The notes beneath the pieces were generated by a model. It made no database searches. It worked only from the letters and a program-made list of their open reading frames with translations, and was not told the origin of the DNA. Of a stretch of DNA of 64,000 nt, positions 1-64,000 are shown in pieces. This DNA comes from a virus: positions 17,680-81,679 of IMG/VR virus record IMGVR_UViG_3300027985_000978; one strand, written 5' to 3'. Made by a program: the position numbers and the translations under genes. The number at the start of each line of letters is the position of its first letter. Within the stretch, counting starts at the first letter, position 1.

Positions 1-792
1 CGGATATGCAAACTCAAGAAATGATGTGCCGTAGTCTTGCGTTTCGATAGGCACGCGACGGTGCAGATCGTCATATAACGAATACTGTTTACCCGTCTGG
101 TTGAATGGCTCTTTAAAGATATTTGGTTGCCAGTACGGAACACGCAACGCCACCAGTTGCCACGGCTCAACTAATCGAACTTCCCCGCCGTTCACCTGTT
201 CTTTCAGGTATTCAGACGTATAGCCAGCACACTGACCGCCGCGCACGTACTCGCGTATATGCTGGGCCATCGTGTAATAGCTGGATTCGATATCGAACAC
301 GCCGCGCTTATTGTCTGCATAGGGCCGGATATAGTGCGTCCCAAAGGCAGCCATGATCTTACACCATGACGGTAAACCCTGATTTAACAGCACGCCCAGC
401 TCTGCCTGAAGGCTGGCCGCCAGCTCTTTGAATTCTGGTGTCTTGCTGGTGATTTCAAGAATATTTCCGGTCTGACTATCAACACTTAGCGCGTGTGATA
501 TGTGCATGTCCAGTGCGCCGGACAGAACCGGATCACAGACCATATCCTGAATAAGCCCGTACTTAGCAAAACGATCATCCGGCATCTTTTTATCTGCCAT
601 CCAATCCATTGTACCGGTTGCGCTGGTGGCGCTGTTACCGCTCGGATCAGTTGGCGTGTTATTTAGGCCATACATGACATTTGTACCGCCAGCCAGTAGC
701 GGCAATGACGGATCGTCTACATCGGCGGGGTTATACCCGCTAAAGGCTTGCTGAAATAAACTAACAAGCCCCTTTTTTGGTTTGTCTGCCAT
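1..792 (-). CDS. prt: Portal protein, P1 Prt homolog (5' part; runs off the window start)
   Basis: Not in the ORF track. The first ~110 codons read by hand from ATG at 792: MADKPKKGLV...MPDDRFAKYGLIQDMVCDPVLSGALDMHISHALSVDSQTG, resembling the P1 Prt N-terminus. Divergent from darB as in P1. Confidence 0.85.
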   Translation of the reverse strand, partial: MADKPKKGLVSLFQQAFSGYNPADVDDPSLPLLAGGTNVMYGLNNTPTDPSGNSATSATGTMDWMADKKMPDDRFAKYGLIQDMVCDPVLSGALDMHISHALSVDSQTGNILEITSKTPEFKELAASLQAELGVLLNQGLPSWCKIMAAFGTHYIRPYADNKRGVFDIESSYYTMAQHIREYVRGGQCAGYTSEYLKEQVNGGEVRLVEPWQLVALRVPYWQPNIFKEPFNQTGKQYSLYDDLHRRVPIETQDYGTSFLEFAYP

Positions 793-924
793 CAATCCCC
801 CACGGGTTGAGGCTAGGTGCAATCGGGCGAATTGCTAAGGACGGGAGCCGACTGTCAAGATCCACCAGCCGAACTGATTAGGATGATAGCATTAATGAAC
901 CTGTCAACGTAAAAAGGGCATTAA

Positions 925-3900
925 ATGAACGCTATCGTAAGCAAGGCGGTTGCGTCTGTAATAGCGGCTCGAACACTTGAGCAGCTGTTAGGGACGTATG
1001 ACGCGCTATTTCCATTACTCCACCAGCAGGACGAACCAGCGCCAGTGTTTGGCGTAGAAAAACAATCTGGTGTATCCATCGAACGAACACGAAAAGAAGC
1101 GAACGCGGCGGCGCAAGCTATTCTGAAGCGTGTCGGAACCGATCACACGTTACTGACCGAAGAAGACAAAGCTGTTCTACGCCAGTATTCAGGGTTAGGC
1201 GGGATTGGTGGCTCTATCCATGAATACTACACGCCGCAATGGGTGGCCGAAGGCATTTGGGACGCTATGGCCGCCAATGGCATGGGTGCGGGTAACTTCT
1301 TGGAACCGTCAGCCGGTGCGGGTGTTTTCCACGGAACCAAACCACGCGGCGCAATCATGACCGCAACCGAAATCGATCAAACCAGCTCACAGATCAACCA
1401 GCTGTTACACCCTGAAGATCGCGTCAACAATTCATCCTTTGAAACGCTGGCTGTCAGTTCTGAAGATGGAACGTGGGACGGTGTAGTGGGTAACGTTCCT
1501 TTCGGTGAAACTCGCGGTAGTTATGGCGCACTCGATCCAGAATACGCGCATGTAAAGTATGTCGATGCGTATTTTGTCACTCGTATGCTGGACAAAATCA
1601 AAGCCGGTTCGATGATGTGCGTAGTAGTTCCAATGCGTATCGTGTCCGGCGCAAAATTTAAAGCGTTCCGCAAAGAAATATCTCTCAAGGGCGAATTCTT
1701 AGGTGCACACCGTTTGCCGTCTGGAACGTTCAGCAACAACGGAACGGATACCGCCACAGATATTCTTGTCATGCGTAAGCATCCAGAAGAGTTTTCAGAT
1801 TTGGTGAACTCACGAAAAACCACCGATCTGAAAGCGGCTAACGTGTTATGGGATACATTCATCAATGGCAAATGGTTTGAGACCTCCGAAGGGAAACGTT
1901 TTATCCACGGTGAACAATCTACAACCGGATCAGGAAAGTTTGCCCGTGAAGTAGTTGATCGGGGAAATATCACTAATGCACAGATCAAAGAGAAATTAGC
2001 GCACAAGTTTGAAAGCCGTATTGATTGGTTATCACTGGAACTGTCAGAACCAGTTGCGCCGGTTTACGGTGAAGGTGACGAACGCCTGATTAATGGCCGC
2101 TGGAACCGTCTTGTCAATGGTCAATGGCAGGTTATTTCCCTGACTGCAAGCGACGGTGACACAATCGACGCGGGAACGTATGGCGTGAACTCTATCAGCC
2201 AGCTAACCACCATGATTAATCAATCCCCACTGAATGCACTGGAACTGTCATACGATCAAGTTATGGCTGTTGCGCGTGACTTCCCACGGGTGACAGAAGG
2301 CGTGATCGCTGATGCTATTAAACTTGCGAACGCACAAGATCCGAAGTATCGAGAGCGCATTATCCGTGGCGTGCTGATTGGTCAGCGTATCCGCGACATG
2401 AACGACGAAGTGAACCAGACCGGCATAATTCCGATTGCTACCGCAGCTGAATTGCGCGACTTGGTGAACAACGAGATCGGAAAATATGGTGTTTCAGCTG
2501 GTGATAAGAAGATCGCAGCGCTAACCGGTGGCACTTCTGCCGCTGGCGCATGGAACCAGTTTGTTAGTGCAACGGATATCAACGGCAAATTCTCTGCCCT
2601 GCTTACCGGTACACTGCAACGCGGGGACACGAAAGCCTTTGATGATACCGACGCATCCCAAACTGTCGCCTATTTGTTCGGTCAATTAAACCTGAACCCT
2701 GTCGATTTAAGCGACTTTAACGATCTGTACCGTGGCGCAACTCCACCTACCCTGTCAGACCTTGCCAAAGTATCCGGTATCGCTATCACACCAGACGGCA
2801 TGTTAGCGCCAATGGATCGGGCAACGTGCGGAAATGTCGTTGAAACAACCAACAAACTGATCGCAGCAATGGCAACCACCAGCGATCCGGCGATTCTCAG
2901 TAACTACCAAGCGCAGTTAGACATGATTAACAAGCGCCGTAAGTGGTCTAAAGTCGATGACATTGAGATCACCATGTCTGCTAAATGGCTGCCGCGCCGC
3001 TATGCGCTCGATTTCCTGAAAGAAGTCGGTTATGAGGCTTTTGAATACTCAAAAGTGACCGACGTTGACGGCGAACTGGTTGATGACAAGGAATACAACG
3101 GCTTTGATGGTGTCTTCAGTGGCTACGGTATCCGTGATGGGAAAAAGCGCTCAAACCAAAACGAGCAGTTTGAACGCCAGTTAGAGAACTATCTAAACGG
3201 GGTAACAGTTCGATCCAGTGATGCTGCCGCAGCTGCCGGTTATCGCGCCCGTATTGCTGATATCGAGAAGCGTTTTGCAATCTGGATTCGCCAGCATGAT
3301 GACGTTCAGAAACTAACCGATCTCTACAATGACAAATTCAATGGATACGTCCCATTTGATCATCATGATGGTGATTTAGAGCTAGGGGACGATTACCTGT
3401 CCGGTAAAGTTGTGCCGTTCGGTTATCAGTGTTCTGGCGTGCGCCGTCTGTCTGAAGATGGGCGCGGGATTCTGGCGTTTGATACCGGCCTTGGTAAAAC
3501 TGCATCTGCCCTGTCGCTGGTGGCGTATAACACGAAGCTGGGCCGCGCTAAACGTACTGCAATCGTCGTCCCGCTGGCTGTGTTCGAGAACTGGTATCAC
3601 GAAGCAAAAACAGTTTATAGCGCAAAATTCTTTGAACAGTGTTTGTTTGCTGGCATTGAACCGGTACACACTCAAGACGGCATGATTGAGCAGGAAGCCG
3701 TACTGGATGACGAAGGCAACCCACGAACCGGCGCGAACGGTGAACCACTGACCCGCGATAAGCTCCGCCAGCTGTCCGGCGCTGAAATCACAGCACGCAT
3801 GAACTCAATTCCGCAAACAAACAAAGCTGTCGTTGTCATGACTAAAGAGCAGTTTGCATCTATTCCTATGCGCCCTGAATCAATCGAAGCGCGTTCAGAA

Positions 3901-6900
3901 AAGATGGTGGACTTGGGTATTGATTCCGGCAAGCTGCAAGCAATGGCTAAGAACCACACGCAAGCCATGAAAAAAGAGCGTGCCAAGGAAAAAGCCGCTG
4001 ACACTGGAACCCTGAAAAAGCTCGATATTCCTTACTTCGAAGATATGGGATTCGATAACGTCGTGATCGACGAAGGCCATAACTACCGGAACAGCTACAA
4101 GGCAGGCCGCGAAAGCAGCAAACTTGCTTATTTGCCAACGGCGCAATCAGCAAAAACAGCTATCGATCTGGCGGTTAAATCTGACTATCTGCGCAACAAG
4201 TACGACGGGCGCGGCGTCACCTTGCTGACCGCAACCCCAACGGTGAATAGTCCGATCGACATTTTCAACATGCTCTCTCACGTATTAAGCCCTGAAGAAT
4301 GGCAGGCTTACGGTATCTATGACGCTGACGACTTTGTGAAAGTATTCGGGGAAACCGAAGAAGTCATGGTGCAGAAACTATCCGGCCAAGTTGAGAACAA
4401 GCAAGGCTTAACAGGGTTTAAAAACTTAACCGGCCTACGCTCACTCTTCCACCGCTGGGTAAATCTGAAAGACGCTAAATCAGTGTCAGATACGGTCAAA
4501 ATCCCTGAACTGGACGAGCAGAAAACTGAAGCGCCAATGACTGAAGAACAAGCGCAAATCTATGAAACATTGCGTAAACGCGCCGAAGACCTTAGTCACG
4601 CTAAAGCATTAGGCATTGTCGAAACAGACGAAAACGGCTGGCCGATCCCTGAAGATTCTATCTTTGCCATTATTCGAGACATGGATCGCGTCTGTACTGA
4701 TACTGACTTGTATTACAAGACTATGACGTTCCGATTCCCAGCAAACAAGCTGGAAGAGGTTAAGCAGCTGGCCGCCGATTTACCCACTTCAAAAACTATC
4801 AAAGCAACTGCCAGTGACAAAGAGGATGAAGAGGCCGACACGGAAAGTTTAACCACGGATAGCGGCGCTAAAATCACCCCCGACGAGCACGCGGTTACAT
4901 TGGTTGTTCACGAAGCGTTTGAAGATGAAGTCATGAAGCGACTGAAAAAGTTCGGACTTGATAAGAAAGACGTTTCACACCCCGTTACACCAAAATATGC
5001 GCGTCTGTTGGAAAACCTGAAAAATGCCTATGAGAACGGCGGCAAACAGATCATCTTCACTGAAGAAAAGAGCCAGCATAACAAGTTAGAGCGCATCATT
5101 GCGCATCACTTGGGGATTCCATCTGAAGAAATCAGCATCATCAATGCTGCCACCGTCAAGGGTAAAGGATCTGAAGATGATTTACGCGGATTAGAACTGA
5201 TTGGTGCAGCCTTCAACGAAGGCAAAGTAAAAATCCTGATCTGTAACAAAAAAGCCGAAGTGGGCGTGAACTTGCACCACGGCACAACTGATATCCATCA
5301 CCTGACCTTGCCTTGGACACCTGCAAGCATTAAGCAGCGTAACGGGCGCGGCGCTCGCGTGGGTTCAAAGCAAGACAAGGTGCGCGTCTGGTATTACGTG
5401 GGTAAAGGTTCGTTTGATGAATTCCGCTTAGAAACACTGAAACACAAGGCGAACTGGCAAAATGAACTATTCACCTCCGATGCGGAACGCATGAAAAATG
5501 CCGACGCAGACGATGGCGCAGAAGCATCTTTGCTACTGGCTCAAGACCCTGAACAGCGTAAAGCGCGTATCGCAGAGAACCAGCGTAAAGCTGAAGAGAA
5601 GATCAAACAGGCGGCAATAATCCGCGCCAATATCGACCTGCACAACTTCCTGAAAGCGGCGCATGATGCAGCTGGCGATCCTGAAGTGGTAGCCCGTGAT
5701 TTAGAGCAGGCCAAGGCATTAATGGCAACGCTAAACCGGACGTATCAGAACGCGGTAAATAACGCCAATCAAAACCGTGAATATGCAGCTGAGTCTACTA
5801 CCATGAAAGACTGGTATCTCAGAAATGCAAAAGACTATGATCGAAAAGCTAAAGCCGCTCTGCCTAAGCTGAACAGCGCCCGAAAAGACGTTGCACGCTT
5901 AGAGCGTCAGTCTACCCGTATCGCTTCAGCCACCAGCACAATGAAACGCTTACGGCCTGAACTGGAACGCGCCCAGCGTGACAACCTGTTAGAGATCACC
6001 AGTGACCTGTTAGACAACGGTAGCCAATACCTGACAGACGGCAAGAAACTAATCAAGGCTGGAAGCATCTATAACAGCGTATCCGGTGGCAAAATTGCGC
6101 GTGTCGAATCATTCAACTTTGACACCAAATCAGCCGAAGTCACGTTGCTGTACCTGAAGGGCGAATACCAAAGCAGCAAGTTAAATACGACGACTTGGTG
6201 GGGGCTTGAGATTTTCGGCAACGAAACCAGTATCAGCATGTCCGAGATAGAAAAACTTCAGAAAATGATGAGCTCACTGGATCTGACCAAAGCGGTTGAG
6301 TTACTGGATAAAGCCGAGTTCAGCGAATACTTACAAGATGGAACACTGACGCTAACCGGTAGCGGTTATGTTTTTTATGATGATGAAGCTGGGTTCCAGT
6401 ATGAATCGTCGTACAGGATGGATAAGAAAGACCTGTCAAAAGTCATCTATCCAGATCCAAAAGATGAAGCGCTGAAGGCGAAAATGGCCGCGTGGCTGTT
6501 GAAAGATCGCAGCATGTTAAGCGACTACCGCTCCGAATATAACTGGATCAAGGCGGTATTCGGTGACAAGCCAACTCAGGCGGTGGAGAACTACGGGGTT
6601 AAAGCGCCAGAGCAAGTCATTAATGAGTGGCTGGCAGGCCGTATGAAAGCCTACAAGGATGCAGCTGACACACAAGGCGAATTGGAGAAACTGAACCGGC
6701 TTGAATCTAATGTTTATGGATGGAGTTTTGATTCATTCGCATGGCGAAACATGGAAACCCCGCCAGAATATCAGAATATCAGTGACTTTGAGGCTGCCGT
6801 TCAGCGTGGTAAAGAGATCCTGAAGTCTGAAGCCAAGACACTGACTGATGCAGCACAGGCGCGTGCAGCGACGAAATGGCAGGCGAAATGGACGATTGCA

Positions 6901-7638
6901 GAATCTCAGACACCAGACCAGCGAAAAGACCGCCTGAACTGGTTAGATCTGCAACTCAAAAACGCCAGTTCCGCTTACACCAAATCCAAGGAACTGATCA
7001 AAGAAGCTGACACCCCATACACTGAAGACGGCGAATTTAACCTTGCGCTGGTGGTCAGTGATCTGAAGGCTGTCGGTTTCCTTGAGCGTGACCCGTCCGA
7101 GTTCACCCCTAAAGTGCTGATCGCTCAATTCCAGAGTGCGGCATTAGGGATTAACAGTTACAGCAACAAGGGCAAGATCTTTAACTGGATACTGGAACTG
7201 GAAAGCTCAAAAATCCCAGCACCGGAACCAGTGAAAGAGGACGCCCAGCCGGAACCGGAACCAGCCAAGGAAGAGGAAAAAACGGCGGCTGAAACAGTTG
7301 TCAAAGCAGTGAAGCAAACCGGCGAACTACCGCAGATTGGTAAATTAATCATGCGCGTGAACACTAAATCGTTCACAACTGGCGGCGGCAAATATAAATC
7401 CCGTGGCGGCTGGCGTACTTCCCCTACTCGCACAATGGAAGTGGGCGAATGGATTGGCATTCAAGATCCTGAAGCGTTTGAAGGTGTTCTGTATAAAAAC
7501 AAGGATACGCTCAAGAAACGGATCGGCATGGAAAATACAATCTTTGCTAAAAATGCGTCGTCTGAATATCCTGATGCGTGGTGGTTCATCCCAGCTGATA
7601 CCGACCCAGCATTACTAACTGAAATCTTAGGGAGCTAA
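925..7638 (+). CDS. darB: DarB antirestriction head protein (adenine methyltransferase + SNF2-like helicase)
   Basis: 2237 aa. MTase motifs LEPSAGAG and GNVPF; SF2 motifs DTGLGKT, DEGH, TATP, QRNGRGAR. Lies between prt and ulx as in P1. Confidence 0.93.
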   Translation: MNAIVSKAVASVIAARTLEQLLGTYDALFPLLHQQDEPAPVFGVEKQSGVSIERTRKEANAAAQAILKRVGTDHTLLTEEDKAVLRQYSGLGGIGGSIHEYYTPQWVAEGIWDAMAANGMGAGNFLEPSAGAGVFHGTKPRGAIMTATEIDQTSSQINQLLHPEDRVNNSSFETLAVSSEDGTWDGVVGNVPFGETRGSYGALDPEYAHVKYVDAYFVTRMLDKIKAGSMMCVVVPMRIVSGAKFKAFRKEISLKGEFLGAHRLPSGTFSNNGTDTATDILVMRKHPEEFSDLVNSRKTTDLKAANVLWDTFINGKWFETSEGKRFIHGEQSTTGSGKFAREVVDRGNITNAQIKEKLAHKFESRIDWLSLELSEPVAPVYGEGDERLINGRWNRLVNGQWQVISLTASDGDTIDAGTYGVNSISQLTTMINQSPLNALELSYDQVMAVARDFPRVTEGVIADAIKLANAQDPKYRERIIRGVLIGQRIRDMNDEVNQTGIIPIATAAELRDLVNNEIGKYGVSAGDKKIAALTGGTSAAGAWNQFVSATDINGKFSALLTGTLQRGDTKAFDDTDASQTVAYLFGQLNLNPVDLSDFNDLYRGATPPTLSDLAKVSGIAITPDGMLAPMDRATCGNVVETTNKLIAAMATTSDPAILSNYQAQLDMINKRRKWSKVDDIEITMSAKWLPRRYALDFLKEVGYEAFEYSKVTDVDGELVDDKEYNGFDGVFSGYGIRDGKKRSNQNEQFERQLENYLNGVTVRSSDAAAAAGYRARIADIEKRFAIWIRQHDDVQKLTDLYNDKFNGYVPFDHHDGDLELGDDYLSGKVVPFGYQCSGVRRLSEDGRGILAFDTGLGKTASALSLVAYNTKLGRAKRTAIVVPLAVFENWYHEAKTVYSAKFFEQCLFAGIEPVHTQDGMIEQEAVLDDEGNPRTGANGEPLTRDKLRQLSGAEITARMNSIPQTNKAVVVMTKEQFASIPMRPESIEARSEKMVDLGIDSGKLQAMAKNHTQAMKKERAKEKAADTGTLKKLDIPYFEDMGFDNVVIDEGHNYRNSYKAGRESSKLAYLPTAQSAKTAIDLAVKSDYLRNKYDGRGVTLLTATPTVNSPIDIFNMLSHVLSPEEWQAYGIYDADDFVKVFGETEEVMVQKLSGQVENKQGLTGFKNLTGLRSLFHRWVNLKDAKSVSDTVKIPELDEQKTEAPMTEEQAQIYETLRKRAEDLSHAKALGIVETDENGWPIPEDSIFAIIRDMDRVCTDTDLYYKTMTFRFPANKLEEVKQLAADLPTSKTIKATASDKEDEEADTESLTTDSGAKITPDEHAVTLVVHEAFEDEVMKRLKKFGLDKKDVSHPVTPKYARLLENLKNAYENGGKQIIFTEEKSQHNKLERIIAHHLGIPSEEISIINAATVKGKGSEDDLRGLELIGAAFNEGKVKILICNKKAEVGVNLHHGTTDIHHLTLPWTPASIKQRNGRGARVGSKQDKVRVWYYVGKGSFDEFRLETLKHKANWQNELFTSDAERMKNADADDGAEASLLLAQDPEQRKARIAENQRKAEEKIKQAAIIRANIDLHNFLKAAHDAAGDPEVVARDLEQAKALMATLNRTYQNAVNNANQNREYAAESTTMKDWYLRNAKDYDRKAKAALPKLNSARKDVARLERQSTRIASATSTMKRLRPELERAQRDNLLEITSDLLDNGSQYLTDGKKLIKAGSIYNSVSGGKIARVESFNFDTKSAEVTLLYLKGEYQSSKLNTTTWWGLEIFGNETSISMSEIEKLQKMMSSLDLTKAVELLDKAEFSEYLQDGTLTLTGSGYVFYDDEAGFQYESSYRMDKKDLSKVIYPDPKDEALKAKMAAWLLKDRSMLSDYRSEYNWIKAVFGDKPTQAVENYGVKAPEQVINEWLAGRMKAYKDAADTQGELEKLNRLESNVYGWSFDSFAWRNMETPPEYQNISDFEAAVQRGKEILKSEAKTLTDAAQARAATKWQAKWTIAESQTPDQRKDRLNWLDLQLKNASSAYTKSKELIKEADTPYTEDGEFNLALVVSDLKAVGFLERDPSEFTPKVLIAQFQSAALGINSYSNKGKIFNWILELESSKIPAPEPVKEDAQPEPEPAKEEEKTAAETVVKAVKQTGELPQIGKLIMRVNTKSFTTGGGKYKSRGGWRTSPTRTMEVGEWIGIQDPEAFEGVLYKNKDTLKKRIGMENTIFAKNASSEYPDAWWFIPADTDPALLTEILGS

Positions 7639-7641
7639 AGA

Positions 7642-8064
7642 ATGATTTCTGAAACGATTATCCCAACCGCTGAAGACATGACCCCTTTGATGGAAGAGGC
7701 GTTAGCAGACGGGCGAACAGAAGAGGAATTTATCAGCGCGTTTACGGGTGGCCTATTGGCTACCCTTAAAGCTGACCCGCGCCAGTATCGCAGCTATGGG
7801 CCGTACTGGTGGCCGTTGAAATCTATGCTGATTGATGCCGGTTATGCTGGCGTTTTTGGCTCAGAACTTGAACAGGGAACGTTGCAGCATTACACGCTTG
7901 ATTCACAAGCTATGACACTGGCGGCGGCATGGGCCTATCAGCAATACCAGATCGGTGAAGGCAAATTGAGAACATCGAGCCACCAGTTAGAAATGGAAGA
8001 CGGCGAAACATACGAATATGAGTTAGCCGACACGGAAATGGAAATGTTTATCAGCAATCGCTAA
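7642..8064 (+). CDS. ulx: Ulx homolog (DarB incorporation helper)
   Basis: 140 aa with KADPRQYRSYGPYWWPLK, matching the recalled P1 Ulx motif PRLYRSYGPYW; directly after darB. Confidence 0.85.
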   Translation: MISETIIPTAEDMTPLMEEALADGRTEEEFISAFTGGLLATLKADPRQYRSYGPYWWPLKSMLIDAGYAGVFGSELEQGTLQHYTLDSQAMTLAAAWAYQQYQIGEGKLRTSSHQLEMEDGETYEYELADTEMEMFISNR

Positions 8065-8069
8065 CCCTC

Positions 8070-8099
8070 AAGCCCTGATATCTAAATCAGGGCTTTTTT
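8070..8099 (+). terminator. Intrinsic terminator after darB-ulx
   Basis: AGCCCTGAT/ATCAGGGCT stem followed by a T run. Confidence 0.8.
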
Positions 8100-8109
8100 A
8101 CGCCCCCTA

Positions 8110-8151
8110 TTGTAATTCATGTCTGATATGAATTAATATCTACCCAATGGG
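8110..8151 (+). promoter_or_regulatory. Sigma70-type promoter with two palindromic operators
   Basis: TTGTAA-18-TAATAT. Palindrome AATTCATGTCTGATATGAATT (8114-8134) and TACCCAATGGG (8141-8151); both recur at 53419-53466 and 56200-56246. Confidence 0.65.
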
Positions 8152-8203
8152 CGTATTAATCGCCTTCCCACACATCAAGAAGCGGATTAACGGGGAGTTA
8201 CAC

Positions 8204-9001
8204 ATGAGCACACAAACAACCAAAGACCTTTTAAAGTCTGCCTTAGATTCAGCCGTTGCAACCATCGAAGCACGCGCCAAAGCACGCATGACCAAATGGA
8301 TCAAAGCTTGTGCAGCACTAAACGATGATTTAGAGCCGACTGTTGATAGCCTTGGCCGTCTGCACGCGCCTTGTAACGGTTATGAGTATGACGATCATAG
8401 CTACCAGAAAGGCGAATTTATTCACACTCCGCCTGAAGTGTACGAAGCGTTGATCGAAGAAGGTTTCATCATCAATGTTAGACAGCGTGACGAATTCCCG
8501 CACAAATTCAAAATCAAAGTGACCAGCAAGATCACTGAAGAACTGAAAGAGCTTTCAGCTAACTATCACTTTAAATGTTCATTCGGCAAAAGCTGGGAAG
8601 ACGGCGATAACAAGATCTGTTACGCCTACATTGAAACGGTAAACCCTGCTTATCAGCAAGAGTTGGAAAAGGCCATTACTGCCGCTATGAAAGGCATTGA
8701 AGGCCAAGTGGTGAAAGGTGATGCGCCAGCAGGAAAACAGACTGTAACAGGCCGTGTCGCCTGCATTAAACTGGAACCTAACCCATACGGCTATCGCGCC
8801 CAACCAACCCCAAAAGTGTTCGTAATTCTTGAGAATAACGCCACGGTTTACGGGACGTTACCCAGCAGCCTTTATGAAGCTGAATCAGGCACACTGATCA
8901 CATTTACCGCTACATTCGAGCACGCCAAGAATGACAGCACTCATGCCTATTTCAAGCGCCCAACTAAAGCGCAAATTATCAGCCAGCCAGAAACTAAATA
9001 A
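8204..9001 (+). CDS. Hypothetical phage protein, probable C-terminal OB-fold
   Basis: RBS GGGGAG before ATG 8204. Beta-rich C-terminus (QTVTGRVACIK...VYGTLPS...ITFTATF...YFKRPT). Confidence 0.65.
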   Translation: MSTQTTKDLLKSALDSAVATIEARAKARMTKWIKACAALNDDLEPTVDSLGRLHAPCNGYEYDDHSYQKGEFIHTPPEVYEALIEEGFIINVRQRDEFPHKFKIKVTSKITEELKELSANYHFKCSFGKSWEDGDNKICYAYIETVNPAYQQELEKAITAAMKGIEGQVVKGDAPAGKQTVTGRVACIKLEPNPYGYRAQPTPKVFVILENNATVYGTLPSSLYEAESGTLITFTATFEHAKNDSTHAYFKRPTKAQIISQPETK

Positions 9002-9013
9002 GGGGATCGCATC

Positions 9014-9571
9014 ATGGCAGTATTTATTTATCAGGAAGGCGATCATCCTCGCGGCTTCATCGGTGCAAGGGTAGCTACTACCCTTGGCAATGGTGAATAT
9101 TCGCAGATGTATTTTTCAGCTACATCCGTGTCGCTTAGTTTAGCCAAAGAACGCGCTGACGCTAAAAACAATGAATTAAGATCACAAGCTGAACTCAACA
9201 AGAAAACCGCCCGACTTGAGAAGACAGACAACACCGGCACGATTGCCGGAAACCTCCGCGCTATCATCAAGTGTGATGTGGAGCGCCTAGCCACCGGCAC
9301 AACCAAATATGTCTATCCGGCTTTTGTTGTTGGTTCTGGCAAATCCAAGAGAATTCCTATCGGCAATAAATACACGCTCGATGAAGCCTTTGCGCTGGCC
9401 GTTGATGAATACTGCAAGCGATACGAATACGACGACGAAGCCAAACAGGAACTATTGAGCCGCAAACCATCCAAAGAACTGTTTACCAACTGCCTGTATA
9501 ACGGCGCAATCAAAAACGGGATACCAGTTAACTTTAACGACCTATGCAAAAGATTAAACAAGGGGGATTGA
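9014..9571 (+). CDS. Hypothetical protein, possibly AP2-like DNA-binding
   Basis: 185 aa ORF with RBS AGGGGA, operonic; the functional guess is weak. Confidence 0.55.
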   Translation: MAVFIYQEGDHPRGFIGARVATTLGNGEYSQMYFSATSVSLSLAKERADAKNNELRSQAELNKKTARLEKTDNTGTIAGNLRAIIKCDVERLATGTTKYVYPAFVVGSGKSKRIPIGNKYTLDEAFALAVDEYCKRYEYDDEAKQELLSRKPSKELFTNCLYNGAIKNGIPVNFNDLCKRLNKGD

Positions 9572-9574
9572 ATC

Positions 9575-9859
9575 ATGGGATTATCAGTAGTACAGCGCGA
9601 CACACTTGAAATTATGTATCTCATTCGCCAGCAGATCGGAGATAAGCCGATCCCATCCATGAAGCTGTTAGAGATCCTGAACGACACACGCTCACACCGC
9701 GTACTGCCGCAAAATTTCCGCACGTCCTGTCATACGCTGGCACGACATGAACTGATTGCGCTCACACGGCATGAAACCAGCCTTAAACTATCCTTTGCAC
9801 TCACTAAAAAGGGACTGAAACAAGCTGAAACAATCCACCAGCAAAGGAGTCCTGAATAA
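9575..9859 (+). CDS. Small winged-helix DNA-binding protein
   Basis: 94 aa. NFRTSCHTLARHELI...FALTKKG fits a wHTH recognition helix and wing. Confidence 0.6.
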   Translation: MGLSVVQRDTLEIMYLIRQQIGDKPIPSMKLLEILNDTRSHRVLPQNFRTSCHTLARHELIALTRHETSLKLSFALTKKGLKQAETIHQQRSPE

Positions 9860-10056
9860 TGGCTATCCAGTTCAGAAAGCGCGTGCGACTGTTGCCGTTC
9901 CTATGGCTCAATCTTGGCAAAACGGGCGTATCATTCACCCTTGGGGTGAAGCCTATCTTTTTCACTTTCAGTAAGCGTGGGATCGGCTTTAGTGCATCCC
10001 TGCCGCGTACCGGTCTAAGTTATCGAAAACAACTCACCAGAAGAAAACCACAATAA
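9859..10056 (+). CDS. DUF4236-like small basic protein
   Basis: FRKRVRLLPFLWLNLGKTGVSFTLG...GLSYRK pattern. Confidence 0.65.
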   Translation: MAIQFRKRVRLLPFLWLNLGKTGVSFTLGVKPIFFTFSKRGIGFSASLPRTGLSYRKQLTRRKPQ

Positions 10057-10071
10057 TTTCACTACATATTG

Positions 10072-10101
10072 TTGACGGGTGCGATATGGGTGCGATATAT
10101 T
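10072..10101 (+). promoter_or_regulatory. Promoter with tandem 11-bp direct repeat in the spacer
   Basis: TTGACG-18-TATATT, with GGGTGCGATAT twice (10077-10098). Confidence 0.65.
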
Positions 10102-10176
10102 CAAATCGTACTCATTGAGTACCTACTAATTTAAGACGCCAGCCAATACCGGCAAGGCATAAAAAGGAGTTCAACC

Positions 10177-11304
10177 ATGTACTTTTCTAACGCTGCTCAA
10201 GCCTACACTTTCCTTTCTGATAAAACCGCTTATAACGCGCATGTATCCGCTGTTGCTGCAATCAAAAATGAATTAGGCGTTAAGAATTTTAAGGCGCTGG
10301 CATCTTCTTATCGCCATACTCAATCTGCACAAAAAGAAGCCCTTAAAGCTGTTAAAGGCGGCAAAAAATGCACTCAGTCACGATTCGTTGAACTGTGCAA
10401 AGAATACAGCTCTTTGCTTGAGTATCGTAAAAATATTCAGGCAGCTAAACACGCTCGCGCATATACATCCAGCAACACACCACGTAAAAACTGCACTGTG
10501 TTTGCATGGAACGCGCACTATTCATCCCAAAAAATGGATAACAAAAAAGTGCGTGATATGGCAATCAATCAGGGCCGTTGCGGTACTGAAGCCATGAAAG
10601 CAAAACGCTTAGACATCATTCGCGGCATCATTAGCCGTGAAGTTGTTCCGTCTGTATCTGGCTCTGAATCAATCACTGTTTCACTGGTCACTGATCCTGC
10701 GCTGGTTTCTTATAATTCACGCACCGATAAAGGCGATCAATACAGCAAACGTTGTACTTTCCGTAAAACTGACTTGTATGTGCATGTAAAACTGCCTGCA
10801 CAATGGTACAGCCGCGTTTACAAGCGCGATCTGTATGAAATTGACGGCCTATTTAATCTGGACGTATCAACCGCCCTGCATGGCAATTACGGTGAAGGCG
10901 TTGAAGTGTTCGCCGCCACTTGGTTAGTTGATAGTCGCGGTACATCTAAAAACGTTGTGCGTGGCTTTATCGCTCGTCGTGGTATCTATGCTTTTCATGG
11001 CAAAACCTTAGCCAGCGCTGTGCAAGGATTGGCGCGGAAATGTGAAATTCAATCTCTGATTCAATCAGAGCCTAGCGACATCATTGAACGCGCTAAAAAA
11101 GTGGACGGCGTACTTCACCTATCTGATAGCTATGCAGTCGGTAACTGTGAATGGGGTACGCTTGATTTCTGCGCTCGTCACAATATCGCCGTAACCGGTG
11201 AAAACCCATCTATCACAGTCAAAGAACTGGCTCAAAAAGTCGCACTCGAACCGCGCCGTGAAGCGCTGGCGGTTCTGGTTCGTGCAATCAAAAAACACAT
11301 CTAA
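10177..11304 (+). CDS. Hypothetical basic phage protein
   Basis: 375 aa, strong RBS AAGGAG. C-terminal GNCEWGTLDFC motif, function unknown. Confidence 0.7.
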   Translation: MYFSNAAQAYTFLSDKTAYNAHVSAVAAIKNELGVKNFKALASSYRHTQSAQKEALKAVKGGKKCTQSRFVELCKEYSSLLEYRKNIQAAKHARAYTSSNTPRKNCTVFAWNAHYSSQKMDNKKVRDMAINQGRCGTEAMKAKRLDIIRGIISREVVPSVSGSESITVSLVTDPALVSYNSRTDKGDQYSKRCTFRKTDLYVHVKLPAQWYSRVYKRDLYEIDGLFNLDVSTALHGNYGEGVEVFAATWLVDSRGTSKNVVRGFIARRGIYAFHGKTLASAVQGLARKCEIQSLIQSEPSDIIERAKKVDGVLHLSDSYAVGNCEWGTLDFCARHNIAVTGENPSITVKELAQKVALEPRREALAVLVRAIKKHI

Positions 11305-11366
11305 TTCTAGTCCCCACTAGCAAACCTGCCGCGCCTGTTATGGTGCGGCCTTTTGGAGTACCTATC

Positions 11367-11783
11367 ATGGCATCTGTAAAAAAATCTGTTCGTCTGATTG
11401 ATGCAACTATCCGTATTTGTCGCGTTATTTCCCGTATCAGCAAAGTAGCACCAGACAATGAAATTAACTGGTCTGGTTCGATTAACACTATGGCTGCCGA
11501 ATATGCGCTGATCATGGAAGAGAACAAACCAGAACTGACATTCAATCAATGGAACGCGCTTTACTGTCTGTATAACGGCTATATGCCGTCTGAATACCCT
11601 GAAAGAGAAGCACGGCTTTTGTGGTGGCACATTTCTGAAGGGTACACATGGGATGAACAGATAAAGGAATTCTTAGGCACGCAAGAAGCGGCGGCGGCCC
11701 TCATTGAAGAAGTGAAAGGATGGAACGTTGCCAAACAGCTATCAGCCATCTATCACGCCAAGGCGTTCTGGTCGGAGGTGTAA
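11367..11783 (+). CDS. Putative ribbon-helix-helix regulator
   Basis: RBS GGAG. N-terminal KKSVRL strand then helices (NWSGSIN...PELTFNQWNAL). Confidence 0.5.
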   Translation: MASVKKSVRLIDATIRICRVISRISKVAPDNEINWSGSINTMAAEYALIMEENKPELTFNQWNALYCLYNGYMPSEYPEREARLLWWHISEGYTWDEQIKEFLGTQEAAAALIEEVKGWNVAKQLSAIYHAKAFWSEV

Positions 11784-11875
11784 TCATGCAGCCACTAAAA
11801 ACACCTTTCACCACCTCACAGATTGATTAGGATAAGATCTCCCATTGGCTCGTAATGACAATGGGAGATCTTATA

Positions 11876-12313
11876 ATGACAACCACATTACCCCGTGGGA
11901 TTCGCAACAATAACGCCGGTAATATTGATTATCACGCATCAGTTCAATGGCAGGGATTAGACCCCGCAAAACCTTCTGACGGTCGATTCTGCCGGTTCAT
12001 CAAACCTGAGTATGGTATCCGCGCTATTACTCGTATCCTGCGCAACTACACTAAGCGTGACGGCACAGCTGGCGTGGGACTGAAGGGCATTGATACCGTT
12101 TATGAAATTATCAATCGCTGGGCTCCGCCAACAGAAAACGACACGGGCGCTTATATCGCCGCAGTCGCTAAAAATGCAGGCGTTGATCCGAAAGAACACA
12201 TCGAACTGACAGAAGAAAAACTGCTAGTTCTGGTGAAAGCGATTGTGAAGCATGAAAACGGGATTCAGCCGTATTCAGATAGCACCATTTTGGCCGGTAT
12301 TAAGTTAGCTTAG
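11876..12313 (+). CDS. Lysozyme-like protein (P5-type virion protein / endolysin candidate)
   Basis: PRGIRNNNAGNI, RFCRF..PEYGIRA, IINRWAPPTENDT, IVKHENG motifs. RBS lies in a 16-bp stem. Confidence 0.75.
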   Translation: MTTTLPRGIRNNNAGNIDYHASVQWQGLDPAKPSDGRFCRFIKPEYGIRAITRILRNYTKRDGTAGVGLKGIDTVYEIINRWAPPTENDTGAYIAAVAKNAGVDPKEHIELTEEKLLVLVKAIVKHENGIQPYSDSTILAGIKLA

Positions 12314-12366
12314 AGCCGCTTAAAACGACTTATTTGCAATCTCTTAAAAACTGATTAGGATAATCA

Positions 12367-12449
12367 ACGGGCAACTTACACAGTAACTTGAATAGGACAA
12401 GGCTGGGTAGGATGGGAAAAGGGCAGTCTTCGGACTGCCCTTTGTCTTT
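12367..12449 (+). ncRNA. Candidate trans-acting sRNA (sRNA1) complementary to late-gene leaders
   Basis: TTGCAA-16-TAGGAT promoter (12334-12361), no ORF, terminator at 12418-12449. Elements CGGGCAAC and AGGCTGGGTAGGATGGGAAA recur antisense in five leaders. Confidence 0.6.
12417..12449. terminator. Bidirectional intrinsic terminator
   Basis: AAAGGGCAGTC-TTCG-GACTGCCCTTT between convergent units. Confidence 0.85.
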
Positions 12450-12806
12450 CTAGCGGTTCAACAAGTTCAATAACGCATTGTGTCGTCTGACATGGGCCGG
12501 AACCGATTCAAACATATCTGAATCACTTTCTTCCGAATGATTACCGTCTAAATCGTCGCTGGTGGCCTCTGTCAGCCCCGTTACAGTGATTCCGGCACTT
12601 TCAAGCGCCATAGATACCCCGATTGGCGTAAATGCGCCTACAGCCATTCTACAGCCTCGCCCGTCCTGTTCGCCGTCGCTCATACCCTCAATTGTTTCCT
12701 GATATTCTTCTGGTGTAACAATCATTGCGGCTGGTTCGTCGGATGATTCGACATCGAACCGACACACCACCAGCTGATCAAACAATGTAAATGATAGTTC
12801 CTGCAT
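12450..12806 (-). CDS. Small acidic protein in the P1 hxr position
   Basis: 118 aa, coupled to ddrB. Assignment by synteny only. Confidence 0.55.
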   Translation of the reverse strand: MQELSFTLFDQLVVCRFDVESSDEPAAMIVTPEEYQETIEGMSDGEQDGRGCRMAVGAFTPIGVSMALESAGITVTGLTEATSDDLDGNHSEESDSDMFESVPAHVRRHNALLNLLNR

Positions 12807-15800
12807 TACTTACCCTGCCCTTCCAGTGATAACCCCTGCTTCCCCAGCCGCTTAACAATAGCAAGCATGAGCGCCAAGTGTTCAGGATCTTTCTGTGCTA
12901 GTTCCGCAATCCCTTTATCTGAAGACAAGCACCCCATCCCCATTGAAACAACTTCAGTCCAGCTAACGTCCGGCCATGTACCATAAACCCGCCCAACGTA
13001 TGGTTCGAAAAATCCATCATTGATAGCAACCTCATTCTTGCCATAACCAGCGCTTTGACACATATCAGCTAATTTGCGGATCGGACGCGGATCAGAAATC
13101 CCCGCGTAACGGCGCTTTAGTAATGCCGTGGCTTGTTCAAATACCCACTTATTATGAAATTCAATGAAGTGCCCGAACTCATGCCACAGCGTTTCTTTTG
13201 TGAGCGCGTTCCCGACATTCAACACCAAATCATAGGGGTTTGCACTGGCGCGTTTTTTCTTATATGCCAAGGTGATTTCTTCTACATTGCCGCCTGATAA
13301 CTGGTAAAGCGTTGCTAAGTCATCCCGAACATCTGGGATTGAGTATGTGCCAGCTAAACGAGTGGACGTTATTTTTACGGGCGTATTCTTTGCGCGTGCC
13401 TGCGCTGCCTCTGGCGTAACAACTGAATTTGCTAATGTATCCGCAATGATTTCCTTTACAGGGTTTATCCCTGCAATGATGTCTGCATTCTTCGCTGAAG
13501 CGATCTCTCGGTTTACTTCCCCCATTAACTTATTAGCAATTTTGAGAATGAAAATACCTTCCGAACGATACTCTTTAAACCAAGCGTTCAGGCCGTCATA
13601 AACAGCATCACGCGACATTGGCGGGTTAGCCTTAACTTTTTCGATAATGTCTTTCACTTTAGCGCTTAATGCCGCTCTGGATGTGGCGCTCATCTGCTTT
13701 GCATCTTTAACGCGCTTAACGGACGCCGTTATCAGTGATTCGTTAATCTGTTTATCTAAATTGTCATCAAAAAACACCGACGCATCAATGGTTGCAATAG
13801 ACAAGCCTTTCACTATGTCATGTATGGCATCAATATCTTTTTCAAAGTCAGTTTTAAGGCCGGTTGATTTATCGAACCACTCCAACAGATCGGGTATTGC
13901 GCGTGCTTTTTTCACTTTCGGTTTATAGAAGTCAAGGTTTCTAAGCATCTGAAAACCAGTTGCTTCAAGCATCACCACCGGTTGATATGCGCCGGTTGTA
14001 TCGCCGGTATCTAACCACTCTTTGAAATCATTCATGTGCAGCTGGTGGATCGACTCGGCGGCGTTCCAGCCCGTTTCGTAGTTCGATAGATAAGCATCAT
14101 GGGCGCTATCTCTGTCAGAAAATCCCAGCATTACCTTATGTTCGTCAAAATGCCCTGTTTCTTGGTCAATTTGATTCACAATAAATACTTGGTCACTATC
14201 CAGTTCGTCACCCAAGAAGAAATCAACGTGATCGCCGTCTGCGCCTTCGGTTCGTTTGATATATCCGTAGTGGTGCATCATCTTGCTTTCCCACTCTTTG
14301 CCGGACGCATCAACACCCCGACGAACTGAGCCTTTTGGATTCTCATAAGTGAGCGGTAGCCCGTGAAAATCTACATGTCCTTTCGTGTAATTTCCGGCTA
14401 TCTGTTGCGCTGGCGTTGGATCGATATTCACCAGCATTGCAGCTGCCGCGATCTGGCGTGCTAACACTGAGTCAAACATTCCCAGCGTCATTCCTGCTTT
14501 GTCTCCGTACTGTTCTTGCATCTGCTCTGATACCCGCGCCAGAACGGTGATTAAATCAAGTGGCGGTGCACCAAACATATCACCGGCTGCCTGCCCTTGG
14601 TGGGTTAGTTCAGCGTTAATTTCACCAGCTAATAGCCTGAAGGCTTCGCCCATGCGTTTTGCAGATCGGTTGTTGTCAGCAATGAATTTAGCCAGTGCTG
14701 CCGCACTTGGATCGGTATCGCCAAACAATGCGCCCTGCGCTAAATATTCATCAATGTTCTGGCCGGTTGATTTAGCCGTTCTGACAATCGTTGCAGCGTC
14801 CACCAGTGCGGCCAATGCTTCATTATCCAGACTGCTGTTAATCTCGATACCATCAGCCACGTTACTAGCTGTTTGTTTGTGGGCCTCACCAGATAAGTAG
14901 CGCATAGCGATAAAATCAGGCGCGGCGGCGTTCAGGGCCGTTAGAACGTTGCGGATTTCTGGATCTGGTTCTTCAACTGACAGCTTTAGTAGCTTTTCGT
15001 TTTGATAGGCTTTCGCAAAGATAGCGCCTTGTATCCGGTCTACTACCTGCTTTGTCGGTCTGCCGTCTGCCGTCATATAACCGGCTGCCTGTTCGCTGCC
15101 AAGTTTTTGCATGAATGCTTGAATGAAAGGCAGGTTACTAGCCGCCAGCAAATCCCCGCCCTCGGACGGTGAAAATAACGACATGGTTTTTTCATCCAGA
15201 TTTTCAGCATCTACCCGCGCCAGTTCGACGGGGCTCATGGCCTGCAAGTCTGAAATGTTTGAATCCTTGGTGAACTGCAAGCGGTCTACATCATCGAGCC
15301 GGACGCGCACTAATACCGGCTGTTCCATGCGTTCAACATCAGCACGTTTAAGCCCGTAGAGTTCAGCGTTATCAATTAGATATTTCCGGTAACTGTCAGC
15401 GTTCCCGTCTGCATAGGCTTTGATAATTGCCATCGAGCGCCCGTTCCCTGACTCAACTACTCGATCACTGCCAACAATCGGCGCACCGTGGCTGGATAAG
15501 CCGGAATCCGCCAGCTGTACCGGCCTTAATGACTTCGATAGTTTGGTGATCTGCATGATACTGGCTGCACGGGTACGATCACGCGGTTGTAGCTCTTGCG
15601 GATAAGCTGCATTGATCTTGCCATCCAGTGAGTTAGACGTAATCAGATCGCTGGCGTCCACCAGCTTAAAGGCTGTTTTGACTTCTTGGCCCTTAACCGT
15701 CACGACATAGCTTACACGGCCATGCTCCACCTGATCGGCTTGCGATACCCATTCATCATTGGCTGGGTTTGTAGCTTGATTGAAGACGGCCAAAAGTGAC

Positions 15801-15859
15801 TTTAAATCACTGGCCCCATGAACGGCTTGCGCCGCCTGTTCGACGTTTAGTGACTGCAT
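12806..15859 (-). CDS. ddrB: DdrB homolog: ddrB-ParB domain + inorganic-pyrophosphatase-like domain + zincin peptidase
   Basis: YPQELQPRDRTR, GAPIVG..VESGNGR (ddrB-ParB). GNYTKGHV...ENPKGSVRRG...HYGYIKRTEGADGDHVD...FDEHKVMLGF (InPase-like). WHEFGH (HExxH). dar operon position. Confidence 0.85.
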   Translation of the reverse strand: MQSLNVEQAAQAVHGASDLKSLLAVFNQATNPANDEWVSQADQVEHGRVSYVVTVKGQEVKTAFKLVDASDLITSNSLDGKINAAYPQELQPRDRTRAASIMQITKLSKSLRPVQLADSGLSSHGAPIVGSDRVVESGNGRSMAIIKAYADGNADSYRKYLIDNAELYGLKRADVERMEQPVLVRVRLDDVDRLQFTKDSNISDLQAMSPVELARVDAENLDEKTMSLFSPSEGGDLLAASNLPFIQAFMQKLGSEQAAGYMTADGRPTKQVVDRIQGAIFAKAYQNEKLLKLSVEEPDPEIRNVLTALNAAAPDFIAMRYLSGEAHKQTASNVADGIEINSSLDNEALAALVDAATIVRTAKSTGQNIDEYLAQGALFGDTDPSAAALAKFIADNNRSAKRMGEAFRLLAGEINAELTHQGQAAGDMFGAPPLDLITVLARVSEQMQEQYGDKAGMTLGMFDSVLARQIAAAAMLVNIDPTPAQQIAGNYTKGHVDFHGLPLTYENPKGSVRRGVDASGKEWESKMMHHYGYIKRTEGADGDHVDFFLGDELDSDQVFIVNQIDQETGHFDEHKVMLGFSDRDSAHDAYLSNYETGWNAAESIHQLHMNDFKEWLDTGDTTGAYQPVVMLEATGFQMLRNLDFYKPKVKKARAIPDLLEWFDKSTGLKTDFEKDIDAIHDIVKGLSIATIDASVFFDDNLDKQINESLITASVKRVKDAKQMSATSRAALSAKVKDIIEKVKANPPMSRDAVYDGLNAWFKEYRSEGIFILKIANKLMGEVNREIASAKNADIIAGINPVKEIIADTLANSVVTPEAAQARAKNTPVKITSTRLAGTYSIPDVRDDLATLYQLSGGNVEEITLAYKKKRASANPYDLVLNVGNALTKETLWHEFGHFIEFHNKWVFEQATALLKRRYAGISDPRPIRKLADMCQSAGYGKNEVAINDGFFEPYVGRVYGTWPDVSWTEVVSMGMGCLSSDKGIAELAQKDPEHLALMLAIVKRLGKQGLSLEGQGK

Positions 15860-15906
15860 ATCGCCTCATAAAAAATAAGGCTGGTGGATGGTCGGGCAAC
15901 TATCTT

Positions 15907-17451
15907 TTATGCAGCGTCAACGATTAGTGACGGGTTCGCATCAATCCATGACACTACGCCGCTTTTGACCACTTCAAAATCGAGCCCAGCATCAGCAACT
16001 TCAACGATTTTTTCACGGAATTTATCAGCCGGTAAATCGTTAAACTTGCCCTGTTGGTACTGGTCAAACAGAACGTTACCGCCTGTTTGTTCTGCTGGTG
16101 GCGTTGGTTCTGGCGCTGGATCTTGCGTTGCCTCACCAGTTGATTTTTTTAGCTCTACTACTGCTTTTGTTACTGTGCCAGCGGTTGCCTTTGCCTTGCC
16201 CTTCTTAACAGTGACTTCAGTGCCGTACTCGCCTTTCTTCAAATAGACTGAGTAATCACCGATCTCTTCATCAATCTTCAGATCGAGCACTTGTCGCTCT
16301 GCCATTTTTAAAGCGGCGAAAACCTGTGTTTGAAGGTACACGGGGATCTTGTCTCTTATATCCGAATAAGACAGTAAGCCGCCTTTCCAATCTTTCCAGT
16401 AGATCAGGAAATCACGATCTTCAATACCCTTTCTCGCCGTAGTATTCCACAGAATAGCGATACCAAGTTTTTCATTACTAAGAACAATATCAGCGTATTC
16501 ACCACCGCGAACACCAGACACAAAAGCATAGTGATTAGCGTTGAGCCCTTCAAATCCGACGACCGAACCAGACAGATCATCTTTTGCCTCTTGATCTGTA
16601 GATGTAACCATCAGGCGGCGACTTTCTCTATCCTTTGCCTTTTGGTACGCATCGGCAAAAGTATTGAGATATATAGAGTCAGCGGGGATTTCGCTAATCC
16701 ATTGCTCCGCGTCGTCACTAAAGAATGGTAATCGCCCCTGATCTCCCTCCGCTTTAAACAGCATCAGAGATAGCGCCATTGACGCGCTATGATAGTCCCC
16801 ATCCTCCATTAGTGCGGTTATTGCTGGCGCACCCCCACTTGCAGCCTGAAGGGTAGTTACAGCAATAGTAACGGTATCACCGAAAGATACCTGACCGTCC
16901 TTTTCTGCATATACATTCTTGGCCGCACGCTCCCAAGGGAAAGCAAGTAAAACACCGTCTTTCGTCTTCTTGGTTTTAATCAATGCTTCCACTGATTTTA
17001 GAGCGCGGTTTTTATAGCGTTGCGGCTGGGGAACATCCAAACCACCTTCACCACGAATGATTTCTAGTGAGTCACTATCAGCGCCTTTTTGCGGATTCCA
17101 GAATACCGCCAACTTCGCTTTGTCATGACTTAAAACTAAATCACGCTGCTGTGAGCCCTTGAATGACTTGATAATGTCCTTCGTGAATGGGGCATGTTTA
17201 ACGCCATTGAATGAAAACCCGATAATGCTTTCATTGATATCAACCGATTCACCGGCTGGTGGCGTTGGTTCTGGCGTTGGTTCCGGCTCAACTACCGGCG
17301 CGGCATCCCCTTTTAATTGCACCATGATTTCACGGCGCTGTTTCAGCTTTGCCAGTTTTTCCATTGCCTTTAAAGTACCGCTCTGAATTTCTTCCTTCAG
17401 AGCGTTTACCTGTTTTTGCAGTCGCATTTTTTCGAGTGCTTTGAGAGCCAT
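15907..17451 (-). CDS. ddrA: DdrA homolog with ~390-aa insertion
   Basis: Between darA and ddrB. DdrA-like helical N-terminus and C-terminal GKFND...SWIDAN, with PEPTPPA linkers flanking the insert. Confidence 0.65.
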   Translation of the reverse strand: MALKALEKMRLQKQVNALKEEIQSGTLKAMEKLAKLKQRREIMVQLKGDAAPVVEPEPTPEPTPPAGESVDINESIIGFSFNGVKHAPFTKDIIKSFKGSQQRDLVLSHDKAKLAVFWNPQKGADSDSLEIIRGEGGLDVPQPQRYKNRALKSVEALIKTKKTKDGVLLAFPWERAAKNVYAEKDGQVSFGDTVTIAVTTLQAASGGAPAITALMEDGDYHSASMALSLMLFKAEGDQGRLPFFSDDAEQWISEIPADSIYLNTFADAYQKAKDRESRRLMVTSTDQEAKDDLSGSVVGFEGLNANHYAFVSGVRGGEYADIVLSNEKLGIAILWNTTARKGIEDRDFLIYWKDWKGGLLSYSDIRDKIPVYLQTQVFAALKMAERQVLDLKIDEEIGDYSVYLKKGEYGTEVTVKKGKAKATAGTVTKAVVELKKSTGEATQDPAPEPTPPAEQTGGNVLFDQYQQGKFNDLPADKFREKIVEVADAGLDFEVVKSGVVSWIDANPSLIVDAA

Positions 17452-20339
17452 TATTTAACTTCCTCCGCATCCATCAGCGCCGTTAATTTGTCAGCAACGG
17501 TATTCATGAAATCGTTGTATTCATCAGCTTTACCGGCTGCATCGATATCATTGAATGCTGATTCCATTTTCATGAGATAGGCGTCAACGTTGGTTTCGTT
17601 GTCTAACAGGTTTTGAAGGTCTGCCAGTGCTTTAGTCACTGCTGAATCTTCACCAGTCGCAGTTAGCTCGTCATATAAGGCGTTAACCATACTGATAATG
17701 CCGCCCGTATATCCAGCCTCCTGAAACGCTAGTGTCAGCTGTTTAGGGTAATAAATACCAAGGCTGCTAAACGGACTATCATTAATCATTGAAGCGTTTG
17801 GCTTAATCGCTTCGTTAATGAATTCAGTCAGTGATTTATTCTGAAGGTATGAATTCATCCATTCTTTGAATGCAGCAAACTTTTCAGCGCGGGATTCTGG
17901 CGTCCACATTGGCTCTTTTAGCTCCACCAGCTCGTAGTCGCTGATTTCTTTATCTGTCAGTGGGCGATCATACGCAATAGCCCCCCAGCGCCATGCAGTA
18001 TCAGAAGGCATACCGCTAACAAGTTTGGCAGTTCTTGGATCTGTCATGACATTTTCTGACGCGATAGTGTCAACCTGCCCTGCTGGTTGCGCACCCACAC
18101 CCAACGGACGGGCGCGTAAGCCGTACCAGTAAAGAGATTGTTCTGTTGGTTGCGGCTCTGGCGTTGGTTCTGGTGTTACATTATTTTCTTTGGCTTTTGC
18201 GGCTATTCTTCTGCCTGCCATGCTGATCGCGTATGAGGCGGGATTTCTGTTTTCGATATTAAAATCACGCATCATCTTCTCAATCAGGGCATCTCTGACA
18301 CTCACATCAAAGAAGCCTGATTTATCAACTTTAGGGTTTACTTCCTGAATAACCTTATCAGCCATTGACGCATAATCTCGGTCATTCAAATCTTTAATAA
18401 TGATCCCCTTTTCCGTCGCGTCATCAGCCCACAGTAGCTCGCGGTCAAACTTCGATTGCCCCGCGCTATTTAGCTCTACGCTCCCGCTCCCAACCGCGCC
18501 GATAGTGTATTTTTTGCCGTCAATGGTGACTTTATCGCCCACATTAAACACGGTTCCGGCTGGTTCTGGATTGTCTTTTTGCGCTGCTCTGATTTCCATA
18601 TTACGGGCGTTAACTGCCTGTTGCGCACCATAGACCAAGCCGGTTGTATATTCAGAAACCTGTAATTTCTTCATGTAATCAACCAAGCGATCTTGTGTGG
18701 CAAAATCTAACGTGCCGTCAGGGTTTGTTGTGTGTTCAATGTCGCTTAATAAACCCTTTGCAAGATCTACATAATCTTCATCGTTCACACCACCAACAAT
18801 CACACCCATGCTGTTAAGCTGTTCGATAGAGTATTGGGTAGATGATGAATCACCATCCAATAGCAGGGCGGCGGAACCCATGCCAACCGATGTAACCTTG
18901 TATTTACTGCCGTCTGAGTCTGTCACCGTATCGCCAACACCTGCCGGTTTCGATTTTGGTAGATATGGTTGATCGCGTGGTAATACATCAGTCACCAGAT
19001 AACCGGCTGCTTTCCCTGCTTTGTACGCGGTGTATAGCTTTTTCGCGCCTTCGATCATGTCATCACCGGCATTGATTCGATAAGTTTTGTTTTTATCCAT
19101 CGAATCAAAAATCTCAACATACCAATCATCAAAATATTTAAAGCTGCTGACATGGGCGCTATTGTCCAGCACGTAAGAGTTGTCTTTTTCAAGCCCCTTG
19201 CGAACCAGCGTAAAGCTATCTGTTGGCGCGGTAGTGCTGTAAAACAATTCATCAAGCGAATTTCTTGATTTAGTCGTGCCGTCTTTCATCAGGTACATAC
19301 CTTTGTTTTTGTACCCTACCCCATCCCATGTATAGCGGGTTAATGTCTTGCGCGTGAAAGGGCCGTTATCTCGTTCAAGATCGATAGTCTTTGCAGATGA
19401 TTTAACAACCTTGTCTTCTGTTGACTCAAACACATATCCAGCTAACGGGCGATTGTCTTGATTCACTAGATTCGCAGCTTCAGTTGATAATTCAGGTTTG
19501 TTTTCATCCCCTTTAATCACTGGCTCCGGTACAACTGGATCGGCTGGCTTCATGCCGTCCAATTGCGCCTGTAACGCCTCGTTACGCGCTTTCTGCTTAT
19601 CAAGTAGGGTTTGCGTGCGTGCTACCGCGTCGGTTGCATCCTGTTGCTGCTTGTTCAGTTCATCAGCTTGTGTCGTGAGGTTTTCCGCTTCGGTTTGTAA
19701 CTGGCTGGTGGCGTCCTGAATCGTTTTTAACTCGTCTTGCTTCGCTTTGTTGTCAGCCTGTTTAGCCTGAAAGCGTTCGCTGTTGCGTTCGGCAAGGTTC
19801 GCCAGTACCAACGTTGTTTGTTTCAACGAGATATCCTGACCACCAGACGGCGCGACGACGTGGGTTACATCACGTTTATTCAGCAAGAAACGGAACGCCA
19901 CCAAATCATCGTTTTCTTTGATTTTTGACGGATCATTTGTTGGTGAATGAAAAATAATGCTGATTGCCTGACCATCAGAGAGCGGGAACTGCGCCGACAT
20001 CACGGCGAACTGACCGGCCTTGCGTGGTGCGCCGATTTCAGCTGTACCGGACTCAATGCCGGAGCCGTTCAGCTGGGCGTTCAGGGCGCGGTTAAATCCG
20101 GCCATCGTGCGATCAATGCGGTTTTTCTTGGTTGTGATTGCGTCATAGTATTTTGACTCTTCAACCGGCGCTGCATCCAGATCGTACAGGTATGTTGCGT
20201 CAACCTCTTCCAGCGTACAGCTTTCAAAAATCCGGTTATCATCACCCACGGCTGATAGGTACTGTTCGGTTGTCACCGGCTTTGCCATGTGATCAATCAC
20301 GTTTTTAATGTTGATTGCTTGGGATGGGTAATAACTCAT
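17451..20339 (-). CDS. darA: DarA antirestriction head protein (extended)
   Basis: DarA_N motif FPLSDGQAISIIFHSP...FLLNKRDVTHVVAP; coiled coil; DarA_C motif YWYGLRARP.GVGAQP...YDRPLT..EI..YEL. Confidence 0.9.
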   Translation of the reverse strand: MSYYPSQAINIKNVIDHMAKPVTTEQYLSAVGDDNRIFESCTLEEVDATYLYDLDAAPVEESKYYDAITTKKNRIDRTMAGFNRALNAQLNGSGIESGTAEIGAPRKAGQFAVMSAQFPLSDGQAISIIFHSPTNDPSKIKENDDLVAFRFLLNKRDVTHVVAPSGGQDISLKQTTLVLANLAERNSERFQAKQADNKAKQDELKTIQDATSQLQTEAENLTTQADELNKQQQDATDAVARTQTLLDKQKARNEALQAQLDGMKPADPVVPEPVIKGDENKPELSTEAANLVNQDNRPLAGYVFESTEDKVVKSSAKTIDLERDNGPFTRKTLTRYTWDGVGYKNKGMYLMKDGTTKSRNSLDELFYSTTAPTDSFTLVRKGLEKDNSYVLDNSAHVSSFKYFDDWYVEIFDSMDKNKTYRINAGDDMIEGAKKLYTAYKAGKAAGYLVTDVLPRDQPYLPKSKPAGVGDTVTDSDGSKYKVTSVGMGSAALLLDGDSSSTQYSIEQLNSMGVIVGGVNDEDYVDLAKGLLSDIEHTTNPDGTLDFATQDRLVDYMKKLQVSEYTTGLVYGAQQAVNARNMEIRAAQKDNPEPAGTVFNVGDKVTIDGKKYTIGAVGSGSVELNSAGQSKFDRELLWADDATEKGIIIKDLNDRDYASMADKVIQEVNPKVDKSGFFDVSVRDALIEKMMRDFNIENRNPASYAISMAGRRIAAKAKENNVTPEPTPEPQPTEQSLYWYGLRARPLGVGAQPAGQVDTIASENVMTDPRTAKLVSGMPSDTAWRWGAIAYDRPLTDKEISDYELVELKEPMWTPESRAEKFAAFKEWMNSYLQNKSLTEFINEAIKPNASMINDSPFSSLGIYYPKQLTLAFQEAGYTGGIISMVNALYDELTATGEDSAVTKALADLQNLLDNETNVDAYLMKMESAFNDIDAAGKADEYNDFMNTVADKLTALMDAEEVK

Positions 20340-20962
20340 TCTGCTGTGCCTCCGAGTTGTTCAATTTGCTCAATCAGACGGTTTGTAGTGGCGCGTTCCA
20401 CGTCTAACTCTTTTTTCAGTGCATCCAGTTTGCTGTCAGCATCCGTTTTACTGGTCTGTGCAGCTGCAATGGCAGACGTGAGACGGTTCACGTTTTCCTG
20501 TGCCGTGGCTTGCGCGTTCTTGGCTTCAACAATCCGCGCCTGAACGGTTCGGCTTACTGGTTTTTTCTCAGACGTATCGATCACGCGCTTGGCATTTTTC
20601 GCCAGTGAGTCATCAAAACGCTGTTGATTGGCGGCAACTTTTCCGGCGACTTCTTTCACGTATTTATCCAGCGTTGAAAGGTCTTTCACCGGTAGCACGG
20701 TTGTATTCAGTTTGGTTTCAATCACATCACCCTGATCGCCCAGCGTGATTGTCACAGACTGACCATTTTCAAAGGTTAAAACGGCCTTCTTCGTGGCTAG
20801 GCCGTCTTTCTTGGTGACACGGTTTGTTGCGTCAACGTTCGCCACTTTGCAGTTGTTCTTTTCAAAGACTGCAATCAGTTTTTTCAGTCCCTTTTCGGTG
20901 ACATTGGCAAAGTCCAGCGTGAAATATTTCGCGCCGTTCTTGCTAAAACGTTCATCAGACAT
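20336..20962 (-). CDS. hdf: Hdf (homolog of DarA fragment)
   Basis: 208 aa, LDFANVTEKGLKKLI...FENGQ plus C-terminal coiled coil; between lydB and darA. Confidence 0.8.
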   Translation of the reverse strand: MSDERFSKNGAKYFTLDFANVTEKGLKKLIAVFEKNNCKVANVDATNRVTKKDGLATKKAVLTFENGQSVTITLGDQGDVIETKLNTTVLPVKDLSTLDKYVKEVAGKVAANQQRFDDSLAKNAKRVIDTSEKKPVSRTVQARIVEAKNAQATAQENVNRLTSAIAAAQTSKTDADSKLDALKKELDVERATTNRLIEQIEQLGGTAE

Positions 20963-21383
20963 TCAAGATCTCCACGGGTATTGTTTTCGATGTTTTCAAT
21001 GGGAAGTGAGAGTAAAAAAGCGGGTTTAACCGGTCTGTTGTTTCAATCTTCACGGTTAGTTCCCACTCGCCCAGCGTGAGCAAGTCACGGCGAATAAGCA
21101 GGTACTCATTGTTAATGCCAGCCGCACAACCGGAGATAGATCGCGTCTTGCCAGCGATAACCGTAGTCGGACACTTCTTGTCTCGGATCGAGTAGCTAAG
21201 TTCTGACCAATCGGGATCTTTTTTCACTTTGTACCGGAGTGCAAAACGTAAATAGTTCCCTTCCGGTTCGCCTTCTTCGAGTGAGATTATTTCAACCTCG
21301 CCGCGCTTCAGAACAAATCGATCAACGGCCCCGACAACCGCCGCGCCTAACGCCGTTATTAAAAACAGGCTGTTACCATCCAT
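20955..21383 (-). CDS. lydB: LydB antiholin-like protein
   Basis: N-terminal TM helix then soluble domain (PTTVIAGKTR...NNEYLLI...GEWELTV); synteny. Confidence 0.7.
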   Translation of the reverse strand: MDGNSLFLITALGAAVVGAVDRFVLKRGEVEIISLEEGEPEGNYLRFALRYKVKKDPDWSELSYSIRDKKCPTTVIAGKTRSISGCAAGINNEYLLIRRDLLTLGEWELTVKIETTDRLNPLFYSHFPLKTSKTIPVEILNV

Positions 21384-21393
21384 ATGAATTTAC

Positions 21394-21690
21394 TCACTGA
21401 TTTCTGTTAGTTAAGTTATTCAGCACACCATCAAAGAGCCGCGCCATTACAGCGCTACCCTTCGACGCGGCCACCAGCACGCAGAAACAGACCAGCGGCT
21501 CCGGCCATTTCTGCCATGTTCCGAGAAAGAACAAACTCCACCCAGCCACGGGCGCTGTCACCAGTTCAGCGGTGATATCCAGCCAACCGGCCTTCAATCG
21601 CCCATCCCGCCGCCCCTGAAGGTATGAAGCTGTGCCACTGATCACGGATATCACTGTAACTATCGCCGCCAGCGCTGGCTCTATCGTCAA
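21394..21690 (-). CDS. lydA: LydA-family holin
   Basis: 98 aa with about 3 hydrophobic segments; first gene of the dar operon. Confidence 0.7.
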   Translation of the reverse strand: MTIEPALAAIVTVISVISGTASYLQGRRDGRLKAGWLDITAELVTAPVAGWSLFFLGTWQKWPEPLVCFCVLVAASKGSAVMARLFDGVLNNLTNRNQ

Positions 21691-21743
21691 CTCAGCTACC
21701 CCTTTATTATTTTGGTTAATTGATTAGGAAGTATAACCCTATA

Positions 21744-22145
21744 TTAAACCAATACGATTTCTGGCATTTCCGGCCAATCAATCACACTCGGAAACTCCGC
21801 CTGTGCCGTGATATCACGCAATAACTGGCGGTATACCTTCACAGCTACCAGTGAGTCAGCACTGATCGGGTAATCCGGCATAAGCAGGTGATCTGTTTTT
21901 GTGATTAGCGCATCACGACAAGATCGCGCCGCCTCTGCCAGTTCGTCAGCTGTTTTCACTGGCGCAACAATATCAACAAAGCCTACCGCGCCGTCACTGG
22001 TGATCCCAACCCGCTTTAAGTTGCTTTGTTGATTAATCAAAGCATCTCGTTCTTCATGCGTGGTCTGGATCGCATCTTCTGGAATAACGGTATGAATATC
22101 TGTGTCGTAAAATCCACCCGTTGAAGGTGAGTAATAAATAGTCAT
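21744..22145 (-). CDS. Tail fibre assembly chaperone (U/Tfa-like)
   Basis: IYYSPSTGGFY...R..RDALI..TD...PDYP...YRQLLRDI..Q.EFP..IDWPE.P. Confidence 0.85.
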   Translation of the reverse strand: MTIYYSPSTGGFYDTDIHTVIPEDAIQTTHEERDALINQQSNLKRVGITSDGAVGFVDIVAPVKTADELAEAARSCRDALITKTDHLLMPDYPISADSLVAVKVYRQLLRDITAQAEFPSVIDWPEMPEIVLV

Positions 22146-22154
22146 AACTACCCC

Positions 22155-25100
22155 TTAATAACCAATCGCAATATAGAGAATCTTCATGGTTTCGCTGCCA
22201 CCATTTGAACCAGTAATACGAGTTGCAACGAATGTTGCGCCGGTTGTGGATACGGAACCAACCGCTGCGGAATGCTCACTCCCTTCCGTATAGCTGCTAT
22301 TAGCGGCAGAAGGTGAAATACCGAGTAGTGCAGTTGGGAACGCGATAGGAAAAGTGACATTAGCCGAAAATTGAGGGTGAAGGTGATCTACGCTACTATT
22401 CGCGCTTCCGCCGGTATAAGCTGGCGGCGTAACTGTGATATACCCCCACTGAATAATTAAACCGCTTGGCAGTTTCTCATAACCATTTGAGGATCTGTTT
22501 TTTGTTCCTAGACCGTCATGCCAGATATTACCACCATCCCAAGTGATCCCACCTGAAGAGATCTGAAGGGTTTTCCTTGTTCCCCATGAAGCCCAATTAT
22601 CAGGAGTTACATGCAGGAAAATACCGCTCTCTGCGCCAATGTGCATCGCTTCGCCAGCGCTGCCAGCGTTGGTATACATGATTCCGGTTGATTCCCCCGC
22701 ACCAATAAATACGCAGTCATCCCCCCCTATCCCGATTGATCTGTTGTTATCACCACTATATCGACGGATAACCGGCACTCCGTCAAACGTCATTGCAGCT
22801 CCGCCTACCACCCCATACTCATGTGACCCAATGAATTTAGGCGCGGTTACTTGTACCGGAAATGAGGTGTTCCCTGATCCATCCAGTAACGTTGCGGTTC
22901 TCGTCAGTGAAACAAAATCCCCCGAATACTGGCGTACATAAATTGGTTCGATGCCGTTGTCGGCAGTGGCAATTTCCGCCCAGCCAAGGTCATCAGTTGC
23001 CCCTCCTACAACAATACGAAACCAATCATTGGTTGCCATTTTTCCGCGCACCAGTTCAGCTATTTCACCAACATCAGCCGTCGCCGTTACCTTGGTAGCG
23101 GTTCCCGCGTTGCCGGTAATATTGAATCCGGTATATGTACCGGAAAGGTTAGCGTTCGGAACGACCCCGCTTAGCTTGGTTGCATCCAGTGAGGTAACGG
23201 CGATTGAAATGTTTGCTGTACCGTCAAACCCTGTCGCTGTGCCGGTTGCACCACCACTGATCGCAATGGTTCGAGCTGTTGTCAGCTTGGTAGCCGTTGC
23301 CGCGTTGCCACCAATGTTAGTGACTATCGTATTAGTGGACGGGTTATAGCCTAGTCCAACATCAATATTCAGGCGTTGGTGTCCATCTGTGGCACTGTCT
23401 ACAAACGTTAAATAGCGCGTAGCATTGGTTGAATCGTCGCGCTCGATATACGGCTCCACCACGATATTGGCTGAACCATCAAAGGATACCGTGTTGATCG
23501 TTCTGGCGGTTGCTAACTTGGTTGCAGTCGAAGCGTTGCCGGTCAGTTCGCCAGATAAGCCATTGCTGAATGTAACTAAACCTGTTCCCATGTTGACCTG
23601 AATAGGCCGCAAGGCGTTGTAGTTCCCGTATTGATCGGCTGAATTAGTGACCAACAGGTATAACGTTGAGTTGTAGTTACGCCAGAACGACCCATACGTT
23701 TCACCAATCATGCGGTATGAGTTAGTGCTCTTGGTGATAATCTCCGCGTTGTTGGTTAGTTTGCCGGTTGCATCAATCGAGAGATACGCGCCAGCGTCGC
23801 CAACTTGGAACGTCCCATCTGTTCGCAGAACCCCTGCGCCGCAATAAATCCCACTGGTAAAATCACTGCGTGGGTTCAATCTCAACCATGTATCAATCTG
23901 ACCACCAATCGCCGTTTTACCGTTGTACGCTAACCCCTGCCCTGAAGCTGCACCGGTAGCGTTCCACGTCGCCGCATTCGCCTTGCCGTAAGCATCAAAG
24001 GTATATGACCAATACGTGGTATTTGCGGATTCCGAAGACCCAACCACCAGCGCCGCTTGAGAGAACGCACCGCCACCATAACGATACATCCCCAGCGAGA
24101 CACGAGACCCATAGCCGTAGGTTGTCGCCGTACTTGATCCGTCAATGATCGGGTAGTAATCATCTGTACCGGATACCGTGCCAAAGTTTACAGTGATCGG
24201 TGAGGAAACCTGACGTAAGGCCGCAACGGTATGTGTGGTATTCGCTGCCAGCCATGACGTGGCATTTACTGTGAGACTTAAATCAGTCTTTACGCCGCCC
24301 GTAGTGTAAATCGCATCACTGGCCGTGTTTCCTACCAGTAATTTTTTACCGCCATAGGTACGAATCCACGTTGTATCGGTCATGTATAGACCGCCGCCGT
24401 AGGTATCATTCACCCAGCCGGTTGCACCCGTCGAGTGATACCAGTTATTGGCGTAAAACTTCGGTGAGGTTACTTGTACCGGAAAATCGGTATTGCCCGA
24501 CGCATCCAGTAACGTTGCGGTTCTATTTATCGAGCCTGTTAATGGCGTTCCGTCGTACTGGCGAACATAGATCGGCTCAGTGCCATTATCACCGGTCGAG
24601 ATCTCCATATAGCCTGCATCTGAAGAAGTAGAACTGCCACCAACAAACCAGTAATCATTTGTTCCTGCTGTGCCAAATATGCCACGCTTTACGCCGTCAG
24701 CTACCACGGGGAAAGAGAGATTCCCGTTAAGTGTGAGCGGTGAATCAATCAGAACACTAGGCCATTCCGCCGCAGGGTTAATAATCAGCTGTGACGCGGA
24801 TTCACCGGATAGAATGGTTCTTGCACCAGATTTAAGCGTTTGGCTTGAAGCTGAAATATAGGAGTTATTCAGCACGTCGGCACTACGGGCCGAATCGACG
24901 CGCACCCCATAGGTACTTGTCCCGTTCCAGCCCATCAGAACCGGTGAACCTGCCGTCCATTGTACTGTCGCGTTAGTGTTATCGACCGCGCCACCACTTG
25001 GAGATAGAGAGTTCGATGCATCAAAGATCGTTGAATTGTTGCCGTTCTTTTGCCATGCCAGCTGCCCGATCACATGCGCTAGAATTCCTTTGCTGGCCCA

Positions 25101-25289
25101 ATCAGTTCGCAAGGCAATCGGTACTTTTGTTGCTGCATAATCGTATGTTGTTTTGACCGCCGCCGCCGTCGCATACGTGGTTGTGCTTGAATCATTTACG
25201 GCGCTGGTGGCTTGCCAGTTATTCACTAGGTCAACCGCCAGATCCAGCCGTAGCAATGATTTCACATCAATTTGCGCAATGTCTGTCAT
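22155..25289 (-). CDS. Tail fibre, distal receptor-binding part
   Basis: 1044 aa, G/T/S/A rich. GNAxTATKL repeats, duplicated EPIYVRQY module, C-terminal NGYEKLPSGLIIQWG...FPIAFP domain. Confidence 0.9.
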   Translation of the reverse strand: MTDIAQIDVKSLLRLDLAVDLVNNWQATSAVNDSSTTTYATAAAVKTTYDYAATKVPIALRTDWASKGILAHVIGQLAWQKNGNNSTIFDASNSLSPSGGAVDNTNATVQWTAGSPVLMGWNGTSTYGVRVDSARSADVLNNSYISASSQTLKSGARTILSGESASQLIINPAAEWPSVLIDSPLTLNGNLSFPVVADGVKRGIFGTAGTNDYWFVGGSSTSSDAGYMEISTGDNGTEPIYVRQYDGTPLTGSINRTATLLDASGNTDFPVQVTSPKFYANNWYHSTGATGWVNDTYGGGLYMTDTTWIRTYGGKKLLVGNTASDAIYTTGGVKTDLSLTVNATSWLAANTTHTVAALRQVSSPITVNFGTVSGTDDYYPIIDGSSTATTYGYGSRVSLGMYRYGGGAFSQAALVVGSSESANTTYWSYTFDAYGKANAATWNATGAASGQGLAYNGKTAIGGQIDTWLRLNPRSDFTSGIYCGAGVLRTDGTFQVGDAGAYLSIDATGKLTNNAEIITKSTNSYRMIGETYGSFWRNYNSTLYLLVTNSADQYGNYNALRPIQVNMGTGLVTFSNGLSGELTGNASTATKLATARTINTVSFDGSANIVVEPYIERDDSTNATRYLTFVDSATDGHQRLNIDVGLGYNPSTNTIVTNIGGNAATATKLTTARTIAISGGATGTATGFDGTANISIAVTSLDATKLSGVVPNANLSGTYTGFNITGNAGTATKVTATADVGEIAELVRGKMATNDWFRIVVGGATDDLGWAEIATADNGIEPIYVRQYSGDFVSLTRTATLLDGSGNTSFPVQVTAPKFIGSHEYGVVGGAAMTFDGVPVIRRYSGDNNRSIGIGGDDCVFIGAGESTGIMYTNAGSAGEAMHIGAESGIFLHVTPDNWASWGTRKTLQISSGGITWDGGNIWHDGLGTKNRSSNGYEKLPSGLIIQWGYITVTPPAYTGGSANSSVDHLHPQFSANVTFPIAFPTALLGISPSAANSSYTEGSEHSAAVGSVSTTGATFVATRITGSNGGSETMKILYIAIGY

Positions 25290-25292
25290 TCG

Positions 25293-26267
25293 TTAAAATC
25301 TCCACCCGTCAGACTCATATGTAAAAATCACGTCTACATCGACATTCACCTGTACCGCCAAGGCGTTACCGGCTCTTGTAATGACTCGACCCCCACCCTC
25401 AACCACCACCAAACAGACCGCACCGGACGCCAGCAAATCAGGGGAAATTCGCACGCGCACATGTTCACCCACGACAACGCCGGTTGTCGGTAGCGTGAGC
25501 GTGCCAGCTGTCATAAAGAGATAAGCGCCTTGGGGCTTTGCGGTAGCGCCTGCCGCTTCCACGAACTTGGCCGCTGGCTGCAACGTGCCACCGATCCGGT
25601 TGCCATAACCTGCCGCGATCCGCCCGTCATCCGTGGTAAGGCCCAACTCGCCATCAAACAGGATCATTTCTTCCCGTTCGGTAGAGTCGCCTCGTCGGAT
25701 CTGAATAGTGGTTGTGCCAAGTGGGGTATTGACGAACGCGCCGCCGTTGATTTTAAGGACACCTGTTAGATCTACGTCCATGCGTTCGCTGGCGTCGATA
25801 TGAGAGATCGTGAGTTCGGTAGTTCCTGCAGGAACGTTTAGGCCGTACAGGATGATATGGTGATCTTGCAGGTCTGCCGTTGCTACCAACTGAAGAGTGG
25901 CGGCATCAATTACCGAATCCGTGGACACCTGTTTCGTAATTGTTCCCACGGCATACAGCGCCTCAAGGACGACATAACCGACAAAGCCAGCGGTCACGGT
26001 TAGATCAACCGGTAACACGTTCTGAACGGTTAAACAGGCGTTGTTACGCTCAACAATGGCTGTCCCCACAAGGTTTTCACCAATGCGTAACACCATTCCA
26101 CCCGCCAGCGTATAACGGAAACCGCGATAGATACCTGCCGGAACGACGCCAAAAAATTTACGGTTAAGCGCTTCTGATCCCATTGGTTCCAGATATTGAA
26201 CATCTGTCAGTAATGGCATCGTGGAAATATCAGCCGACGTAGGCGGCATTAAGACAATTTCAGTCAT
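25293..26267 (-). CDS. Baseplate-anchoring fibre protein (P1 S N-terminal domain homolog)
   Basis: DVQYLEP..SEALNRKF.GVV..G.Y.GF resembles the P1 S N-terminus; followed by IQIRRG...GELGLTTD motif. Confidence 0.75.
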   Translation of the reverse strand: MTEIVLMPPTSADISTMPLLTDVQYLEPMGSEALNRKFFGVVPAGIYRGFRYTLAGGMVLRIGENLVGTAIVERNNACLTVQNVLPVDLTVTAGFVGYVVLEALYAVGTITKQVSTDSVIDAATLQLVATADLQDHHIILYGLNVPAGTTELTISHIDASERMDVDLTGVLKINGGAFVNTPLGTTTIQIRRGDSTEREEMILFDGELGLTTDDGRIAAGYGNRIGGTLQPAAKFVEAAGATAKPQGAYLFMTAGTLTLPTTGVVVGEHVRVRISPDLLASGAVCLVVVEGGGRVITRAGNALAVQVNVDVDVIFTYESDGWRF

Positions 26268-26275
26268 ATGTCACC

Positions 26276-26692
26276 TTACGCAATGTTGGTATCAATGTAG
26301 CCTTCGACGACTAACGAGCGCTTGTCGTTGATCCAAATCGGTGTACTGGCTAATACCGCTACCAATCCGCCTTGGTCATCGAGCACGCCCAATGCCGTAA
26401 ACTTGCTTTGTGTTCCTTCTGCCACGGAACCAGCAGGCAGCACAGCGCGGATCGTAATGCGACCATTGGCATAGGTATAAATTGGATCATTAGTGAGGAA
26501 AATATCAGGGATGGCCGCCGTATCGAGCGGGATTGTCGCCACGGACGGTTGACCGTCTACCGTGTCTTCAAAGCCATCACCCCAGACAACCTGCCCCAAC
26601 TTAAAATCAGAGATCAAATTGATTGACGCTTGAGCACGACGCTCATAATAGCGCGTCATTAGTTGCGCATCGTAAAGTACGACTGTTGACAT
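26276..26692 (-). CDS. R: Tail fibre protein R homolog
   Basis: LY.AQL...YYERRAQASIN matches recalled P1 gpR; size and synteny agree. Confidence 0.8.
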   Translation of the reverse strand: MSTVVLYDAQLMTRYYERRAQASINLISDFKLGQVVWGDGFEDTVDGQPSVATIPLDTAAIPDIFLTNDPIYTYANGRITIRAVLPAGSVAEGTQSKFTALGVLDDQGGLVAVLASTPIWINDKRSLVVEGYIDTNIA

Positions 26693-26780
26693 ATTTAAGC
26701 CTCATGGGAATGAGGCCGGAAAGGATGGGAAACGGGCTTTGTTATGCTATCACAGCATCCTGTTTAACATGGGAAAGTGG

Positions 26781-27626
26781 TTAGCCAGCAGGCAACGGGC
26801 GATCCACTGTCCAAGCATCAAGCGGGTACGCATCAAACCTCGCCTGATAGTTATACCGGTACTCACAGCTGTTATTCATTACCGGCATGTATTGAGTCGG
26901 GGTATCAGCCTGATAGGTACTGGTTTCAACGTTTTCCGCCACCACGGGGATCAGCTGTTCAATGTCTGCCGTTCCTCGCGTAAAGATTTCCTCAAGCTCC
27001 ACCAGCGTATAAGTGAAGTAATACCGCGTTCCGTCATACACGATATGCAGCGGGATCATGGGCGTAACAAGTCGCGTCAGTGTCTCTTCAAAGAGCGCCA
27101 CCTGTTCATCCACACTTTGCGCTTCGGGGAATACTTTCACCAGTTCAGTGACAGGGATATACAGCACACCACGCGCTGTTAAGAACCACTGATCGGCTGG
27201 TATGGTTTCATATTCCAACTGCGCTTCCGTGGCAAAGTATGAACCATACGGATAGTTAATTTGATCCATTGGTGCATACAGGGGCCGCCACTCAATCTGC
27301 AAGCCGGAAAACTCACGGCTGATCGCGCTTTCCATCGGGTACTTGGTTTTTTTCAGCCGGATCTCGTCTTGGCGCTGCATCAATGCCAGCGGCCAATCTT
27401 CAATCTCTACGCGGTCTGAAATCGCAAAGAAACTGCCTAATTCAGCAACCTTTTTGCGTAAGTCTTCCTCGGTCATAGCAAAGGTACTGCTCATACCTCG
27501 GAGCCGATCAATCAGCGGTTCCACCTGTTGCTCGAATATCTCTTGAATTGAATCTGCAAGCTCCGTCCACATCGGGGAGTTTTGCTTTGCGGCGGTTAGC
27601 CGGTCACGTAACCAGTTTGTTTTCAT
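26781..27626 (-). CDS. 16: Baseplate wedge gp16 homolog
   Basis: WLRDRLTAAKQ...EDL....ELG.FF matches recalled P1 gp16; synteny. Confidence 0.8.
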   Translation of the reverse strand: MKTNWLRDRLTAAKQNSPMWTELADSIQEIFEQQVEPLIDRLRGMSSTFAMTEEDLRKKVAELGSFFAISDRVEIEDWPLALMQRQDEIRLKKTKYPMESAISREFSGLQIEWRPLYAPMDQINYPYGSYFATEAQLEYETIPADQWFLTARGVLYIPVTELVKVFPEAQSVDEQVALFEETLTRLVTPMIPLHIVYDGTRYYFTYTLVELEEIFTRGTADIEQLIPVVAENVETSTYQADTPTQYMPVMNNSCEYRYNYQARFDAYPLDAWTVDRPLPAG

Positions 27627-29020
27627 CAGTCTTCATACACCATGTTGTAGGTTGAATTTTCTTCATCCAAGTAGATGTAATCCGCCAGCAACGGATCAGC
27701 CTTTTTGTCAGTCACAATGATCTTGAAATCTTCCATCACATCGAGCGCGTCAACTGCCGTCCAGATATCCTTTTCCAGAATATCGGAGTCTTTGTCTGTT
27801 GTGATATCACGCCCAAAGGTATCTCTGAGCATCAACTGAATAGCTTGCGCAACGGTTTCCGGTTGCTGGCGTGCAGCGATAACGCCGTTTACCGTCACCG
27901 TGAACGGGCATAAGTTACAGTTCACATAGGAATAGCGCCGGTTCAGTTCCTCGGTTGTCGCAAACAGATCAAGGATTTTTTCAGAAAGGGCGGTCTGGTC
28001 TTCCGTTGGTGAGTATGCACTGATAAAAATCCGCCCGATATTATCTAGGCTATATCCGCTTTCCGCTTCCTGTTGCACTTCACCCCATACGCGAACCCAC
28101 GTCAGATCGCCTATGTTGTTGCGAATGAATTGTTGATAATCGTTATCCCACACGATCTGATTGTCGTATGGTGTGGCGTAGATTGCACCGGCTCGGATCT
28201 CTTCGGTAGATTCCCCCGCCGCACCGCCCGTGATTGGCGTTGTGGTGACGACGGTTACTGATTTTGCTTGATCGGCGGTCAGGTCATCAAAGGTTAATGT
28301 CTGCCCTTGCAGCAAGGTTGTTTCGCCACTGGTACACCAGACGTGTAGCGTAATAGTTGAGCCAGCATCAGGAATACGGCCCGACACGCCATTACCAAAC
28401 CTGATCCCCAGCTGTTCTGTTGGTTTGTAAAACTCTGCATACACTTGGCTGGTGGACACGGCACGACGAAACAGAAAACGTTTTTCCCATTGCTCCGTCC
28501 CTTTGTTTGGTAATGTCACCATCACATCGACACTTGCCGCCTCTGCCGTCACCTCCTTGGATAACAACACTTCAAGCCATTTCTGTGACGCGGTAACGGT
28601 TGTCGTGAATACCTTCTCTTCCAGCTGGGAGATCTCCGCTTCCAGTGTTTCTCCAATCTCTACCCGCACCGATTCAGCCAGAATGTAAGGTAGCCGGTTC
28701 GGTGCGGTAATGGTTGCGCCGTAAGGCAGTAGCAGGGCCGCATTGGTATTATTGGTGATATTGATTTTACCGGTGGACGGCGTGATTTTTCGGCCCACAT
28801 AACCGCGATCTTCAGCCGCCGCCAGAATTGAAGCCCGTTTCACTGCCGTACTCATGAACGCTTCTTGTAGCAGGCGCGTTGCCAGCGTTTCGCAACGGGA
28901 AACCATTTGCCCCACAAACAGCGCCAGCCCTACTGCAAACTGAGATCCCAGCAGACGCGCCCACCACGTCTGCTTGCTCAATGATTCATTGAATGAATCT
29001 ATATTGTCTTGATAGCTCAT
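27626..29020 (-). CDS. bplA: Baseplate wedge BplA (gpJ-like)
   Basis: EAFMSTA..RASILAAAEDRGY, IRFGNG..G..P, ITGGA..ES.EEIR. Confidence 0.85.
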   Translation of the reverse strand: MSYQDNIDSFNESLSKQTWWARLLGSQFAVGLALFVGQMVSRCETLATRLLQEAFMSTAVKRASILAAAEDRGYVGRKITPSTGKINITNNTNAALLLPYGATITAPNRLPYILAESVRVEIGETLEAEISQLEEKVFTTTVTASQKWLEVLLSKEVTAEAASVDVMVTLPNKGTEQWEKRFLFRRAVSTSQVYAEFYKPTEQLGIRFGNGVSGRIPDAGSTITLHVWCTSGETTLLQGQTLTFDDLTADQAKSVTVVTTTPITGGAAGESTEEIRAGAIYATPYDNQIVWDNDYQQFIRNNIGDLTWVRVWGEVQQEAESGYSLDNIGRIFISAYSPTEDQTALSEKILDLFATTEELNRRYSYVNCNLCPFTVTVNGVIAARQQPETVAQAIQLMLRDTFGRDITTDKDSDILEKDIWTAVDALDVMEDFKIIVTDKKADPLLADYIYLDEENSTYNMVYED

Positions 29021-29030
29021 ACCCGACCTC

Positions 29031-29375
29031 TTACACGTTTAACTGAGTTGAAATCGCGCCTGCATTGGTCACGATATTCACATTGTACTGATCCATCACG
29101 GATGTATCAGGATTGCAAAGAATGGAGTAGATTTTCACGCCCTGTACGTCCCGTGGGAGCCCGTTTAGGATCATGTTTTCTAGCCCGATTGCGGTTGTTT
29201 CGTTGTGTGGTTCGTGCCGGAACGAATTGAAATCATGGCCCCAATCAGGGTTTCCGTAGACTTGACCCCGTGGCGTATCCATCCATTCCTGAATGTTGTT
29301 CGCCATTGCCTCGCCTTCGTCATCAAACATGACGACGCCCGATTCATCGAGCGACATTAGATAATTGATTTCCAT
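29031..29375 (-). CDS. pmgA: PmgA (gp25-like sheath initiator)
   Basis: EWMDTPRGQVYGNPDWG motif; synteny. Confidence 0.8.
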   Translation of the reverse strand: MEINYLMSLDESGVVMFDDEGEAMANNIQEWMDTPRGQVYGNPDWGHDFNSFRHEPHNETTAIGLENMILNGLPRDVQGVKIYSILCNPDTSVMDQYNVNIVTNAGAISTQLNV

Positions 29376-29377
29376 GC

Positions 29378-32300
29378 TTACCCCCTATCCCGCGCCAAGT
29401 CGCTCATGTGGCCTGATACATAGTCATGACCTGATACCGTTGGATTCCTGCCGGTCTCCTTCGTGCTGGTCGTGCTGCCGCCCTGCCCTTTGTTCTGTTG
29501 CTTCAGCAGGGATTCAATGTTGCTTAATGATTTACCCATTGCCGGATCAAGTTTTGCCACCAGCGGCGGTTGTTCTTTTTGTGCTTCGGCTTTGTCTTTC
29601 GCTTCGTTGCGTTTCTGGATATCAACCGGCGTAGCTGGTGGACGTTGCAGCAATAACGGAACGGTACTAGCTGTAACCTGTGTCGCCGGTTTAGCTTGTG
29701 GTTCTGGTGCTGCCAGCATTGGCGGGATACCTTTCACGCCCTTGCTATCTGCGCCCACTTTGAGCGGGGCCGCCGTCTGGTTTGCAGCAAACTGGCGATC
29801 ATATTTACCCATCTGTAACTCGGCAAACTGCCGCGCCGTCATGTTGGCATTCCCGCCGTTTTGCAATACCGCCTGTTTCCCCACAACACTAGAAGCCAGC
29901 GCATCGGGATTTTTCAGTAACTTCGTACCACCAGCCATCCCTTGTTGGTGCATCAGGTACAACTCACGGCCTGTTGCATCCCGACCCATGTTTTTCTGGA
30001 AATAGGCCGCGTTTTGGCGGGTAAAGTCCACCATTGCCTTTGTTGAGGCTTCGGGATCAAACGGGTTAAAGCCACCCATTGCCGACGCGGTAGACGGCAT
30101 AAACTGGAACAACCCAGTTGCACCGGATTTATTGTGCGCTAATGGATTGCCGCCCGATTCCACACCAGCCACCGCATTTAGATAACCGTCTGGTAATGCT
30201 GCCTCTTTCCCCATCTGTGACAGTGCAAGTGGGATCTGAACGCCATTCGGCATCTTGCCGCTATACTGGCCGCTCCAGTTCGACGGCGTTGAATAGCTGG
30301 TATTGTTAATCGTGGTATCCCCGTTATCACCGCCCACCTTCACGACGCTGATCAGATCCTTGATTGCATCCACAATCGAATCAGAATTGAAGTCACCCAC
30401 GGATTTAGCCAATGAACCAAGTGCGCCCTTATCACTGAATGGGGCGTAAATCGTTTTTGCCAGTGTTCCCGCGTCAAAGTTCATTGCATTTTTAGCGCCC
30501 TTGATTCCGGCATCTTCAGCGACCGATCCAACTGTTTTCGCAAGGAATGAGGTTAAACCGCCCATATCGATCACACTGGCTGTACCAGACGCTAGTTTCT
30601 GGCCGATTGTCATGTTCTCGCCATCTTTCAGGCCCATTGCCTTTCGTGCAGATCCCCCACTCATGCTGTCATACATGGCTTTTGCGATATCACCAGAATC
30701 AAACGTGAGCGCGTCTTGCGTATTCTTCATCCCAGCCCAGCCAGCCAGATCGCCAGCTAATCCAGATATGCCAGATGTGAGACCGCCCATGTCTAACACG
30801 TTCGCAGCTGCCGTTGATGATTTCTGCCCCGTGGTGGCTTGCTGGCCGTCCTTCAGGTTGAAGATACCCTTTTGCGCTTCCGTGTCGTTATAGCCGTTGT
30901 AAGCATCATATCCGGCCATCCCCAGCGCCAAGGCTTGCCCGACCAAAGGCAGAGCACGCGCCCCCGCTAACACACCTTTACCGGTCAATTCGGCTGCACC
31001 CTTGCCAACGGATAACAAACCTTTACCGGTCATTTTGGCCGCGTTCTTGCCAACACTGGCGGCGCTGGCAACTGAAGGGATCTCACTGATTGCTTTCGGG
31101 ATAGCGCCAGTGACACGGGATAACAGGCCGGTTTTTCGTACCAGACCTTTGCTGTTGCGGCCCAGCGTTGGTGTTTTCCGGCCCCGTGCCATTGCCTTTC
31201 TTTCGGCCTTGGTTTTGGCCACCGTGCTTCGTTCAGCCTTGGCGGTTTTGCCGGTTTTCTCTTTGCCGGTTGTCTTGGTTTTGTCCTTGCCAGTTCCGTT
31301 ATTGTTAATGTCGATCCCTTGGCTGTTATCCAAGTCATCCAACACTTCTTCAGCGGTATCCAGCAGTCCACCAGCTGCACGACCAACACGACCCCGCTTA
31401 GTGGTTGCCTTCCGGCTAACCTTGCGTGTGCTGCCGCGTCTGCCGCCTACTGTGCCACGTTGACCACGACGGCCCCGCGTCATATCCCATAGCTGTTTAC
31501 CACCACCCAGCAGCGAATCAACCAGCCCTTTTTGCTTCGGCTTCAGTTCATCCAGAATTTCTTCTAAAACTTGCTGGGTTTGCTCATGATTGGCTTCGAT
31601 AACATTGATCTGTTTCTCTGCCCGTGCATCATCAGCTTTTGTTTTCACGCCCTGCTCAAAGGCAGTTTTAGAACCGCTAACCGGTGCAGCTGGCGTTTTT
31701 GCTGGCGCAGCTGGTGGCGTTGCGGTTGTCTCCTGTTTCCGGCCTGTCACCCGATTGAATAGCGCTTTACCGGCACGAACCGGCGCAGTTACCACCCGTT
31801 TTACGCCACGCGCTTTATTGCTGGCGTATTCCTTCACCCCTTTGACGGATGTTAGTTTTCTTAGGCGTAGTGACTCCTTGAAGTTCGACGCCATTTCTGC
31901 GACTTCTTTTGCTGCCAGCCAGTAACTGCCACCAGCCGCCACGCCTGCCGCGTTGGTGGCGTCTGTTTCTGCCGCCTTACCGGTTAGCCGCCCGATAGCC
32001 TTTGCCAAGAAACCCATCTGTGCGCCGTTGGCGTTGGCTCGTTTTGCGGCGGTCTTTTCGTCTACGTCCTGATTCTGTTCATTGTGGTAGCGGCGTAACT
32101 CTACCTTGCTGGCAAACTTGCCATCTGGACGGCGCAGCCTGCCGTTCGCATCCACGTAGTAGCCGTTATTCTTGCTGTCCTGTGCTGGTGGCGTTTCCGG
32201 TTTAGCTGGCGCAGCTGCACGCGCTGGCACAACTTCAGCTGCCGGAGCATCAATCTCAATCGTGCGGTTCCGGCGTGCCGTTTTCGGATCGTAGGGTTTG

Positions 32301-32806
32301 TTTTTGCCTGTAACCGGTACAGAACCAGTGGGTTTTGGTGTGGTATTTTTTGGTTCTTTTTTGGCTTGTTTTGGCGTTTCCTCTGCAATAATTTGGCGGC
32401 TTGCTTTTACCTGTTGCAGTCCTGAAATACCTTTTCTTGCCGTTTCAATGCCACTTTCAGCGGTATTAATCACTGATTGGTTAATACTGGTATCAGGTGT
32501 GCCAGTATTGGTATTTCTGCTTTGTTGCTTTTGTGATTGCTTCTGCTCTTTTTGGCCTGAATTAATGCCAGAAGAGACACTGTTTTGCACAGTGCCTTTT
32601 TGCATGGTTCGGGCGTTCTGGATGTTCGATTGACGCATCAGGGCGCGTAACTGTTTCTCGCCTTGCTTCTCAAGCGTGCTGGTCAAGTCAGCCAGATCGA
32701 GATAAACGTTAGTCTTCAATTCCTGCACAGTCATTGTGCCAACGTCTAAAGCGTCAACCGTCTGGATATCTGGATTGTCTATGTTGTCGTTTACGTTCTC
32801 AGCCAT
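29378..32806 (-). CDS. sit: Sit: tape measure with lytic transglycosylase domain
   Basis: 1142 aa; SLT motif VESGGNP.A..KSGATGLFQFMPSTA; synteny. Confidence 0.88.
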   Translation of the reverse strand: MAENVNDNIDNPDIQTVDALDVGTMTVQELKTNVYLDLADLTSTLEKQGEKQLRALMRQSNIQNARTMQKGTVQNSVSSGINSGQKEQKQSQKQQSRNTNTGTPDTSINQSVINTAESGIETARKGISGLQQVKASRQIIAEETPKQAKKEPKNTTPKPTGSVPVTGKNKPYDPKTARRNRTIEIDAPAAEVVPARAAAPAKPETPPAQDSKNNGYYVDANGRLRRPDGKFASKVELRRYHNEQNQDVDEKTAAKRANANGAQMGFLAKAIGRLTGKAAETDATNAAGVAAGGSYWLAAKEVAEMASNFKESLRLRKLTSVKGVKEYASNKARGVKRVVTAPVRAGKALFNRVTGRKQETTATPPAAPAKTPAAPVSGSKTAFEQGVKTKADDARAEKQINVIEANHEQTQQVLEEILDELKPKQKGLVDSLLGGGKQLWDMTRGRRGQRGTVGGRRGSTRKVSRKATTKRGRVGRAAGGLLDTAEEVLDDLDNSQGIDINNNGTGKDKTKTTGKEKTGKTAKAERSTVAKTKAERKAMARGRKTPTLGRNSKGLVRKTGLLSRVTGAIPKAISEIPSVASAASVGKNAAKMTGKGLLSVGKGAAELTGKGVLAGARALPLVGQALALGMAGYDAYNGYNDTEAQKGIFNLKDGQQATTGQKSSTAAANVLDMGGLTSGISGLAGDLAGWAGMKNTQDALTFDSGDIAKAMYDSMSGGSARKAMGLKDGENMTIGQKLASGTASVIDMGGLTSFLAKTVGSVAEDAGIKGAKNAMNFDAGTLAKTIYAPFSDKGALGSLAKSVGDFNSDSIVDAIKDLISVVKVGGDNGDTTINNTSYSTPSNWSGQYSGKMPNGVQIPLALSQMGKEAALPDGYLNAVAGVESGGNPLAHNKSGATGLFQFMPSTASAMGGFNPFDPEASTKAMVDFTRQNAAYFQKNMGRDATGRELYLMHQQGMAGGTKLLKNPDALASSVVGKQAVLQNGGNANMTARQFAELQMGKYDRQFAANQTAAPLKVGADSKGVKGIPPMLAAPEPQAKPATQVTASTVPLLLQRPPATPVDIQKRNEAKDKAEAQKEQPPLVAKLDPAMGKSLSNIESLLKQQNKGQGGSTTSTKETGRNPTVSGHDYVSGHMSDLARDRG

Positions 32807-32817
32807 GATTCACCGCG

Positions 32818-33015
32818 CTATTTGTATTTTTCCACAAGCCCTTCATTCATCATTTCCACCAGCGGGACGGAACTCTTTAGAATGCTGTCGATTGGCTGTT
32901 GCCCGTATATCGTCAGGTTCTTCAGGATCACGTACCAATCACGGAGCCTATAGCGTTGGTATGAAGTCGATAGGCCGAAATCGGAGCAGTAGAACGGTTG
33001 CCGGTACTGGCTCAC
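32818..33015 (-). CDS. Small ORF overlapping the pmgB 3' end in another frame (tail assembly factor candidate)
   Basis: GTG start 9 nt after AAGGAGG; fills the gap between pmgB and sit. Confidence 0.5.
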   Translation of the reverse strand: MSQYRQPFYCSDFGLSTSYQRYRLRDWYVILKNLTIYGQQPIDSILKSSVPLVEMMNEGLVEKYK

Positions 33016-33766
33016 CCTCTACTGCCTCCTTAGCTTTCGTATCGCAATACAACGGCGGGGAAACTACATCTACCTGTCCATCATGCAACTCAACCGGTAA
33101 GCCGTGGCGCAACTCTTCAGCAGCCACTAAACAGCGTGCCACCAGCGGTTGAAACTCACTCACGCGATCCATATTGCGCACCATGTCTAACTTGGCTTCG
33201 GTGGCTTCTTCCCATGACAAGCCTTCGTGCTGTTGCAGGCTGAACGAATGCACAACTTCCAGCACTTTGATTTCAGCTTTCAGGCGTCTGGTTTGCGCTT
33301 CGTCAGCGCCGGTTAGTTCAAACCGCTTCTCTTCCAGATGGGTGACGGCGCGACCGTCTAACGGATGGAAACGGGCCGGTAATTCTTTGTCCTGATAGAA
33401 AACAACGTCTTCAATGAACGGATCACCGCTCAAGGTCAGTACGCCATCATCCAGTTCAAGCAGATCGATATCGACATGATGTGTTTCACCGCAATGAGAA
33501 CACTCATAGCTGTACGCAAGGCGCGTATCGTCATGAATACCTATATAAATCCACCAAAGCGCTGTACGGCGATCCTGTGCCGTCCAAATGAGCGGATCGG
33601 GACTGCCTTCACTGGTCATTAGCTGGCGCAGATAATCCGTAGTCGCGGATTCTTCGAGTTCGGGCCGGATACCGGTAAAATCAATCGTGTCAGCCACGGT
33701 CGGCGCTCGAAACTGGATCTTAACTTTTGGCTGGCTAGGCAATGGAAACGGGGGGATAGAAAGCAT
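32948..33766 (-). CDS. pmgB: PmgB homolog (tail/hub assembly chaperone, CxxC)
   Basis: FPLPS...DPLIWTAQDRRTALWWI...Y.CSHCGE.H...FRPIDFIP. Confidence 0.8.
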   Translation of the reverse strand: MLSIPPFPLPSQPKVKIQFRAPTVADTIDFTGIRPELEESATTDYLRQLMTSEGSPDPLIWTAQDRRTALWWIYIGIHDDTRLAYSYECSHCGETHHVDIDLLELDDGVLTLSGDPFIEDVVFYQDKELPARFHPLDGRAVTHLEEKRFELTGADEAQTRRLKAEIKVLEVVHSFSLQQHEGLSWEEATEAKLDMVRNMDRVSEFQPLVARCLVAAEELRHGLPVELHDGQVDVVSPPLYCDTKAKEAVEGEPVPATVLLLRFRPIDFIPTL

Positions 33767-33776
33767 TTAAAGCCCC

Positions 33777-34370
33777 TTATGATCGGTGACATTCAAAAGT
33801 AACTGGATACGACACGAACTGATTCAGTTCAGCGCGGGAACGGGAAACCTCGTAGCCGCCAATCGAGACACGCCACTCTGATTCAAGTACCTCTTTGTCA
33901 CTGGATAAAATGCGATACATGCGCATCTTGGTTAGATACTTGCTCGATAGGTTTACCGTGCCGTCTGCATTCGTGACCTTATCCGCCATGCTGTCGAAAT
34001 ACTTCATGAGGCGGCCATCTTCGTGATCGCGCACTGTCAGGGAGATTTCTGTAATGGTTCGGTTGATCGGGGAGTTAATGGAAATACTGCCGATCTGCTT
34101 GGTTTCATACTCAACGGTTAATTGGCCGTAAGTCACATCCCGCACATACATATCAAAATCAGTCGGCGCACCGTCGATCTCGATTCGGAATTGCCAGCCT
34201 TGCTGAAAGGGTGTCTCGATCAGCTGTTTGACAATCCGGCGTTGTGATTGCAGATATTTACCGGCTGTACTGCCGCCGTACTTGTTGGGTTGCAGCATAC
34301 CCAGCAGGGACGACGACGAACTAGAAGACGACGAACTAAACAGGGAAAGGATCGAGCTAACAATGGACAT
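33777..34370 (-). CDS. tub: Tub, tail tube-like baseplate protein
   Basis: FQQGWQF.IEIDG...D.TY....EYET..IG...VRD..DG...NADGT.N....YL..MR.YR.LSS. Confidence 0.82.
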   Translation of the reverse strand: MSIVSSILSLFSSSSSSSSSSLLGMLQPNKYGGSTAGKYLQSQRRIVKQLIETPFQQGWQFRIEIDGAPTDFDMYVRDVTYGQLTVEYETKQIGSISINSPINRTITEISLTVRDHEDGRLMKYFDSMADKVTNADGTVNLSSKYLTKMRMYRILSSDKEVLESEWRVSIGGYEVSRSRAELNQFVSYPVTFECHRS

Positions 34371-34379
34371 GAGCCCCCC

Positions 34380-34955
34380 TTAGAGCGGCTGGATCGTAAT
34401 GATTGGCAGGATTGCCCGTTGTGCCTTCATTGCTTCACGCAAGGCGGTTAATTGCGCCTCTCGGTCTTGTGGTGACGGAATGCGGGAGATATCCATGCGT
34501 CCAGCTTCTTGCACCCGTGCTGTGCGCTCGTCGTTCGGAATAGCGATCAGCACTTCTAAGTAGTCCTGAATCATACCAATGCTGGTGGCGGGTAACTGGT
34601 AAGTGTCCTGATCGATAGCGCGTAGATTGACCAGATACATAAACCGCACCGGAAACACGGTGGATTCGTCCAGTTCAAGCGTCAAAGCGCCTTGCTCGTC
34701 GGTCAGCACGTCCACCGGCACATAGTCACCGTTCGCACCGGTAGCAACGATAGGCGCTAAGTAATCATCAGGCAGAGAGTAGGTTGCGGGTAAAACTGAA
34801 TCGGCTGGCTCTGATAAACGCACAACCTTTGTCACACCCGCTAAATCTTGGTATTGGCCTAGTGCATCAGTCAGTAATTGATGTTGCTGGGTTTCATCCA
34901 CCAGCAACACCGAAAAGCGACGAACTACACCAGCTAAAAGCTCGGTAGCAGTCAT
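34380..34955 (-). CDS. pmgC: PmgC, head-tail adaptor homolog
   Basis: LL..V..RF...ALG.YQD.AG...YL.NLR..D...DYLEVLIAIPN. Confidence 0.82.
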   Translation of the reverse strand: MTATELLAGVVRRFSVLLVDETQQHQLLTDALGQYQDLAGVTKVVRLSEPADSVLPATYSLPDDYLAPIVATGANGDYVPVDVLTDEQGALTLELDESTVFPVRFMYLVNLRAIDQDTYQLPATSIGMIQDYLEVLIAIPNDERTARVQEAGRMDISRIPSPQDREAQLTALREAMKAQRAILPIITIQPL

Positions 34956-34961
34956 CGTTTA

Positions 34962-35462
34962 TTATTCCCACTCGTACCAGTTGTAAGTGATAGTCATGTT
35001 AGGTTTAACCAGCGCTTGCACGTCTTCAGTTGCCAGATCGATTGCATCACAACGGATCTTGCAGTGCTCAAGGCGGCAAGTAGTCCCTGTCGGGCTTTTA
35101 CCGGCTAATGATTCAGGCGTAGGGCGGATAGTGATATCAACGTATTTCTTACCGCGTACCAAGTCAGTAACGAAAGGAACCACGATACCCTTAATGGTTT
35201 CTACACAGCTAACGGTCACTTCGCCTTTGTTTTCAAGCGGCCCAGCTTGCGTGAAGCTCACACCCATTGGGCCGAAATCTTCAACGTCAGCGCGGCCCTG
35301 AGCCGGTAACTGAGTAGTGCGCACTAATACGGTCATGTTTGGATTGTTGTTAAAAACCATCTCAAACTCTGCACCGCTCATTTTCTCGCCAGCGTCTAAG
35401 TTTTTGCGAAACTGTTGTTTCACAAAGCTCATGTTGCCTTTTGCGTTGCTATGTCCAGACAT
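34962..35462 (-). CDS. bplB: BplB, major tail tube protein homolog
   Basis: GH.N.KGN..F...VLVRT.Q.P...R.DVEDFGP.GV.F.Q.GP...CVETI.G...YNW.EW. Confidence 0.85.
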   Translation of the reverse strand: MSGHSNAKGNMSFVKQQFRKNLDAGEKMSGAEFEMVFNNNPNMTVLVRTTQLPAQGRADVEDFGPMGVSFTQAGPLENKGEVTVSCVETIKGIVVPFVTDLVRGKKYVDITIRPTPESLAGKSPTGTTCRLEHCKIRCDAIDLATEDVQALVKPNMTITYNWYEWE

Positions 35463-35477
35463 AGAAAAAAGCTCCTG

Positions 35478-36074
35478 TTATGTATACAGATTCGGGATTT
35501 CTGAACGATTGATCATTTGGAACGGCGTTAGGGATAAGTTGACCGTGTTTCGGGTCATGTATCCGTCTTTCGTGCGGGGAGCATCTAACTCTGATTGCAC
35601 CTCAAGGATCAGAACGTTGGTCATCACAAAGCGGCGGCCAACGTTGACCGTGACAGACAACGGCGTTAAGCCTGAAGCCTTGGTTAAATCAATGCCTGAT
35701 ACGTTCCCCAGCTGGGGGGAGGCCATCTGTTCCAGCGCCATGATTGCCAGATCTACTTCCATCTGTGCGTTGTTGACGGCCTGAAAATACAGGGGCAGGG
35801 ATAGTGTGGGCGGCGTTGTGCCTTCCCACACCATACGGGAGTTAAACTGTGTAACCAGTGTTTGGCCCGTGCCTGCCTGTAACAGATCGGATACCTTATC
35901 CAGACCTGCCGCTTTACCGGCTGTATCGCTCTCAAACGGTGAAGTCCAGTTGGAGGTCAGCGACTTGCTGGCCCCATCCCCGATATAACCAGTAACCATC
36001 ACGCCACCCTGAGAAATGCGGCATTTTAGGTACTGACTGATCCCGTCGTTGTTTGACACTCCATATTGCGGCAT
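35478..36074 (-). CDS. pmgG: PmgG baseplate/tube initiator homolog
   Basis: 198 aa, NWTSPFE...VWEG..PP; between gene 21 and bplB. Confidence 0.75.
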   Translation of the reverse strand: MPQYGVSNNDGISQYLKCRISQGGVMVTGYIGDGASKSLTSNWTSPFESDTAGKAAGLDKVSDLLQAGTGQTLVTQFNSRMVWEGTTPPTLSLPLYFQAVNNAQMEVDLAIMALEQMASPQLGNVSGIDLTKASGLTPLSVTVNVGRRFVMTNVLILEVQSELDAPRTKDGYMTRNTVNLSLTPFQMINRSEIPNLYT

Positions 36075-36086
36075 GTCTAAAACCCC

Positions 36087-36785
36087 TTACAGGCCGCGTT
36101 TAGCGCGGATCTTCATGGATTTTTTGCGTGCCAGTTTCGCCGCGCCGGTATTCGCTTTCATGCGTGCTTTTTTCAAAGCTGCTCGCTGTGCTGAAGACAG
36201 ACGTTTTTTGCGCAGTGGGCGGCGGATCTGTTTCAGTACGCCATTGCGAACCACTTTCACCAGCGATTCCAGCATGACTGATTCACGGACAGAGAATTCA
36301 CCGATCAGGGTGTCTTCGTCTGCACCGTCAGCGTCCAGCGCGTCACCAGCAGCGATAAACGCTTGCGCGGCTGCCGTGTCATCACCGGACATTGCATCGT
36401 TCGCAACTTTGGCCGGAACGCCTAAATACGCCAGCGCTTCGCCCATCAGAGACAAGTAGTTTTCGTACTCGCCCTGTTCATCGTCTGGTGATACTTCGCC
36501 GTCTTCGTCAACGTCAGCCATGCCTTGCGCTAATGCGTCCAGCGCGTCGGCTGAATCATCACCTTCAGCAACCCATTCCATGATCAGTGCCATAGAGTCA
36601 GCACGGATAGATTGCAGCGCCGCAGTCGTCATTGCGTCATCCATTGCCGCACCCGCTTCAGCAGATTCAAAGAATTGCTTCTCTGTCACTTCCGCAGCTG
36701 GCGCAGCTTTTGGATCTAAGCCTTCAAACATACGGCTGAAAATTTGCGCAGCTGGTGTGCCGCGCTTCATATCTTCAAATTTCAT
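36087..36785 (-). CDS. 21: gp21 homolog (prohead core-like; acidic body, basic tail)
   Basis: C-terminus RKKRLSSAQRAALKKARMKANTGAAKLARKKSMK.R.KRG. Confidence 0.82.
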   Translation of the reverse strand: MKFEDMKRGTPAAQIFSRMFEGLDPKAAPAAEVTEKQFFESAEAGAAMDDAMTTAALQSIRADSMALIMEWVAEGDDSADALDALAQGMADVDEDGEVSPDDEQGEYENYLSLMGEALAYLGVPAKVANDAMSGDDTAAAQAFIAAGDALDADGADEDTLIGEFSVRESVMLESLVKVVRNGVLKQIRRPLRKKRLSSAQRAALKKARMKANTGAAKLARKKSMKIRAKRGL

Positions 36786-36795
36786 GAGTTAGCCC

Positions 36796-38409
36796 TTAAC
36801 GGATTAAAGAAGGTGAGCCCAAAATGCGACGTGCAGTGCCGGTTACACAGCAGCCCCATTGAACGTTCCATGAGTCAATCGCGGTTTGTTCAACGATCAG
36901 GGTGTAAGGACTATCGCCGTCATCATCTGGATAACGTGGCGTAACCAGCGCTTCCGCAGTCACAAAGTTTTCCAGCACTTCAGTCATGCCACGGGTTAAG
37001 CCGCGCTCGGTGATACCGTCAGGACTGTGCTTCAGCTGGCGTGCAAGGTCATAGAACTGGCGTGAAATCGCGTTCATCACAGAGGAAACATGCTGAAAGC
37101 GCAGATAGTCTTCAGTTGAGCGGCAAGTAATCGCGTCATCAATCATCAGTAAGCCGGTTGAAGACAGACCAAGTTTGTTGATACGGGCCTTATACATGGC
37201 CTTCTCGTCAGCAGTGCCGATACCAGACAGGACTTTGATTTCACGACGGTTAATGATGCCGCGATCTTCACCCGCTGGTGAGTAATGCCAGCCACCGACA
37301 GAACCGGTAGAAATCGCCACGCCTTCCGCTTTCGCCTGAAACGCAATACCGGAGATACCCCACACAGCGCGACCACCTGAATGTGGATCTTTGGCTGAAT
37401 ACGGGAAGTGGTAGAAACACATGTCATGATTGTTCAGATTCATATCTGACATGAATGTGAGCGCACCCGCGTAGCTGGTGGCTGGTGGAATGTCGAAGAA
37501 TGAATCAATACGGCGGCCTGAAGCTAAATCGCCCAGCGCTTCGATCACGGTTGTATCGTAGCAACCTAAGCCCAGCACGGCGGTAAAGCCCACCAGCGCA
37601 TTGTTTAACACTTCAATCGCTTTATCATATTGCGTTGCAGAGATAGTTTTCTGATCGCCTAAATCACCACCAGCAAAAGCAGTTTTCGTAATACCAGTTG
37701 CAAACGCGCTTAAATCCGCGCCGTCAGCGATTGCGATAGATAAGCATTCGCTCTGTGACTGCAAACGGTTTTCGATGTAGGACGTAACACCCATATCGTC
37801 CACGGCATCCAGATTGAAAGATACTTCCAATTCTTCAACCGTGTATTCCACACCAAACTTATCTAGTGCCGATAAAGTCAGCGTGAATGACCCATCTTTG
37901 CCATCAATCGGCGTCATTTCGATGAAGCGGCCTGATACGTCACCATCTTTTGGATAGAGAACGAATAAATCACCTTCAGAGCTGACACTTGGAATCACAC
38001 CAAAAGCAGCTGTACTTCCTACTGGTGTAACTGGAACTGGATCACCCTCAAGTGGATTATTTGCCGCGTTCAATTCAACGTCAGTTACGCGCAGATATGG
38101 GAAAATAGCTTCTTCAGCCACCACACGCACAACGTAGCCTGAACCACCTTCCACCGCGTCAGCAACGTGACGTAATGGCTCTGCAATAACGCTGCCTAAT
38201 GATGGGTGATACGGTAAACCCAGCTTGCTTTTCCAAGTCGATTTGTCGATCTGGATGATTTCAAACGGCTGGCCCTTTTCACTGATCACGACACCAGCGA
38301 AAATTGACTCACTACCCGTGCCGCCCGTGGAAATGGTAGTGCTGGCGTTGATTGCCTGCACTGCCACTTGTGCCACGTTCGACAGGGTTAATGGAATCGC
38401 GTTATTCAT
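36796..38409 (-). CDS. 22: Tail sheath protein gp22
   Basis: 537 aa; GWHYSPAGEDRG.I.R, YLRFQHVSSVMNAI, GTARRI. Confidence 0.88.
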   Translation of the reverse strand: MNNAIPLTLSNVAQVAVQAINASTTISTGGTGSESIFAGVVISEKGQPFEIIQIDKSTWKSKLGLPYHPSLGSVIAEPLRHVADAVEGGSGYVVRVVAEEAIFPYLRVTDVELNAANNPLEGDPVPVTPVGSTAAFGVIPSVSSEGDLFVLYPKDGDVSGRFIEMTPIDGKDGSFTLTLSALDKFGVEYTVEELEVSFNLDAVDDMGVTSYIENRLQSQSECLSIAIADGADLSAFATGITKTAFAGGDLGDQKTISATQYDKAIEVLNNALVGFTAVLGLGCYDTTVIEALGDLASGRRIDSFFDIPPATSYAGALTFMSDMNLNNHDMCFYHFPYSAKDPHSGGRAVWGISGIAFQAKAEGVAISTGSVGGWHYSPAGEDRGIINRREIKVLSGIGTADEKAMYKARINKLGLSSTGLLMIDDAITCRSTEDYLRFQHVSSVMNAISRQFYDLARQLKHSPDGITERGLTRGMTEVLENFVTAEALVTPRYPDDDGDSPYTLIVEQTAIDSWNVQWGCCVTGTARRILGSPSLIR

Positions 38410-38412
38410 TCA

Positions 38413-38790
38413 TTACTCCTTGGTTTCAGTAACGGTTTGAGATTTGCGGCTGGTGGATTTCTTGTGTGCCGGTTTCGCGGGTTTCGCTGGTTCTTCCGCT
38501 GCCGTTTCCGGTTTAACTTCCGGCTCCGCTACTGGCGCTAATTCCTGAACCGGCGCAACTTCGACGGCTGGCGCTTCTTGCGCAACCGCATCACCAATCA
38601 CTTTGATTTGCACTGAAGGGATTGACGCTTTGATGTGACGGGTTAGCCAATCCGCGTGCTCTTGGCTGGCAACGTCAAACACCTGAAGCCCCCGCGTTGC
38701 GAACAGTGAGCGCACGGTGATACCGGCAAACTTGCCCGTACCATGCACGACAGCACGGCTACCAGTAGGGTTATAAACAGATAATTTCAT
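38413..38790 (-). CDS. Hypothetical protein between capsid and sheath genes
   Basis: 125 aa, RBS GAGGG, low-complexity P/A/E/K tail. Confidence 0.65.
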   Translation of the reverse strand: MKLSVYNPTGSRAVVHGTGKFAGITVRSLFATRGLQVFDVASQEHADWLTRHIKASIPSVQIKVIGDAVAQEAPAVEVAPVQELAPVAEPEVKPETAAEEPAKPAKPAHKKSTSRKSQTVTETKE

Positions 38791-38844
38791 TGATATTTAC
38801 CCTCGTTACAGGCGCGGCCAATCAGCCGCACCTATGCGCCACGA

Positions 38845-40488
38845 TTAAGCCGGTTGTGTGAAGGTCAGTTTGGTGAAGTAACGGCCACCGTCATTAGGGT
38901 GAACGTCGCAGTAAGCCAGTTCCCACAAGGTATTGCGGTCAACCAATGCTTTAGTGGTTTCGTGGTTGTAAAGCGTTGCAGGAACCGCATCACCGGCTAC
39001 GATACCGGCTTGGGTGTGCTGTTCGCCGCGTGCATAGCACAGACAGTCCCACGCGCCCAGCTTGGTATCTGTATCGCCTTTGATTGCTTCAACTTCAGTA
39101 GGTACTTCAAAGATTTTGAACTGACCAAACAGCACGCCGACATAGTGGATACGCGGTACTTGTTTATAGTTCGGGGCCATCTGGAAGAAGGTAGAGTCCA
39201 GCGATTTGATAACTGCACATGCCGCAGCACCCATGAACAGACCCACCAGACCAGAAACTTTTGTACGCACCAGCATGTCTTGAGACAGAGTGAGTAAAGT
39301 CTGATTCAGTGATTCGTAATGTTCAGAAGGTTTCAGGCCATCCGGTACGGTCAGATCGAATGAAGCGGTATCAGTTGCCGCGATCAACATTTTACGCAGG
39401 TTGCGTAAGTCTTTTTCATACGCAAGATAGTTGCGTAAATGGTTCATCTGCATAGAGCGCATATCGAGAGAGAATTCACGATTCATTGCCCAATACGCTT
39501 GAATGGTGTGCTCTGCCGCGATCACGGATTCATGCGGTTTCAGTTTCCATGATTGCATGTCATGAGTGATAGTCGGGATCAGGTCTGCTTTTGCTTCGAT
39601 GTCTACATCGAATTCCAGCATCAGCTTCATACCAGATGGCAGTTCAGCACCAGAAGTGATAACCGCAACACCTGTTGCATAGGTCAGTGTGGCGTTCAGG
39701 GTAATTTCAGTTTCACCAACGGTGACAGAACCAAACAACTTCGCTGATTGACCGTCGATTTCGGTAGCAACTACTTTGCGGTTTGCCAGCAGTTTGACCG
39801 TGCCTTTTTTGAACGGAACAACAGTCTGGAAGCCAGCAGTTGAAGAGTCGTAAGTGAAAGATGTTTTCACGCCATCCGGTTGTTGGTCAGCCAAGAACGG
39901 GTAGATCTGGTTCATTGACGCATATTGACCATTCGCAAACAGGCCGATTTCATCACCCGCTGTGTAGTCACCGAAGGTTGAGCCAGCCACGCGGCGGATT
40001 TCAAAAATTTCAGTTTCGTTTGCTTGTGCTGGGATGTAAGTTACAGCGTCAGAAGTTGCCGCCATCAGCATAACAGGCAGGATCAGACCGGCTTGTTTAG
40101 CGCGGATTTCAACACCTTCAGAAGTGGACAGGGAAGTACCGATACTTTCCAACATCTTCACATTACCGTCAGCTGAAATGCCGGTAGTGATATTGCGTAA
40201 TGATTGCGCCGCAGACGCTAAGATCTCGTCAGAAGGCAGCGTACCGTAGCAGTCATAGAATTCTTTGATAGCAGAACCCCACGCCACCGCAACACCACCA
40301 GCATGAGCGCCTAACGCTTCAAACATGGGATGTTTTTCAGCCATTGCAGCGATAGCGTTCATACGCGCTTTGTCGTCAGCGATAAAACCAGACTGATCAA
40401 ACATTGCATCGACACAAACGGCGCGGATCTGTTCCGAATCTTGAGTAATAGCAGCGACTCGCGCCGCGTGTTTTTGTTTAGCAGACAT
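38845..40488 (-). CDS. 23: Major capsid protein gp23
   Basis: ATG 40488 with RBS AGGGG, 547 aa. Position next to gene 22; contains MLES processing-like site. Confidence 0.85.
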   Translation of the reverse strand: MSAKQKHAARVAAITQDSEQIRAVCVDAMFDQSGFIADDKARMNAIAAMAEKHPMFEALGAHAGGVAVAWGSAIKEFYDCYGTLPSDEILASAAQSLRNITTGISADGNVKMLESIGTSLSTSEGVEIRAKQAGLILPVMLMAATSDAVTYIPAQANETEIFEIRRVAGSTFGDYTAGDEIGLFANGQYASMNQIYPFLADQQPDGVKTSFTYDSSTAGFQTVVPFKKGTVKLLANRKVVATEIDGQSAKLFGSVTVGETEITLNATLTYATGVAVITSGAELPSGMKLMLEFDVDIEAKADLIPTITHDMQSWKLKPHESVIAAEHTIQAYWAMNREFSLDMRSMQMNHLRNYLAYEKDLRNLRKMLIAATDTASFDLTVPDGLKPSEHYESLNQTLLTLSQDMLVRTKVSGLVGLFMGAAACAVIKSLDSTFFQMAPNYKQVPRIHYVGVLFGQFKIFEVPTEVEAIKGDTDTKLGAWDCLCYARGEQHTQAGIVAGDAVPATLYNHETTKALVDRNTLWELAYCDVHPNDGGRYFTKLTFTQPA

Positions 40489-40679
40489 TGAATTGCCCCT
40501 ATTGTTTAAAAAACGGCTAAGAGCTGGTTCTGACCAACTCCAAATAGGGCAACAAATTGTATGGGGGATGGGAGTGTAACCACTCAAGGGTCGTAAGCCG
40601 ATCTCTTGATTAGGAAGTGATTACACTGCAATCATATAACAAAGTTTTTGATCAGTGGTGAAACCTGTTTTTACAGGGG

Positions 40680-41459
40680 TTATGAGTTCAGGTAGTCGTT
40701 CATTACTGTTTTCGCATCATCCGGCATCATGGCTTCAGCAGCCGCCTGAAGACACGGATTTTTAAGGACGGACATCAGGACAGATGTTTGTACTGCCTGC
40801 TCAAATGAGCTGTATAAATCACTCCACATAGCTTCAGCTTCAGACACCATGCTTTGCAGGGTACTGGACGATCCGATCATGCTGGCTATCTTTGTGCCGA
40901 TATCATCCATAAGCGCCGCCAGCTGATCGATTTCCGGTTGTGTGAGTTCTTCCACGACACCCACGACACTGACAAAAAACGCCTCAATATCATCGAGCGG
41001 TAACAGGCCCAACAACTCGCGTATATCATCCGTGTTTCCGGTTGATGTCAGCACAGAGAACGCCGCACCCAACGGGCCGCAGCCACCCTCTACCTCACTC
41101 ATGTTTTGCGCAATGGTTGAGGCGACACCCATCACAGCCAGATTGCCAGCCGGATCGCTCATGCGGGTACTAATTGCTGCACTCAATGAATCCAGCACTA
41201 ACCCTGTGCCGGTCACACTGCCTTGGTGTGTCTTTAGTGTCTCTGCCGCCGCCAGCACTTCAGGCGGGACGTTCATCGGTAATTGCGTCAGTTCGTCGAT
41301 TGGCGGGTTATCCGAGATATCTGTAATGGCTTGAATTTGAGCAACAGCGCTATCCACATCACCACGCGCTGCCGTTGCTTTTGCACCAGCCGGAGAACTG
41401 AGACCGCCAGCCGCTTTCAGGGCGCGGTACATATCTTGCGAATAGATATTTTCTAACAT
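40680..41459 (-). CDS. upfB: UpfB homolog
   Basis: N-terminus MLE..Y....Y..L.AAGG...P resembles recalled P1 UpfB; near the PAAR gene. Confidence 0.65.
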   Translation of the reverse strand: MLENIYSQDMYRALKAAGGLSSPAGAKATAARGDVDSAVAQIQAITDISDNPPIDELTQLPMNVPPEVLAAAETLKTHQGSVTGTGLVLDSLSAAISTRMSDPAGNLAVMGVASTIAQNMSEVEGGCGPLGAAFSVLTSTGNTDDIRELLGLLPLDDIEAFFVSVVGVVEELTQPEIDQLAALMDDIGTKIASMIGSSSTLQSMVSEAEAMWSDLYSSFEQAVQTSVLMSVLKNPCLQAAAEAMMPDDAKTVMNDYLNS

Positions 41460-41564
41460 TTCTTGAGCCTCTTTTGAGGCGGGTAGGGATGGTCGGGCAA
41501 CCTGTTAGCGTACTATTTTTTTACACAGAAAATTATACACCACCTGAGTAGTGTCTATACACCA

Positions 41565-41972
41565 CTAGCCACCAACAGAAACGCCCATCAACTGGCCCAA
41601 CACATTCAGGATCATGCTTACACTTAACGGGGACGCGGGAACGTCAGCCGGTAATACGTGAAACGCCATGATCACAAAGTCTCGGATCAGCAGGTTGTAC
41701 GTCAGAGAAGCCACCAGCGCATAAATCAACGTCGCACGGGCCGCAGCAATGTACTTGCTTGAATTCTTCTCTTCGTTCGCTGTAATCACCGCCTGAATCA
41801 TGGCCGGTGATTGCTTGGCTTTTTCCATCAGTACAGACCACTGAGCCTTTTCTTCGTCGCTGGTAAACAGTTTGTCGCCAGCGTCCCCGATTGCCTCAAT
41901 GACACCAACAGCGCCATTTTCTACGCTGGTGGCCGTTGGAGCGCCCAACCCTAACATGCTTAATAAACCCAT
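41565..41972 (-). CDS. 3TM (GTA-type) holin-like membrane protein
   Basis: IG..GDKLFTSDEEK motif followed by TM segments. Confidence 0.65.
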   Translation of the reverse strand: MGLLSMLGLGAPTATSVENGAVGVIEAIGDAGDKLFTSDEEKAQWSVLMEKAKQSPAMIQAVITANEEKNSSKYIAAARATLIYALVASLTYNLLIRDFVIMAFHVLPADVPASPLSVSMILNVLGQLMGVSVGG

Positions 41973-41983
41973 AGATCAACCCC

Positions 41984-42268
41984 TTATGCTATTTGAAATG
42001 ATTCGTCACCCGTCACAATGACCGATCCACACGAAACAACGTCACCCATAATACAGACCTTATCGCCGTTGATGGTAAACGGCACAGAACCGATCCCAAT
42101 CCCGCCATGAGGTGGACTGTTTGGCTTTGTGTGCATGGCCCAATTATCGCCGTCACAATGCACCGCCACCCCATTTACACGAAACAACGGCTGTCCCTCA
42201 ATCGACGGGCGCGGCGGATAACCACCGTGACCGGAACAGATAGAACCCTCAAGCGCTACGCCTGCCAT
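41984..42268 (-). CDS. upfC: PAAR spike-tip protein (UpfC homolog)
   Basis: CSGHGGYPPRP...VNG..V...GD....H...HGG...NG......GD.VSCGS.I.TG. Confidence 0.85.
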   Translation of the reverse strand: MAGVALEGSICSGHGGYPPRPSIEGQPLFRVNGVAVHCDGDNWAMHTKPNSPPHGGIGIGSVPFTINGDKVCIMGDVVSCGSVIVTGDESFQIA

Positions 42269-42271
42269 ACA

Positions 42272-42949
42272 TTACCCCAGCGTCCAATCAGCATTACTGC
42301 CGCTAAATTCCAGTGCGCCACCAGCTGTAACACTGAACTTGCCACCAGCTGTCACAGCAAAATCTCCTTCGGTTTCCATCGTGACATTGCCGGTTATTTT
42401 TACTTGCTGTTTTCCGGTAGCGGATAGATAGATATCGCTTTCAGCGTGCAACACGATCTTTCCGTCTTTGTTGATTTCAACCGCTGAACCCGACGCCTTT
42501 TGTGTAACCCGATACGCACCCGATTTTTCAATTTCTATCAAGACTCCATTCAGTGATAAAACCGTGTTTTTATGGTATTCCACCGCGTCGGGCGTTGGTT
42601 CGCCTTCTGCTCGTTTGTGCTGGTACGCTTCCGATCCGGCGATTGCCTCATGTGGCAGGTTCGGGACTTTATTAGGCGCATACAAACAACTACCGGTAAT
42701 GATCGGGGCGCGGGTATCGTCATGCTCGAACTGCACCCACACCAGATCGCCCACTTCAACCGGACAAGCCACACCACTATTAGCCCGTGCGCCTAGCGGT
42801 AGCTCGTATTCAGCCCACGGGAGCGCGGATACTGGCAGATCGTCCCATAGCCCCAACACACGGATCTGAACCATGTAATACTTTTCAGGGTGCGCCGTGT
42901 TTTCGACGCTGGCCCGATACCGGCCTGATAGTTTTCCGGTCATGCTCAT
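42272..42949 (-). CDS. 5: Baseplate spike gp5 (OB-fold + beta repeats)
   Basis: YRA.V....HPE....Q.RV.G.W....LPWA...VGD.VWV.FE..D.R.PII.G; ATGA overlap with gene 6. Confidence 0.85.
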   Translation of the reverse strand: MSMTGKLSGRYRASVENTAHPEKYYMVQIRVLGLWDDLPVSALPWAEYELPLGARANSGVACPVEVGDLVWVQFEHDDTRAPIITGSCLYAPNKVPNLPHEAIAGSEAYQHKRAEGEPTPDAVEYHKNTVLSLNGVLIEIEKSGAYRVTQKASGSAVEINKDGKIVLHAESDIYLSATGKQQVKITGNVTMETEGDFAVTAGGKFSVTAGGALEFSGSNADWTLG

Positions 42950-43950
42950 GATTGGATCACCCCCGTAGTTACCTTGCACTTGTAGCTCTTTTTATCCCCG
43001 ATATGACTAACCAGCGTGATTAGCTGGCGTGCTGGCATGGATTCATCCAGTACAGCATTTTCAGAGAACCGGTTTAAGCGAACACCGATAGTCATTCCAG
43101 CCGTATATGAACCATTCCCCAGCATGTCAGCCAACATGCACGGGACGACATGCACATGAAGGTTATTCAGTGCCTCTAATGGGACTTGCGGGAGTATTTG
43201 CGGCGGCGCGTCAGGGTTCGCCGTTGATTTCTGCATACCGTTGACGATATCCCACGATATATAGCATTTTGTCGCTTGTCGGGCGGCGGCTTCCGCTACG
43301 TGGATCGCTTGATAGGCATAGATTGGATGGTCTGTTTTCTGGCCCTGATATTCCAGTACCGGATAATCCTTTTCCTGATTCCCCAGCATGGTGAGCGGCG
43401 CACAGTAAACCGTCCCGCGTGCCACCCAAATAGCAGCCCCCAAGTCACGGCAAACTTTGCGCAGCATGGCAGCTGGCGTTGATCCGGCTGTGACATGCTG
43501 ATACAGCTTGTTTTTCATGCTGGTGGCATTGCTGGCGATTGAAATCTTATAACCGGCGAATAGTTCAGCCAGAATATCCGCGATCTTGTCACCGTTAAAA
43601 AACATGGCTGTCTTCACTGGTTGCTTGAGCGCGTAGACCTGCTTTTCTATCGCTTCCACGCGCAGCCGATCACCCTGTACGATTGGATGGCCCACAACAA
43701 AATCAGTCGTAAAATAAGCATCACCGCGCCCGTTCGGATCGCCCATTTTGACGCTTAATACCGCGCCATCCACCAGCCCGTAGTTATCGCGTAGTGTGCC
43801 GTCCACATCATAGAAATTGAGAATGAGTAACGGCCCCTCAAGGTTGATACCCTCAATGTAAGTACCACTATCAAGGTTATAGATCGGGATCTCCGTGCCG
43901 TTCACGGTGATTTTCTGGAAAAAGAGTTGCTGAAGTTCAGCCATGATCAA
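42946..43950 (-). CDS. 6: Baseplate hub gp6
   Basis: 334 aa in P1 order 5-6-24-7-25-26. Confidence 0.72.
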   Translation of the reverse strand: MIMAELQQLFFQKITVNGTEIPIYNLDSGTYIEGINLEGPLLILNFYDVDGTLRDNYGLVDGAVLSVKMGDPNGRGDAYFTTDFVVGHPIVQGDRLRVEAIEKQVYALKQPVKTAMFFNGDKIADILAELFAGYKISIASNATSMKNKLYQHVTAGSTPAAMLRKVCRDLGAAIWVARGTVYCAPLTMLGNQEKDYPVLEYQGQKTDHPIYAYQAIHVAEAAARQATKCYISWDIVNGMQKSTANPDAPPQILPQVPLEALNNLHVHVVPCMLADMLGNGSYTAGMTIGVRLNRFSENAVLDESMPARQLITLVSHIGDKKSYKCKVTTGVIQS

Positions 43951-44753
43951 GCCCCCATGTCAAAAACAGGGATCGGTTCTAACAGGTTGTAATTCACTTC
44001 CTGTTCGTTGGCATAAACCCCCTCATAAACCGGCGCAACCACTTCAACCGTCGCAGTCAGGCACAACAGGCGATCACTTTCGATATCAGGGCTCATATCG
44101 TCCCATGAAATCGTGTTAGGCAGGATATCCACCGTGCCGTCAATCGCCAGCCCAAACACCCGCGATTGCACTAGGAATGTTCGGGCGTGTAGCCGGAAAT
44201 AACTTGCATACAGTGTCGCCATACGGGAAAGCGTGACTTCATCCCATGCCAGCAAATACACCTGATACGTCAGGTTTAAGTGGTGCTGGTGGACATATGC
44301 GCCCAGCGTTTCCGTTTCATCTTCATTCACTGTGCCTAAGTCAGCGATCTGGCGAACTGGAATATACCGATCCCCTTCCGCGTTCGAGAAGCCCAGCTTT
44401 CGGTTAAAGAACACGATTGGTAGCGCCTGTAAGTTGATTGCAGGCTTATTGCCGGTTTCAGCGATAGAACTTGCCACCTCGTCAGTGCGGCCCTTTGCAG
44501 ACGCCCTCAGAGCCCGTAGAAACGATTTCGGATCTTGATAGGGAGATTTCTTCACCTGATCTTTCGGGGCGCGTTCCAAGAATGACAGAAACGCCTCGTA
44601 TTGCTTGGCTGTACTGGACACTTGCGCACCTTGCAGGATTGCCACCAGCAAATTACCGAAGCCGATATCTACCGGCTGGAAATCATGCGTTTCCCGTTCC
44701 GTTCCCAGCGTTGCAACAAACTCAGTCCATGAAACAATAATTGGATCAGACAT
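43947..44753 (-). CDS. 24: gp24 tail terminator homolog
   Basis: 268 aa; synteny; LPIVFFNR motif. Confidence 0.65.
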   Translation of the reverse strand: MSDPIIVSWTEFVATLGTERETHDFQPVDIGFGNLLVAILQGAQVSSTAKQYEAFLSFLERAPKDQVKKSPYQDPKSFLRALRASAKGRTDEVASSIAETGNKPAINLQALPIVFFNRKLGFSNAEGDRYIPVRQIADLGTVNEDETETLGAYVHQHHLNLTYQVYLLAWDEVTLSRMATLYASYFRLHARTFLVQSRVFGLAIDGTVDILPNTISWDDMSPDIESDRLLCLTATVEVVAPVYEGVYANEQEVNYNLLEPIPVFDMGA

Positions 44754-45295
44754 TAGGCGGCCCCCTCAAGGATTGCGGCGGCGGCTTCTTGCTGGGCCGA
44801 TTCCAGATCGCCACATGGGATACAGATATGCAGCGCACCAGCTGAAGCTGTACCGATCACATCCACTGAATGCACATACCACCAGACAAGGCGGTTTTCG
44901 CCGTTGCTGTCCTCTTCGGCCCACTCCAAGATCGAACCGACCGGCGCTTGACCAGCTGATAACAGCACAGTGAGCGTGCCGCTTGCACCGTCACCCGTAC
45001 TGTCTGGTTCGTCCCACATACCGGAGAATGCGGGATCATCCAGTGTCGCCACTAAGCACGATCCGAATTGTGGCAAATCATATGAGATTGCGTGCTGGTG
45101 GATATCCACATCACCAAATAGCGCGGTTTCATCCGTGGGTTCTTCAGGTGTGTTTTGTGTCCCGTTCGGGATGTAAATCAGCACATCAAAACTGTCAGGA
45201 TGGATCTCAATTAAGCGCCGCCAATCATCACGGATCTGGTTGTTGAGTGGGGAGTGTCCGGCATTCCTCGCCCTTGTTAATACCGCTTCGGTCAT
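44753..45295 (-). CDS. 7: gp7 neck/stopper homolog
   Basis: DW...IE.HPDSFD.L.Y...VGS.LEW.E...WWYV; synteny. Confidence 0.7.
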   Translation of the reverse strand: MTEAVLTRARNAGHSPLNNQIRDDWRRLIEIHPDSFDVLIYIPNGTQNTPEEPTDETALFGDVDIHQHAISYDLPQFGSCLVATLDDPAFSGMWDEPDSTGDGASGTLTVLLSAGQAPVGSILEWAEEDSNGENRLVWWYVHSVDVIGTASAGALHICIPCGDLESAQQEAAAAILEGAA

Positions 45296-46515
45296 TTCAA
45301 TAATTCCTCCAATTTCGACACGGTGATTTTTTTCTCTTTGGCGAAAGCGGCCATTGCTTGCGCTTGGGTCATTCCGACGACTCGGAACGCATCAGCAAAT
45401 GATTGGTATTGCAATTTCAGCCGGTCTCTTGCCAGCGCTACCGCCTCTTTTCGGGCGGCTTGTCGGGCTTTCGTGGCGGCCTTTTCCGCGTCGATTGCGC
45501 GTTTCTCGGCTGCCTTGGCTGACTTGCGTGCTTTCACCAGTTTTTCGCGTTCTTTTTCAATGGATTTCTTATCGGTTTTGAACTTGCGGGATAGGGCTTG
45601 CTGCCGGTTCTGGTACTCCTGCCAACGGGCCTTCAGTTTTTCCGCATCCACTTCACCGGAGCGGTTCTTATCTAGTTTTTTCTGCTCGTCTTTGTTGAAC
45701 ACCACCTGTGAGCGCTTGTCGTCGCCATAGCCGGATTTTCTGGCCTGTATTTCCATCTGCTTTGCTAGGGCGCGTTGCCACACCACAGACTGCAACATGG
45801 ACATAGATTTAATGACGTGCTTACACGCAAGGCCGGTTAGTTCAGGGTTACGGATTTTCGGAAAGGCGAACTCTTTGGGGGGCGCTAGGCAGTAGTTCCC
45901 CAGCGTTGCCATGTAGCGGTAACGGTATTGATGATCGCCACAGTCACAATCAAACGAGACTCGGCCTGCACATGCGTATTTAGCCGCCTTCTGGTAGCCT
46001 TTATCTGTGCCGTCAGCGTCAGCTAACAGTTCATCCCACTCTTCGAGCCGGATCTTGACTCGGTGCTCTTGGTGGACTGACTTCTCCGACGCTTTCACGC
46101 GCAACGTGATGATATTGGCCCTGATACCCAGCAATGAGGCTTTGCTGATCCCGCGCCGGTCATTAGATCGGTTGCTGGCTCGGTCAATACGGATCGAGCT
46201 GGAACGCCCAGCGATTTCAAGCCAAGTTATGCCGGTGACACCGCCACGGCGTTTCTTAAACCGGAGTCGCATCTTGTTCATGCGGTCGAGTTCTTCTAAG
46301 GTGAACTCTGTTCCATCCGATTTCTTACCTAACCGTACAATCTCTTCAATGGATTTACGGCGCGACAGAATGCGCGGCGTGAGCGTGCGACGGGCGTCAC
46401 GGCGTTTCTTTGTGTTCTTCTTGGCGATCTGGTTGAACGCCCTCACAAAGTCTTTGCTGTTCAGCCCCAGCGTATTAAAACGACCGTTCTTGTCCTGTTC
46501 GAGTTCAGTAGGCAT
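45292..46515 (-). CDS. 25: gp25 homolog with SWIM-like Zn finger
   Basis: FDCDCG.HQY.YRY.AT.GN...FPKIRNP.L.G.ACKHV. Confidence 0.8.
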   Translation of the reverse strand: MPTELEQDKNGRFNTLGLNSKDFVRAFNQIAKKNTKKRRDARRTLTPRILSRRKSIEEIVRLGKKSDGTEFTLEELDRMNKMRLRFKKRRGGVTGITWLEIAGRSSSIRIDRASNRSNDRRGISKASLLGIRANIITLRVKASEKSVHQEHRVKIRLEEWDELLADADGTDKGYQKAAKYACAGRVSFDCDCGDHQYRYRYMATLGNYCLAPPKEFAFPKIRNPELTGLACKHVIKSMSMLQSVVWQRALAKQMEIQARKSGYGDDKRSQVVFNKDEQKKLDKNRSGEVDAEKLKARWQEYQNRQQALSRKFKTDKKSIEKEREKLVKARKSAKAAEKRAIDAEKAATKARQAARKEAVALARDRLKLQYQSFADAFRVVGMTQAQAMAAFAKEKKITVSKLEELLK

Positions 46516-46844
46516 TACAGACCGCCCCCGTCTGCAAAGTGGCGGATCTGTTCACGTAACCAGACAATCGACGGGAACCGGAACACGGAACCAATCGGCA
46601 AAGGATCTGCCTCGTCTTCAACGTCAGCCAGTAAACTAACCACCCAGCGCAGATCGGGCGTCTTATACAATCGCTGGGAAACCAAATCAGGCCGGTATTC
46701 TTCGTCCTGTTTGATCTCGTACTCGGTGTAATCTGTATTTGTCTTGTCGTTCGCCTGCTCTAAGACAGTTTTAAACAGATAGCCTCGTAAAATTTCATCA
46801 TCAACGTTTAGCGGGGATAATCTGGATATATTGCTCATAGCCAC
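46515..46844 (-). CDS. 26: gp26 baseplate wedge (LysM-like)
   Basis: YEI..DE..RPDL.S.RLY....LRWV. Confidence 0.8.
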   Translation of the reverse strand: MAMSNISRLSPLNVDDEILRGYLFKTVLEQANDKTNTDYTEYEIKQDEEYRPDLVSQRLYKTPDLRWVVSLLADVEDEADPLPIGSVFRFPSIVWLREQIRHFADGGGL

Positions 46845-47488
46845 CTTTTCCGTGTACCGGCATAAACTGGATAGTTATCGTCGGTTAGGAATTGGCTTGC
46901 GGTAGGTAATGGGATAAATGTTCGGGCAACATTTTCTTGTTCGCCCATCATGGAAAATAGGCTTTCCAGATAGGCTTCGTGCATCGGGTTTTGACACATA
47001 GCGCCATAGATTGCGATCAGCAATGCACGGCATGGATCTTTGAGTTGTGACCAGTCAATTTCATAAACGGTTTTCCCGTTATCAGTCACCTTCACGTTCA
47101 ACATAGAATCGTTGATCGCGTATTCGTTCTCTCGGCCTTCTGGAAACAGGATACCCCCGACACTGGTTAGTGCGCGGTAGCGTTCCAGCCCTAACGCCAG
47201 TACGGGCCGGTTATCCATTGTTTTGTCATCCAGCCGCACGCCATAACCTAACCCAGCCAGTAGCGACGTTGGATCTTCAACAAACAGGGTTAGATTGCGT
47301 TCTTTGGCACGCTTCACCAGCGTTTCCAGCGTGTTTCGGAGTTTTTTGATAGAACGGGGTAGGGCGTCACATGAAATGACGTGTAAAGCGTTATCCGTGA
47401 GTGTAGCGGTTAGCATCACGGGGGCGTTCTTGGTTGCAATCGTCACGGCAACCACGTTGATCGACGTATTCTGCATGACTAAAACCAT
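46835..47488 (-). CDS. mat: Mat, maturation control homolog (start 47488 or 47476)
   Basis: G..VY.IDW....P...L....Y resembles recalled P1 Mat; adjacent to ref as in P1. Confidence 0.7.
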   Translation of the reverse strand: MVLVMQNTSINVVAVTIATKNAPVMLTATLTDNALHVISCDALPRSIKKLRNTLETLVKRAKERNLTLFVEDPTSLLAGLGYGVRLDDKTMDNRPVLALGLERYRALTSVGGILFPEGRENEYAINDSMLNVKVTDNGKTVYEIDWSQLKDPCRALLIAIYGAMCQNPMHEAYLESLFSMMGEQENVARTFIPLPTASQFLTDDNYPVYAGTRKRWL

Positions 47489-47494
47489 TCTGAT

Positions 47495-47720
47495 AAAAAA
47501 ACAGCGCCGCTAGGGGCGCTGGCGAAACAACGATAAGGAATACAAGCGAACATCCAGACCACTAAAGGAAATTCACCTTTAAGGGTGGGTCGGCGCTTAG
47601 GGGGCTCGTATCAACCTAAACGCCTTCCTTCCCTTAAAGGTGCTCACTCAGCGAGAATGAGAACCCTGTGCGATCTGACTCTTAACTAAACACCGGAAAT
47701 AACAATGATTCAAAGAGCAC
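47495..47720 (-). ncRNA. Candidate structured RNA (sRNA2 or attenuator leader of the mat operon)
   Basis: TTGAAC-17-CATTAT promoter (47755-47727), 69-nt stem-loop at 47574-47642, terminator CAGCGCC/GGCGCTG + U7 (47495-47521). Confidence 0.55.
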
Positions 47721-47735
47721 GTAGTCATAATGCAC

Positions 47736-48437
47736 TTATTGATTAGGAAGTTCAAACAAGTCGATTTTCGGGTATCTTTCGTGCCAGTTTTCCCGCGTCT
47801 TCTGATCCTGTTTTGCCAGTTCAGCGGCGATTAATTCAACCAGCCCCAGCCGTTGCCAGATAACCACCAGCATGTCTTCAGCTGTGCCGAATTGTTTTGT
47901 CCACGCGGCCTTTCCGCCGTGGCTACCCTTGGCATGAGTCGGGATCAAGTCGGGGTATTTTGTCAGGGCTTCTTTGTCGGCTGGCGTGTCGTGATGCCAG
48001 CAACAAACAGGCAAGACTTCAACGTGTGCCAGTGGCGCTGTTCTGCCATTGACGTGGTGCAGACTGATAACCGGCATATCTCGGCCCACGCGGTTACAGC
48101 ATTCACATGACAACTTCCCGATCTGATTCATAACGCGCTTCTCAAAGGCGGTAGGCGTGCGGCCTAACATCCCTTTGCTGGTGGCTGGTTTGGTCTTCTT
48201 GGGTGCTGCCGGTTTGCTGCTGGTGGCTTTGGCTGGTTTTGGTTGCGCCTGTGCTTCTTTGCGCTTGGCGATCTGGTTTTCTCGGTAACGCTGGGCGGCG
48301 GCTAACTGCTTCTCTCGTTGCGCTTGCTGCCATGCTGGATCGGCTCGTTTTGCGCGGTCTTTTTCGATCTGGCGTGCGCGTTGTTTGTTCGCTCGTTCAC
48401 GCTGCTGTTCAAATGTGGTTGTACCTAATTGTCCCAT
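47736..48437 (-). CDS. ref: Ref, RecA-dependent HNH nuclease
   Basis: Basic N-terminus, ADP.W, GRTPTA.E, C..C, SLHH..GRTAP.AH...LP.C.WHH, KYP.L.P.HA.G..GGK. Confidence 0.93.
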   Translation of the reverse strand: MGQLGTTTFEQQRERANKQRARQIEKDRAKRADPAWQQAQREKQLAAAQRYRENQIAKRKEAQAQPKPAKATSSKPAAPKKTKPATSKGMLGRTPTAFEKRVMNQIGKLSCECCNRVGRDMPVISLHHVNGRTAPLAHVEVLPVCCWHHDTPADKEALTKYPDLIPTHAKGSHGGKAAWTKQFGTAEDMLVVIWQRLGLVELIAAELAKQDQKTRENWHERYPKIDLFELPNQ

Positions 48438-48492
48438 GACGTATGATTCCTTTGCTTCTTGATGTCGGTGTAACGAACCGCGTCAATTTCAG

Positions 48493-48514
48493 AAACCCGC
48501 TTCGGCGGGTTTTT
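48493..48514. terminator. Intrinsic terminator upstream of ref
   Basis: AAACCCGC-TTCG-GCGGGTTT. Confidence 0.75.
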
Positions 48515-48553
48515 GTCTATCTGGCCCCCTCACAAATGAGGGAACCACCGGCC

Positions 48554-49105
48554 TTATTCTGTTACCGGTACAGCTTCAGCGGCCTGCTCTGGCGCAGCTT
48601 CAGCGGGTAACGACTCCGCCTGTTCTGCTTCGGCTGCTGGTACTGCTTCTTCTGGTGCTGGTGGGAATACTTCATTACGCAATGCCATGATCTGGTTATG
48701 CGTGAATGCTTGGAAATCCGCGTCTGCTTCATCACGCATACGGCCTAACAGCATATTGATCTTGTTGTTACGGCTGGCCGCCACCGCCCACGCACCCATC
48801 AGCTGATCTGCCAGCGTCGAGCCATCATCAAAGCCCACGGTAGCGATAGCATTTGCAATCACACCAATGGCCTGTTGGATATCACCCTGATTAAATGTCG
48901 CCACCAGCAACTCATTCAGCGCGACTTTGACGCCTTCCATTGCTGGGTTTTCAACTTTTTCGGCTACGGCTGCATTTACGCAATGCTGCACAAAGTTTTG
49001 CGCCATGACTTGGCGAAACATAGCAACCGGATCAACTTCCGGTGCTGGCTGTTTTGCGGCTTGTTCTACTGCTTGAGCAATGGGTGTCTTTTTCACTTCT
49101 TCCAC
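48554..49105 (-). CDS. Hypothetical helical protein with A/E/P-rich tail
   Basis: GTG start, RBS AAGGA; 183 aa. Confidence 0.65.
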   Translation of the reverse strand: MEEVKKTPIAQAVEQAAKQPAPEVDPVAMFRQVMAQNFVQHCVNAAVAEKVENPAMEGVKVALNELLVATFNQGDIQQAIGVIANAIATVGFDDGSTLADQLMGAWAVAASRNNKINMLLGRMRDEADADFQAFTHNQIMALRNEVFPPAPEEAVPAAEAEQAESLPAEAAPEQAAEAVPVTE

Positions 49106-49129
49106 GGTTCAATCCTTAAAGGGCTTGGG

Positions 49130-49564
49130 TTAAATCAGTTTGTAAAGTTCGGCTTCCCGTTTAGTGGCTAGTTCTGCCAGTGGGGAACCCTTCATGAGAT
49201 CGCCTTGCACTATCATCAGTGTTCGGCGGGTATCGTTGCCGTTACTCAATGCGTCAGTGAATAACGGGTGATATTGGGTATTGACCATGACCATTGCTTT
49301 TTTCACACCAGACACGTTGCTTTTGGCGATCAGCGCATGGTTGTAACGATGGTCATAGGACATAGAATTCATATGACAGATCACGTCATGGATGGCTTCA
49401 GCGGCTTTCTTGTTCTGGACTACCACCAGCAATGAGAGATCGTCATCAATGCGCGTGAGCAGGCTTCTAACCAGATGGTGCGCCATTGATAAGAGAAAGT
49501 TCTTCGGCTGGCCGTTATCCGGTTCGGCTTCACTTCCCAGCGATTCAAGGCTTAACTCATACAT
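49130..49564 (-). CDS. Hypothetical protein
   Basis: 144 aa, RBS GAGGA, operonic. Confidence 0.6.
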   Translation of the reverse strand: MYELSLESLGSEAEPDNGQPKNFLLSMAHHLVRSLLTRIDDDLSLLVVVQNKKAAEAIHDVICHMNSMSYDHRYNHALIAKSNVSGVKKAMVMVNTQYHPLFTDALSNGNDTRRTLMIVQGDLMKGSPLAELATKREAELYKLI

Positions 49565-49569
49565 GCGGT

Positions 49570-50247
49570 TTATTCCTCTTCTTCAATCAGGGCGCTGGCA
49601 TATATGCGCGGCGCGGCGGCCATGACGATCTCAAACTGTCCATCGAGATTAATCAGGGCGGCAATATCGGACTTATTAACCGTGGCTGTCAGGTAACGCT
49701 TGCCTTGGTAATGACGACTGAACTCTTCCGCCACCAGCGGCGATAATGTCCAGCTAAGGCCGGAGCGCGGCCATTTGCGGCCCACACCACGATAGATAAC
49801 AACTTCATCAGGCAGGCTATTAAGGCGTGAACGTTCGCTAACGGACATGAGTAGTTCCCGCTCGTCCACATCAGACAGGATCGCAGTCAGCGCCGATTCA
49901 AAAGGCCAAATCTCTATCAGCGAATCCCACATAGCCCTAACCAGCTTCCAGTAACCATGCACGCCCAGCCGGTCTGACTTTTCGCGTAGCTGGTTCACTG
50001 CTGGTAAGCGCCAATGCGGTTCGTACATTTGCAAAGCATCCATATACCGGCCATAAGCAAGCATTCGCTCAATGCGTTTAGCGCGGTAATTGATGATGTT
50101 TTTTAGATGGGCCTTACAAACAAGGTGCGTGATCCCAGCAATTGGAAATCCACCGGCTGGGATCGTGTTTGTTTCGATCTGGTGTAACCAATGAGCGACG
50201 ATTTCACGCCACTCTGAAGGATTAGTCGCAATGATTGGGCGATTCAT
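49570..50247 (-). CDS. Putative ADP-ribosyltransferase-fold protein
   Basis: VIYRG...GLSWTL...A..F...Q.EIV (R-S-E pattern). Confidence 0.5.
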   Translation of the reverse strand: MNRPIIATNPSEWREIVAHWLHQIETNTIPAGGFPIAGITHLVCKAHLKNIINYRAKRIERMLAYGRYMDALQMYEPHWRLPAVNQLREKSDRLGVHGYWKLVRAMWDSLIEIWPFESALTAILSDVDERELLMSVSERSRLNSLPDEVVIYRGVGRKWPRSGLSWTLSPLVAEEFSRHYQGKRYLTATVNKSDIAALINLDGQFEIVMAAAPRIYASALIEEEE

Positions 50248-50354
50248 GCAAAAATACCTGATTAGGAAGTGGTTAGAGAATAACAACCGATCAATGATTT
50301 TGGAATACTGATTAGGAAGTTAGCGTAGATTAATTTCCCCGAATCCGCCCCGCG

Positions 50355-50720
50355 TCACTTTCTGCCACTCATTCCGCGCCAGTTCCGTGACGGTTCTTTA
50401 GCGCGGGTGAGGGCGTTCTCCATCATATCCACCAGCGCCGCATCTTGTTTAAGTTGTTCAAAAGCCTTTCTAAATCGCTCGTCATCGGCGGTTTCAACCC
50501 ATCGGCACGCATTGGCCCATACCGTCATCGGGTAAGTGATGGTCACGGCTTTGACATTGCAGCCGGTACGCCACCATGTCGCCTGTACTGCTACTTTCAA
50601 ATCAGAATTATTCACAGCCCGTAAGGTGACTCGTTCGCCGTCGATAAAGCCTGTTTTCTTCATGATTTCCACCGGTAGATTAGGAAGTGTGGACAACCAA
50701 AAGCAAACAGAGTTATCCAC
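50355..50720 (-). CDS. Hypothetical protein
   Basis: 121 aa ORF; start uncertain. Confidence 0.5.
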   Translation of the reverse strand: MDNSVCFWLSTLPNLPVEIMKKTGFIDGERVTLRAVNNSDLKVAVQATWWRTGCNVKAVTITYPMTVWANACRWVETADDERFRKAFEQLKQDAALVDMMENALTRAKEPSRNWRGMSGRK

Positions 50721-50782
50721 ATAAATTGTTCATATCCTGTGACTAAGATTTAATCACTTTTCTGGCTGGTTGCATGATGCCA

Positions 50783-51388
50783 TTACCAATCGGCGCTTGC
50801 CATCAGGCGCAGCGTGAGCATTTCTTCGCAGTCGTCCTGCTTCCAGCATCCCTGCCAATCGCAGATCTGCCGGTACTTCTCTGTCAGCGTGTCCATTTCG
50901 TCCACGTTATCGGGTGAAATGAAACTCCATATGTCATGCCACACGACATCATAGTGCGCCCGTGCTGGTGGCTCGAACCGGAACGCGGATTCGTGAACAA
51001 TCGTCAATTTCGGGTGATGCTGGTACGTTGGTGCGACTAACTTGATCACGTCTTCCGATAACTCAACCACAGTAACAGCCTTCACTTCTGGCTTATCCAG
51101 AATCGCCGTCAGCACCATACCGATCCCCAGCCCATTGATTAGCACGTTTCCCTTGGCCCGATTGATGAAATCACGGTTAGAATTGATTTCCATTTGTGAG
51201 TTAGACATTACGATTTCACGCCCGTTCTTGAGCATCTTATAGTTACCGGCTTCGATCATTTCGTCGCGCCGACCGCTAACAATGGCGCGGATCATGGTTA
51301 GCTTTGATTGTTCTGGCGTGATAGTGAAATCTGTCACCGTCCAATCGCCGGATTTACCAGCCGGTACAACTACGTCAATTTTGTTCAT
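50783..51388 (-). CDS. SAM-dependent methyltransferase, spermidine-synthase-like fold
   Basis: VLINGLGIGM, VTVVELS.DVI.LV, YDVVWHDIW. Confidence 0.78.
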   Translation of the reverse strand: MNKIDVVVPAGKSGDWTVTDFTITPEQSKLTMIRAIVSGRRDEMIEAGNYKMLKNGREIVMSNSQMEINSNRDFINRAKGNVLINGLGIGMVLTAILDKPEVKAVTVVELSEDVIKLVAPTYQHHPKLTIVHESAFRFEPPARAHYDVVWHDIWSFISPDNVDEMDTLTEKYRQICDWQGCWKQDDCEEMLTLRLMASADW

Positions 51389-51393
51389 ATCAA

Positions 51394-51669
51394 TTACTCT
51401 GCTTCTTGATTGGTTTGTTTTGCGCTGGTGGCGCAATGCTTCCGCCATACGTCGAACGCTGGCACTTTCATATCTTGGGCCGCCTTCATGCACAACAGCA
51501 TGTTAATTGCGGTTTTCGCGCTGGAACTCATGCGTCGTTCCCCACGCGCCCATTTGCCATAGGTGGCATAGTCTACGCCGTCCAGTAATGCCACGATCCC
51601 CGTGGCATTCATTCCTAATGTTTGGGCGGCATGAGCTAAAAACTCAACCTGCTTTTGCTTCTGACTCAT
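51394..51669 (-). CDS. XRE-type helix-turn-helix protein
   Basis: LGM.......LL.GVDYATYGKWARGER. Confidence 0.7.
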   Translation of the reverse strand: MSQKQKQVEFLAHAAQTLGMNATGIVALLDGVDYATYGKWARGERRMSSSAKTAINMLLCMKAAQDMKVPAFDVWRKHCATSAKQTNQEAE

Positions 51670-51678
51670 TACAGCCCC

Positions 51679-52098
51679 TTAGAATTTACCGGTTAAAATG
51701 ATGTTCGCTTTCTTAGCGCTTGGCTCGTTGGTGTCGTAGGCTTGAAGGTCTTTCAATCCAAACTCACGCGCAAAAGATTCTAAATCGGTGTCGCCTTCAT
51801 TGAATAACGCCACCAGCGACTTGAGCATTGGTTGAAGCCAGTCATCAGCAAAACGATCCGCAGTCATCAGGTCATGCGCCGCACGAATTGGATCAGTGAT
51901 TGGTGATTTAAAGCTATAAGAACTGTCAAAGTCGGCGCTGCCAACGGCGGGGATTTTCTTTGCTTTGGTGACAACCAGATCACCCACAAGAAACTCAAAG
52001 TTATACGCCGCAATCAGCATGAACGGACGCGCACCGATCACGTTGATTGTGAATGTACCGTCATTTGCCATTGAGTAACGCTGTAATTGATTTTGCAT
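51679..52098 (-). CDS. Hypothetical protein
   Basis: ATG 52098 with RBS AAGGAG. Confidence 0.65.
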   Translation of the reverse strand: MQNQLQRYSMANDGTFTINVIGARPFMLIAAYNFEFLVGDLVVTKAKKIPAVGSADFDSSYSFKSPITDPIRAAHDLMTADRFADDWLQPMLKSLVALFNEGDTDLESFAREFGLKDLQAYDTNEPSAKKANIILTGKF

Positions 52099-52148
52099 AA
52101 TATATTGCTCCTTGGTGTAAGTGAGGGCGGCGAACCGCCCAGCTTGTT

Positions 52149-53372
52149 TTATTTCGCTTGAGAACGCGCCCACTCAATCATCTCTGCTTCTGACATGGCA
52201 CGCTTAACCAATGCGCCACCAGCTGCAAAAACACCTTTAAAGCGGCATGGAAAGCGGGTAAATGGTTTGCCGTAAATGCTATGTGACCATTCCAGACTTG
52301 TTTTTGCGGTATAGGCGCGGCCATCGTTATAGCGAACGCTGATTAACCCTTCCAGATAACCTGAACTTGAGTCGTGACTGCTTTTGATTTCATCCGGTAC
52401 ACCCATCAGATCCACCAGCGCACCCAGCTTGCCGATCATTTTGAATACATAACGGTTTACAACTAAATCCGCCTGTTTTTCTGCTTCCTGCTGGATCTTT
52501 TCATCTGTGTGGGCGTGACGGGTAAATTTTGTTTCGCCGCGTTTGCAGTCAAAGAACATCGACACAAAAAACATCATTTGGGAAATCTGACCACGGGATA
52601 ATTGTTCAAATTCTTCAGTGCTGATAGCTGTGTAGTCAGCCAGTGTGCGATTAAACAGGCCGGTGTAACTCTCAATCAGTTTTGCTTTGTGTTCTTGAGC
52701 CATTTCAGAAAGCATTACTTCAACTTTCTTACCGGTAGCGCTCGATACAAACACCTGTACCGGATCTTTGTGTTCAGCTGGCGCACATTCGCCACGCTGC
52801 CCGATCTTATTTTTGTATGACATGACGCGGTTCAACAGGGCTTTGTTATCAGCCAGAATTTGCAGACCTTTTTCAGCGGTAGTTTTTGCCAGTGCTGAAA
52901 TGTCCTTTTTTTCCAGAATCGCATTCAGTTTCTTTTCGGTGGCGGCGAACGTGTGGGATTCAGGTTGATAAATCCAGTAAATTTCGTCCAGCCATTTATC
53001 ACTGTTATCTTTTCTGCACGCCTCTTTGATTTCGCCCCATGCGAATGACATACAATCGTTGAATCTAACGCGCAGATCTTTAAATGCTGTCTGAGTGATT
53101 TTTTCGGATTTACTGATTTCAGCCAGCGCTGACGCTAACTTGTTGCGTGTGTATTGCTCTTGTGTTGCCACGTCCTGTAAAGCTGCCTCGATCATCTCAA
53201 CTGCTGAAGGCTCAAAGAAGCTAAACACGGTATGCAGGCGTTCACCAATCCACGCCTTTTTATCTTCCGCTTTTAAGTACATACCTTTCGGGAAAGAAAC
53301 ACTGTGACGACGAGATACCCCAGCAACAACATAGTATGGGTGTTTTACAACTTTGAATTCTTGGTCTGACAT
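52149..53372 (-). CDS. Hypothetical protein (407 aa)
   Basis: ATG 53372 with RBS AAGGAG, downstream of an operator-bearing promoter. Confidence 0.7.
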   Translation of the reverse strand: MSDQEFKVVKHPYYVVAGVSRRHSVSFPKGMYLKAEDKKAWIGERLHTVFSFFEPSAVEMIEAALQDVATQEQYTRNKLASALAEISKSEKITQTAFKDLRVRFNDCMSFAWGEIKEACRKDNSDKWLDEIYWIYQPESHTFAATEKKLNAILEKKDISALAKTTAEKGLQILADNKALLNRVMSYKNKIGQRGECAPAEHKDPVQVFVSSATGKKVEVMLSEMAQEHKAKLIESYTGLFNRTLADYTAISTEEFEQLSRGQISQMMFFVSMFFDCKRGETKFTRHAHTDEKIQQEAEKQADLVVNRYVFKMIGKLGALVDLMGVPDEIKSSHDSSSGYLEGLISVRYNDGRAYTAKTSLEWSHSIYGKPFTRFPCRFKGVFAAGGALVKRAMSEAEMIEWARSQAK

Positions 53373-53409
53373 TTTCGCGCTCCTTGATGCCAACTGAACC
53401 GATTTCCAC

Positions 53410-53466
53410 TTTAAGATATACCCATTGGGTACATATAACAAGGATTTATTCATATCAGATATGAAT
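53410..53466 (-). promoter_or_regulatory. Promoter with two palindromic operators
   Basis: TACCCATTGGGTA (53419-53431) and ATTCATATCAGATATGAAT (53448-53466). Confidence 0.65.
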
Positions 53467-53498
53467 TATCAGCCACCAGCACGCGGGAACCAGACAAT

Positions 53499-53520
53499 AA
53501 AAAACCCGCTCTTGCGGGTC
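53499..53520 (-). terminator. Intrinsic terminator
   Basis: ACCCGC/GCGGGT stem with a T run on the minus strand. Confidence 0.75.
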
Positions 53521-53594
53521 TTAGTGGTAAAGCTGTAATGCTAATTCCTTTTGTTGATTGCGTTAAAAGGCCACCAGCTGGTGGCGATTAATCA

Positions 53595-54092
53595 TTAAAA
53601 TAGTTTCTGTGCCGCTTCATCATCGGCGTACTTGGCTTGGTGCTTCTTGGCTACCTTCCCAGCCTTGGTTAAACACTCCTGAAATGCTGCCACCCTAGCC
53701 AGATCGTCATCAGTTGGTAATCGAGAGATTATTAAACCCTCTGGAATCACGATCCTTGAGTTTGGCGTTTCAAGCACAATGCACATAACGTCCACCCATT
53801 CGCCGTTTACGCTTTTCTTAATGCCGCTAGGGTCACGACTGATTGAATTCACTGTGAAGCGCTTTGAAGCTGACGAAAGGCGATAGCGGCCACCAACAAC
53901 CGCGTCTGTCGCTGGGATTTCAAGAATGGATTCTAAATAGCTGTAGGCGGCCTGACCTCTTTTTGTAAACACCACTTTCGCGCCGTGACATTTGAAACAG
54001 GTGCGCCCGTACATTGAAGTGTATGAATACTCGCCCGTGCCATAACATCTAGGGCAGGTTTCGTGCTCTAAAATATCAATCACTCTAGCCAT
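53595..54092 (-). CDS. Hypothetical protein with DnaJ-like CxxCxGxG zinc finger
   Basis: CPRCYGTG...CFKCHG. Confidence 0.7.
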   Translation of the reverse strand: MARVIDILEHETCPRCYGTGEYSYTSMYGRTCFKCHGAKVVFTKRGQAAYSYLESILEIPATDAVVGGRYRLSSASKRFTVNSISRDPSGIKKSVNGEWVDVMCIVLETPNSRIVIPEGLIISRLPTDDDLARVAAFQECLTKAGKVAKKHQAKYADDEAAQKLF

Positions 54093-54157
54093 GATATGTA
54101 TTCCTTGCTCATTAGAAGGCCACCAGCACGGGCGGCCATGCGATTAATTAGATAACA

Positions 54158-54799
54158 TCAGATGGTGATTTCCTTTAGTTCTGGACAATTAACCCAATCA
54201 TCAAACTCATGCTTCAGTGAGTAATAATCTTCCCTGATCGAACTGATATAGTCGTATGTCCCGCAGCAATACGCCTTCGCCAGTAATGCTGTTCTGATTG
54301 ATTCACGCCACTGGTTCGGCGTTAAATCCCATTCCTGCATATCTCCGTGGTCTGGATTCATCGTTAAGCCTTCCGCCAGCTCTTTGACGCTATTCTCATT
54401 GACGCAAGCCTCAACGAACGGCGACATACCCTGTGCCGCTTCTTCCATCTTGCAAAGCACACCACGGAGATCCAGACCTTCCACCAGCGAATCGACATGT
54501 GCATCTTGCAGAGCGGTTTTAATCAGCAAGCCAGCAATCACGCGGCGTTTCTCTATGCGTTGCATCAATGACACTTCAACCAGACTTGCCGCGATCTCGC
54601 TTATCAGTTCTGACCCGTACCGTTCGCCGGTCATTTCAGCGATCCACGCTAACTTCTCTTCATAATCGCAGTGCTGGTGATAGTCAGTGACTTTTAACTC
54701 TTTGACTGTCTCCAATGGATTGAAAAAGAAGTCATTCGACTTTTCACCGAACGGGAAGTAAACGAGAACGCTGTGTAGGGTTTTATGTACTGTTGCCAT
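54158..54799 (-). CDS. Hypothetical acidic protein
   Basis: 213 aa, RBS AAGGA. Confidence 0.65.
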   Translation of the reverse strand: MATVHKTLHSVLVYFPFGEKSNDFFFNPLETVKELKVTDYHQHCDYEEKLAWIAEMTGERYGSELISEIAASLVEVSLMQRIEKRRVIAGLLIKTALQDAHVDSLVEGLDLRGVLCKMEEAAQGMSPFVEACVNENSVKELAEGLTMNPDHGDMQEWDLTPNQWRESIRTALLAKAYCCGTYDYISSIREDYYSLKHEFDDWVNCPELKEITI

Positions 54800-54860
54800 G
54801 ATGTGTATTCCTTATGCTTCTTGGATTGGTTAGAGCCACCAGCGGCGGCCCTCATGCCTG

Positions 54861-56126
54861 TTATTCGATGATATCTACTGAGCCAGCGATCTGATTCATA
54901 AACCATTCAGTCGCGGCTTCTTTACCGAATACTTCAAATACTTCGTCGTTAGTGTCACCACACATACCCCAATCCATGCCGGAATCCTCCTCTTTGACAA
55001 CCGGCAGGAATTCATATTCAAATTCGCCTATCTCCCGTCTTTCTAAGCAAGCGGCCATGTTGTATCCCTTGCCTTCATGCTGGAACTTAACAACGATAAA
55101 GCCATCCTCTGACCTTATTTCAGTATCAACATTTTCAGCTTCGTTAATGTCCTTCAATTCGCGGCTCCATTCTTCCGGCCACGGAGCACGATCCCACAAT
55201 TCACGGCAAAAGCTAATTGCTCTATCAGTCTCCGCCTGATTGTCCGATTCAATGATGCTGGTTATTGTTGAGTTATCGCTTACTACTTCTATAACCGCCT
55301 CTGGAAACGCTTCTGTTAGCTGGTTATGAGCCCATGAGCGATAGTTAGACGCTTCGATTTCGGTTACATCACCCATTGTGTCGATTGGTGCAAAGTAATT
55401 GATTTTTGTTACTTTTGATTCTGTCATTTCCGCTTCCTCTTCTTCTTCAACTACTGGTACGGCTTCTGGTTGTGCTGGTTCGTCGTCTGGATAGACATAG
55501 ACGGTTGCACAAGCGCTGCCCGTCCAAGGTTCGTAGTTGTCATTCATCATTTCGCATGGTGATTCCGCAGAGTCACAACCTACCTCTGCATCAATGAATT
55601 TCACCGTTGGATAAAGCTCTTTGACGCGCTTCAGATCTGCCAGCCATTGCTTTTTGGTTTTCGGGAAGTCCCAATCTTCAGCGGTTCCGAATAACAATTC
55701 GTCTTTATCGTCACGCGCCACTAAGAACGTGCCACGAAAGCGGATAGTTCTGTATTCAAACTCTTTACGAGCGTTGTCTTTAGCTTCCGATCTCAGGTCT
55801 TTTAAAACAGCCTGCATGTCGGCCCATGTTTCAGGAAGAGATTCTCCCTCTTCCTGCTCAGGGGTAGTTTCAGCCCATACCACATCAATTCTTGCATTGT
55901 TCCCAATGCTGGTAGCTTTCAGCGCTTGATATGGCGCAATTACATCAACTGCTTCAGCTTCAGTGAACATTTGCAGTGAACCGTCAGCACGGCGCGTACC
56001 GTTCACGCAGATACAGGAATAAGCCACGTCAACCACATAACCCTTTGCGCGTAGTTCGTTGGCGATTGCTTTTACCTGTTCACCCATTGAGCCTTGTCTT
56101 TCTAAGTAGATAACGTTGCTTGGCAT
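54861..56126 (-). CDS. Hypothetical highly acidic multidomain protein
   Basis: 421 aa, D/E-rich with linker-separated blocks, RBS TAAGGA. Confidence 0.7.
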   Translation of the reverse strand: MPSNVIYLERQGSMGEQVKAIANELRAKGYVVDVAYSCICVNGTRRADGSLQMFTEAEAVDVIAPYQALKATSIGNNARIDVVWAETTPEQEEGESLPETWADMQAVLKDLRSEAKDNARKEFEYRTIRFRGTFLVARDDKDELLFGTAEDWDFPKTKKQWLADLKRVKELYPTVKFIDAEVGCDSAESPCEMMNDNYEPWTGSACATVYVYPDDEPAQPEAVPVVEEEEEAEMTESKVTKINYFAPIDTMGDVTEIEASNYRSWAHNQLTEAFPEAVIEVVSDNSTITSIIESDNQAETDRAISFCRELWDRAPWPEEWSRELKDINEAENVDTEIRSEDGFIVVKFQHEGKGYNMAACLERREIGEFEYEFLPVVKEEDSGMDWGMCGDTNDEVFEVFGKEAATEWFMNQIAGSVDIIE

Positions 56127-56194
56127 GATATAGATTCCTTATCTGGTGGCTGGTGGCGCTGTAGTTGTCCGGTTCAAATGAACCATTGAGATAA

Positions 56195-56246
56195 CAATAT
56201 ACCCAATGGGTACATGCTGCAATATATTTTTCATGTCTGATATGAA
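56195..56246 (-). promoter_or_regulatory. Promoter with two palindromic operators
   Basis: TTGCAG -35 and TATATT/TATTGT -10. TACCCAATGGGTA (56200-56212) and TTCATGTCTGATATGAA (56230-56246). Confidence 0.65.
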
Positions 56247-56258
56247 TTATTTAAACAG

Positions 56259-56280
56259 AAAAGCCCCATAACGGGGCTTT
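56259..56280 (-). terminator. Terminator after cre
   Basis: AAAGCCCC-ATAAC-GGGGCTTT. Confidence 0.7.
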
Positions 56281-56327
56281 GTTCTATCTTGATAACCAAC
56301 TATTAGGCTATTCCGAATGGTTCACCG

Positions 56328-57440
56328 CTACACTTTACCGGCACGCCGGATCGCCATTGCGCTATCTTTTACGAACATATCCCGACAATACCGGATCACC
56401 ATACGTTCACTGGCCCAGCGCCCAGCCTGCATGATCTGAAGGGCGTTGAACCCAGCCGCCGCCAAGTCTTGCGCCGCACCGACACGGGCAGAGTGACCAG
56501 ACAGGCACGGGATACCGTAGTATTGCAGCCCCAGCACTTCCCACACACGGGCGAACACGCGCTCAATGGTTTTCACCGATAGCGGCTCATTACCGGTGCT
56601 TGGTTTGTTGTACCGGTTCACCTTGCCGAAGAGTGGCACGTCTTCACCCAGCTTACGGCCTGACAATGACAGGTAATCAATAATGATACTTACGGCCTGC
56701 CGTGACAGGGCCGCTTTGTCTGGTTCGCCCGAATGGTTTGTTTTGGTGATTGGGATAGTCAAAACACCTGTACCGTCTGAAAACACTTTGATATGACGCC
56801 CCCGAACCCGCGCCAATTCTTGAGCGCGTAGCATGGATTCATAAGCCACGGCCATGATTGCCAGATCGCGCCGGTTCGCTATGCTTTCACTGTATCGCCA
56901 CATATCCACCAACTGATCTAAATTGTGCTCATGAAAGCCTGCCGCCTGCTCTACTGTTTCTTCATGCTGGACTTTGTTTCTGACAATGCCCTCATAAGTA
57001 CCTTTGAATAGTTCGTCATTCGTTGGATCGGGGCAGCCGGTTACTTTATGGATTCTTGAGATCGCCCAGCGGTCAATCGCCAGTGTATTTCTATGCACCA
57101 GCTGGCCGCGTTGTTTGATGTAAATCTCTGCCGTTCCGACACTGGCCGGTAACGAACACGCGCCCACATCGAGACACCAACGATCAAACCGTTCCCATGC
57201 GCTTTTGATAGATTGCATCGTTCTGGCTGAATATCTATCGCCGCGCTCATGGAACCCGATCAAGAACCGGTTGATCGCGTCCTGTACTGGCTGATAGTTC
57301 TGGATCTCAATTCCGCGCAATTGCGCATTAGCAATCAGACCTGAAAGCGCTTCCGTGGTGATATTCTCGAATGCGACCTGATTTAGCACATTTTCCACGT
57401 TGGCTAAATTGCTGGTGGTAGTTACTAAGTTTTGAGCCAT
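56328..57440 (-). CDS. cre: Cre-type tyrosine recombinase
   Basis: AYESMLRAQELAR, TKT, SGHSARVGAAQDL, IMQAGRW...V.RY; P1 synteny near c1 and ref. Confidence 0.92.
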   Translation of the reverse strand: MAQNLVTTTSNLANVENVLNQVAFENITTEALSGLIANAQLRGIEIQNYQPVQDAINRFLIGFHERGDRYSARTMQSIKSAWERFDRWCLDVGACSLPASVGTAEIYIKQRGQLVHRNTLAIDRWAISRIHKVTGCPDPTNDELFKGTYEGIVRNKVQHEETVEQAAGFHEHNLDQLVDMWRYSESIANRRDLAIMAVAYESMLRAQELARVRGRHIKVFSDGTGVLTIPITKTNHSGEPDKAALSRQAVSIIIDYLSLSGRKLGEDVPLFGKVNRYNKPSTGNEPLSVKTIERVFARVWEVLGLQYYGIPCLSGHSARVGAAQDLAAAGFNALQIMQAGRWASERMVIRYCRDMFVKDSAMAIRRAGKV

Positions 57441-57505
57441 AGAACACCTATTTTTCTAATTAATTGGGCGCGTCAGATTATATACCCCCATAGTGAGAAT
57501 ATCTA

Positions 57506-57539
57506 TCAATGTCTAATAATTGCCATTGTACGACATTAA
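57506..57539. other. Candidate lox-type recombination site (13-8-13)
   Basis: TCAATGTCTAATA-ATTGCCAT-TGTACGACATTAA, 9/13 arm symmetry, 65 bp upstream of cre. Confidence 0.7.
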
Positions 57540-57929
57540 GATAAGTTCTCATTCTCAACTAAAGGCCGGTCTTGGTGGCTGACCGGAAAGGGTTCATTCA
57601 GCGCTTAAAAGGGGTAGGGCGGTTATTTGGTCTGACTGGTAAAAATTTATCATGGATGAATGTTAAGGTTTGACCAATTCGACGACAATTATTTTACATA
57701 TATCCGAAACTATATATTTCCGATTTAGTTTTTATATCCAATGGTGGTTATTTTTAAAGTAATTAAATTTAATCCGGTATTGTTTGTAACCGTTGGATAT
57801 ATTTGGGTCATTAACTCGGTTGAGTCTGGTGTATTCTGAGCGGTTAATTATTTGCCATCTTTACATGATTCAGGGTTTATTTATAACGCCAAAACGAGTA
57901 TAAATTTGCGCTTACAAAAACTAACAATT

Positions 57930-58142
57930 ATGAGCCTGAATATGACCTCTGATTTACCTCGATTCGATATTGAATCATTAGTAGCGAACACCGGAACCGA
58001 AAACCCGTTAGATCTCTGGCTGGCGTATCAAAGCAATATCCCCGCAAGTACACCAATCAATGTATTATCCCAAATGAAAGCTGAATTTCTTAATCAGGTG
58101 TCCGACTTACTATCAGGTTATCAGGAGATAATGGATGACTAG
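57930..58142 (+). CDS. Small acidic protein upstream of c1 (Coi-like position)
   Basis: 70 aa, acidic; positional argument only. Confidence 0.45.
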   Translation: MSLNMTSDLPRFDIESLVANTGTENPLDLWLAYQSNIPASTPINVLSQMKAEFLNQVSDLLSGYQEIMDD

Positions 58143-58455
58143 CGAACGCGCTACCAGCGTAAAGGAACTTGTTTCCACCATTTTAGCCCTTACTGGCGGC
58201 GTGCTTATCGCTGCCGGATTCGTAAATGTAGCTGATTATGCTGGAATACCGATACTTGCCGGTATTTTATTTGTTATTCTCAGCTTCCTAACCATTCCTC
58301 CAATCTTTATTTCATGCGTGAGTGCTGGCCTGATGCTGTGCGCCATGACAGTGAATCACCTGTACGCGCACGACACACTAACGGTATGTCTGGTATATCT
58401 GGCGTTTCTAATCTTAGACCTGTTCTGCGCCGATCAAGTTTTAAAGAAATTCTGA
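58135..58455 (+). CDS. Small multi-pass membrane protein
   Basis: 106 aa, about 4 hydrophobic segments; RBS GGAG. Confidence 0.6.
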   Translation: MTSERATSVKELVSTILALTGGVLIAAGFVNVADYAGIPILAGILFVILSFLTIPPIFISCVSAGLMLCAMTVNHLYAHDTLTVCLVYLAFLILDLFCADQVLKKF

Positions 58456-58597
58456 CACCCCTCTCTTTTGTGCGCTTTGCTTATCTTTTGTCCGGTTCTA
58501 TCCTAATCATATTGATTCTAAAATCCGGTTGTGCGTTACTTGTAACGCACCACTGAACTAAAAAAATAGATGCAACGATAAACAGGAGTAGAGAACC

Positions 58598-59332
58598 ATG
58601 TCACAGGATGTAGCGCTCTTTATGGAGTTTTGCGAACTCCGAGAAGCCATCATTGAAGAGATCAAAGCGATTGCCGTTTTTTCTGAAGAGAAGAACGGTA
58701 AAACCGTGCGCCCGATTGGGGTCATTAAAACCAATGCTGAATATTTTAAATTTGAGAAATATTTAGCAAGGTGGCGTGAACTGGTTAATCAATTAAATGA
58801 AATTAACCCTGTTCGCTATCCGTTAAATGCTGAGAAGTTTTCTTTAATGCCGCAATTATATACCGGCGTTGAATCATTCTCTGTTTATATTTCCCCTGCT
58901 ACGCTCTCTCGCAAATATGAGAAAGCGAAAATAGTTTCCCGCATGGAAAAATATATTGATTCATTATCCCATGATTCCCGTAATACAGGCGACTGGACAA
59001 TTACCAATCGCGTGAAACATGAATTGGAGGTCATGAATAAAGATAAGGAAACCTATTACCGGCTGCGGAATACTTGCAGCACAGATATGACTTGCGTATT
59101 AACGTATGAGAACGGATTAACTGATAAAGTAAAAATCCCGTTTTGCGGCGCGTTATTATTTAATAATGAAAGATTGATAGATTTAAAACCGACGAAAAAA
59201 TTAAATACCCGTACCGACAGTTTTGATTATTTAGGCGTGAACCCTATCGCCTGTTCGTTGTCATTGGCTGGCAACCTGTACCGTGAATCAGAAATAATAA
59301 AAGCGCGGGAACGTCGCGCCATGAGTAAATAA
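58598..59332 (+). CDS. c1: C1 primary repressor homolog
   Basis: LF.EF...R, G..VRP..V, P....GV, IPFCG, PI.C...LYR..EI align with recalled P1 C1; convergent with pacB as in P1. Confidence 0.82.
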   Translation: MSQDVALFMEFCELREAIIEEIKAIAVFSEEKNGKTVRPIGVIKTNAEYFKFEKYLARWRELVNQLNEINPVRYPLNAEKFSLMPQLYTGVESFSVYISPATLSRKYEKAKIVSRMEKYIDSLSHDSRNTGDWTITNRVKHELEVMNKDKETYYRLRNTCSTDMTCVLTYENGLTDKVKIPFCGALLFNNERLIDLKPTKKLNTRTDSFDYLGVNPIACSLSLAGNLYRESEIIKARERRAMSK

Positions 59333-59365
59333 CATCATGATCTTGTGTATTCCAGTTGGTGGCGG

Positions 59366-60871
59366 TTAAACCTCTTCCGCCATCAAGTCTTTCGCCCAAC
59401 CAGAAACACTCTCCCGTTCTTCGCGCATTTCATCCGTGATGACCATGTTGGCTGGCGTATAATCCGCTAAAAGTGAGAAGCAGTAGGTATCCCAGCGATC
59501 AGGAGATGGTAAGCCTAACTGCTGTCTCATTTTCTCTTTCGGCATCATGCACCACTGGCCGGATTCGTTGATTTTGCACGGCATACGGGACGCCTGATCG
59601 AGCGTCTTCTCATGTCCATCTAGGCGCATCCGTCCCGACTTCACCGCATCCCGCGCCATGATGTTGGCGAACGCACGTTTATTCAGGAACCGGCTCTTAT
59701 CATCCGTATTGAAACACGGCGCACCCCAGCGGATACGGATCACGTTAAACCCAGCCTCTTCAAGAATGGTTGCGGTATCTGCACCAACCCCGTCGCCATC
59801 CACGCAAACCGTGATGTTTGGATATTTTTCTTTGGGATATTCAGCGGCCACCAGCCGCCCGAAATTAACCGGATCAATCGTACCGGCCCATTCTTTAATT
59901 TCAGACGGAACAACACGCCTTTCATATCTTGCACCAGACATCCGCACTAAATTAGCCACAGAACTATCTCGGCCATTCCCCACGTCCACCAGCAACACCC
60001 AGCCCCAGCCTTTTTCTAGTTTAGGCATTGCTTTAGTAGCTTTTTCGCATTCATCCCGACTTAATAAGTTACCGGAAACACTACGCGGAAATTCCCCACG
60101 GACTTTAATTAAATATTCCGGCGCATCCCGACTGCCGCCATATTCCCTTAATTTAACCTTGATAAATTGCACGGTAACTAAAGGCGATTCTTCTGAGTTA
60201 AGTTTTATTGCGGTATAGCCGTCTTTATCGTCTTTATTTCTTTTTGCTAACCGGTGATGTGTGTCATAGAAATAACCGCTTGGGCGTGTCGGCTGGGACA
60301 ATAATAATATTCTGTTATCATCCTGTGTTAATGCGCCGGTAATAACGCCGAATGCTTTGTCAGATACACCTGAAGCCTCGTCAATAATATAAAACAGGTG
60401 ATCGGCGTGCTCACCGGCCAACGATTCTTCATTCCCTAAACGACACCCTTTCGGAGATGTAAACCATACGCCTTTATGCGTGTTCTCGTAGAACATGGTT
60501 TCTGTAATGGTGAAGTATTGACGTATCCACGGATGACGGCGGCAAAGCTCGTTATAATTGATTTTCAGATATTTCCATACAACCTGTTGCACCTGTGCGA
60601 TCTTGTTCGCCACGATGATTACACGGGCATTTGGGAACAACAGCATATACAGCAATACCATGATTGATGTCATGTCTGATTTACCTGTACCGTGCCCTGA
60701 ACTCACCGATGTTTTCGAGCCGGTCTGCTGGGTCGATTCAATGATTAATTCCTGCTGCCAAGTTGGTTCTTTGCCGAATAGCTCCACGGCGGCCTGTATC
60801 CAGTTATACCGGTACTTCATCACCAGTTCGGGATAGCGCGGGTCTTTAGTGATGGTGCGTAGCTTTGCCAT
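59366..60871 (-). CDS. pacB: PacB terminase large subunit
   Basis: SGHGTGKS Walker A, IIDEASG Walker B, DVGNGRD nuclease, SPDRWD. Confidence 0.93.
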   Translation of the reverse strand: MAKLRTITKDPRYPELVMKYRYNWIQAAVELFGKEPTWQQELIIESTQQTGSKTSVSSGHGTGKSDMTSIMVLLYMLLFPNARVIIVANKIAQVQQVVWKYLKINYNELCRRHPWIRQYFTITETMFYENTHKGVWFTSPKGCRLGNEESLAGEHADHLFYIIDEASGVSDKAFGVITGALTQDDNRILLLSQPTRPSGYFYDTHHRLAKRNKDDKDGYTAIKLNSEESPLVTVQFIKVKLREYGGSRDAPEYLIKVRGEFPRSVSGNLLSRDECEKATKAMPKLEKGWGWVLLVDVGNGRDSSVANLVRMSGARYERRVVPSEIKEWAGTIDPVNFGRLVAAEYPKEKYPNITVCVDGDGVGADTATILEEAGFNVIRIRWGAPCFNTDDKSRFLNKRAFANIMARDAVKSGRMRLDGHEKTLDQASRMPCKINESGQWCMMPKEKMRQQLGLPSPDRWDTYCFSLLADYTPANMVITDEMREERESVSGWAKDLMAEEV

Positions 60872-62193
60872 TACCAGACCTCTTCCACGGGTTCGTCTTC
60901 AGAACTGCCGTCAAGGTCTTCCTGAAACTCTGCCAGCCCTTCCGTGGCTTCGTCCTCGTCTATCTCTTGGTATTCCCCTTCTGTGAGCATGTCGCCGCGC
61001 TGGTGGGCCTGTTCATCTGCAAACAGTTGGGCGATCTCGGCGCGACGGCTTGGCAACCAGCTATCATGAATTTCCTTCTGTTTTTCTTGGTAATCACGGG
61101 ACAGGCGTTCCAGTTCTGCATCCGTGATCCCCACATCCTCGTCAACTGGTGGTGTGAGCCATGAGATTTCTTTCTGTAACTCAAGTTTGAGTGATTCAGG
61201 CAGTTTGATACCGCGCATTTCAAATACCTGTGCGGTCTTATGCGCTGACCAGCCAGCACGCTGACGGGCAATCATGATTTTTCGGGTAAGGTCGATCTGC
61301 TGGGTGCGCGTGAGTGGGTGCGCGTCCCGTTCTTCCATGTCTAACTTGCGACTGACTAACAGACTGCGATTGATGGATGATTCTAAGCTGGTGAACTGTT
61401 CGCTAGAGCCAAATATACACTCAGCCTTGGCCCGTGAGCGGGGGATATCATTTCCCAGCGCATCCTTCCACGGTTTGCCGTTGTCATAATCCCGATCAAT
61501 ACCCGCCAGAGTATCGGCTTTAGCACGCATCATTTGCATGTATCGTGCGGTCTGGATCTGGATAATGTGTTTATCCACACTCATGGCAATCGCCATCTCT
61601 TGGATATCCGGCTCCATTCCCACAAAGGCAGCGCAATGACCCCACATCAGACTAGCATCAGCCCTTAACCGATCACGATCAGAAAATTGATCGCCTTCAG
61701 GCTCGGCCAATAACTGATCAAAATCGTCGCTCTGCGCTGCTGTGCCTTCCGCCCCCGTGAGAGCTATTTCGTAACTATTTGATTCTTCTGGTGTTTCATT
61801 TTCTGCATGATCGCTTTGCTGGGTGATCGCTTTTTCAGGTGATCGCTTTTGATTGTCAGAAATGTGATCGCTTTTCGGGGTTTGATCGCTTTTTACAGGC
61901 TGATCGCTCGTCTTCTTACGCTGTTCTGATCGCTTTTTACGGCCTTCTGCCACTGCGCGGCGCACATACTTCGGGATCGCCTGCTTCACTGCACCATTGA
62001 TCGGATCGTCTTCACCTTTCTTTTTAGCTGGCTTTTTCGGCTCCGGTTTCTCTACTTTGATTGAGTTAAATTCACGTCGAACACTATTGACTGACAAGCC
62101 GTGAAGCCTTGCGTACTCTGCCTTCGTTACACCATTCGGGGCGTAATCTTTAGCAAACTGTTCTTTGTGGAATTCCCAATCAATAGTAGCCAT
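60871..62193 (-). CDS. pacA: PacA terminase small subunit
   Basis: N-terminal W..H...F......EYA..HGLS.NS.RR HTH; coupled to pacB; contains GATC repeats. Confidence 0.85.
   Translation of the reverse strand: MATIDWEFHKEQFAKDYAPNGVTKAEYARLHGLSVNSVRREFNSIKVEKPEPKKPAKKKGEDDPINGAVKQAIPKYVRRAVAEGRKKRSEQRKKTSDQPVKSDQTPKSDHISDNQKRSPEKAITQQSDHAENETPEESNSYEIALTGAEGTAAQSDDFDQLLAEPEGDQFSDRDRLRADASLMWGHCAAFVGMEPDIQEMAIAMSVDKHIIQIQTARYMQMMRAKADTLAGIDRDYDNGKPWKDALGNDIPRSRAKAECIFGSSEQFTSLESSINRSLLVSRKLDMEERDAHPLTRTQQIDLTRKIMIARQRAGWSAHKTAQVFEMRGIKLPESLKLELQKEISWLTPPVDEDVGITDAELERLSRDYQEKQKEIHDSWLPSRRAEIAQLFADEQAHQRGDMLTEGEYQEIDEDEATEGLAEFQEDLDGSSEDEPVEEVW
61808..61936. repeat. pac site candidate: seven TGATCGCT repeats inside pacA
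   Basis: Copies start at 61808, 61824, 61840, 61865, 61883, 61901, 61927. Confidence 0.75.
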
Positions 62194-62324
62194 TGAAACC
62201 CGTCGCCGCCTTCACTTCCTAATCAATCACCCAAACATCATACATGACTGATCGCATTGTTTGGATAGTTAAGCGATCACGACATGATCGCCGCCACGCG
62301 ATCACCTTGGCTGACTGTTTTCCC

Positions 62325-62540
62325 AATGGTTAGAAATGGTTATGAACTGGTACAAAACGGAATTGAACTGGATTAATCAGGCGCTCAGTAGGCATGAATC
62401 AGAACCAACGGAACCGATCAATAAACCAGCAAACGGTTAGAAATGGTTGTTTTGTGACTATTTCAGCGCGTGAAATAGCAACAAATAAACCGTTTATGGC
62501 TTGAAATGGTATTCGTTTGGCATAAAATGAAAGGGTTACA
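62325..62540. repeat. parC-like centromere candidate
   Basis: Degenerate AA(T/C)GGTT units at roughly 10-bp spacing upstream of parM. Confidence 0.5.
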
Positions 62541-62587
62541 AGTAACGCCTTATCCGGCGTTTATTTTTCACATCAAGGAGCAACGTA

Positions 62588-63691
62588 ATGTCTAAAGAGA
62601 ATCAAGAATTTATCGCACTGGTAGCACTGGACGACGGTTCAGGTAATATTGCGTGCCGGTTTGAAGACACTGATAAACAGGTGTTTGAGAAGTACATCCC
62701 CGCCCGTATCGAACGCGGTTCAGCGGCTGGTTTAGGCGGCTCCGGCATGTCTGCCAACGTATGGGAAACCGAAGAAGGGAATCGTTTCACTGTTCGGAAA
62801 AACCCACTGAAACCCGTATCAACCCTCGATCCAGACTATCAGCTATCTGAAGCAAACCGCGTTCTAGCCCTGCACACCATGAGCAAGGCCGGTTTAGGTG
62901 ATGTGCCTTGCGTTGTTGGCTGTACCATGCCAGCTGAACAGTTCTACAACAAAGGGGACGATCACAACCCTTTTGATGAAGAGCGCCAGAAAGCCAAGGG
63001 CCGCAACCTAATGAAACGGATAACAAACGTTTACGGCGGCATTAAACCCCCTCGCGTTCTGATTGTTCAGGCATTCCCTGAAGGTTTACCGGCGTTTTTC
63101 TGGCTGGCTTATGGTGAACGCCACGGCGAACGCCCTAAATACACAGAAAATCAGACTACACTCATTGTCGATCTTGGTGAGTTCACCGCAGATTTAGCAC
63201 TGGTGGGTTCTGGCGCTGAAGATGAAGTTTTAGCCTATAGCACACATGAGCACGGCATCCACGTCATGGTTGAACGCTTCAGAGCCTTGCTTGCACGGGA
63301 AGGCATACAGGACGCCAAATCAATTCCTACTGCTAACCTTAAAAATATTATCCAGTGCGGCTATATCGGAACTGATCTCGAAACGCCTGAAGCAATCGCG
63401 GCGCGTGTGGATATATCCCACTTGGTAGCTGAAGCGGCTGAATACCTGAATGATTTATTACTGGAAGATATCAGAGAATTAACCCGTGGCGTACAGCTAA
63501 CCCGTATCGGCTTTGTTGGCGGTGGTGCTTACTGGCTGGGTGGTTTAGCGCGTAAAACTTGGAAATATCCGGTTGATATTCCAGACGAGCCAGAATTAGC
63601 CATTGTGCGCGGCGTTCATCTGCTTATGCAGAACGATCAAGCGGCCCTGCTGAAACAGGCACGCGCAAAACTCGCAAAGGAGACTGAATAA
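62588..63691 (+). CDS. parM: ParM/StbA actin-like partition ATPase
   Basis: ALDDGSGN (phosphate 1), IVDLGEFTAD (phosphate 2), FVGGGA (adenosine). Confidence 0.88.
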   Translation: MSKENQEFIALVALDDGSGNIACRFEDTDKQVFEKYIPARIERGSAAGLGGSGMSANVWETEEGNRFTVRKNPLKPVSTLDPDYQLSEANRVLALHTMSKAGLGDVPCVVGCTMPAEQFYNKGDDHNPFDEERQKAKGRNLMKRITNVYGGIKPPRVLIVQAFPEGLPAFFWLAYGERHGERPKYTENQTTLIVDLGEFTADLALVGSGAEDEVLAYSTHEHGIHVMVERFRALLAREGIQDAKSIPTANLKNIIQCGYIGTDLETPEAIAARVDISHLVAEAAEYLNDLLLEDIRELTRGVQLTRIGFVGGGAYWLGGLARKTWKYPVDIPDEPELAIVRGVHLLMQNDQAALLKQARAKLAKETE

Positions 63692-64000
63692 ATGAGCGTT
63701 AGCGCAAGAGTAACGATCCCTTTTGCATCTGAAGATGGCGGCGTTCTTGGCCGCCTCGGAGATCGCTATGAATCCGGCAAGGATGGGAAAAAGACATTAA
63801 TCAATCAATGCCTTGCTGGTGGCTTCATTCTCAAGGAGTGCGGCCTGATTGATATCGCTCTTGAACTGGATGAACTACCAGCATTCAGGAACGGTAACGC
63901 CAGCCAGCGCCGTGCTATTTTTCTTGCAGAGATGGCTAGACTCATGGGAACCGCTACGACTGTCACTATGCCACCAGCAACAGAGCCGGTACATACAGCC
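63692..64000 (+). CDS. ParR/StbB-like adaptor (partial)
   Basis: ATG immediately after the parM stop: MSVSARVTIPF...KKTLINQCLAGG; open to the window end. Confidence 0.55.
   Translation, partial: MSVSARVTIPFASEDGGVLGRLGDRYESGKDGKKTLINQCLAGGFILKECGLIDIALELDELPAFRNGNASQRRAIFLAEMARLMGTATTVTMPPATEPVHTA

What the first reader, a model, noticed from the sequence alone, without database searches (positions are those of the whole stretch)
12334..12449. Candidate phage sRNA acting as a multi-target toehold-switch activator of late-gene translation
Seen: an ORF-free ~80-nt unit with promoter (TTGCAA-16-TAGGAT, overlapped by the operator) and terminator. It carries element a CGGGCAACT (12368-12376) and element b AAGGCTGGGTAGGATGGGAAA (12399-12419). 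The same strings occur on the + strand, i.e. antisense to the mRNA, just upstream of five minus-strand late genes with real leaders: prt, ddrB, R, gene 23, upfB. I did not see them at the short coupled junctions. In all five the RBS sits in a hairpin whose 5' arm is covered by the complementarity, next to an upstream toehold (UCCCAUCC and/or GUUGCCCG, degenerate in prt). Several substitutions are G-U compatible. Inference: one C1-controlled RNA unlocks translation of head, portal, fibre and cargo genes, perhaps replacing Lpa. P1 C4 RNA also uses two pairing elements, but it represses a single operon. I know of no described system like this.
Basis: partly seen in the sequence, partly recalled or inferred. 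Interest (0 to 1): 0.92.

Follow-up and report, generated by a model that had tools for sequence, protein, structure and literature searches.

The report
Conserved phage riboregulator matching late-gene leaders
A small repressor-controlled RNA unit beside the lysis gene of a P1-like phage is complementary to leader elements that lock the ribosome sites of late genes, and this match has co-evolved in four related phage-plasmids, so it probably switches late proteins on at the level of translation.

Summary
The sequence features are at the stated coordinates. The claim that "the same strings" precede five genes is overstated: only short cores recur.

The window is a distant P1-like phage-plasmid from a vent metagenome. 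I found no Lpa homolog and no P1-type late promoters. TCCTAATCA is its C1-type operator, with 16 exact copies.

The new result is comparative. The module operator–hairpin–b–terminator recurs in Aeromonas salmonicida, A. hydrophila and Vibrio campbellii P1-like plasmids. Its flanks differ, but its internal polarity is always the same. In each lineage the b core is different, and it matches that lineage's own R and prt leaders just 5' of the anti-SD arm of an RBS hairpin. In a swap control, cognate duplexes averaged −34.8 kcal/mol against −23.1 for non-cognate ones, and the cognate was best in 8 of 8 rows.

A trans-acting pairing RNA is therefore the best reading. Activation of translation is inferred, not shown. 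No RNA data exist and the promoter is weak. In silico, ddrB and the upfB-like leader are no better than controls.

Rivals: a lineage-specific protein that recognises the same motif, or pairing with another outcome.

The parts
12334..12339 (+). -35-like TTGCAA. By comparison it is the relic of the start-codon region of an amidase endolysin gene that follows the module in the Aeromonas salmonicida relative.
12350..12366 (.). C1-type operator (core TCCTAATCA on the minus strand at 12352-12360). It contains the -10-like TAGGAT (12356-12361, + strand).
12368..12376 (+). Element a, CGGGCAACT. The core CGGGCA is kept in the Aeromonas modules. Its complement GTTGCCC(G) occurs in the ddrB, 259-aa and 23 leaders.
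12372..12414 (+). Predicted 5' stem-loop of the RNA. It sequesters much of b: -11.6 kcal/mol, z -2.8; the minus strand folds to only -6.3.
12399..12419 (+). Element b, AAGGCTGGGTAGGATGGGAAA. It is purine-rich and SD-like, directly abuts the terminator, and has a lineage-specific core.
12418..12453 (.). Bidirectional intrinsic terminator shared with the convergent ddrB-118 aa operon. The + strand tail is TTTGTCTTTC.
11855..12313 (+). Endolysin gene (phrog_873, E 2.5e-57) directly upstream on the same strand, so the module also lies in its 3' untranslated region.
26693..26755 (-). R (tail-fibre operon) leader. It holds a conserved TGTGATAGCATAAC box (26741-26755), b' at 26713-26732, and the RBS hairpin GGCCTCAT/ATGAGGCT (26698-26717). 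This is the best predicted target.
15860..15901 (-). ddrB leader. It holds a' at 15893-15901, b' at 15877-15891 and the RBS hairpin GCCTTAT/ATGAGGC (15863-15881). It contains a Chi complement.
41460..41502 (-). Leader of the 259-aa (upfB-like) gene. a' (41494-41502) is directly followed by b', then the RBS hairpin GCCTC/GAGGC. A TATAAT box lies about 35 nt upstream.
40489..40615 (-). Gene 23 (capsid) leader: operator at 40607-40615, CCCATCC at 40566-40572, GTTGCCC at 40547-40553. GTTGCCC forms the 5' arm of a long-range helix with the RBS.
793..883 (-). prt (portal) leader: operator at 875-883, then a split b' (TCCCGTCCT ... ACCTAGCCT) around a small hairpin, then the RBS hairpin. The real start is the ATG at 792.

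Best explanation
Window 12334-12449 is this phage's copy of a conserved riboregulator module of Lpa-less P1-like phage-plasmids. The module reads C1-type operator, (a), central hairpin, purine-rich b, intrinsic terminator.

What the sequences show:
- The module keeps this internal polarity in four lineages while its neighbours change.
- Its b core differs between lineages and matches that lineage's own late-gene leaders.

What is inferred:
- The + strand is transcribed, from an operator-overlapped promoter and/or as the 3' end of the endolysin transcript, and it ends at the terminator as an RNA of about 80 nt.
- After C1 is lost, b (helped by a) pairs with the pyrimidine-rich b' (a') tracts in the 5' leaders of R, prt, 23, ddrB and the upfB-like gene.
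- Pairing runs 3-5 nt into the anti-SD arm of the hairpin that hides the SD. This frees the SD and turns translation on, the anti-antisense or toehold logic.

My odds: a pairing RNA of some kind about 0.7; pairing that activates translation about 0.5.
For: 1. Conserved module with varying flanks.
- WIN: endolysin, then module, same strand.
- A. hydrophila NZ_CP121796.1: operator, a, hairpin, b, terminator with a run of 7 T, SD, then endolysin (phrog_90) and Rz spanin on the a/b strand. The a/b strand must be transcribed there to express lysis genes.
- V. campbellii NZ_CP050480.1: operator-like word, hairpin, b, terminator with a run of 6 T, 27 nt, then the darB ATG on the a/b strand.
- A. salmonicida NZ_CP110646.1 and pASP-135: module divergent from an Amidase_2 endolysin, with a T-run of 8-9 in the a/b direction.

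2. Co-variation. The b' core is CCCATCC in WIN, CCCCTTCCCC in W1/W8, TCACTCCCC in W3 and CCCCACCAAAATC..AACGCCACT in W6. In each case the core is shared by the module and that genome's own leaders.
- Shared 7-mers between module b' and leaders: WIN 14 (cross-genome 2, 2, 2), W1 20 (cross 1, 1; its near relative W8 8), W3 15 (cross 1, 3, 4).
- With W6 included, the diagonal is 6, 14, 9, 4 and off-diagonal values are 0-1.

3. Swap control. Duplex energy of the 32-nt b region with 70-nt R/prt leaders: cognate -36.2/-30.5, -45.3/-36.6, -36.1/-32.3, -29.2/-31.8 kcal/mol. The 24 non-cognate values range from -16.3 to -30.0. The cognate is best in its row in 8 of 8 cases.

4. Geometry. In all four lineages b' ends at or inside the 5' (anti-SD) arm of the RBS hairpin. 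For R the predicted cofold opens the hairpin, ddG -15.0 kcal/mol.

5. Regulatory context. No Lpa homolog (best phmmer E = 2; tblastn) and no P1-type late promoter (best score 13.3 against 11.4-22.0 for P1's own ten, nine of them 18.7 or more). Operators precede prt, darB, lydA, 23, mat, the endolysin and c1.

6. The W1 and W8 terminators differ by a compensatory stem change.
Against: - No RNA run holds this DNA, so no transcript, 5' end or 3' end is known.
- The consensus scan calls no sigma-70 promoter on the a/b strand in WIN, W3 or W6. In W1 it calls only TGAACA-18-TATAGT further upstream. TAGGAT is just the complement of the operator core.
- In WIN, b is largely paired within the RNA's own 5' stem.
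- Cofold ddG for ddrB (-3.8), 259aa (-8.7) and 23 (-8.9) is within the range of three control leaders (-3.9 to -8.0), and the ddrB and 259aa RBS hairpins stay closed.
- In ddrB and 259aa, a' precedes b', which is not collinear with a..b in the RNA.
- Gene 23 leaders show no cognate advantage in the 70-nt windows used.
- Within the window alone the complementarity is not above what shuffled RNAs reach. Clustering of hits is P = 0.15 against intergenic controls.
- Wobble-compatible transitions outnumber incompatible ones 13 to 4, but P is 0.16-0.21 after correcting for composition.
- There are only four lineages, and W1/W8 count as one. Two further relatives (Photobacterium W4, Vibrio sp. W5) gave no convincing module in the same screen.
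- Consensus folding of four module RNAs gave no supported common structure.
Confidence: 0.5

Rival explanations
1. The RNA is made and pairs with the leaders, but the outcome is not translational activation. It could instead be repression or coaxial stabilisation of the RBS hairpin, or duplex-directed processing or decay of late mRNAs. The logic could also run the other way: abundant late leaders pair with b next to the module's terminator and modulate read-through into the downstream gene (endolysin in W3, darB in W6).
For: b directly abuts the terminator stem in all four lineages. In W3 and W6 a gene follows the terminator on the same strand. For ddrB and 259aa the predicted pairing leaves the RBS hairpin intact.
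Against: b is SD-like and pairs with the anti-SD side, not with the SD or AUG. In WIN and W1/W8 no gene follows the terminator on the a/b strand, so read-through control cannot be the general function.
Confidence: 0.2
2. b' and a' are recognition sites for a lineage-specific protein, such as a Com-like translational activator, an antiterminator or an unrecognised late activator. The copy at 12334-12449 is then only one more site. In this window it would be the orphaned upstream region of a lost amidase endolysin gene, and its antisense RNA would have no role.
For: In W1/W8 an Amidase_2 endolysin gene follows the operator in the b' (sense) direction, and the window keeps a degenerate copy of that gene's SD and start region. 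All copies have the same orientation relative to genes. The late regulator of this clade is unknown. A 140-aa protein with weak Q-like zinc-finger hits exists outside the window.
Against: In W3, W6 and WIN no gene follows the module in the b' direction. At the module b' lies upstream of the operator, next to a terminator, whereas in the 23 and prt leaders it lies downstream of the operator. So at the module it would not be in an mRNA leader. The order and spacing of a' and b' vary, which suits RNA pairing better than a DNA site. The b' cores do not look like promoter elements.
Confidence: 0.2
3. The similarity is non-functional: a decaying relic of a rearranged leader plus chance matches of C-rich anti-SD-like sequences.
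For: Within the window alone the statistics are weak. Anti-SD arms must all resemble the 16S 3' end.
Against: The module and its match to own-genome leaders persist across genomes whose proteins are only 36-62% identical. The cores are lineage-specific, and the cognate is best in 8 of 8 rows.
Confidence: 0.05

Closest known systems
Phage P1/P7 C4 antisense RNA (immI). P1 record annotation seen; mechanism recalled from the literature.
   Same: A small RNA of a P1-type phage preceded by a C1 operator. Two short pairing elements (a', b') match sites in mRNA leaders. Specificity is set by lineage-specific complementary changes, as in P1 versus P7 heteroimmunity.
   Different: C4 represses one operon (icd-ant) by covering its RBS and is processed from the same transcript. 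Here there are five or more dispersed late-gene leaders, pairing is to the anti-SD side, and no immI genes are found. There is no Rfam C4 match.
Anti-antisense activator sRNAs such as DsrA/RprA acting on rpoS (abstracts of PMC2831331 and PMC3675490 seen in the listing).
   Same: A trans RNA pairs with the upstream arm of an inhibitory leader helix and frees the RBS.
   Different: Those are host stress sRNAs with one main activated target. Here a phage RNA would serve a regulon of structural and cargo genes. Hfq dependence is unknown.
StxS, the short terminated transcript of the Stx phage late promoter PR' that acts as a regulatory sRNA (PMC7547250; only the start of the abstract was seen, in the listing).
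   Same: A phage leader RNA ended by an intrinsic terminator just upstream of late or lysis genes works in trans. In W3 and W6 the module is exactly such a terminated 5' leader.
   Different: StxS, as I recall it, acts on host rpoS and on toxin expression, not on the phage's own morphogenetic leaders. It is tied to Q antitermination.
P1 Lpa-dependent late promoters (annotation of AF234172).
   Same: They stand at the same genomic places (upstream of prt, R, 23 and the lysis/dar operon) and define the late regulon.
   Different: They are DNA elements: a 9-bp -22 box, 4 bp, then a -10. Neither they nor Lpa are detectable here.
T4 gene e (lysozyme) and Mu Com-mom control of RBS hairpins (recalled; the T4 review PMC3014915 was seen only in the listing).
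   Same: Translation of a late or lysis gene is locked by an RBS hairpin. It is released by a late-specific event.
   Different: Release there is by a late transcription start inside the hairpin (T4 e) or by a protein (Com), not by a trans RNA.

Membership tests
Rfam C4 antisense RNA family and every other Rfam family | Match to the covariance model | tested here: not met
   cmscan of window 11800-13000 at E up to 10 gave only four chance-level hits of at most 17.9 bits, none of them C4. No gathering-level hit was found in the W1 and W3 module regions.
Trans-acting base-pairing sRNA (anti-antisense activator type) | Independent or processed short transcript with its own 3' terminator | not testable with these tools
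   The terminator is present. The promoter is weak. No RNA runs exist.
Trans-acting base-pairing sRNA (anti-antisense activator type) | Complementarity to the upstream arm of an RBS-occluding helix in target leaders | tested here: met
   Met for R, ddrB, 259aa, prt and 23 in the window, and for R and prt in W1, W3 and W6.
Trans-acting base-pairing sRNA (anti-antisense activator type) | Co-variation of regulator and targets across relatives | tested here: met
   Four lineage-specific b cores; 7-mer matrices are diagonal-dominant; the cognate is best in 8 of 8 rows. The G-U bias is not significant.
Trans-acting base-pairing sRNA (anti-antisense activator type) | Pairing predicted to open the RBS hairpin | tested here: inconclusive
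   Opened for R (ddG -15.0). Not opened for ddrB (-3.8) or 259aa (-8.7). Controls range from -3.9 to -8.0.
P1 C1-controlled operator | Asymmetric site of about 17 bp in many copies, including at c1 itself and at syntenic places | tested here: met
   16 exact core copies; 10 of 17 positions agree with the consensus of 19 P1 operators; copies lie at the ref/mat junction and upstream of the c1-like gene. Binding by the c1-like protein is not testable here.
P1 Lpa-type late promoter | 9-bp -22 box, 4 bp, -10 hexamer; Lpa gene present | tested here: not met
   A matrix built from 10 P1 promoters gives a best score of 13.3 in the genome, against 11.4-22.0 for the P1 promoters themselves (nine of ten at 18.7 or more) and a mean shuffle maximum of 14.8. 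No Lpa hit.
Intrinsic (Rho-independent) terminator | GC-rich hairpin followed by a T-run | tested here: met
   Window 12418-12443, + strand. W6 minus strand. W3 is called on the sense strand only. The W1 hairpin is not called, probably because its A8/T8 tracts are absorbed into the stem.

The most novel reading that the evidence does not exclude
An Lpa-less clade of P1-like phage-plasmids (vent host, Aeromonas, Vibrio) runs its late programme post-transcriptionally. One repressor-controlled riboregulator next to the lysis or dar genes unlocks RBS hairpins of the portal, capsid, tail-fibre and injected-cargo genes. Its seed evolves as a lineage-specific code, so that co-resident relatives cannot cross-activate each other. 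This would be an RNA counterpart of late-activator specificity, and of C4-type heteroimmunity.
Probability: 0.4. Interest if true: 0.9.

Novelty: new variant of a known kind. Interest (0 to 1): 0.8.

Why it matters
Late gene control in well-studied phages relies on proteins such as activators, sigma factors and antiterminators. If this reading is right, a phage RNA would coordinate translation of a whole late regulon. That would be a new regulatory architecture built from a known mechanism.

It would also explain how P1-like elements without Lpa time their morphogenesis. It gives natural, orthogonal sets of toehold-like switch/trigger pairs from four lineages. And it can be tested directly in cultured Aeromonas and Vibrio lysogens.

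My searches found no description of such a system in the held library. Subscription journals and supplements were not searchable.

Tried and rejected
Searches for close relatives:
- Megablast and blastn of the locus against phages and plasmids gave no relevant match.
- The exact 15-mer GTTGCCCGACCATCC in viral contigs gave 57 single hits, which I judged to be about what chance gives; none was P1-like.
- A two-operator pattern in viral contigs gave 80 stretches, none related.
- The search for related loci with DdrB found nothing in viral contigs or genome contigs.
- The metagenome scan gave 80 P1-like loci at 39-61% identity. None carries the motifs or the operator. Comparing the ddrB leader with the post-ddrB region in those loci showed no informative repeats.

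Expression: no RNA holder was listed. Only DNA metagenome runs hold the stretch.

Folding and interaction scans:
- Whole-length duplexfold scanning was uninformative, giving loopy duplexes near -38 kcal/mol everywhere.
- RNAalifold on four module RNAs misaligned the terminators and gave nothing.
- A covariance model was not built because the alignment was too poor.

Readings I considered and dropped:
- b' or a' as sigma-70 or Lpa-type promoter elements. The spacing to any -10 is inconsistent, the W1, W3 and W6 cores lack -10 features, and the order of a' and b' varies.
- A small peptide. Only a 13-codon ORF without a usable SD is present.
- A CsrA sponge. There are only 2-3 GGA motifs.

Other points:
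- Photobacterium (W4) and Vibrio sp. THAF191d (W5) gave no convincing module. One search was too noisy to use.
- The first version of the swap test anchored W3 at the wrong place and was replaced.
- Leclercia pW17-2 (W02) shares only the repressor, terminase and a few other genes and was dropped. Pantoea (W07) was not fetched.

Rows dropped before counts:
- In one search I removed the W3 ddrB and W1 u259 rows, which have no intergenic leader.
- One of the 15 alignments (WIN prt) hit the operator rather than the motif.
- In one search only R, prt and 23 leaders were used.

The Lobocka 2004 P1 genome paper was not held. P1 promoter and operator data come from the GenBank annotation instead.
Full report
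**What the window is.** The 64-kb window is bases 17680-81679 of an 81,679-bp viral record with direct terminal repeats. The only sequencing runs that hold it are hydrothermal-vent or unlabelled metagenome DNA runs. Thirty-five P1 proteins find homologs at 23-61% identity, in a P1-like but rearranged order: prt, darB, ulx, ddrB, darA, hdf, lydB, lydA, S, R, 16, bplA, sit, tub, 22, 23, 5, 6, 7, 24-26, mat, ref, cre, pacB and others. No Lpa homolog is found, by tblastn at E 1e-3 or by phmmer --max against all six-frame ORFs of 50 aa or more (best E = 2). I built a matrix from ten annotated P1 late promoters, read by coordinates. Those promoters score 11.4-22.0 against their own matrix, nine of ten at 18.7 or more. 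The best site in this genome scores 13.3, below the mean maximum of shuffled genomes, 14.8. A weak C1-like protein (E 3.7e-4) is encoded at 58598..59332, convergent with pacB as in P1.

**The operator.** TCCTAATCA occurs 16 times exactly in the genome. Its extended consensus agrees with the consensus of 19 annotated P1 C1 operators at 10 of 17 positions. Copies lie upstream of prt/darB, lydA, 23, the endolysin gene, the c1-like gene and the par/pacA region. One lies at the end of ref, upstream of mat, where P1 has Omat. So most morphogenetic operons appear to be directly repressor-controlled.

**The observation.** The unit lies between the stop of an endolysin gene (11855..12313 +, phrog_873) and the stop of the convergent 118-aa/ddrB operon. 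No ORF of 30 aa or more lies in it. The hairpin at 12418-12443 is called a + strand terminator, but TTGCAA-16-TAGGAT fails the promoter scan with 8 of 12 matches. The repeats are cores, not whole strings. In mRNA sense the leaders read:
- ddrB: GTTGCCCGA-CCATCC-ACCAGCCTT.
- The 259-aa gene: GTTGCCCGA-CCATCC-CTACCCGCCT.
- R: GCCCGTTTCCCATCCTTTCCGGCCT.
- 23: CTCCCATCC, 14 nt, GTTGCCC.
- prt: TCCCGTCCT, 19 nt, ACCTAGCCT.

A further copy lies outside the window at genome 281-296, on the + strand in the leader of a 78-aa ORF. In each case the 3' end of b' runs into the arm that pairs with the SD. Inside this one genome the statistics are modest, and the full cofold calculation favours only R and the genome-281 leader clearly.

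**Relatives.** Nothing close exists in the phage, plasmid, viral-contig or species-genome collections. The Aeromonas salmonicida plasmid NZ_CP110646.1 (W1) is syntenic with the window. R is 62%, gp23 58%, Prt 62% and DarB 57% identical, and it also gives no Lpa hit. A. hydrophila pASP-135 (W8) is a close relative of W1. A. hydrophila NZ_CP121796.1 (W3) is a separate lineage. Vibrio campbellii NZ_CP050480.1 (W6) is more distant, at 36-47%.

**The module is conserved and its polarity is fixed.** Read on the strand of the late genes, W1 has a terminator hairpin, then TTTCCCCTTCCCCGCTCCAGCCT, a central hairpin, GGTGCCCG, then its operator ACATCCTAACC. W3 has a terminator, TCACTCCCCAGTCGCGCC, a central hairpin, GTTGCCCG, then the operator ACATCCTAACA. 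W6 has a terminator, TCCCCACCAAAATCAGAAACGCCACT, a hairpin, then its own over-represented word AATACGAACC, present 14 times in that record. The window has a terminator, TTTTCCCATCCTACCCAGCCTT, a hairpin, GTTGCCCG, then TATCCTAATCA.

The neighbours differ between lineages:
- In W3 the complementary (a/b) strand continues, 25 nt after a run of 7 T, into an SD and an endolysin (phrog_90) plus an Rz spanin.
- In W6 it continues into darB.
- In the window the module follows the endolysin gene on the a/b strand.
- In W1/W8 an Amidase_2 endolysin starts on the other side of the operator, on the other strand.

The window still carries a degenerate copy of that amidase gene's SD and start region. Three unrelated endolysins have thus been swapped around an invariant module. 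In two lineages the a/b strand has to be transcribed for a downstream gene to be expressed. At the module b' lies upstream of the operator and against a terminator, so it is not placed like an mRNA leader element there. These points argue that the a/b strand is the functional one.

**Co-variation.** Each lineage's b' core is shared between its module and its own leaders.
- W1: R, prt, 23, ddrB and a fifth leader at 68402.
- W3: R, prt, 23 and the upfB-like gene.
- W6: R, prt and two further leaders.

Shared 7-mers between a 30-nt module b' and 100-nt leaders are 14, 20 and 15 on the diagonal, against 1-4 across lineages; W1 against its near relative W8 gives 8. In the swap control the duplex energy of the 32-nt b region with R and prt leaders averages -34.8 kcal/mol for the 8 cognate pairs and -23.1 for the 24 non-cognate pairs. 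The cognate is best in its row 8 of 8 times (means computed by me from the printed values). Gene 23 leaders show no such advantage in the 70-nt windows used. The a core is conserved in the window and the Aeromonas lineages, so it is uninformative; it is absent from W6. Transitions that would keep G-U pairs outnumber the opposite kind 13 to 4 over 15 alignments. Given the C-rich targets this is not significant (P = 0.16-0.21).

**Mechanism.** b is purine-rich and SD-like. b' is a pyrimidine tract that ends in the anti-SD arm. Pairing therefore competes with the inhibitory helix, as in DsrA-rpoS. For R the cofold prediction opens the hairpin. For ddrB and the 259-aa leader it does not. R also has a conserved box, TGTGATAG(C/G)ATAAC, upstream of b' in the window, W1, W3 and W8. 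It reads as an extended -10 (TGnTAGSAT) and has no operator nearby. R mRNA may therefore be made without repressor control and depend on a post-transcriptional switch. This last step is inference.

**Against, and rivals.** There are no expression data. The promoter is weak by consensus scanning. In the window's RNA, b is partly buried in its own stem. Two of the five window targets are unconvincing thermodynamically. a' and b' are not collinear in two leaders. Only four lineages were available, and two further relatives gave no module. A lineage-specific protein that reads b' remains possible, and so does pairing with a different outcome.

**Comparison with what is known.** The unit matches no Rfam family. 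It works like an anti-antisense sRNA. It resembles P1 C4 in its operator control, its two elements and its lineage-specific code. It resembles StxS in being, in W3 and W6, a terminated leader ahead of late genes. I found no paper describing a phage RNA that controls translation of its own late regulon. The held library omits most subscription journals, and supplements were closed.

**Verdict.** This is a real, conserved feature. The pairing-RNA reading is well supported by comparative evidence, but activation is not demonstrated. I rate it a new variant of a known kind, of high interest.

Noticed in passing
window 11824-11878: The endolysin gene has an operator copy 22 nt upstream of its start. 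Its SD (GGGAG) lies in a long perfect hairpin (arms TAAGATCTCCCATTG / CAATGGGAGATCTTA). The left arm contains CTCCCAT, which resembles b'.
   Followed up: partly
genome G000 5426-5462 (outside the window; locus L008): A 15-nt copy of element a plus its 3' flank (CGGGCAACTTACACA) sits on the + strand in the loop of the hairpin CCTGTTT/AAACAGG. It lies downstream of a 71-aa ORF that follows two operator copies (5138, 5194). It may be a second RNA presenting element a.
   Followed up: no
window 26741-26755 and the R leaders of W1, W3 and W8: TGTGATAG(C/G)ATAAC is conserved upstream of R in genomes whose proteins are about 60% identical. It reads as an extended -10 promoter (TGnTAGSAT) at the place of P1's LPs, with no operator nearby.
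   Followed up: partly
window 53400-56130 (leaders of the 434-, 165-, 213- and 421-aa genes), 15880 and 860-870: E. coli-type Chi (GCTGGTGG) or its complement recurs in several leaders. In the A. salmonicida plasmid the most frequent 9-mers all contain Chi (up to 26 copies).
   Followed up: partly
window 11855-12313; L228 9743-10210; L244 10238-11104: Three unrelated endolysins (phrog_873 type, Amidase_2, phrog_90 type plus Rz spanin) occupy three different positions and orientations around the same conserved module. The lysis cassette has been swapped repeatedly.
   Followed up: yes
whole genome G000: No Lpa, immI (c4/icd/ant), kilA/repL or ssb homologs of P1 were detected. C1-type operators precede nearly all morphogenetic operons. 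This suggests a one-tier transcriptional scheme, unlike P1.
   Followed up: partly
L008 12260-12682 (outside the window): A 140-aa protein has weak PHROG hits, one of them to a Q-like antitermination family (E 1.3e-4). It is a candidate for an unrecognised late regulator.
   Followed up: no
L259-L263 (V. campbellii NZ_CP050480.1): Positions 5964 and 92468 have identical contexts, 86,504 bp apart. The record seems to carry a terminal overlap of about 6.2 kb from assembly.
   Followed up: no
L244-L248 (A. hydrophila NZ_CP121796.1): R, gp23 and the endolysin are each split over two or three frames. These are either sequencing frameshifts or pseudogenes. The PLSDB table lists no gene at 9832-11769.
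   Followed up: no
window 38791-38844: A GC hairpin (GCGGC tgattg GCCGC) sits in the 54-nt gap between gene 23 and the next gene. It could be an attenuator or a processing site inside the long late operon.
   Followed up: no

What the first reader, a model, noticed from the sequence alone, without database searches (positions are those of the whole stretch)
40489..40620. Major capsid leader: long-range RBS sequestration with both sRNA1 sites
Seen: mRNA UUGCCCUAUU (40552-40543) pairs with AAUAGGGGCAA (40503-40493, the RBS) around an inner GAGUUGGU/ACCAGCUC hairpin. The anti-RBS arm is complementary to sRNA1 GGGCAAC and AAUAGG, and the upstream UCCCAUCC (40572-40565) to GGAUGGGA, in colinear order. 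An operator lies at 40607.
Basis: partly seen in the sequence, partly recalled or inferred. Interest (0 to 1): 0.7.

Follow-up and report, generated by a model that had tools for sequence, protein, structure and literature searches.

The report
Capsid mRNA leader locked, sRNA-openable
The leader of the major capsid gene of a distant P1-like phage folds so that its ribosome site is hidden, and a small phage RNA that is conserved in related phages matches the hiding strand, so it probably switches capsid translation on.

Summary
The window is part of an 81.7-kb P1-like phage record. The described elements are all present. One coordinate is off by one: UCCCAUCC lies at 40573-40566. The minimum-energy fold pairs UUGCCCUAUU with the RBS around the inner hairpin.

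In this genome alone the masking is weak evidence. 31 of 300 shuffled leaders hide the SD as well, and the gene ranks 3rd of 59 for SD inaccessibility.

Comparison supports it better. 'sRNA1' (12366-12450) has an operator-overlapped promoter and a terminator. It has homologues in three IMG/VR relatives and three Aeromonas plasmids. In three lineages the capsid leader carries a site matching that lineage's own G-rich sRNA segment, next to a conserved GUUGCCC. Co-fold gain falls in the top 1-5% of genomic windows (21/710, 10/400, 20/424, 4/388). Masking the sRNA sites roughly halves the modelled cost of opening the RBS in 5 of 5 leaders.

The capsid leader is not the sRNA's best target; the tail-fibre operon leader is. 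The AAUAGG match is probably chance. No expression data exist. An earlier agent of this scan had already described the sRNA. I judge translational activation likely, at about 0.55.

The parts
40631..40636 (-). Candidate -10 hexamer TATGAT of the capsid-gene promoter; likely start near 40624
   Evidence: GTTATATGATTGC aligns with GTTATAAGATTGC in the Aeromonas plasmid L081 and with CGCTATGATC in L009/L010/L032. In each case an operator box follows about 13 nt downstream. The consensus scan did not call it, because the -35 is poor. The start site is inferred, not mapped.
40607..40618 (+). Operator-like box TGATTAGGAAGT, read ACUUCCUAAUCA in the leader, at about +6 to +17
   Evidence: There are 10 exact TGATTAGGA copies in the window and 16 in the genome. 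The extended contexts are shown. Relatives carry GGTTAGGATGT at the same place in their capsid leaders. Assignment to a C1-like repressor is inferred from the P1 analogy (recalled).
40579..40624 (-). 5' stem-loop of the leader (GUAAUCAC...GUGGUUAC enclosing CAAG..CUUG)
   Evidence: Seen in the MFE of the leader cut at the inferred start. No comparative support.
40562..40573 (-). B-site UCCCAUCC+CCCA, complementary to sRNA GGAUGGGA and UGGG (sRNA 12406-12417 with a 2-nt bulge)
   Evidence: It pairs with the sRNA at p>0.5 in the dimer ensemble. The equivalent sites co-vary with each lineage's sRNA: CCCUUCCCC / CCCCUUUCCC / CCCCUUCCUU in G002/G003/G001, and CUUCACUCC in W03.
40543..40553 (-). A-site and anti-RBS arm: GUUGCCC (40553-40547) is complementary to the sRNA 5' end GGGCAAC; UUGCCCUAUU (40552-40543) pairs with the RBS
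   Evidence: pair probabilities 0.61-1.0 for the core. GUUGCCC is invariant in the capsid leaders of WIN, L009, L010 and L032, and is also present in L079, L080 and L081.
40521..40540 (-). Inner hairpin GAGUUGGU-CAGA-ACCAGCUC
   Evidence: Relatives have a GC-rich hairpin here that a simple scan calls terminator-like. The window's own hairpin is not called.
40508..40513 (-). U6 tract in CCGUUUUUU, conserved as CCGUUUU in relatives
   Evidence: Alignment A3 and L011. Its function is unknown. A ribosome or Hfq contact is a guess.
40493..40503 (-). RBS arm AAUAGGGGCAA with SD AGGGG (40500-40496)
38845..40488 (-). Major capsid protein gene (547 aa from ATG 40488)
   Evidence: 36% identity over 99% of its length to P1 gp23. 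phrog_1014 at E = 6e-135.
12366..12450 (+). sRNA1, the proposed trans-acting partner: -35 TTGCAA at 12335-12340, operator box at 12352-12360 over the -10, about 82-nt body, terminator at 12418-12443
   Evidence: Homologues with the same layout occur in G001, G002, G003, W01 and W02 and W03. No Rfam family matches.

Best explanation
The capsid mRNA starts at an operator-controlled promoter near 40624 and carries a leader of about 135 nt. In that leader UUGCCCUAUU pairs with the ribosome site across an inner hairpin, which keeps translation low.

The phage's own small RNA (12366-12450) is made once the repressor leaves its operator. It pairs through its G-rich 3' segment with UCCCAUCCCCCA and through its 5' end GGGCAAC with GUUGCCC of the masking arm. 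This forms a three-way junction that displaces the arm and frees the ribosome site. That is anti-antisense activation, the logic of a toehold switch.

The capsid gene would be one of several late genes under this RNA. Together with the shared operator this makes a feed-forward AND gate: the late proteins need both derepressed transcription and the sRNA.

Shown by computation: the sequence elements, the fold, conservation of the layout, and co-variation of the sites. Inferred: the start site, expression of the sRNA, the direction of the effect, and repressor control.
For: 1. The fold is present.

2. RBS masking recurs with other sequences in the capsid leaders of L009, L010, L032 and L081, and in 9 Vibrio-type leaders. 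The fold call printed the same outer stem in all 9, with 1 of 20 pairs showing a double change.

3. The sRNA unit is conserved with its operator, promoter and terminator in 6 other records.

4. The sRNA's best non-self match genome-wide is the leader of the same orthologous tail-fibre-assembly gene in 4 of 4 genomes. There it overlaps the 5' arm of an SD-masking hairpin and co-varies. So the sRNA does appear to act on masked RBSs.

5. In the capsid leader the lineage-specific B segment has a matching site beside GUUGCCC.
- WIN: GGAUGGGA with UCCCAUCC.
- G001-3: GGGGAAGGGG with CCCUUCCCC-type sites lying on the masking arm itself.
- W03: GGAGUGAAG with CUUCACUCC, directly 5' of GUUGCCCC.

6. 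Co-fold gain against genomic windows of the same length:
- WIN -13.8 kcal/mol, 21 of 710 as good.
- G001 -16.0, 10 of 400.
- G002 -13.7, 20 of 424.
- W03 -16.3, 4 of 388.

7. In the WIN dimer ensemble the sRNA pairs at p>0.5 with exactly UCCCAUCCCCCA and GUUGCCC.

8. Masking the sRNA sites lowers the modelled cost of opening the RBS window in 5 of 5 leaders: 10.5 to 5.0, 11.0 to 6.9, 13.3 to 7.3, 15.6 to 7.3, and 11.0 to 5.5 kcal/mol.

9. The -10 and operator positions are conserved upstream of all elements.
Against: - There is no RNA evidence of any kind. No RNA run is listed for this DNA (this is a blank, not evidence).
- Per genome, the masking is not significant: 31, 21, 39 and 31 of 300 shuffles hide the SD as well.
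- The complementary stretches are short (8+4 and 7 nt). The capsid leader is absent from the top 14 (WIN, G001-3) or top 10 (W03) local-alignment hits of the sRNA. Its B score is reached by 5-7% of windows.
- G003's co-fold MFE keeps the masking helix, with a gain of only -11.4 and no background computed.
- In the WIN dimer ensemble the SD unpaired probability stays at 0.23 to 0.25, because the freed RBS refolds weakly with the first codons.
- C-rich anti-SD strands and G-rich SD-like seeds match partly through composition alone, and the random-window controls do not remove this.
- In G004 and G005 (candidate sRNAs found), the capsid leader is not among the top 10 targets.
- P1 itself has a short, unstructured gene-23 leader.
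- G001-3 are close to one another, so the independent lineages number about three.
Confidence: 0.55

Rival explanations
1. The RBS-masking fold is functional but does not depend on the sRNA. It would set a low or timed translation rate by itself, or be opened by processing of the leader (for example by a double-strand-specific RNase), by ribosomes arriving from the upstream gene, or by temperature. The sRNA matches in this leader would then be a by-product of a C-rich anti-SD strand meeting a G-rich seed.
For: - Masking recurs in Vibrio-type leaders that show no C-rich sRNA site.
- The capsid leader is not a top-ranked sRNA hit.
- SD accessibility does not rise in the WIN dimer ensemble.
Against: - The B-site changes together with the sRNA in three lineages.
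- GUUGCCC is kept even where it no longer pairs with the RBS, as in G001-3.
- Co-fold gains lie in the top 1-5% in 4 genomes.
- The upstream gene ends 191 nt before the ATG, so direct translational coupling is unlikely.
Confidence: 0.22
2. The inner hairpin plus the U tract is a transcription terminator or attenuator. It would gate read-through from the operator-controlled promoter into the capsid gene. This would resemble the terminator-ended leader that another agent of this scan reported before the mat gene. RBS pairing would be secondary.
For: - In L009 and L010 the equivalent hairpin (GCGGC..GCCGC followed by CCGUUUUCU) is called terminator-like.
- CCGUUUU is conserved.
Against: - In the window the U6 tract lies 7 nt after the stem, and the scan calls no terminator in 40300-41000.
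- In L011 the spacing is larger still.
- The flanking arms pair with the RBS in all members of the clade, which a plain terminator does not need.
Confidence: 0.12
3. Nothing regulatory is present. The pairing and the sRNA matches are chance features of an ordinary intergenic leader.
For: - Shuffle control: 31 of 300.
- Fold z-score only -1.66.
- The matches are short.
Against: - The layout and the promoter/operator position are conserved in three lineages at 57-60% capsid identity.
- The sites co-vary.
- In WIN, both sites together are reached by 20 of 2364 windows.
Confidence: 0.08

Closest known systems
DsrA/RprA/ArcZ activation of rpoS translation in E. coli (anti-antisense; recalled knowledge; StxS-rpoS is mentioned in PMC12197685, passages seen)
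   Same: A long 5' leader folds so that an upstream strand masks the RBS. A trans sRNA with a Rho-independent terminator pairs with the masking strand and frees the RBS.
   Different: Here both the sRNA and the target are phage genes, and the target is a structural late gene. The sRNA uses two separated segments (5' end and 3' G-rich segment). Nothing has been tested, and Hfq dependence is unknown.
IsrK sRNA of the Gifsy-1 prophage (passages of review PMC12197685 seen)
   Same: A prophage-encoded sRNA activates translation of a prophage mRNA in trans.
   Different: According to those passages IsrK acts on orf45/anrP, upstream of an antiterminator, not on virion genes. There is no sequence or layout relationship. 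The capsid term has 0 occurrences in that review.
c4 antisense RNA of phages P1/P7 (immI; Rfam family C4; mechanism recalled and mentioned in PMC12197685)
   Same: A small RNA of a P1-type phage sits behind a repressor-controlled promoter and uses two short segments to pair with two sites in a target leader.
   Different: c4 inhibits ant expression and is cut out of the transcript it controls. sRNA1 is a separate unit with its own terminator and would activate. No Rfam match was found at gathering score or at E up to 10.
Phage T4 late genes with RBS masked in early transcripts (e, soc, I-TevI; recalled knowledge)
   Same: The RBS of a late gene is hidden in a hairpin formed with upstream leader sequence.
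   Different: In T4 the release comes from a late promoter inside the hairpin. Here no promoter-like site lies between the arms, and only 15 nt separate the possible A/T-rich hexamers from the ATG.
Synthetic riboregulators / toehold switches (recalled knowledge)
   Same: A cis-repressed RBS is opened by a trans RNA that pairs with the repressing strand, starting from an adjacent single-stranded site.
   Different: This is a natural element with a multi-target sRNA, and the pairing is split over two sRNA segments.

Membership tests
sRNA-activated (anti-antisense) mRNA leaders, rpoS type | RBS sequestered by pairing with an upstream leader strand | tested here: met
   The MFE and centroid contain the helix. 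Pair probabilities are 0.61-1.0. The modelled opening cost is 10.5 kcal/mol. The statistical support is weak in one genome: 31 of 300 shuffles.
sRNA-activated (anti-antisense) mRNA leaders, rpoS type | A trans sRNA complementary to the masking strand | tested here: met
   GGGCAAC matches GUUGCCC within the arm, and GGAUGGGA matches UCCCAUCC 10 nt upstream. The match co-varies in G001-3 and W03.
sRNA-activated (anti-antisense) mRNA leaders, rpoS type | sRNA binding increases translation | not testable with these tools
   Only modelling is available. The opening cost falls from 10.5 to 5.0 kcal/mol when the sites are masked, but SD unpaired probability goes only from 0.23 to 0.25 in the dimer ensemble.
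sRNA-activated (anti-antisense) mRNA leaders, rpoS type | The transcript starts upstream of the masking strand | tested here: inconclusive
   A conserved -10 and operator lie at 40636-40607, and no promoter-like site lies between the arms. No RNA data exist.
Rfam C4 antisense RNA (P1/P7 c4) | Match to the family covariance model | tested here: not met
   No match in the whole window at gathering score. No match in 9800-12900 at E up to 10.
Intrinsic terminator / attenuator in the leader | GC-rich stem followed within 0-2 nt by a U tract | tested here: not met
   No terminator is called in 40300-41000; the U6 tract starts 7 nt after the stem. The criterion is met in relatives L009 and L010.
T4-type late-promoter release of a masked RBS | A promoter between the masking strand and the RBS | tested here: not met
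   No promoter-like site is found. P1-type late-promoter boxes (seen in the annotation of LP23) were not searched for systematically.
P1-type C1 operator regulon | An asymmetric box repeated at many promoters of the genome | tested here: met
   There are 10 exact copies in the window and 16 in the genome, mostly intergenic. The repressor gene itself was not identified here.

The most novel reading that the evidence does not exclude
A repressor-controlled phage sRNA acts as a master translational switch for virion production in a clade of P1-like phage-plasmids. It would open masked ribosome sites of the capsid, scaffold-like, internal-head (Dar-like) and tail-fibre genes. It would use two separate seed segments that clamp each leader, in colinear order on the capsid leader and in permuted order on others. 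Late protein synthesis would then need both derepressed transcription and the sRNA. This would be a natural multi-target toehold-switch circuit.
Probability: 0.4. Interest if true: 0.8.

Novelty: new variant of a known kind. Interest (0 to 1): 0.55.

Why it matters
Late gene control in P1-type phages is described as transcriptional (C1 repressor, Lpa activator; recalled). A phage sRNA that unlocks translation of the capsid and other virion genes would add a post-transcriptional layer to the lysis-lysogeny switch of phage-plasmids, a group that carries resistance genes in enterobacteria and occurs widely in Vibrio and Aeromonas.

It would also be a natural counterpart of engineered toehold switches. 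It is easy to test with a two-plasmid reporter.

In the searches I ran I found no paper describing sRNA activation of a phage capsid gene. Those were listings only; passages of one 2025 review, in which 'capsid' occurs 0 times.

This report adds one target to an sRNA that the scan had already described, so its own increment is moderate.

Tried and rejected
- **Closest relatives.** Capsid proteins P0002-P0005 are 79-81% identical. A single-protein scan of viral contigs found no relative.
- **Megablast to phages.** No match.
- **Rfam.** Nothing at gathering score in the window. Only chance-level hits at E up to 10 around the sRNA and the leader.
- **tRNA scan.** None found.
- **RNA data.** No RNA holder is listed for 38845-41600; 2 DNA holders may be the source sample.
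- **RNAduplex of the whole sRNA body against 80-nt windows.** This gave unrealistically long looped duplexes (background mean -24 kcal/mol) and was dropped. A first version timed out.
- **A permissive local-alignment scan.** It was dominated by long gapped noise.
- **Alignment-based covariation of the four clade leaders.** Uninformative, because the window's masking arm sits in a different register.
- **The 9 Vibrio-type leaders.** Only 1 double change was found in 20 pairs.
- **Search for the endolysin-like neighbour of the sRNA in relatives.** It found nothing, so the sRNA homologues were found through the operator box instead.
- **BLAST of the sRNA against relatives.** No homologue found.
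- **G007 and G008.** No sRNA candidate was found.
- **AAUAGG/CCUAUU as a third site.** Rejected. It is a 6-mer, it overlaps the GGGCAAC target, and relatives have no counterpart.
- **T4-type internal promoter.** Rejected.
- **Supplements.** Supplementary files of papers were not consulted.

Full report
**What the window is.** The window is bases 17680-81679 of an 81,679-bp IMG/VR virus record with direct terminal repeats. The 547-aa product of 38845-40488 (minus strand) is 36% identical over 99% of its length to gp23, the major capsid protein of phage P1. Its neighbours are a tail sheath, a baseplate hub and a PAAR protein. This is therefore a distant P1-like phage. The closest capsid relatives in the large protein set are 79-81% identical, but their contigs could not be fetched. 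Relatives I could read are about 60% identical: IMG/VR contigs L009, L010 and L032 (records G001-G003). Three Aeromonas plasmids are 57-58% identical.

**The observation.** All the elements are in the sequence. UUGCCCUAUU (40552-40543) and AAUAGGGGCAA (40503-40493) form 10 pairs with one bulged G. The inner hairpin at 40540-40521 lies between them. The SD is AGGGG (40500-40496) and the ATG is at 40488. The minimum-energy and centroid folds both contain this arrangement, and the core pairs have probabilities of 0.61-1.0. The sRNA words lie together at 12369-12417 on the plus strand, and their complements lie in the leader. UCCCAUCC is at 40573-40566, one base off the stated coordinates. TGATTAGGA at 40607 is one of 10 exact copies in the window and 16 in the genome.

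**Is it more than chance in this genome alone?** Only weakly.
- The leader's fold z-score is -1.66.
- With the upstream part dinucleotide-shuffled, the SD window is hidden as well in 31 of 300 trials.
- Among 59 genes of the window, this gene has the third least accessible SD region (0.22 against a median of 0.44).
- Local-alignment scores of the two sRNA segments against the leader are reached by 169 and 118 of 2364 genomic windows, and both together by 20 of 2364.
- The co-fold gain of sRNA plus leader is -13.8 kcal/mol; 21 of 710 windows do as well.

**The partner RNA is a real, conserved unit.** Region 12335-12450 has a -35 TTGCAA and a -10 overlapped by an operator box. It has a body of about 82 nt and an 11-bp terminator, and it lies between convergent genes.
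- Relatives use the box GGTTAGGATGT. Each of G001, G002 and G003 has a homologous unit behind such a box.
- Two Aeromonas plasmids have copies 92-93% identical to that of G002.
- A third plasmid (W03) has a more divergent unit whose 5' end CGGGCAAC equals that of the window.
- Candidate units with a G-rich segment next to a terminator also exist in G004 and G005.
- No Rfam family matches.
- After reaching this point I read the scan's earlier notes. Another agent had already described this sRNA as a conserved riboregulator of late leaders. My results agree with that.

**What the sRNA does elsewhere.** In 4 of 4 genomes (WIN, G001-G003), the best non-self complement of the G-rich segment genome-wide is the leader of the same orthologous gene. 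That gene is a tail-fibre-assembly-like protein (26276-26692; phrog_2032). The site overlaps the 5' arm of a small hairpin that hides the SD, and it co-varies with the sRNA. Two further leaders in the window carry GUUGCCCGACCAUCC just 5' of an SD-hiding hairpin: upstream of 12806-15859 and upstream of 40680-41459. The orthologue of the first in W03 has longer matches to both segments of the W03 sRNA. This is the context in which the capsid leader should be judged. The sRNA appears to act on masked ribosome sites, which argues for activation.

**The capsid leader in relatives.** The leaders of G001-G003 share several features with the window:
- a -10 TATGAT followed by the operator box;
- a C-rich stretch;
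- the invariant GUUGCCC;
- a GC-rich inner hairpin;
- CCGUUUU;
- an RBS that pairs with the C-rich stretch.

In G001-G003 the sRNA core GGGGAAGGGG is complementary to the masking arm itself (CCCUUCCCC, CCCCUUUCCC with one G-U, and CCCCUUCCUU with two G-U). GGCUGG is complementary to CCAGCC a few bases downstream.

In W03 the RBS AUUAGGGGCAAU and the arm GUUGCCCC resemble the window's. CUUCACUCC, a perfect 9-nt complement of the W03 sRNA segment GGAGUGAAG, lies one base 5' of the arm.

So in three lineages the site next to GUUGCCC changes together with the sRNA. Co-fold gains are -16.0 (10 of 400 windows as good), -13.7 (20 of 424) and -16.3 (4 of 388) for G001, G002 and W03. G003 gives -11.4, and its MFE keeps the masking helix. 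Masking the predicted sRNA sites lowers the modelled cost of opening the RBS window in all five leaders, in the window from 10.5 to 5.0 kcal/mol.

**Results against the reading.**
- The capsid leader is not among the top 14 local-alignment hits of the sRNA in WIN and G001-G003, nor among the top 10 in W03.
- In the dimer ensemble of the window the SD unpaired probability stays at 0.23-0.25, because the freed RBS refolds weakly with the first codons. In G001-G003 it rises from 0.03-0.18 to 0.33-0.52.
- In G004 and G005 the capsid leader is not among the top 10 targets of the candidate sRNAs.
- Vibrio-type capsid leaders hide their RBS in a long stem but show no C-rich site.
- P1 has a leader of about 45 nt with no significant fold.
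- Random-window controls do not correct for the shared C-rich/G-rich composition of anti-SD strands and SD-like seeds.
- No transcript data exist.

**Start site.** The stretch GTTATATGATTGC (40640-40628) aligns with GTTATAAGATTGC in W03 and CG(C/T)TATGATC in G001-G003 and L079. In each case the operator follows about 13 nt later. This places the likely start near 40624, upstream of every leader element. No promoter-like site lies between the arms.

**Mechanism and rivals.** I commit to sRNA-mediated anti-antisense activation (0.55). The rivals are:
- sRNA-independent masking (0.22);
- a leader terminator or attenuator (0.12). This is favoured by the terminator-like hairpin in relatives but not by the window's own geometry;
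- chance (0.08).

The AAUAGG match is best treated as chance.

**Comparison and novelty.** The logic is that of DsrA-rpoS and of synthetic toehold switches (recalled). Among phage RNAs, the nearest in print that I saw are IsrK of Gifsy-1 (an activator of a prophage mRNA) and c4 of P1/P7 (an inhibitor), both seen as passages of a 2025 review. My searches listed no paper on sRNA activation of a capsid gene (listings only). I rate this as a new variant of a known kind. The sRNA itself was already reported by this scan, so this finding adds the capsid gene as a probable, mid-strength target. It also adds a third co-varying lineage (W03).

Noticed in passing
window 26696-26732 (minus strand), IGR 26693-26780: The leader of the tail-fibre-assembly-like gene (26276-26692) is the sRNA's best target. 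UUUCCCAUCCUUUCCGGCCU pairs with the sRNA at 19 of 20 positions (hand count) and overlaps the 5' arm of the SD-hiding hairpin GCCUCAU/AUGAGGC. The orthologous leader is the top non-self hit in G001, G002 and G003 too. A conserved TGTGATAGCATAAC lies just upstream.
   Followed up: partly
window 15879-15900 and 41482-41503 (minus strand): An identical 15-mer, GTTGCCCGACCATCC, sits in two leaders just 5' of SD-hiding hairpins (GCCU..AGGC and GCCUC..GAGGC). One leader precedes the DarB-like gene 12806-15859 and the other precedes the DUF7217 gene 40680-41459. The order of its two sRNA-complementary parts is permuted relative to the sRNA, so simultaneous pairing would need a clamp-like or pseudoknot-like topology. 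The W03 orthologue keeps this order with longer matches.
   Followed up: partly
G000 genome 5439-5453 (minus strand), outside the window (17.6-kb part before it): There is a perfect 15-nt complement of the sRNA 5' end (nt 2-16), about 0.006 expected by my estimate. It lies in the loop of the hairpin CCUGUUU..AAACAGG. This is about 50 nt upstream of a possible small ORF. Two operator boxes and a 510-aa coiled-coil-like gene (3502-5034) follow. It may be a c4/ant-like second role of the sRNA.
   Followed up: partly
window 41517-41540 (minus strand): A perfect extended -10 (TGTATAAT), preceded by a repeated GGTGTATA, lies about 70 nt upstream of the DUF7217 gene, ahead of its sRNA-complementary motif.
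   Followed up: no
L002, L012-L016, L018, L020, L033 (Vibrio-type P1-like elements), 125 nt before the capsid ATG: The capsid RBS UAAGG is buried in a long stem (AAUAAAUCUUA / UAAGGUUUAUU). L016 has a differently spelled but still pairing version. The leaders also hold two TCCGAA(C) boxes that look like that clade's operator.
   Followed up: partly
G005 11141-11520 (plus strand): The Vibrio-type element has a candidate sRNA, GGGAUGGGGAAUAGGAAAGG plus a terminator. Its best target is the tail-fibre-assembly leader (17 pairs, one G-U, hand count). A second GGGAUGGGGA copy lies 280 nt upstream.
   Followed up: partly
G004 about 10390-10480 (minus strand); targets at G004 47498 and 30175: A candidate sRNA with GCGCGGGGGUGGGUUAG plus a terminator sits behind a GTTAGGA box. 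It has two 15-nt near-perfect complements, each ending 16-17 nt before a start codon.
   Followed up: no
window 38791-38844 (minus strand): The gene just after the capsid gene (38413-38790) has the least accessible SD of the 59 genes tested (0.10). A GC-rich hairpin, GGCGC..GCGCC, lies in its short leader.
   Followed up: no

Follow-up and report, generated by a model that had tools for sequence, protein, structure and literature searches.

The element between ref and mat in a vent-metagenome phage distantly related to P1 is, on balance, probably a transcribed mat leader carrying a promoter-proximal terminator gate of the attenuator type. Because most P1-like phages, P1 among them, have the same layout, this leader most likely gates entry into mat and the baseplate genes. 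Within the window (the whole 64,000-nt stretch of DNA analysed), the element occupies the ref–mat gap, the same gap that holds Omat, Pmat and LPmat in P1, and all of its features lie on the − strand (Table 1).

Table 1. Features of the mat leader, its flanking genes and candidate pairing partners, in window coordinates.
Feature	Position	Strand	Basis
ref-like RecA-dependent nuclease gene	47736..48437	-	PF16786, E 8.8e-21; phrog_2321
sigma70-type promoter TTGAAC-17-CATTAT (predicted)	47727..47755	-	sequence, 8/12 consensus
asymmetric repressor box ACTTCCTAATCAA (putative), in promoter spacer	47739..47751	-	box copies and enrichment
boxA-like UGCUCUUUGA (a lead only)	47710..47719	-	about +2 of transcript; sole exact copy in window
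5′ hairpin of leader	47678..47718	-	MFE and centroid structures
closed multibranch domain: small hairpin (47643–47661) and 69-nt hairpin	47556..47677	-	predicted fold
69-nt stem-loop, 12-bp perfect base CACCUUUAAGGG/CCCUUAAAGGUG	47574..47642	-	−36.3 kcal/mol alone
CU-rich stretch UGUAUUCCUUAUC ("anti-RBS"), predicted unpaired	47532..47544	-	mean unpaired probability 0.79
intrinsic terminator (predicted): stem-loop 47502–47521 and U7 47495–47501	47495..47521	-	two scans
mat (maturation control) homologue	46835..47488	-	tblastn to P1, P7 and D6 Mat, 21–26% identity; phrog_1837
candidate trans target: RBS AUAAGGAAUACA, gene start 54799	54804..54815	-	12-nt complement
candidate trans target: RBS AAGGAAUACA, gene start 54092	54097..54106	-	10-nt complement
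candidate trans target: RBS GAUAAGGAAU, gene start 56126	56134..56143	-	10-nt complement

The mat homologue of the window has its first ATG at 47488, the database protein (MQNT...) starting at 47476. Its Shine–Dalgarno (SD) sequence is weak or absent, and the gene overlaps the next baseplate gene. Pfam and PDB sequence searches with Mat gave no match. Tblastn of P1 proteins against the genome recovered PacB and, weakly, PacA, and found no homologue of Lpa, C1 or Coi. The leader region had no blastn match among phages and plasmids. Locus searches of viral and genome contigs with the single Mat protein returned none, nor did a Mat profile search of genome contigs, and a metagenome scan with Mat yielded a single short contig whose upstream sequence was insufficient. 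The sequencing runs containing the sequence are DNA runs from a vent metagenome, possibly its source; none is listed as RNA.

A preliminary description of this stretch had proposed a promoter with an operator box in its spacer, a 69-nt stem-loop with a perfect 12-bp base and a terminator about 7 nt before mat; all three are present where it placed them, the gap between the end of the U tract and the first mat ATG being 6 nt. The −35 element (47755–47750) and the −10 element (47732–47727) of the predicted promoter are separated by 17 nt. Our promoter scan used a threshold of 9/12 consensus matches, so that the leader promoter, at 8/12, falls below it and is unlisted; at this threshold the − strand from 49692 to 44001 contained no sigma70-like promoter. 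An antisense promoter on the + strand was rejected, as none appeared in the scan. The putative repressor box overlaps the ref stop codon (47738–47736). It takes the place that the C1 operator Omat has in P1, where the annotation also puts the operator across the stop codon of ref. With up to one mismatch allowed, the window contains the core TCCTAATCWA 15 times, which is an enrichment over the 5.69 occurrences expected; 0/100 shuffles reach 15. We rejected the CU-rich stretch as a second operator (TTCCTtATCg vs TTCCTAATCA), because two mismatches in 10 are frequent by chance.

The terminator stem comprises 7 pairs, 6 of them G-C, with a loop of 6 (−13.4 kcal/mol), and 26 nt separate its end from Mat profile position 1. 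The 81.7 kb contain only 16 terminator-like sites, and on the − strand this one is the first after ref and the last before the long late-gene block, which contains no further strong − strand terminator.

Upstream of the terminator, the whole RNA (226–236 nt) folds at −82.2 kcal/mol (z = −4.27), 1/200 shuffles being as good. An exact-stem search of IMG/VR revealed no other copy of the 69-nt hairpin, and its own genome holds no second copy apart from the inverted arm of the hairpin itself. The long structured part (~150 nt, including this hairpin) is absent from every relative available for comparison, a set that excludes the closest Mat relatives (Mat 76–79% identical), and the gate model therefore leaves that part unexplained. 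The Rfam search suggested in the preliminary description did not place the RNA in a family: the window gave 0 matches at the gathering threshold, the best sub-threshold hit being a Drosophila scaRNA (E = 0.26), and the loci of 9 relatives gave tRNAs only. A leader peptide was rejected, since the sole ATG-started frame begins inside the −10 element, without an SD, and the relatives' leaders have no shared ORF. Inspection of the sequences and folds by eye revealed no competing (antiterminator) fold opposed to the terminator.

In P1, the Omat/Pmat/LPmat control region of mat has reportedly been described by Lehnherr et al. in 2001. Compared with this region (annotation NC_005856), the window has the same flanking genes, ref and mat, and the same order of elements: the repressor box runs across the end of ref, a predicted sigma70-type promoter points into mat, and behind it come a structured leader, a terminator-like hairpin and a U tract. 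P1 then has an SD and the ATG, the window an ATG with a weak or absent SD. The P1 leader also folds into the same three-part architecture, including a closed two-hairpin domain (z = −2.7). The two regions differ in that the P1 operator lies upstream of the −35 element whereas the window box lies in the spacer, and in that the leader measures ~112 nt in P1 vs 226 nt in the window, with no sequence similarity between them beyond UUGUAUU in the spacer. Moreover, mat forms a monocistronic unit in P1, with res/mod after it, whereas the window mat heads a baseplate operon, and neither an Lpa homologue nor a P1-type −22 box was detected in the window phage.

Behind the P1 hairpin (2787–2805) and its U tract lie the SD GUAGGGGG and, in frame, an ATG at 2848 that marks the beginning of homology; the terminator itself is located within the 44 codons with which the annotated mat frame opens. 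This suggests that the annotated N-terminus of P1 Mat is 44 codons too long, as far as can be judged from sequence. No paper in the literature searched describes a leader, a terminator or an sRNA at mat; Lobocka 2004 and Lehnherr 2001 may already mention the hairpin. A conserved terminator at the start of mat, hidden in the annotated P1 mat frame, offers a concrete site testable in a laboratory phage.

The eight nearest relatives are Aeromonas and Leclercia plasmids and IMG/VR contigs whose Mat is 46–60% identical by tblastn. All eight have the promoter–leader–terminator–mat layout, with a GC hairpin and T7–8 directly before the mat SD, and 7/8 have the same box-bearing promoter 75–150 nt upstream, predicted as TTCACA-18-TAATAC around the box. 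The GCGCC/GGCGC terminator stem of the window aligns with the terminators of these relatives; homology with them covers both the promoter with its box and the terminator. Family-wide, a terminator was counted within −110..+25 of Mat profile position 1 in 39/52 distinct mat-upstream sequences vs 29/1934 random control windows. The 39 terminator-bearing sequences comprise 21 distinct stem-loop sequences, and in 36 of them the stem ends 9–31 nt before profile position 1. It is a new result that a predicted intrinsic terminator immediately before the start of mat is a conserved feature of the family. The terminator keeps its place at the mat start while the upstream neighbour varies (ref, tRNA genes, PadR, a transposon or, in D6, a divergent simB-like gene). 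The U tract is missing in Vibrio-type relatives, which instead have the mat SD and AUG inside a GC-clamped hairpin with compensatory changes (L013, L014, L016, L019, L045, L051, L063 and L071, and more weakly L017). Since either a terminator or an SD-clamping hairpin is found at the start of mat, the constant theme appears to be restraint of mat expression. A cis clamp between an anti-SD and the SD, predicted in some relatives, was rejected for the window phage, where mat lacks their strong SD.

These comparisons also bear on a plainer explanation, which we consider quite unlikely: the site would be an ordinary operon-end terminator or insulator that serves to stop early transcripts running from cre to ref and to insulate the late block, with constitutive Pmat leak-through and with the long hairpin region as an incidental, functionless palindromic insertion. 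Consistent with this, the terminator is the first one encountered after ref, the 69-nt hairpin lacks a homologue in our searches and is missing from the relatives, whose leaders are 75–150 nt long, and a terminator-like hairpin also stands right before the P1 ref ATG, so that such hairpins may be generic punctuation. However, the terminator stays with mat regardless of the upstream neighbour, and in D6 the divergent orientation of the upstream gene means that it cannot serve that gene. In addition, in P1 and in 7/8 nearest relatives a promoter separates the upstream gene from the terminator, and an insulator standing behind a gene's own promoter cannot be called plain punctuation. The family-wide conservation of the terminator at the mat start instead points to a conserved function in cis, gating or limiting expression of mat and the baseplate genes. 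The preliminary description had offered an attenuator or antiterminator for the tail operon as its second option, and it is this option that the comparison favours.

We propose that, once a C1-like repressor leaves the spacer box, host RNA polymerase would start near 47720 and transcribe ~226 nt, which would fold into the 5′ hairpin, the closed multibranch domain and the unpaired spacer. The polymerase would then meet the strong predicted terminator, as would read-through transcripts from the upstream ref operon, and most transcripts would stop there. Leak-through, or a polymerase made terminator-resistant by a hypothetical phage function, would enter mat and the translationally coupled baseplate genes, leaving the terminated 226-nt RNA as a by-product that may have gained a trans function in this phage. 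Four elements of this scheme are inferences: where transcription starts, how efficiently it terminates, that an antitermination factor exists, and how stable the RNA is.

A comparable arrangement is the PR′-6S RNA-tR′ module of phage lambda, in which the late genes lie behind a terminator that is read through by Q antitermination. Both have a promoter near the late genes, a short terminated RNA of ~200 nt and late genes directly behind it; the promoter is constitutive in lambda and predicted to be repressor-controlled in the window. The Q-family antiterminator profiles PF06530 and PF03589 found nothing in the 81.7-kb genome at E <= 1. With no Q-type gene and no Lpa or C1 homologue found, any factor enabling polymerase to pass is hypothetical. 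Attenuator- and riboswitch-derived sRNAs such as rnTrpL and SreA are 5′-UTR RNAs released by premature termination that can act in trans. The window leader resembles them in that one unit would give either a terminated short RNA or a full mRNA, and differs in having no identified ligand, leader peptide or alternative fold.

It is very improbable, in our estimate, that the leader is a processive-antitermination site (nut-, put- or rrn-like) at which the boxA-like UGCUCUUUGA and/or the stem-loops load Nus factors or a phage protein, so that only complexes initiated at Pmat pass the terminator and transcribe the ~35-kb late block. The motif, which resembles boxA, the NusB/NusE site of nascent RNA, is the only exact copy in the window and sits at +2 of the leader, and the lack of further strong − strand terminators in the late block would suit such a mechanism. 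Late transcription of P1, a model phage, is ascribed to the activator Lpa. Antitermination has long been suspected in P1 as well: a published account (PMC10695390) speaks of "strong indications" of encoded antiterminators, with none identified and neither site nor factor defined. However, in the predicted fold of the window leader most of the motif is paired (unpaired probability 0.22), and it is not conserved in the relatives' leaders; no Rfam family was matched; and ref read-through transcripts would carry the same RNA, giving no discrimination.

The inference preferred in the preliminary description was a trans repressor of early genes that would form an on/off pair with sRNA1. In that case the terminated 226-nt RNA would pair through UGUAUUCCUUAUC(GUUGUUUC) with the RBSs of the cre-ref accessory genes starting at 54799, 54092 and 56126 and, weakly, of ref, silencing them after the lytic programme has begun. 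We regard this as possible but unlikely; such a role could coexist with the gate function. The layout is that of a classical sRNA, with a structured 5′ part, an unpaired seed and a terminator with a U7 tail. The complementarity itself is borne out: perfect complements of 12, 10 and 10 nt are centred on the SDs, another of 7 nt lies at the ref RBS (start 48437), and a further 11-nt complement falls in the translation-initiation region (TIR) of the gene starting at genome position 11346. A second motif, AUUUCCUUU (47572–47564), is likewise present after the stem, and is partly paired in the predicted fold, with a mean unpaired probability of 0.58 that was computed on a window shifted by one base (AAUUUCCUU).

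Chance was assessed by comparing the 29-nt unpaired spacer and 20000 shuffles of it with the 95 predicted TIRs of the genome. A 12-nt match was reached in only 107/20000 shuffles, a nominal p of ~0.005 that is weakened by the element having been picked from a 64-kb scan. Matches of at least 10 nt arose in 1449/20000 shuffles, and 3/20000 reached at least three TIRs at 10 nt; the three best targets share near-identical RBS modules (AAGGAAUACAYAUC-AUG, which accounts for 3 of the 4 targets) and count as about one independent event. Matches of at least 10 nt occur at 4/95 own TIRs vs 0/105 in an Aeromonas salmonicida plasmid and 1/106 in P1. However, any UCCUU stretch matches SDs, and the property is not conserved: the spacers of the Aeromonas plasmid and of P1 reach complementarity of at most 8 nt to their own 105 and 106 predicted TIRs, respectively. 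In three relatives, the 10-mer complement was not enriched, the only exact match being the leader itself and the 1-mismatch matches not exceeding the control. The comparisons neither refute the proposed repressor nor support it outside this one genome.

A precedent within the P1 family is the c4 antisense immunity RNA of P1 and P7, whose unpaired stretches pair with a ribosome-binding site. The window leader differs from it in matching no Rfam family, C4 included, in lying elsewhere than upstream of icd/ant, in having one seed where c4 has two, and in its predicted ending by termination, RNase P processing not being known for it.

Both roles would be united in a dual-function mat RNA, which we consider improbable. 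Across P1-like phage-plasmids, P1 included, the leader would be a so far unrecognised gate crossed by antitermination to turn on morphogenesis, and in the vent phage its terminated product would act as an anti-SD small RNA against the early cre-ref accessory genes. If true, a single transcription decision would switch the late genes on and the early ones off. The motif UUCCUUA is shared with the Aeromonas-type leaders at the same place; its retention in the window phage, although mat there has no strong SD, is easier to reconcile with a function in trans than with one in cis.

The element fills the 247 nt that separate ref from mat, and the genes around it indicate that the window belongs to a distant P1-like phage. 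These genes include a RecA-dependent nuclease gene of the Ref family and a mat homologue, which overlaps baseplate genes and is immediately followed by baseplate and tail genes. The source is a viral record of 81,679 bp in IMG/VR that has direct terminal repeats (bases 17680-81679 used), and the sequencing runs containing the window are DNA runs only, labelled hydrothermal vent metagenome or metagenome. An ORF of phrog_1678 (function unknown) follows pacB on the opposite strand, in the position of P1 c1, and a copy of the box lies shortly before it. Its product is a candidate repressor for the TCCTAATCA boxes; tblastn revealed no similarity between this ORF and P1 C1.

Features of the element and its surroundings (window coordinates unless stated otherwise)
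Feature	Position	Strand	Details
Ref-family nuclease	47736-48437	-	PF16786, E 8.8e-21
Promoter -35, TTGAAC	47755-47750	-	followed by 17-nt spacer
Promoter -10, CATTAT	47732-47727	-	
boxA-like UGCUCUUUGA	47710-47719	-	at ~+2 of leader
69-nt stem-loop	47642-47574	-	-36.3 kcal/mol
"Anti-RBS" UGUAUUCCUUAUC	47544-47532	-	mostly unpaired by prediction (0.79)
Terminator stem-loop	47521-47502	-	7 pairs, 6 G-C, U7
Mat homologue	46835-47488	-	21-26% identity to Mat of P1, P7 and D6
Cre-like integrase	56328-57440		
Box copy	58501-58510		upstream of phrog_1678 ORF
phrog_1678 ORF	58598-59332	+	244 aa
PacB	59366-60871		
P1 hairpin AAGCCGCCGCUGGUGGCUU with tail UUCUUUUUU	P1 2787-2815		hairpin 2787-2805 plus U tract

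The promoter, box, 69-nt stem-loop and pre-mat terminator listed in the preliminary description are all present. The promoter matches 8/12 consensus positions and is missing from the promoter-scan list because this falls under the cut-off. Its spacer holds the box ACTTCCTAATCAA, which overlaps the ref stop codon. The window is enriched in the box core, with 15 matches where 5.69 would be expected (0/100 shuffles reach this count), and copies lie upstream of genes in the orientation of the gene. The predicted transcript (~47720 to 47495, 226 nt) has three parts ahead of the terminator in the in silico fold: a 5' hairpin, an unpaired spacer and, between them, a closed multibranch domain that holds a small hairpin as well as the 69-nt stem-loop (MFE -82.2 kcal/mol, z = -4.27; 1/200 shuffles equally stable). 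This terminator is one of 16 terminator-like sites that our scan found in the entire genome, and the first ATG of mat lies 6 nt beyond its end. The boxA-like UGCUCUUUGA, resembling boxA of rrn and lambda nut sites, is the sole exact copy in the window; it is base-paired in the predicted fold, with no conservation among relatives.

A Mat search yielded 11 relatives with 45-79% identity. Eight near relatives (Aeromonas and Leclercia plasmids and IMG/VR contigs) were obtained from locus searches with a profile and from tblastn against plasmids, the two closest Mat matches lying outside this set. All eight carry a GC hairpin with T7-8 directly before the mat SD. In seven of them a box ATCCTAACC, enclosed by TTCACA-18-TAATAC, lies 75-150 nt upstream; in the eighth, tRNA genes are inserted upstream and the terminator is kept. 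In the A. hydrophila plasmid NZ_CP121796.1 (628-1336), three tRNA genes lie between ref and mat, with the pre-mat terminator retained. In the alignment the relatives coincide with the window at the box and promoter, at the terminator stem (GCGCC/GGCGC) and at the U tract, and UUCCUUA occupies the same place in the window and Aeromonas-type leaders; the extra ~150 nt of the window leader have no counterpart in the aligned relatives.

A tail-protein profile retrieved 80 further P1-like loci. From 102 sources, 74 had a Mat match and 70 were usable (two self loci, one partial match and one with too little upstream DNA were left out), giving 52 distinct upstream sequences. A terminator was found within -110..+25 of Mat profile position 1 in 39/52, against 29/1934 random 135-nt windows from the same loci, which best supports what the preliminary description had offered as its alternative, an attenuator or antitermination site. 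In 36 of the 39 the stem ends 9-31 nt before profile position 1. The 39 comprise 21 different stem-loop sequences, and this lower figure is closer to how many independent lineages there are, since many are D6-like with one stem in common; the D6 terminator cannot belong to the upstream gene, which is divergent. Sequences without a U tract come mostly from Vibrio-type relatives (loci L013, L014, L016, L019, L045, L051, L063 and L071), where the mat SD and AUG are predicted to lie within a hairpin at ~-20..+25 relative to the mat start, its GC clamp showing compensatory substitutions across lineages (GCGCG/CGCGC, GCGCA/UGCGC, AGCGCUU/AAGCGCU, ACGCUUU/AAAGCGU), and more weakly in L017; the SD-clamp conclusion does not extend to the exceptions L025, L026, L030 and L033. 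As judged from these predicted structures, what stays constant across the family is a structural brake located where mat begins.

P1 itself shows the same order of operator, promoter and mat. Its record annotates a C1 operator, Omat, which overlaps the ref stop codon as the box does in the window, although the box sits inside the promoter spacer; between Omat and mat lie two promoters with a common -10 element, the sigma70 promoter Pmat and the late promoter LPmat. Downstream of the P1 hairpin and tail come the strong SD GUAGGGGG and then, at 2848, an ATG in the mat frame. The P1 alignment to the Mat profile from relatives starts only around this ATG, and SJ46 and D6 are annotated with the short Mat form; therefore the hairpin probably belongs to the mat leader and not to coding sequence, and the true start of P1 mat is probably 44 codons downstream of the one annotated (ORF 2716-3468). 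The 114-nt P1 leader is predicted to fold on the same plan as that of the window, with a closed two-hairpin domain, a ~20-nt spacer and the terminator (z = -2.7). P1 ref is likewise preceded, directly before its ATG, by a terminator-like hairpin GGCGGCC...GGCCGCC + T8 (2047-2076), the annotated P1ref -10 element lying just upstream of or inside it.

The best reading of the element is a promoter-proximal terminator gate. Transcripts initiated at Pmat, and likewise those reading through from ref, would end at 47495, so that leak-through or antitermination would be needed to enter mat and the overlapping baseplate genes. Consistent with such a gate, we found neither a sigma70-like promoter on the - strand from 49692 to 44001 nor, in our own scan, a further strong - strand terminator through the late block. 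The published statement that P1 probably encodes antiterminators, none of them identified (PMC10695390), also fits. No Q-family gene or detectable Lpa is present in the genome, and inspection of sequences and folds by eye revealed no competing fold. In an ESM Atlas structure search, the neighbours of Mat (46835-47476, -) were RNase H-like nuclease domains of terminases (TM 0.54-0.57), in clusters that carry PF17289; no Pfam or PDB sequence match accompanies this placement. Mat may thus be an RNase H-fold nuclease, and if so, the need to keep a nuclease strictly limited would account for the brake. As a terminator-gated leader, the element would belong to a kind already known; the literature searched, two key P1 papers being outside its reach, held no description of family-wide conservation of the mat leader terminator, P1 included.

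The preliminary description preferred a trans repressor paired with sRNA1, which is unproven. The complementarity behind it exists: UGUAUUCCUUAUC matches the RBS of the genes starting at 54799 (12 nt), 54092 (10 nt) and 56126 (10 nt) and of ref (7 nt). The 29-nt unpaired spacer, compared with the 95 translation-initiation regions (TIRs) predicted for the genome, had four perfect complements of at least 10 nt, one of them of 12 nt. Three or more 10-nt matches arose in 3/20000 shuffles, but three of the targets carry one common RBS module, so the honest figure is that for a single match (107/20000 at 12 nt, 1449/20000 at 10 nt), weakened further by the free choice of the stretch. The window spacer found no match of at least 10 nt among 105 Aeromonas-plasmid TIRs and one among 106 P1 TIRs, no match exceeded 8 nt when the Aeromonas-plasmid and P1 spacers were compared with the TIRs of their own genomes, and the 10-mer complement in three relatives matched exactly only at the leader itself. 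Trans pairing is therefore not the conserved function, though it could possibly be an addition specific to the window phage, slightly favoured by the retention of UUCCUUA with no mat SD to pair with.

At genome position ~11346 (-), 6.3 kb before the window start, a gene has the TIR GAAACAACGAUG, with an 11-nt complement to the leader stretch AUCGUUGUUUC immediately after the "anti-RBS". The candidate target gene 53595-54092 (-) encodes a 165-aa product with a sub-threshold match to the Anti-TRAP zinc-ribbon PF15777 (26.8 bits, cut-off 32). The "anti-RBS" core TTCCTtATCg (47532-47541, -) has two mismatches to the operator core TTCCTAATCA, and in Aeromonas-type relatives the leader motif TCCTTAC is likewise similar to their box TCCTAAC. 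This likeness is probably due to chance; a role of the core as a weak second operator is conceivable.
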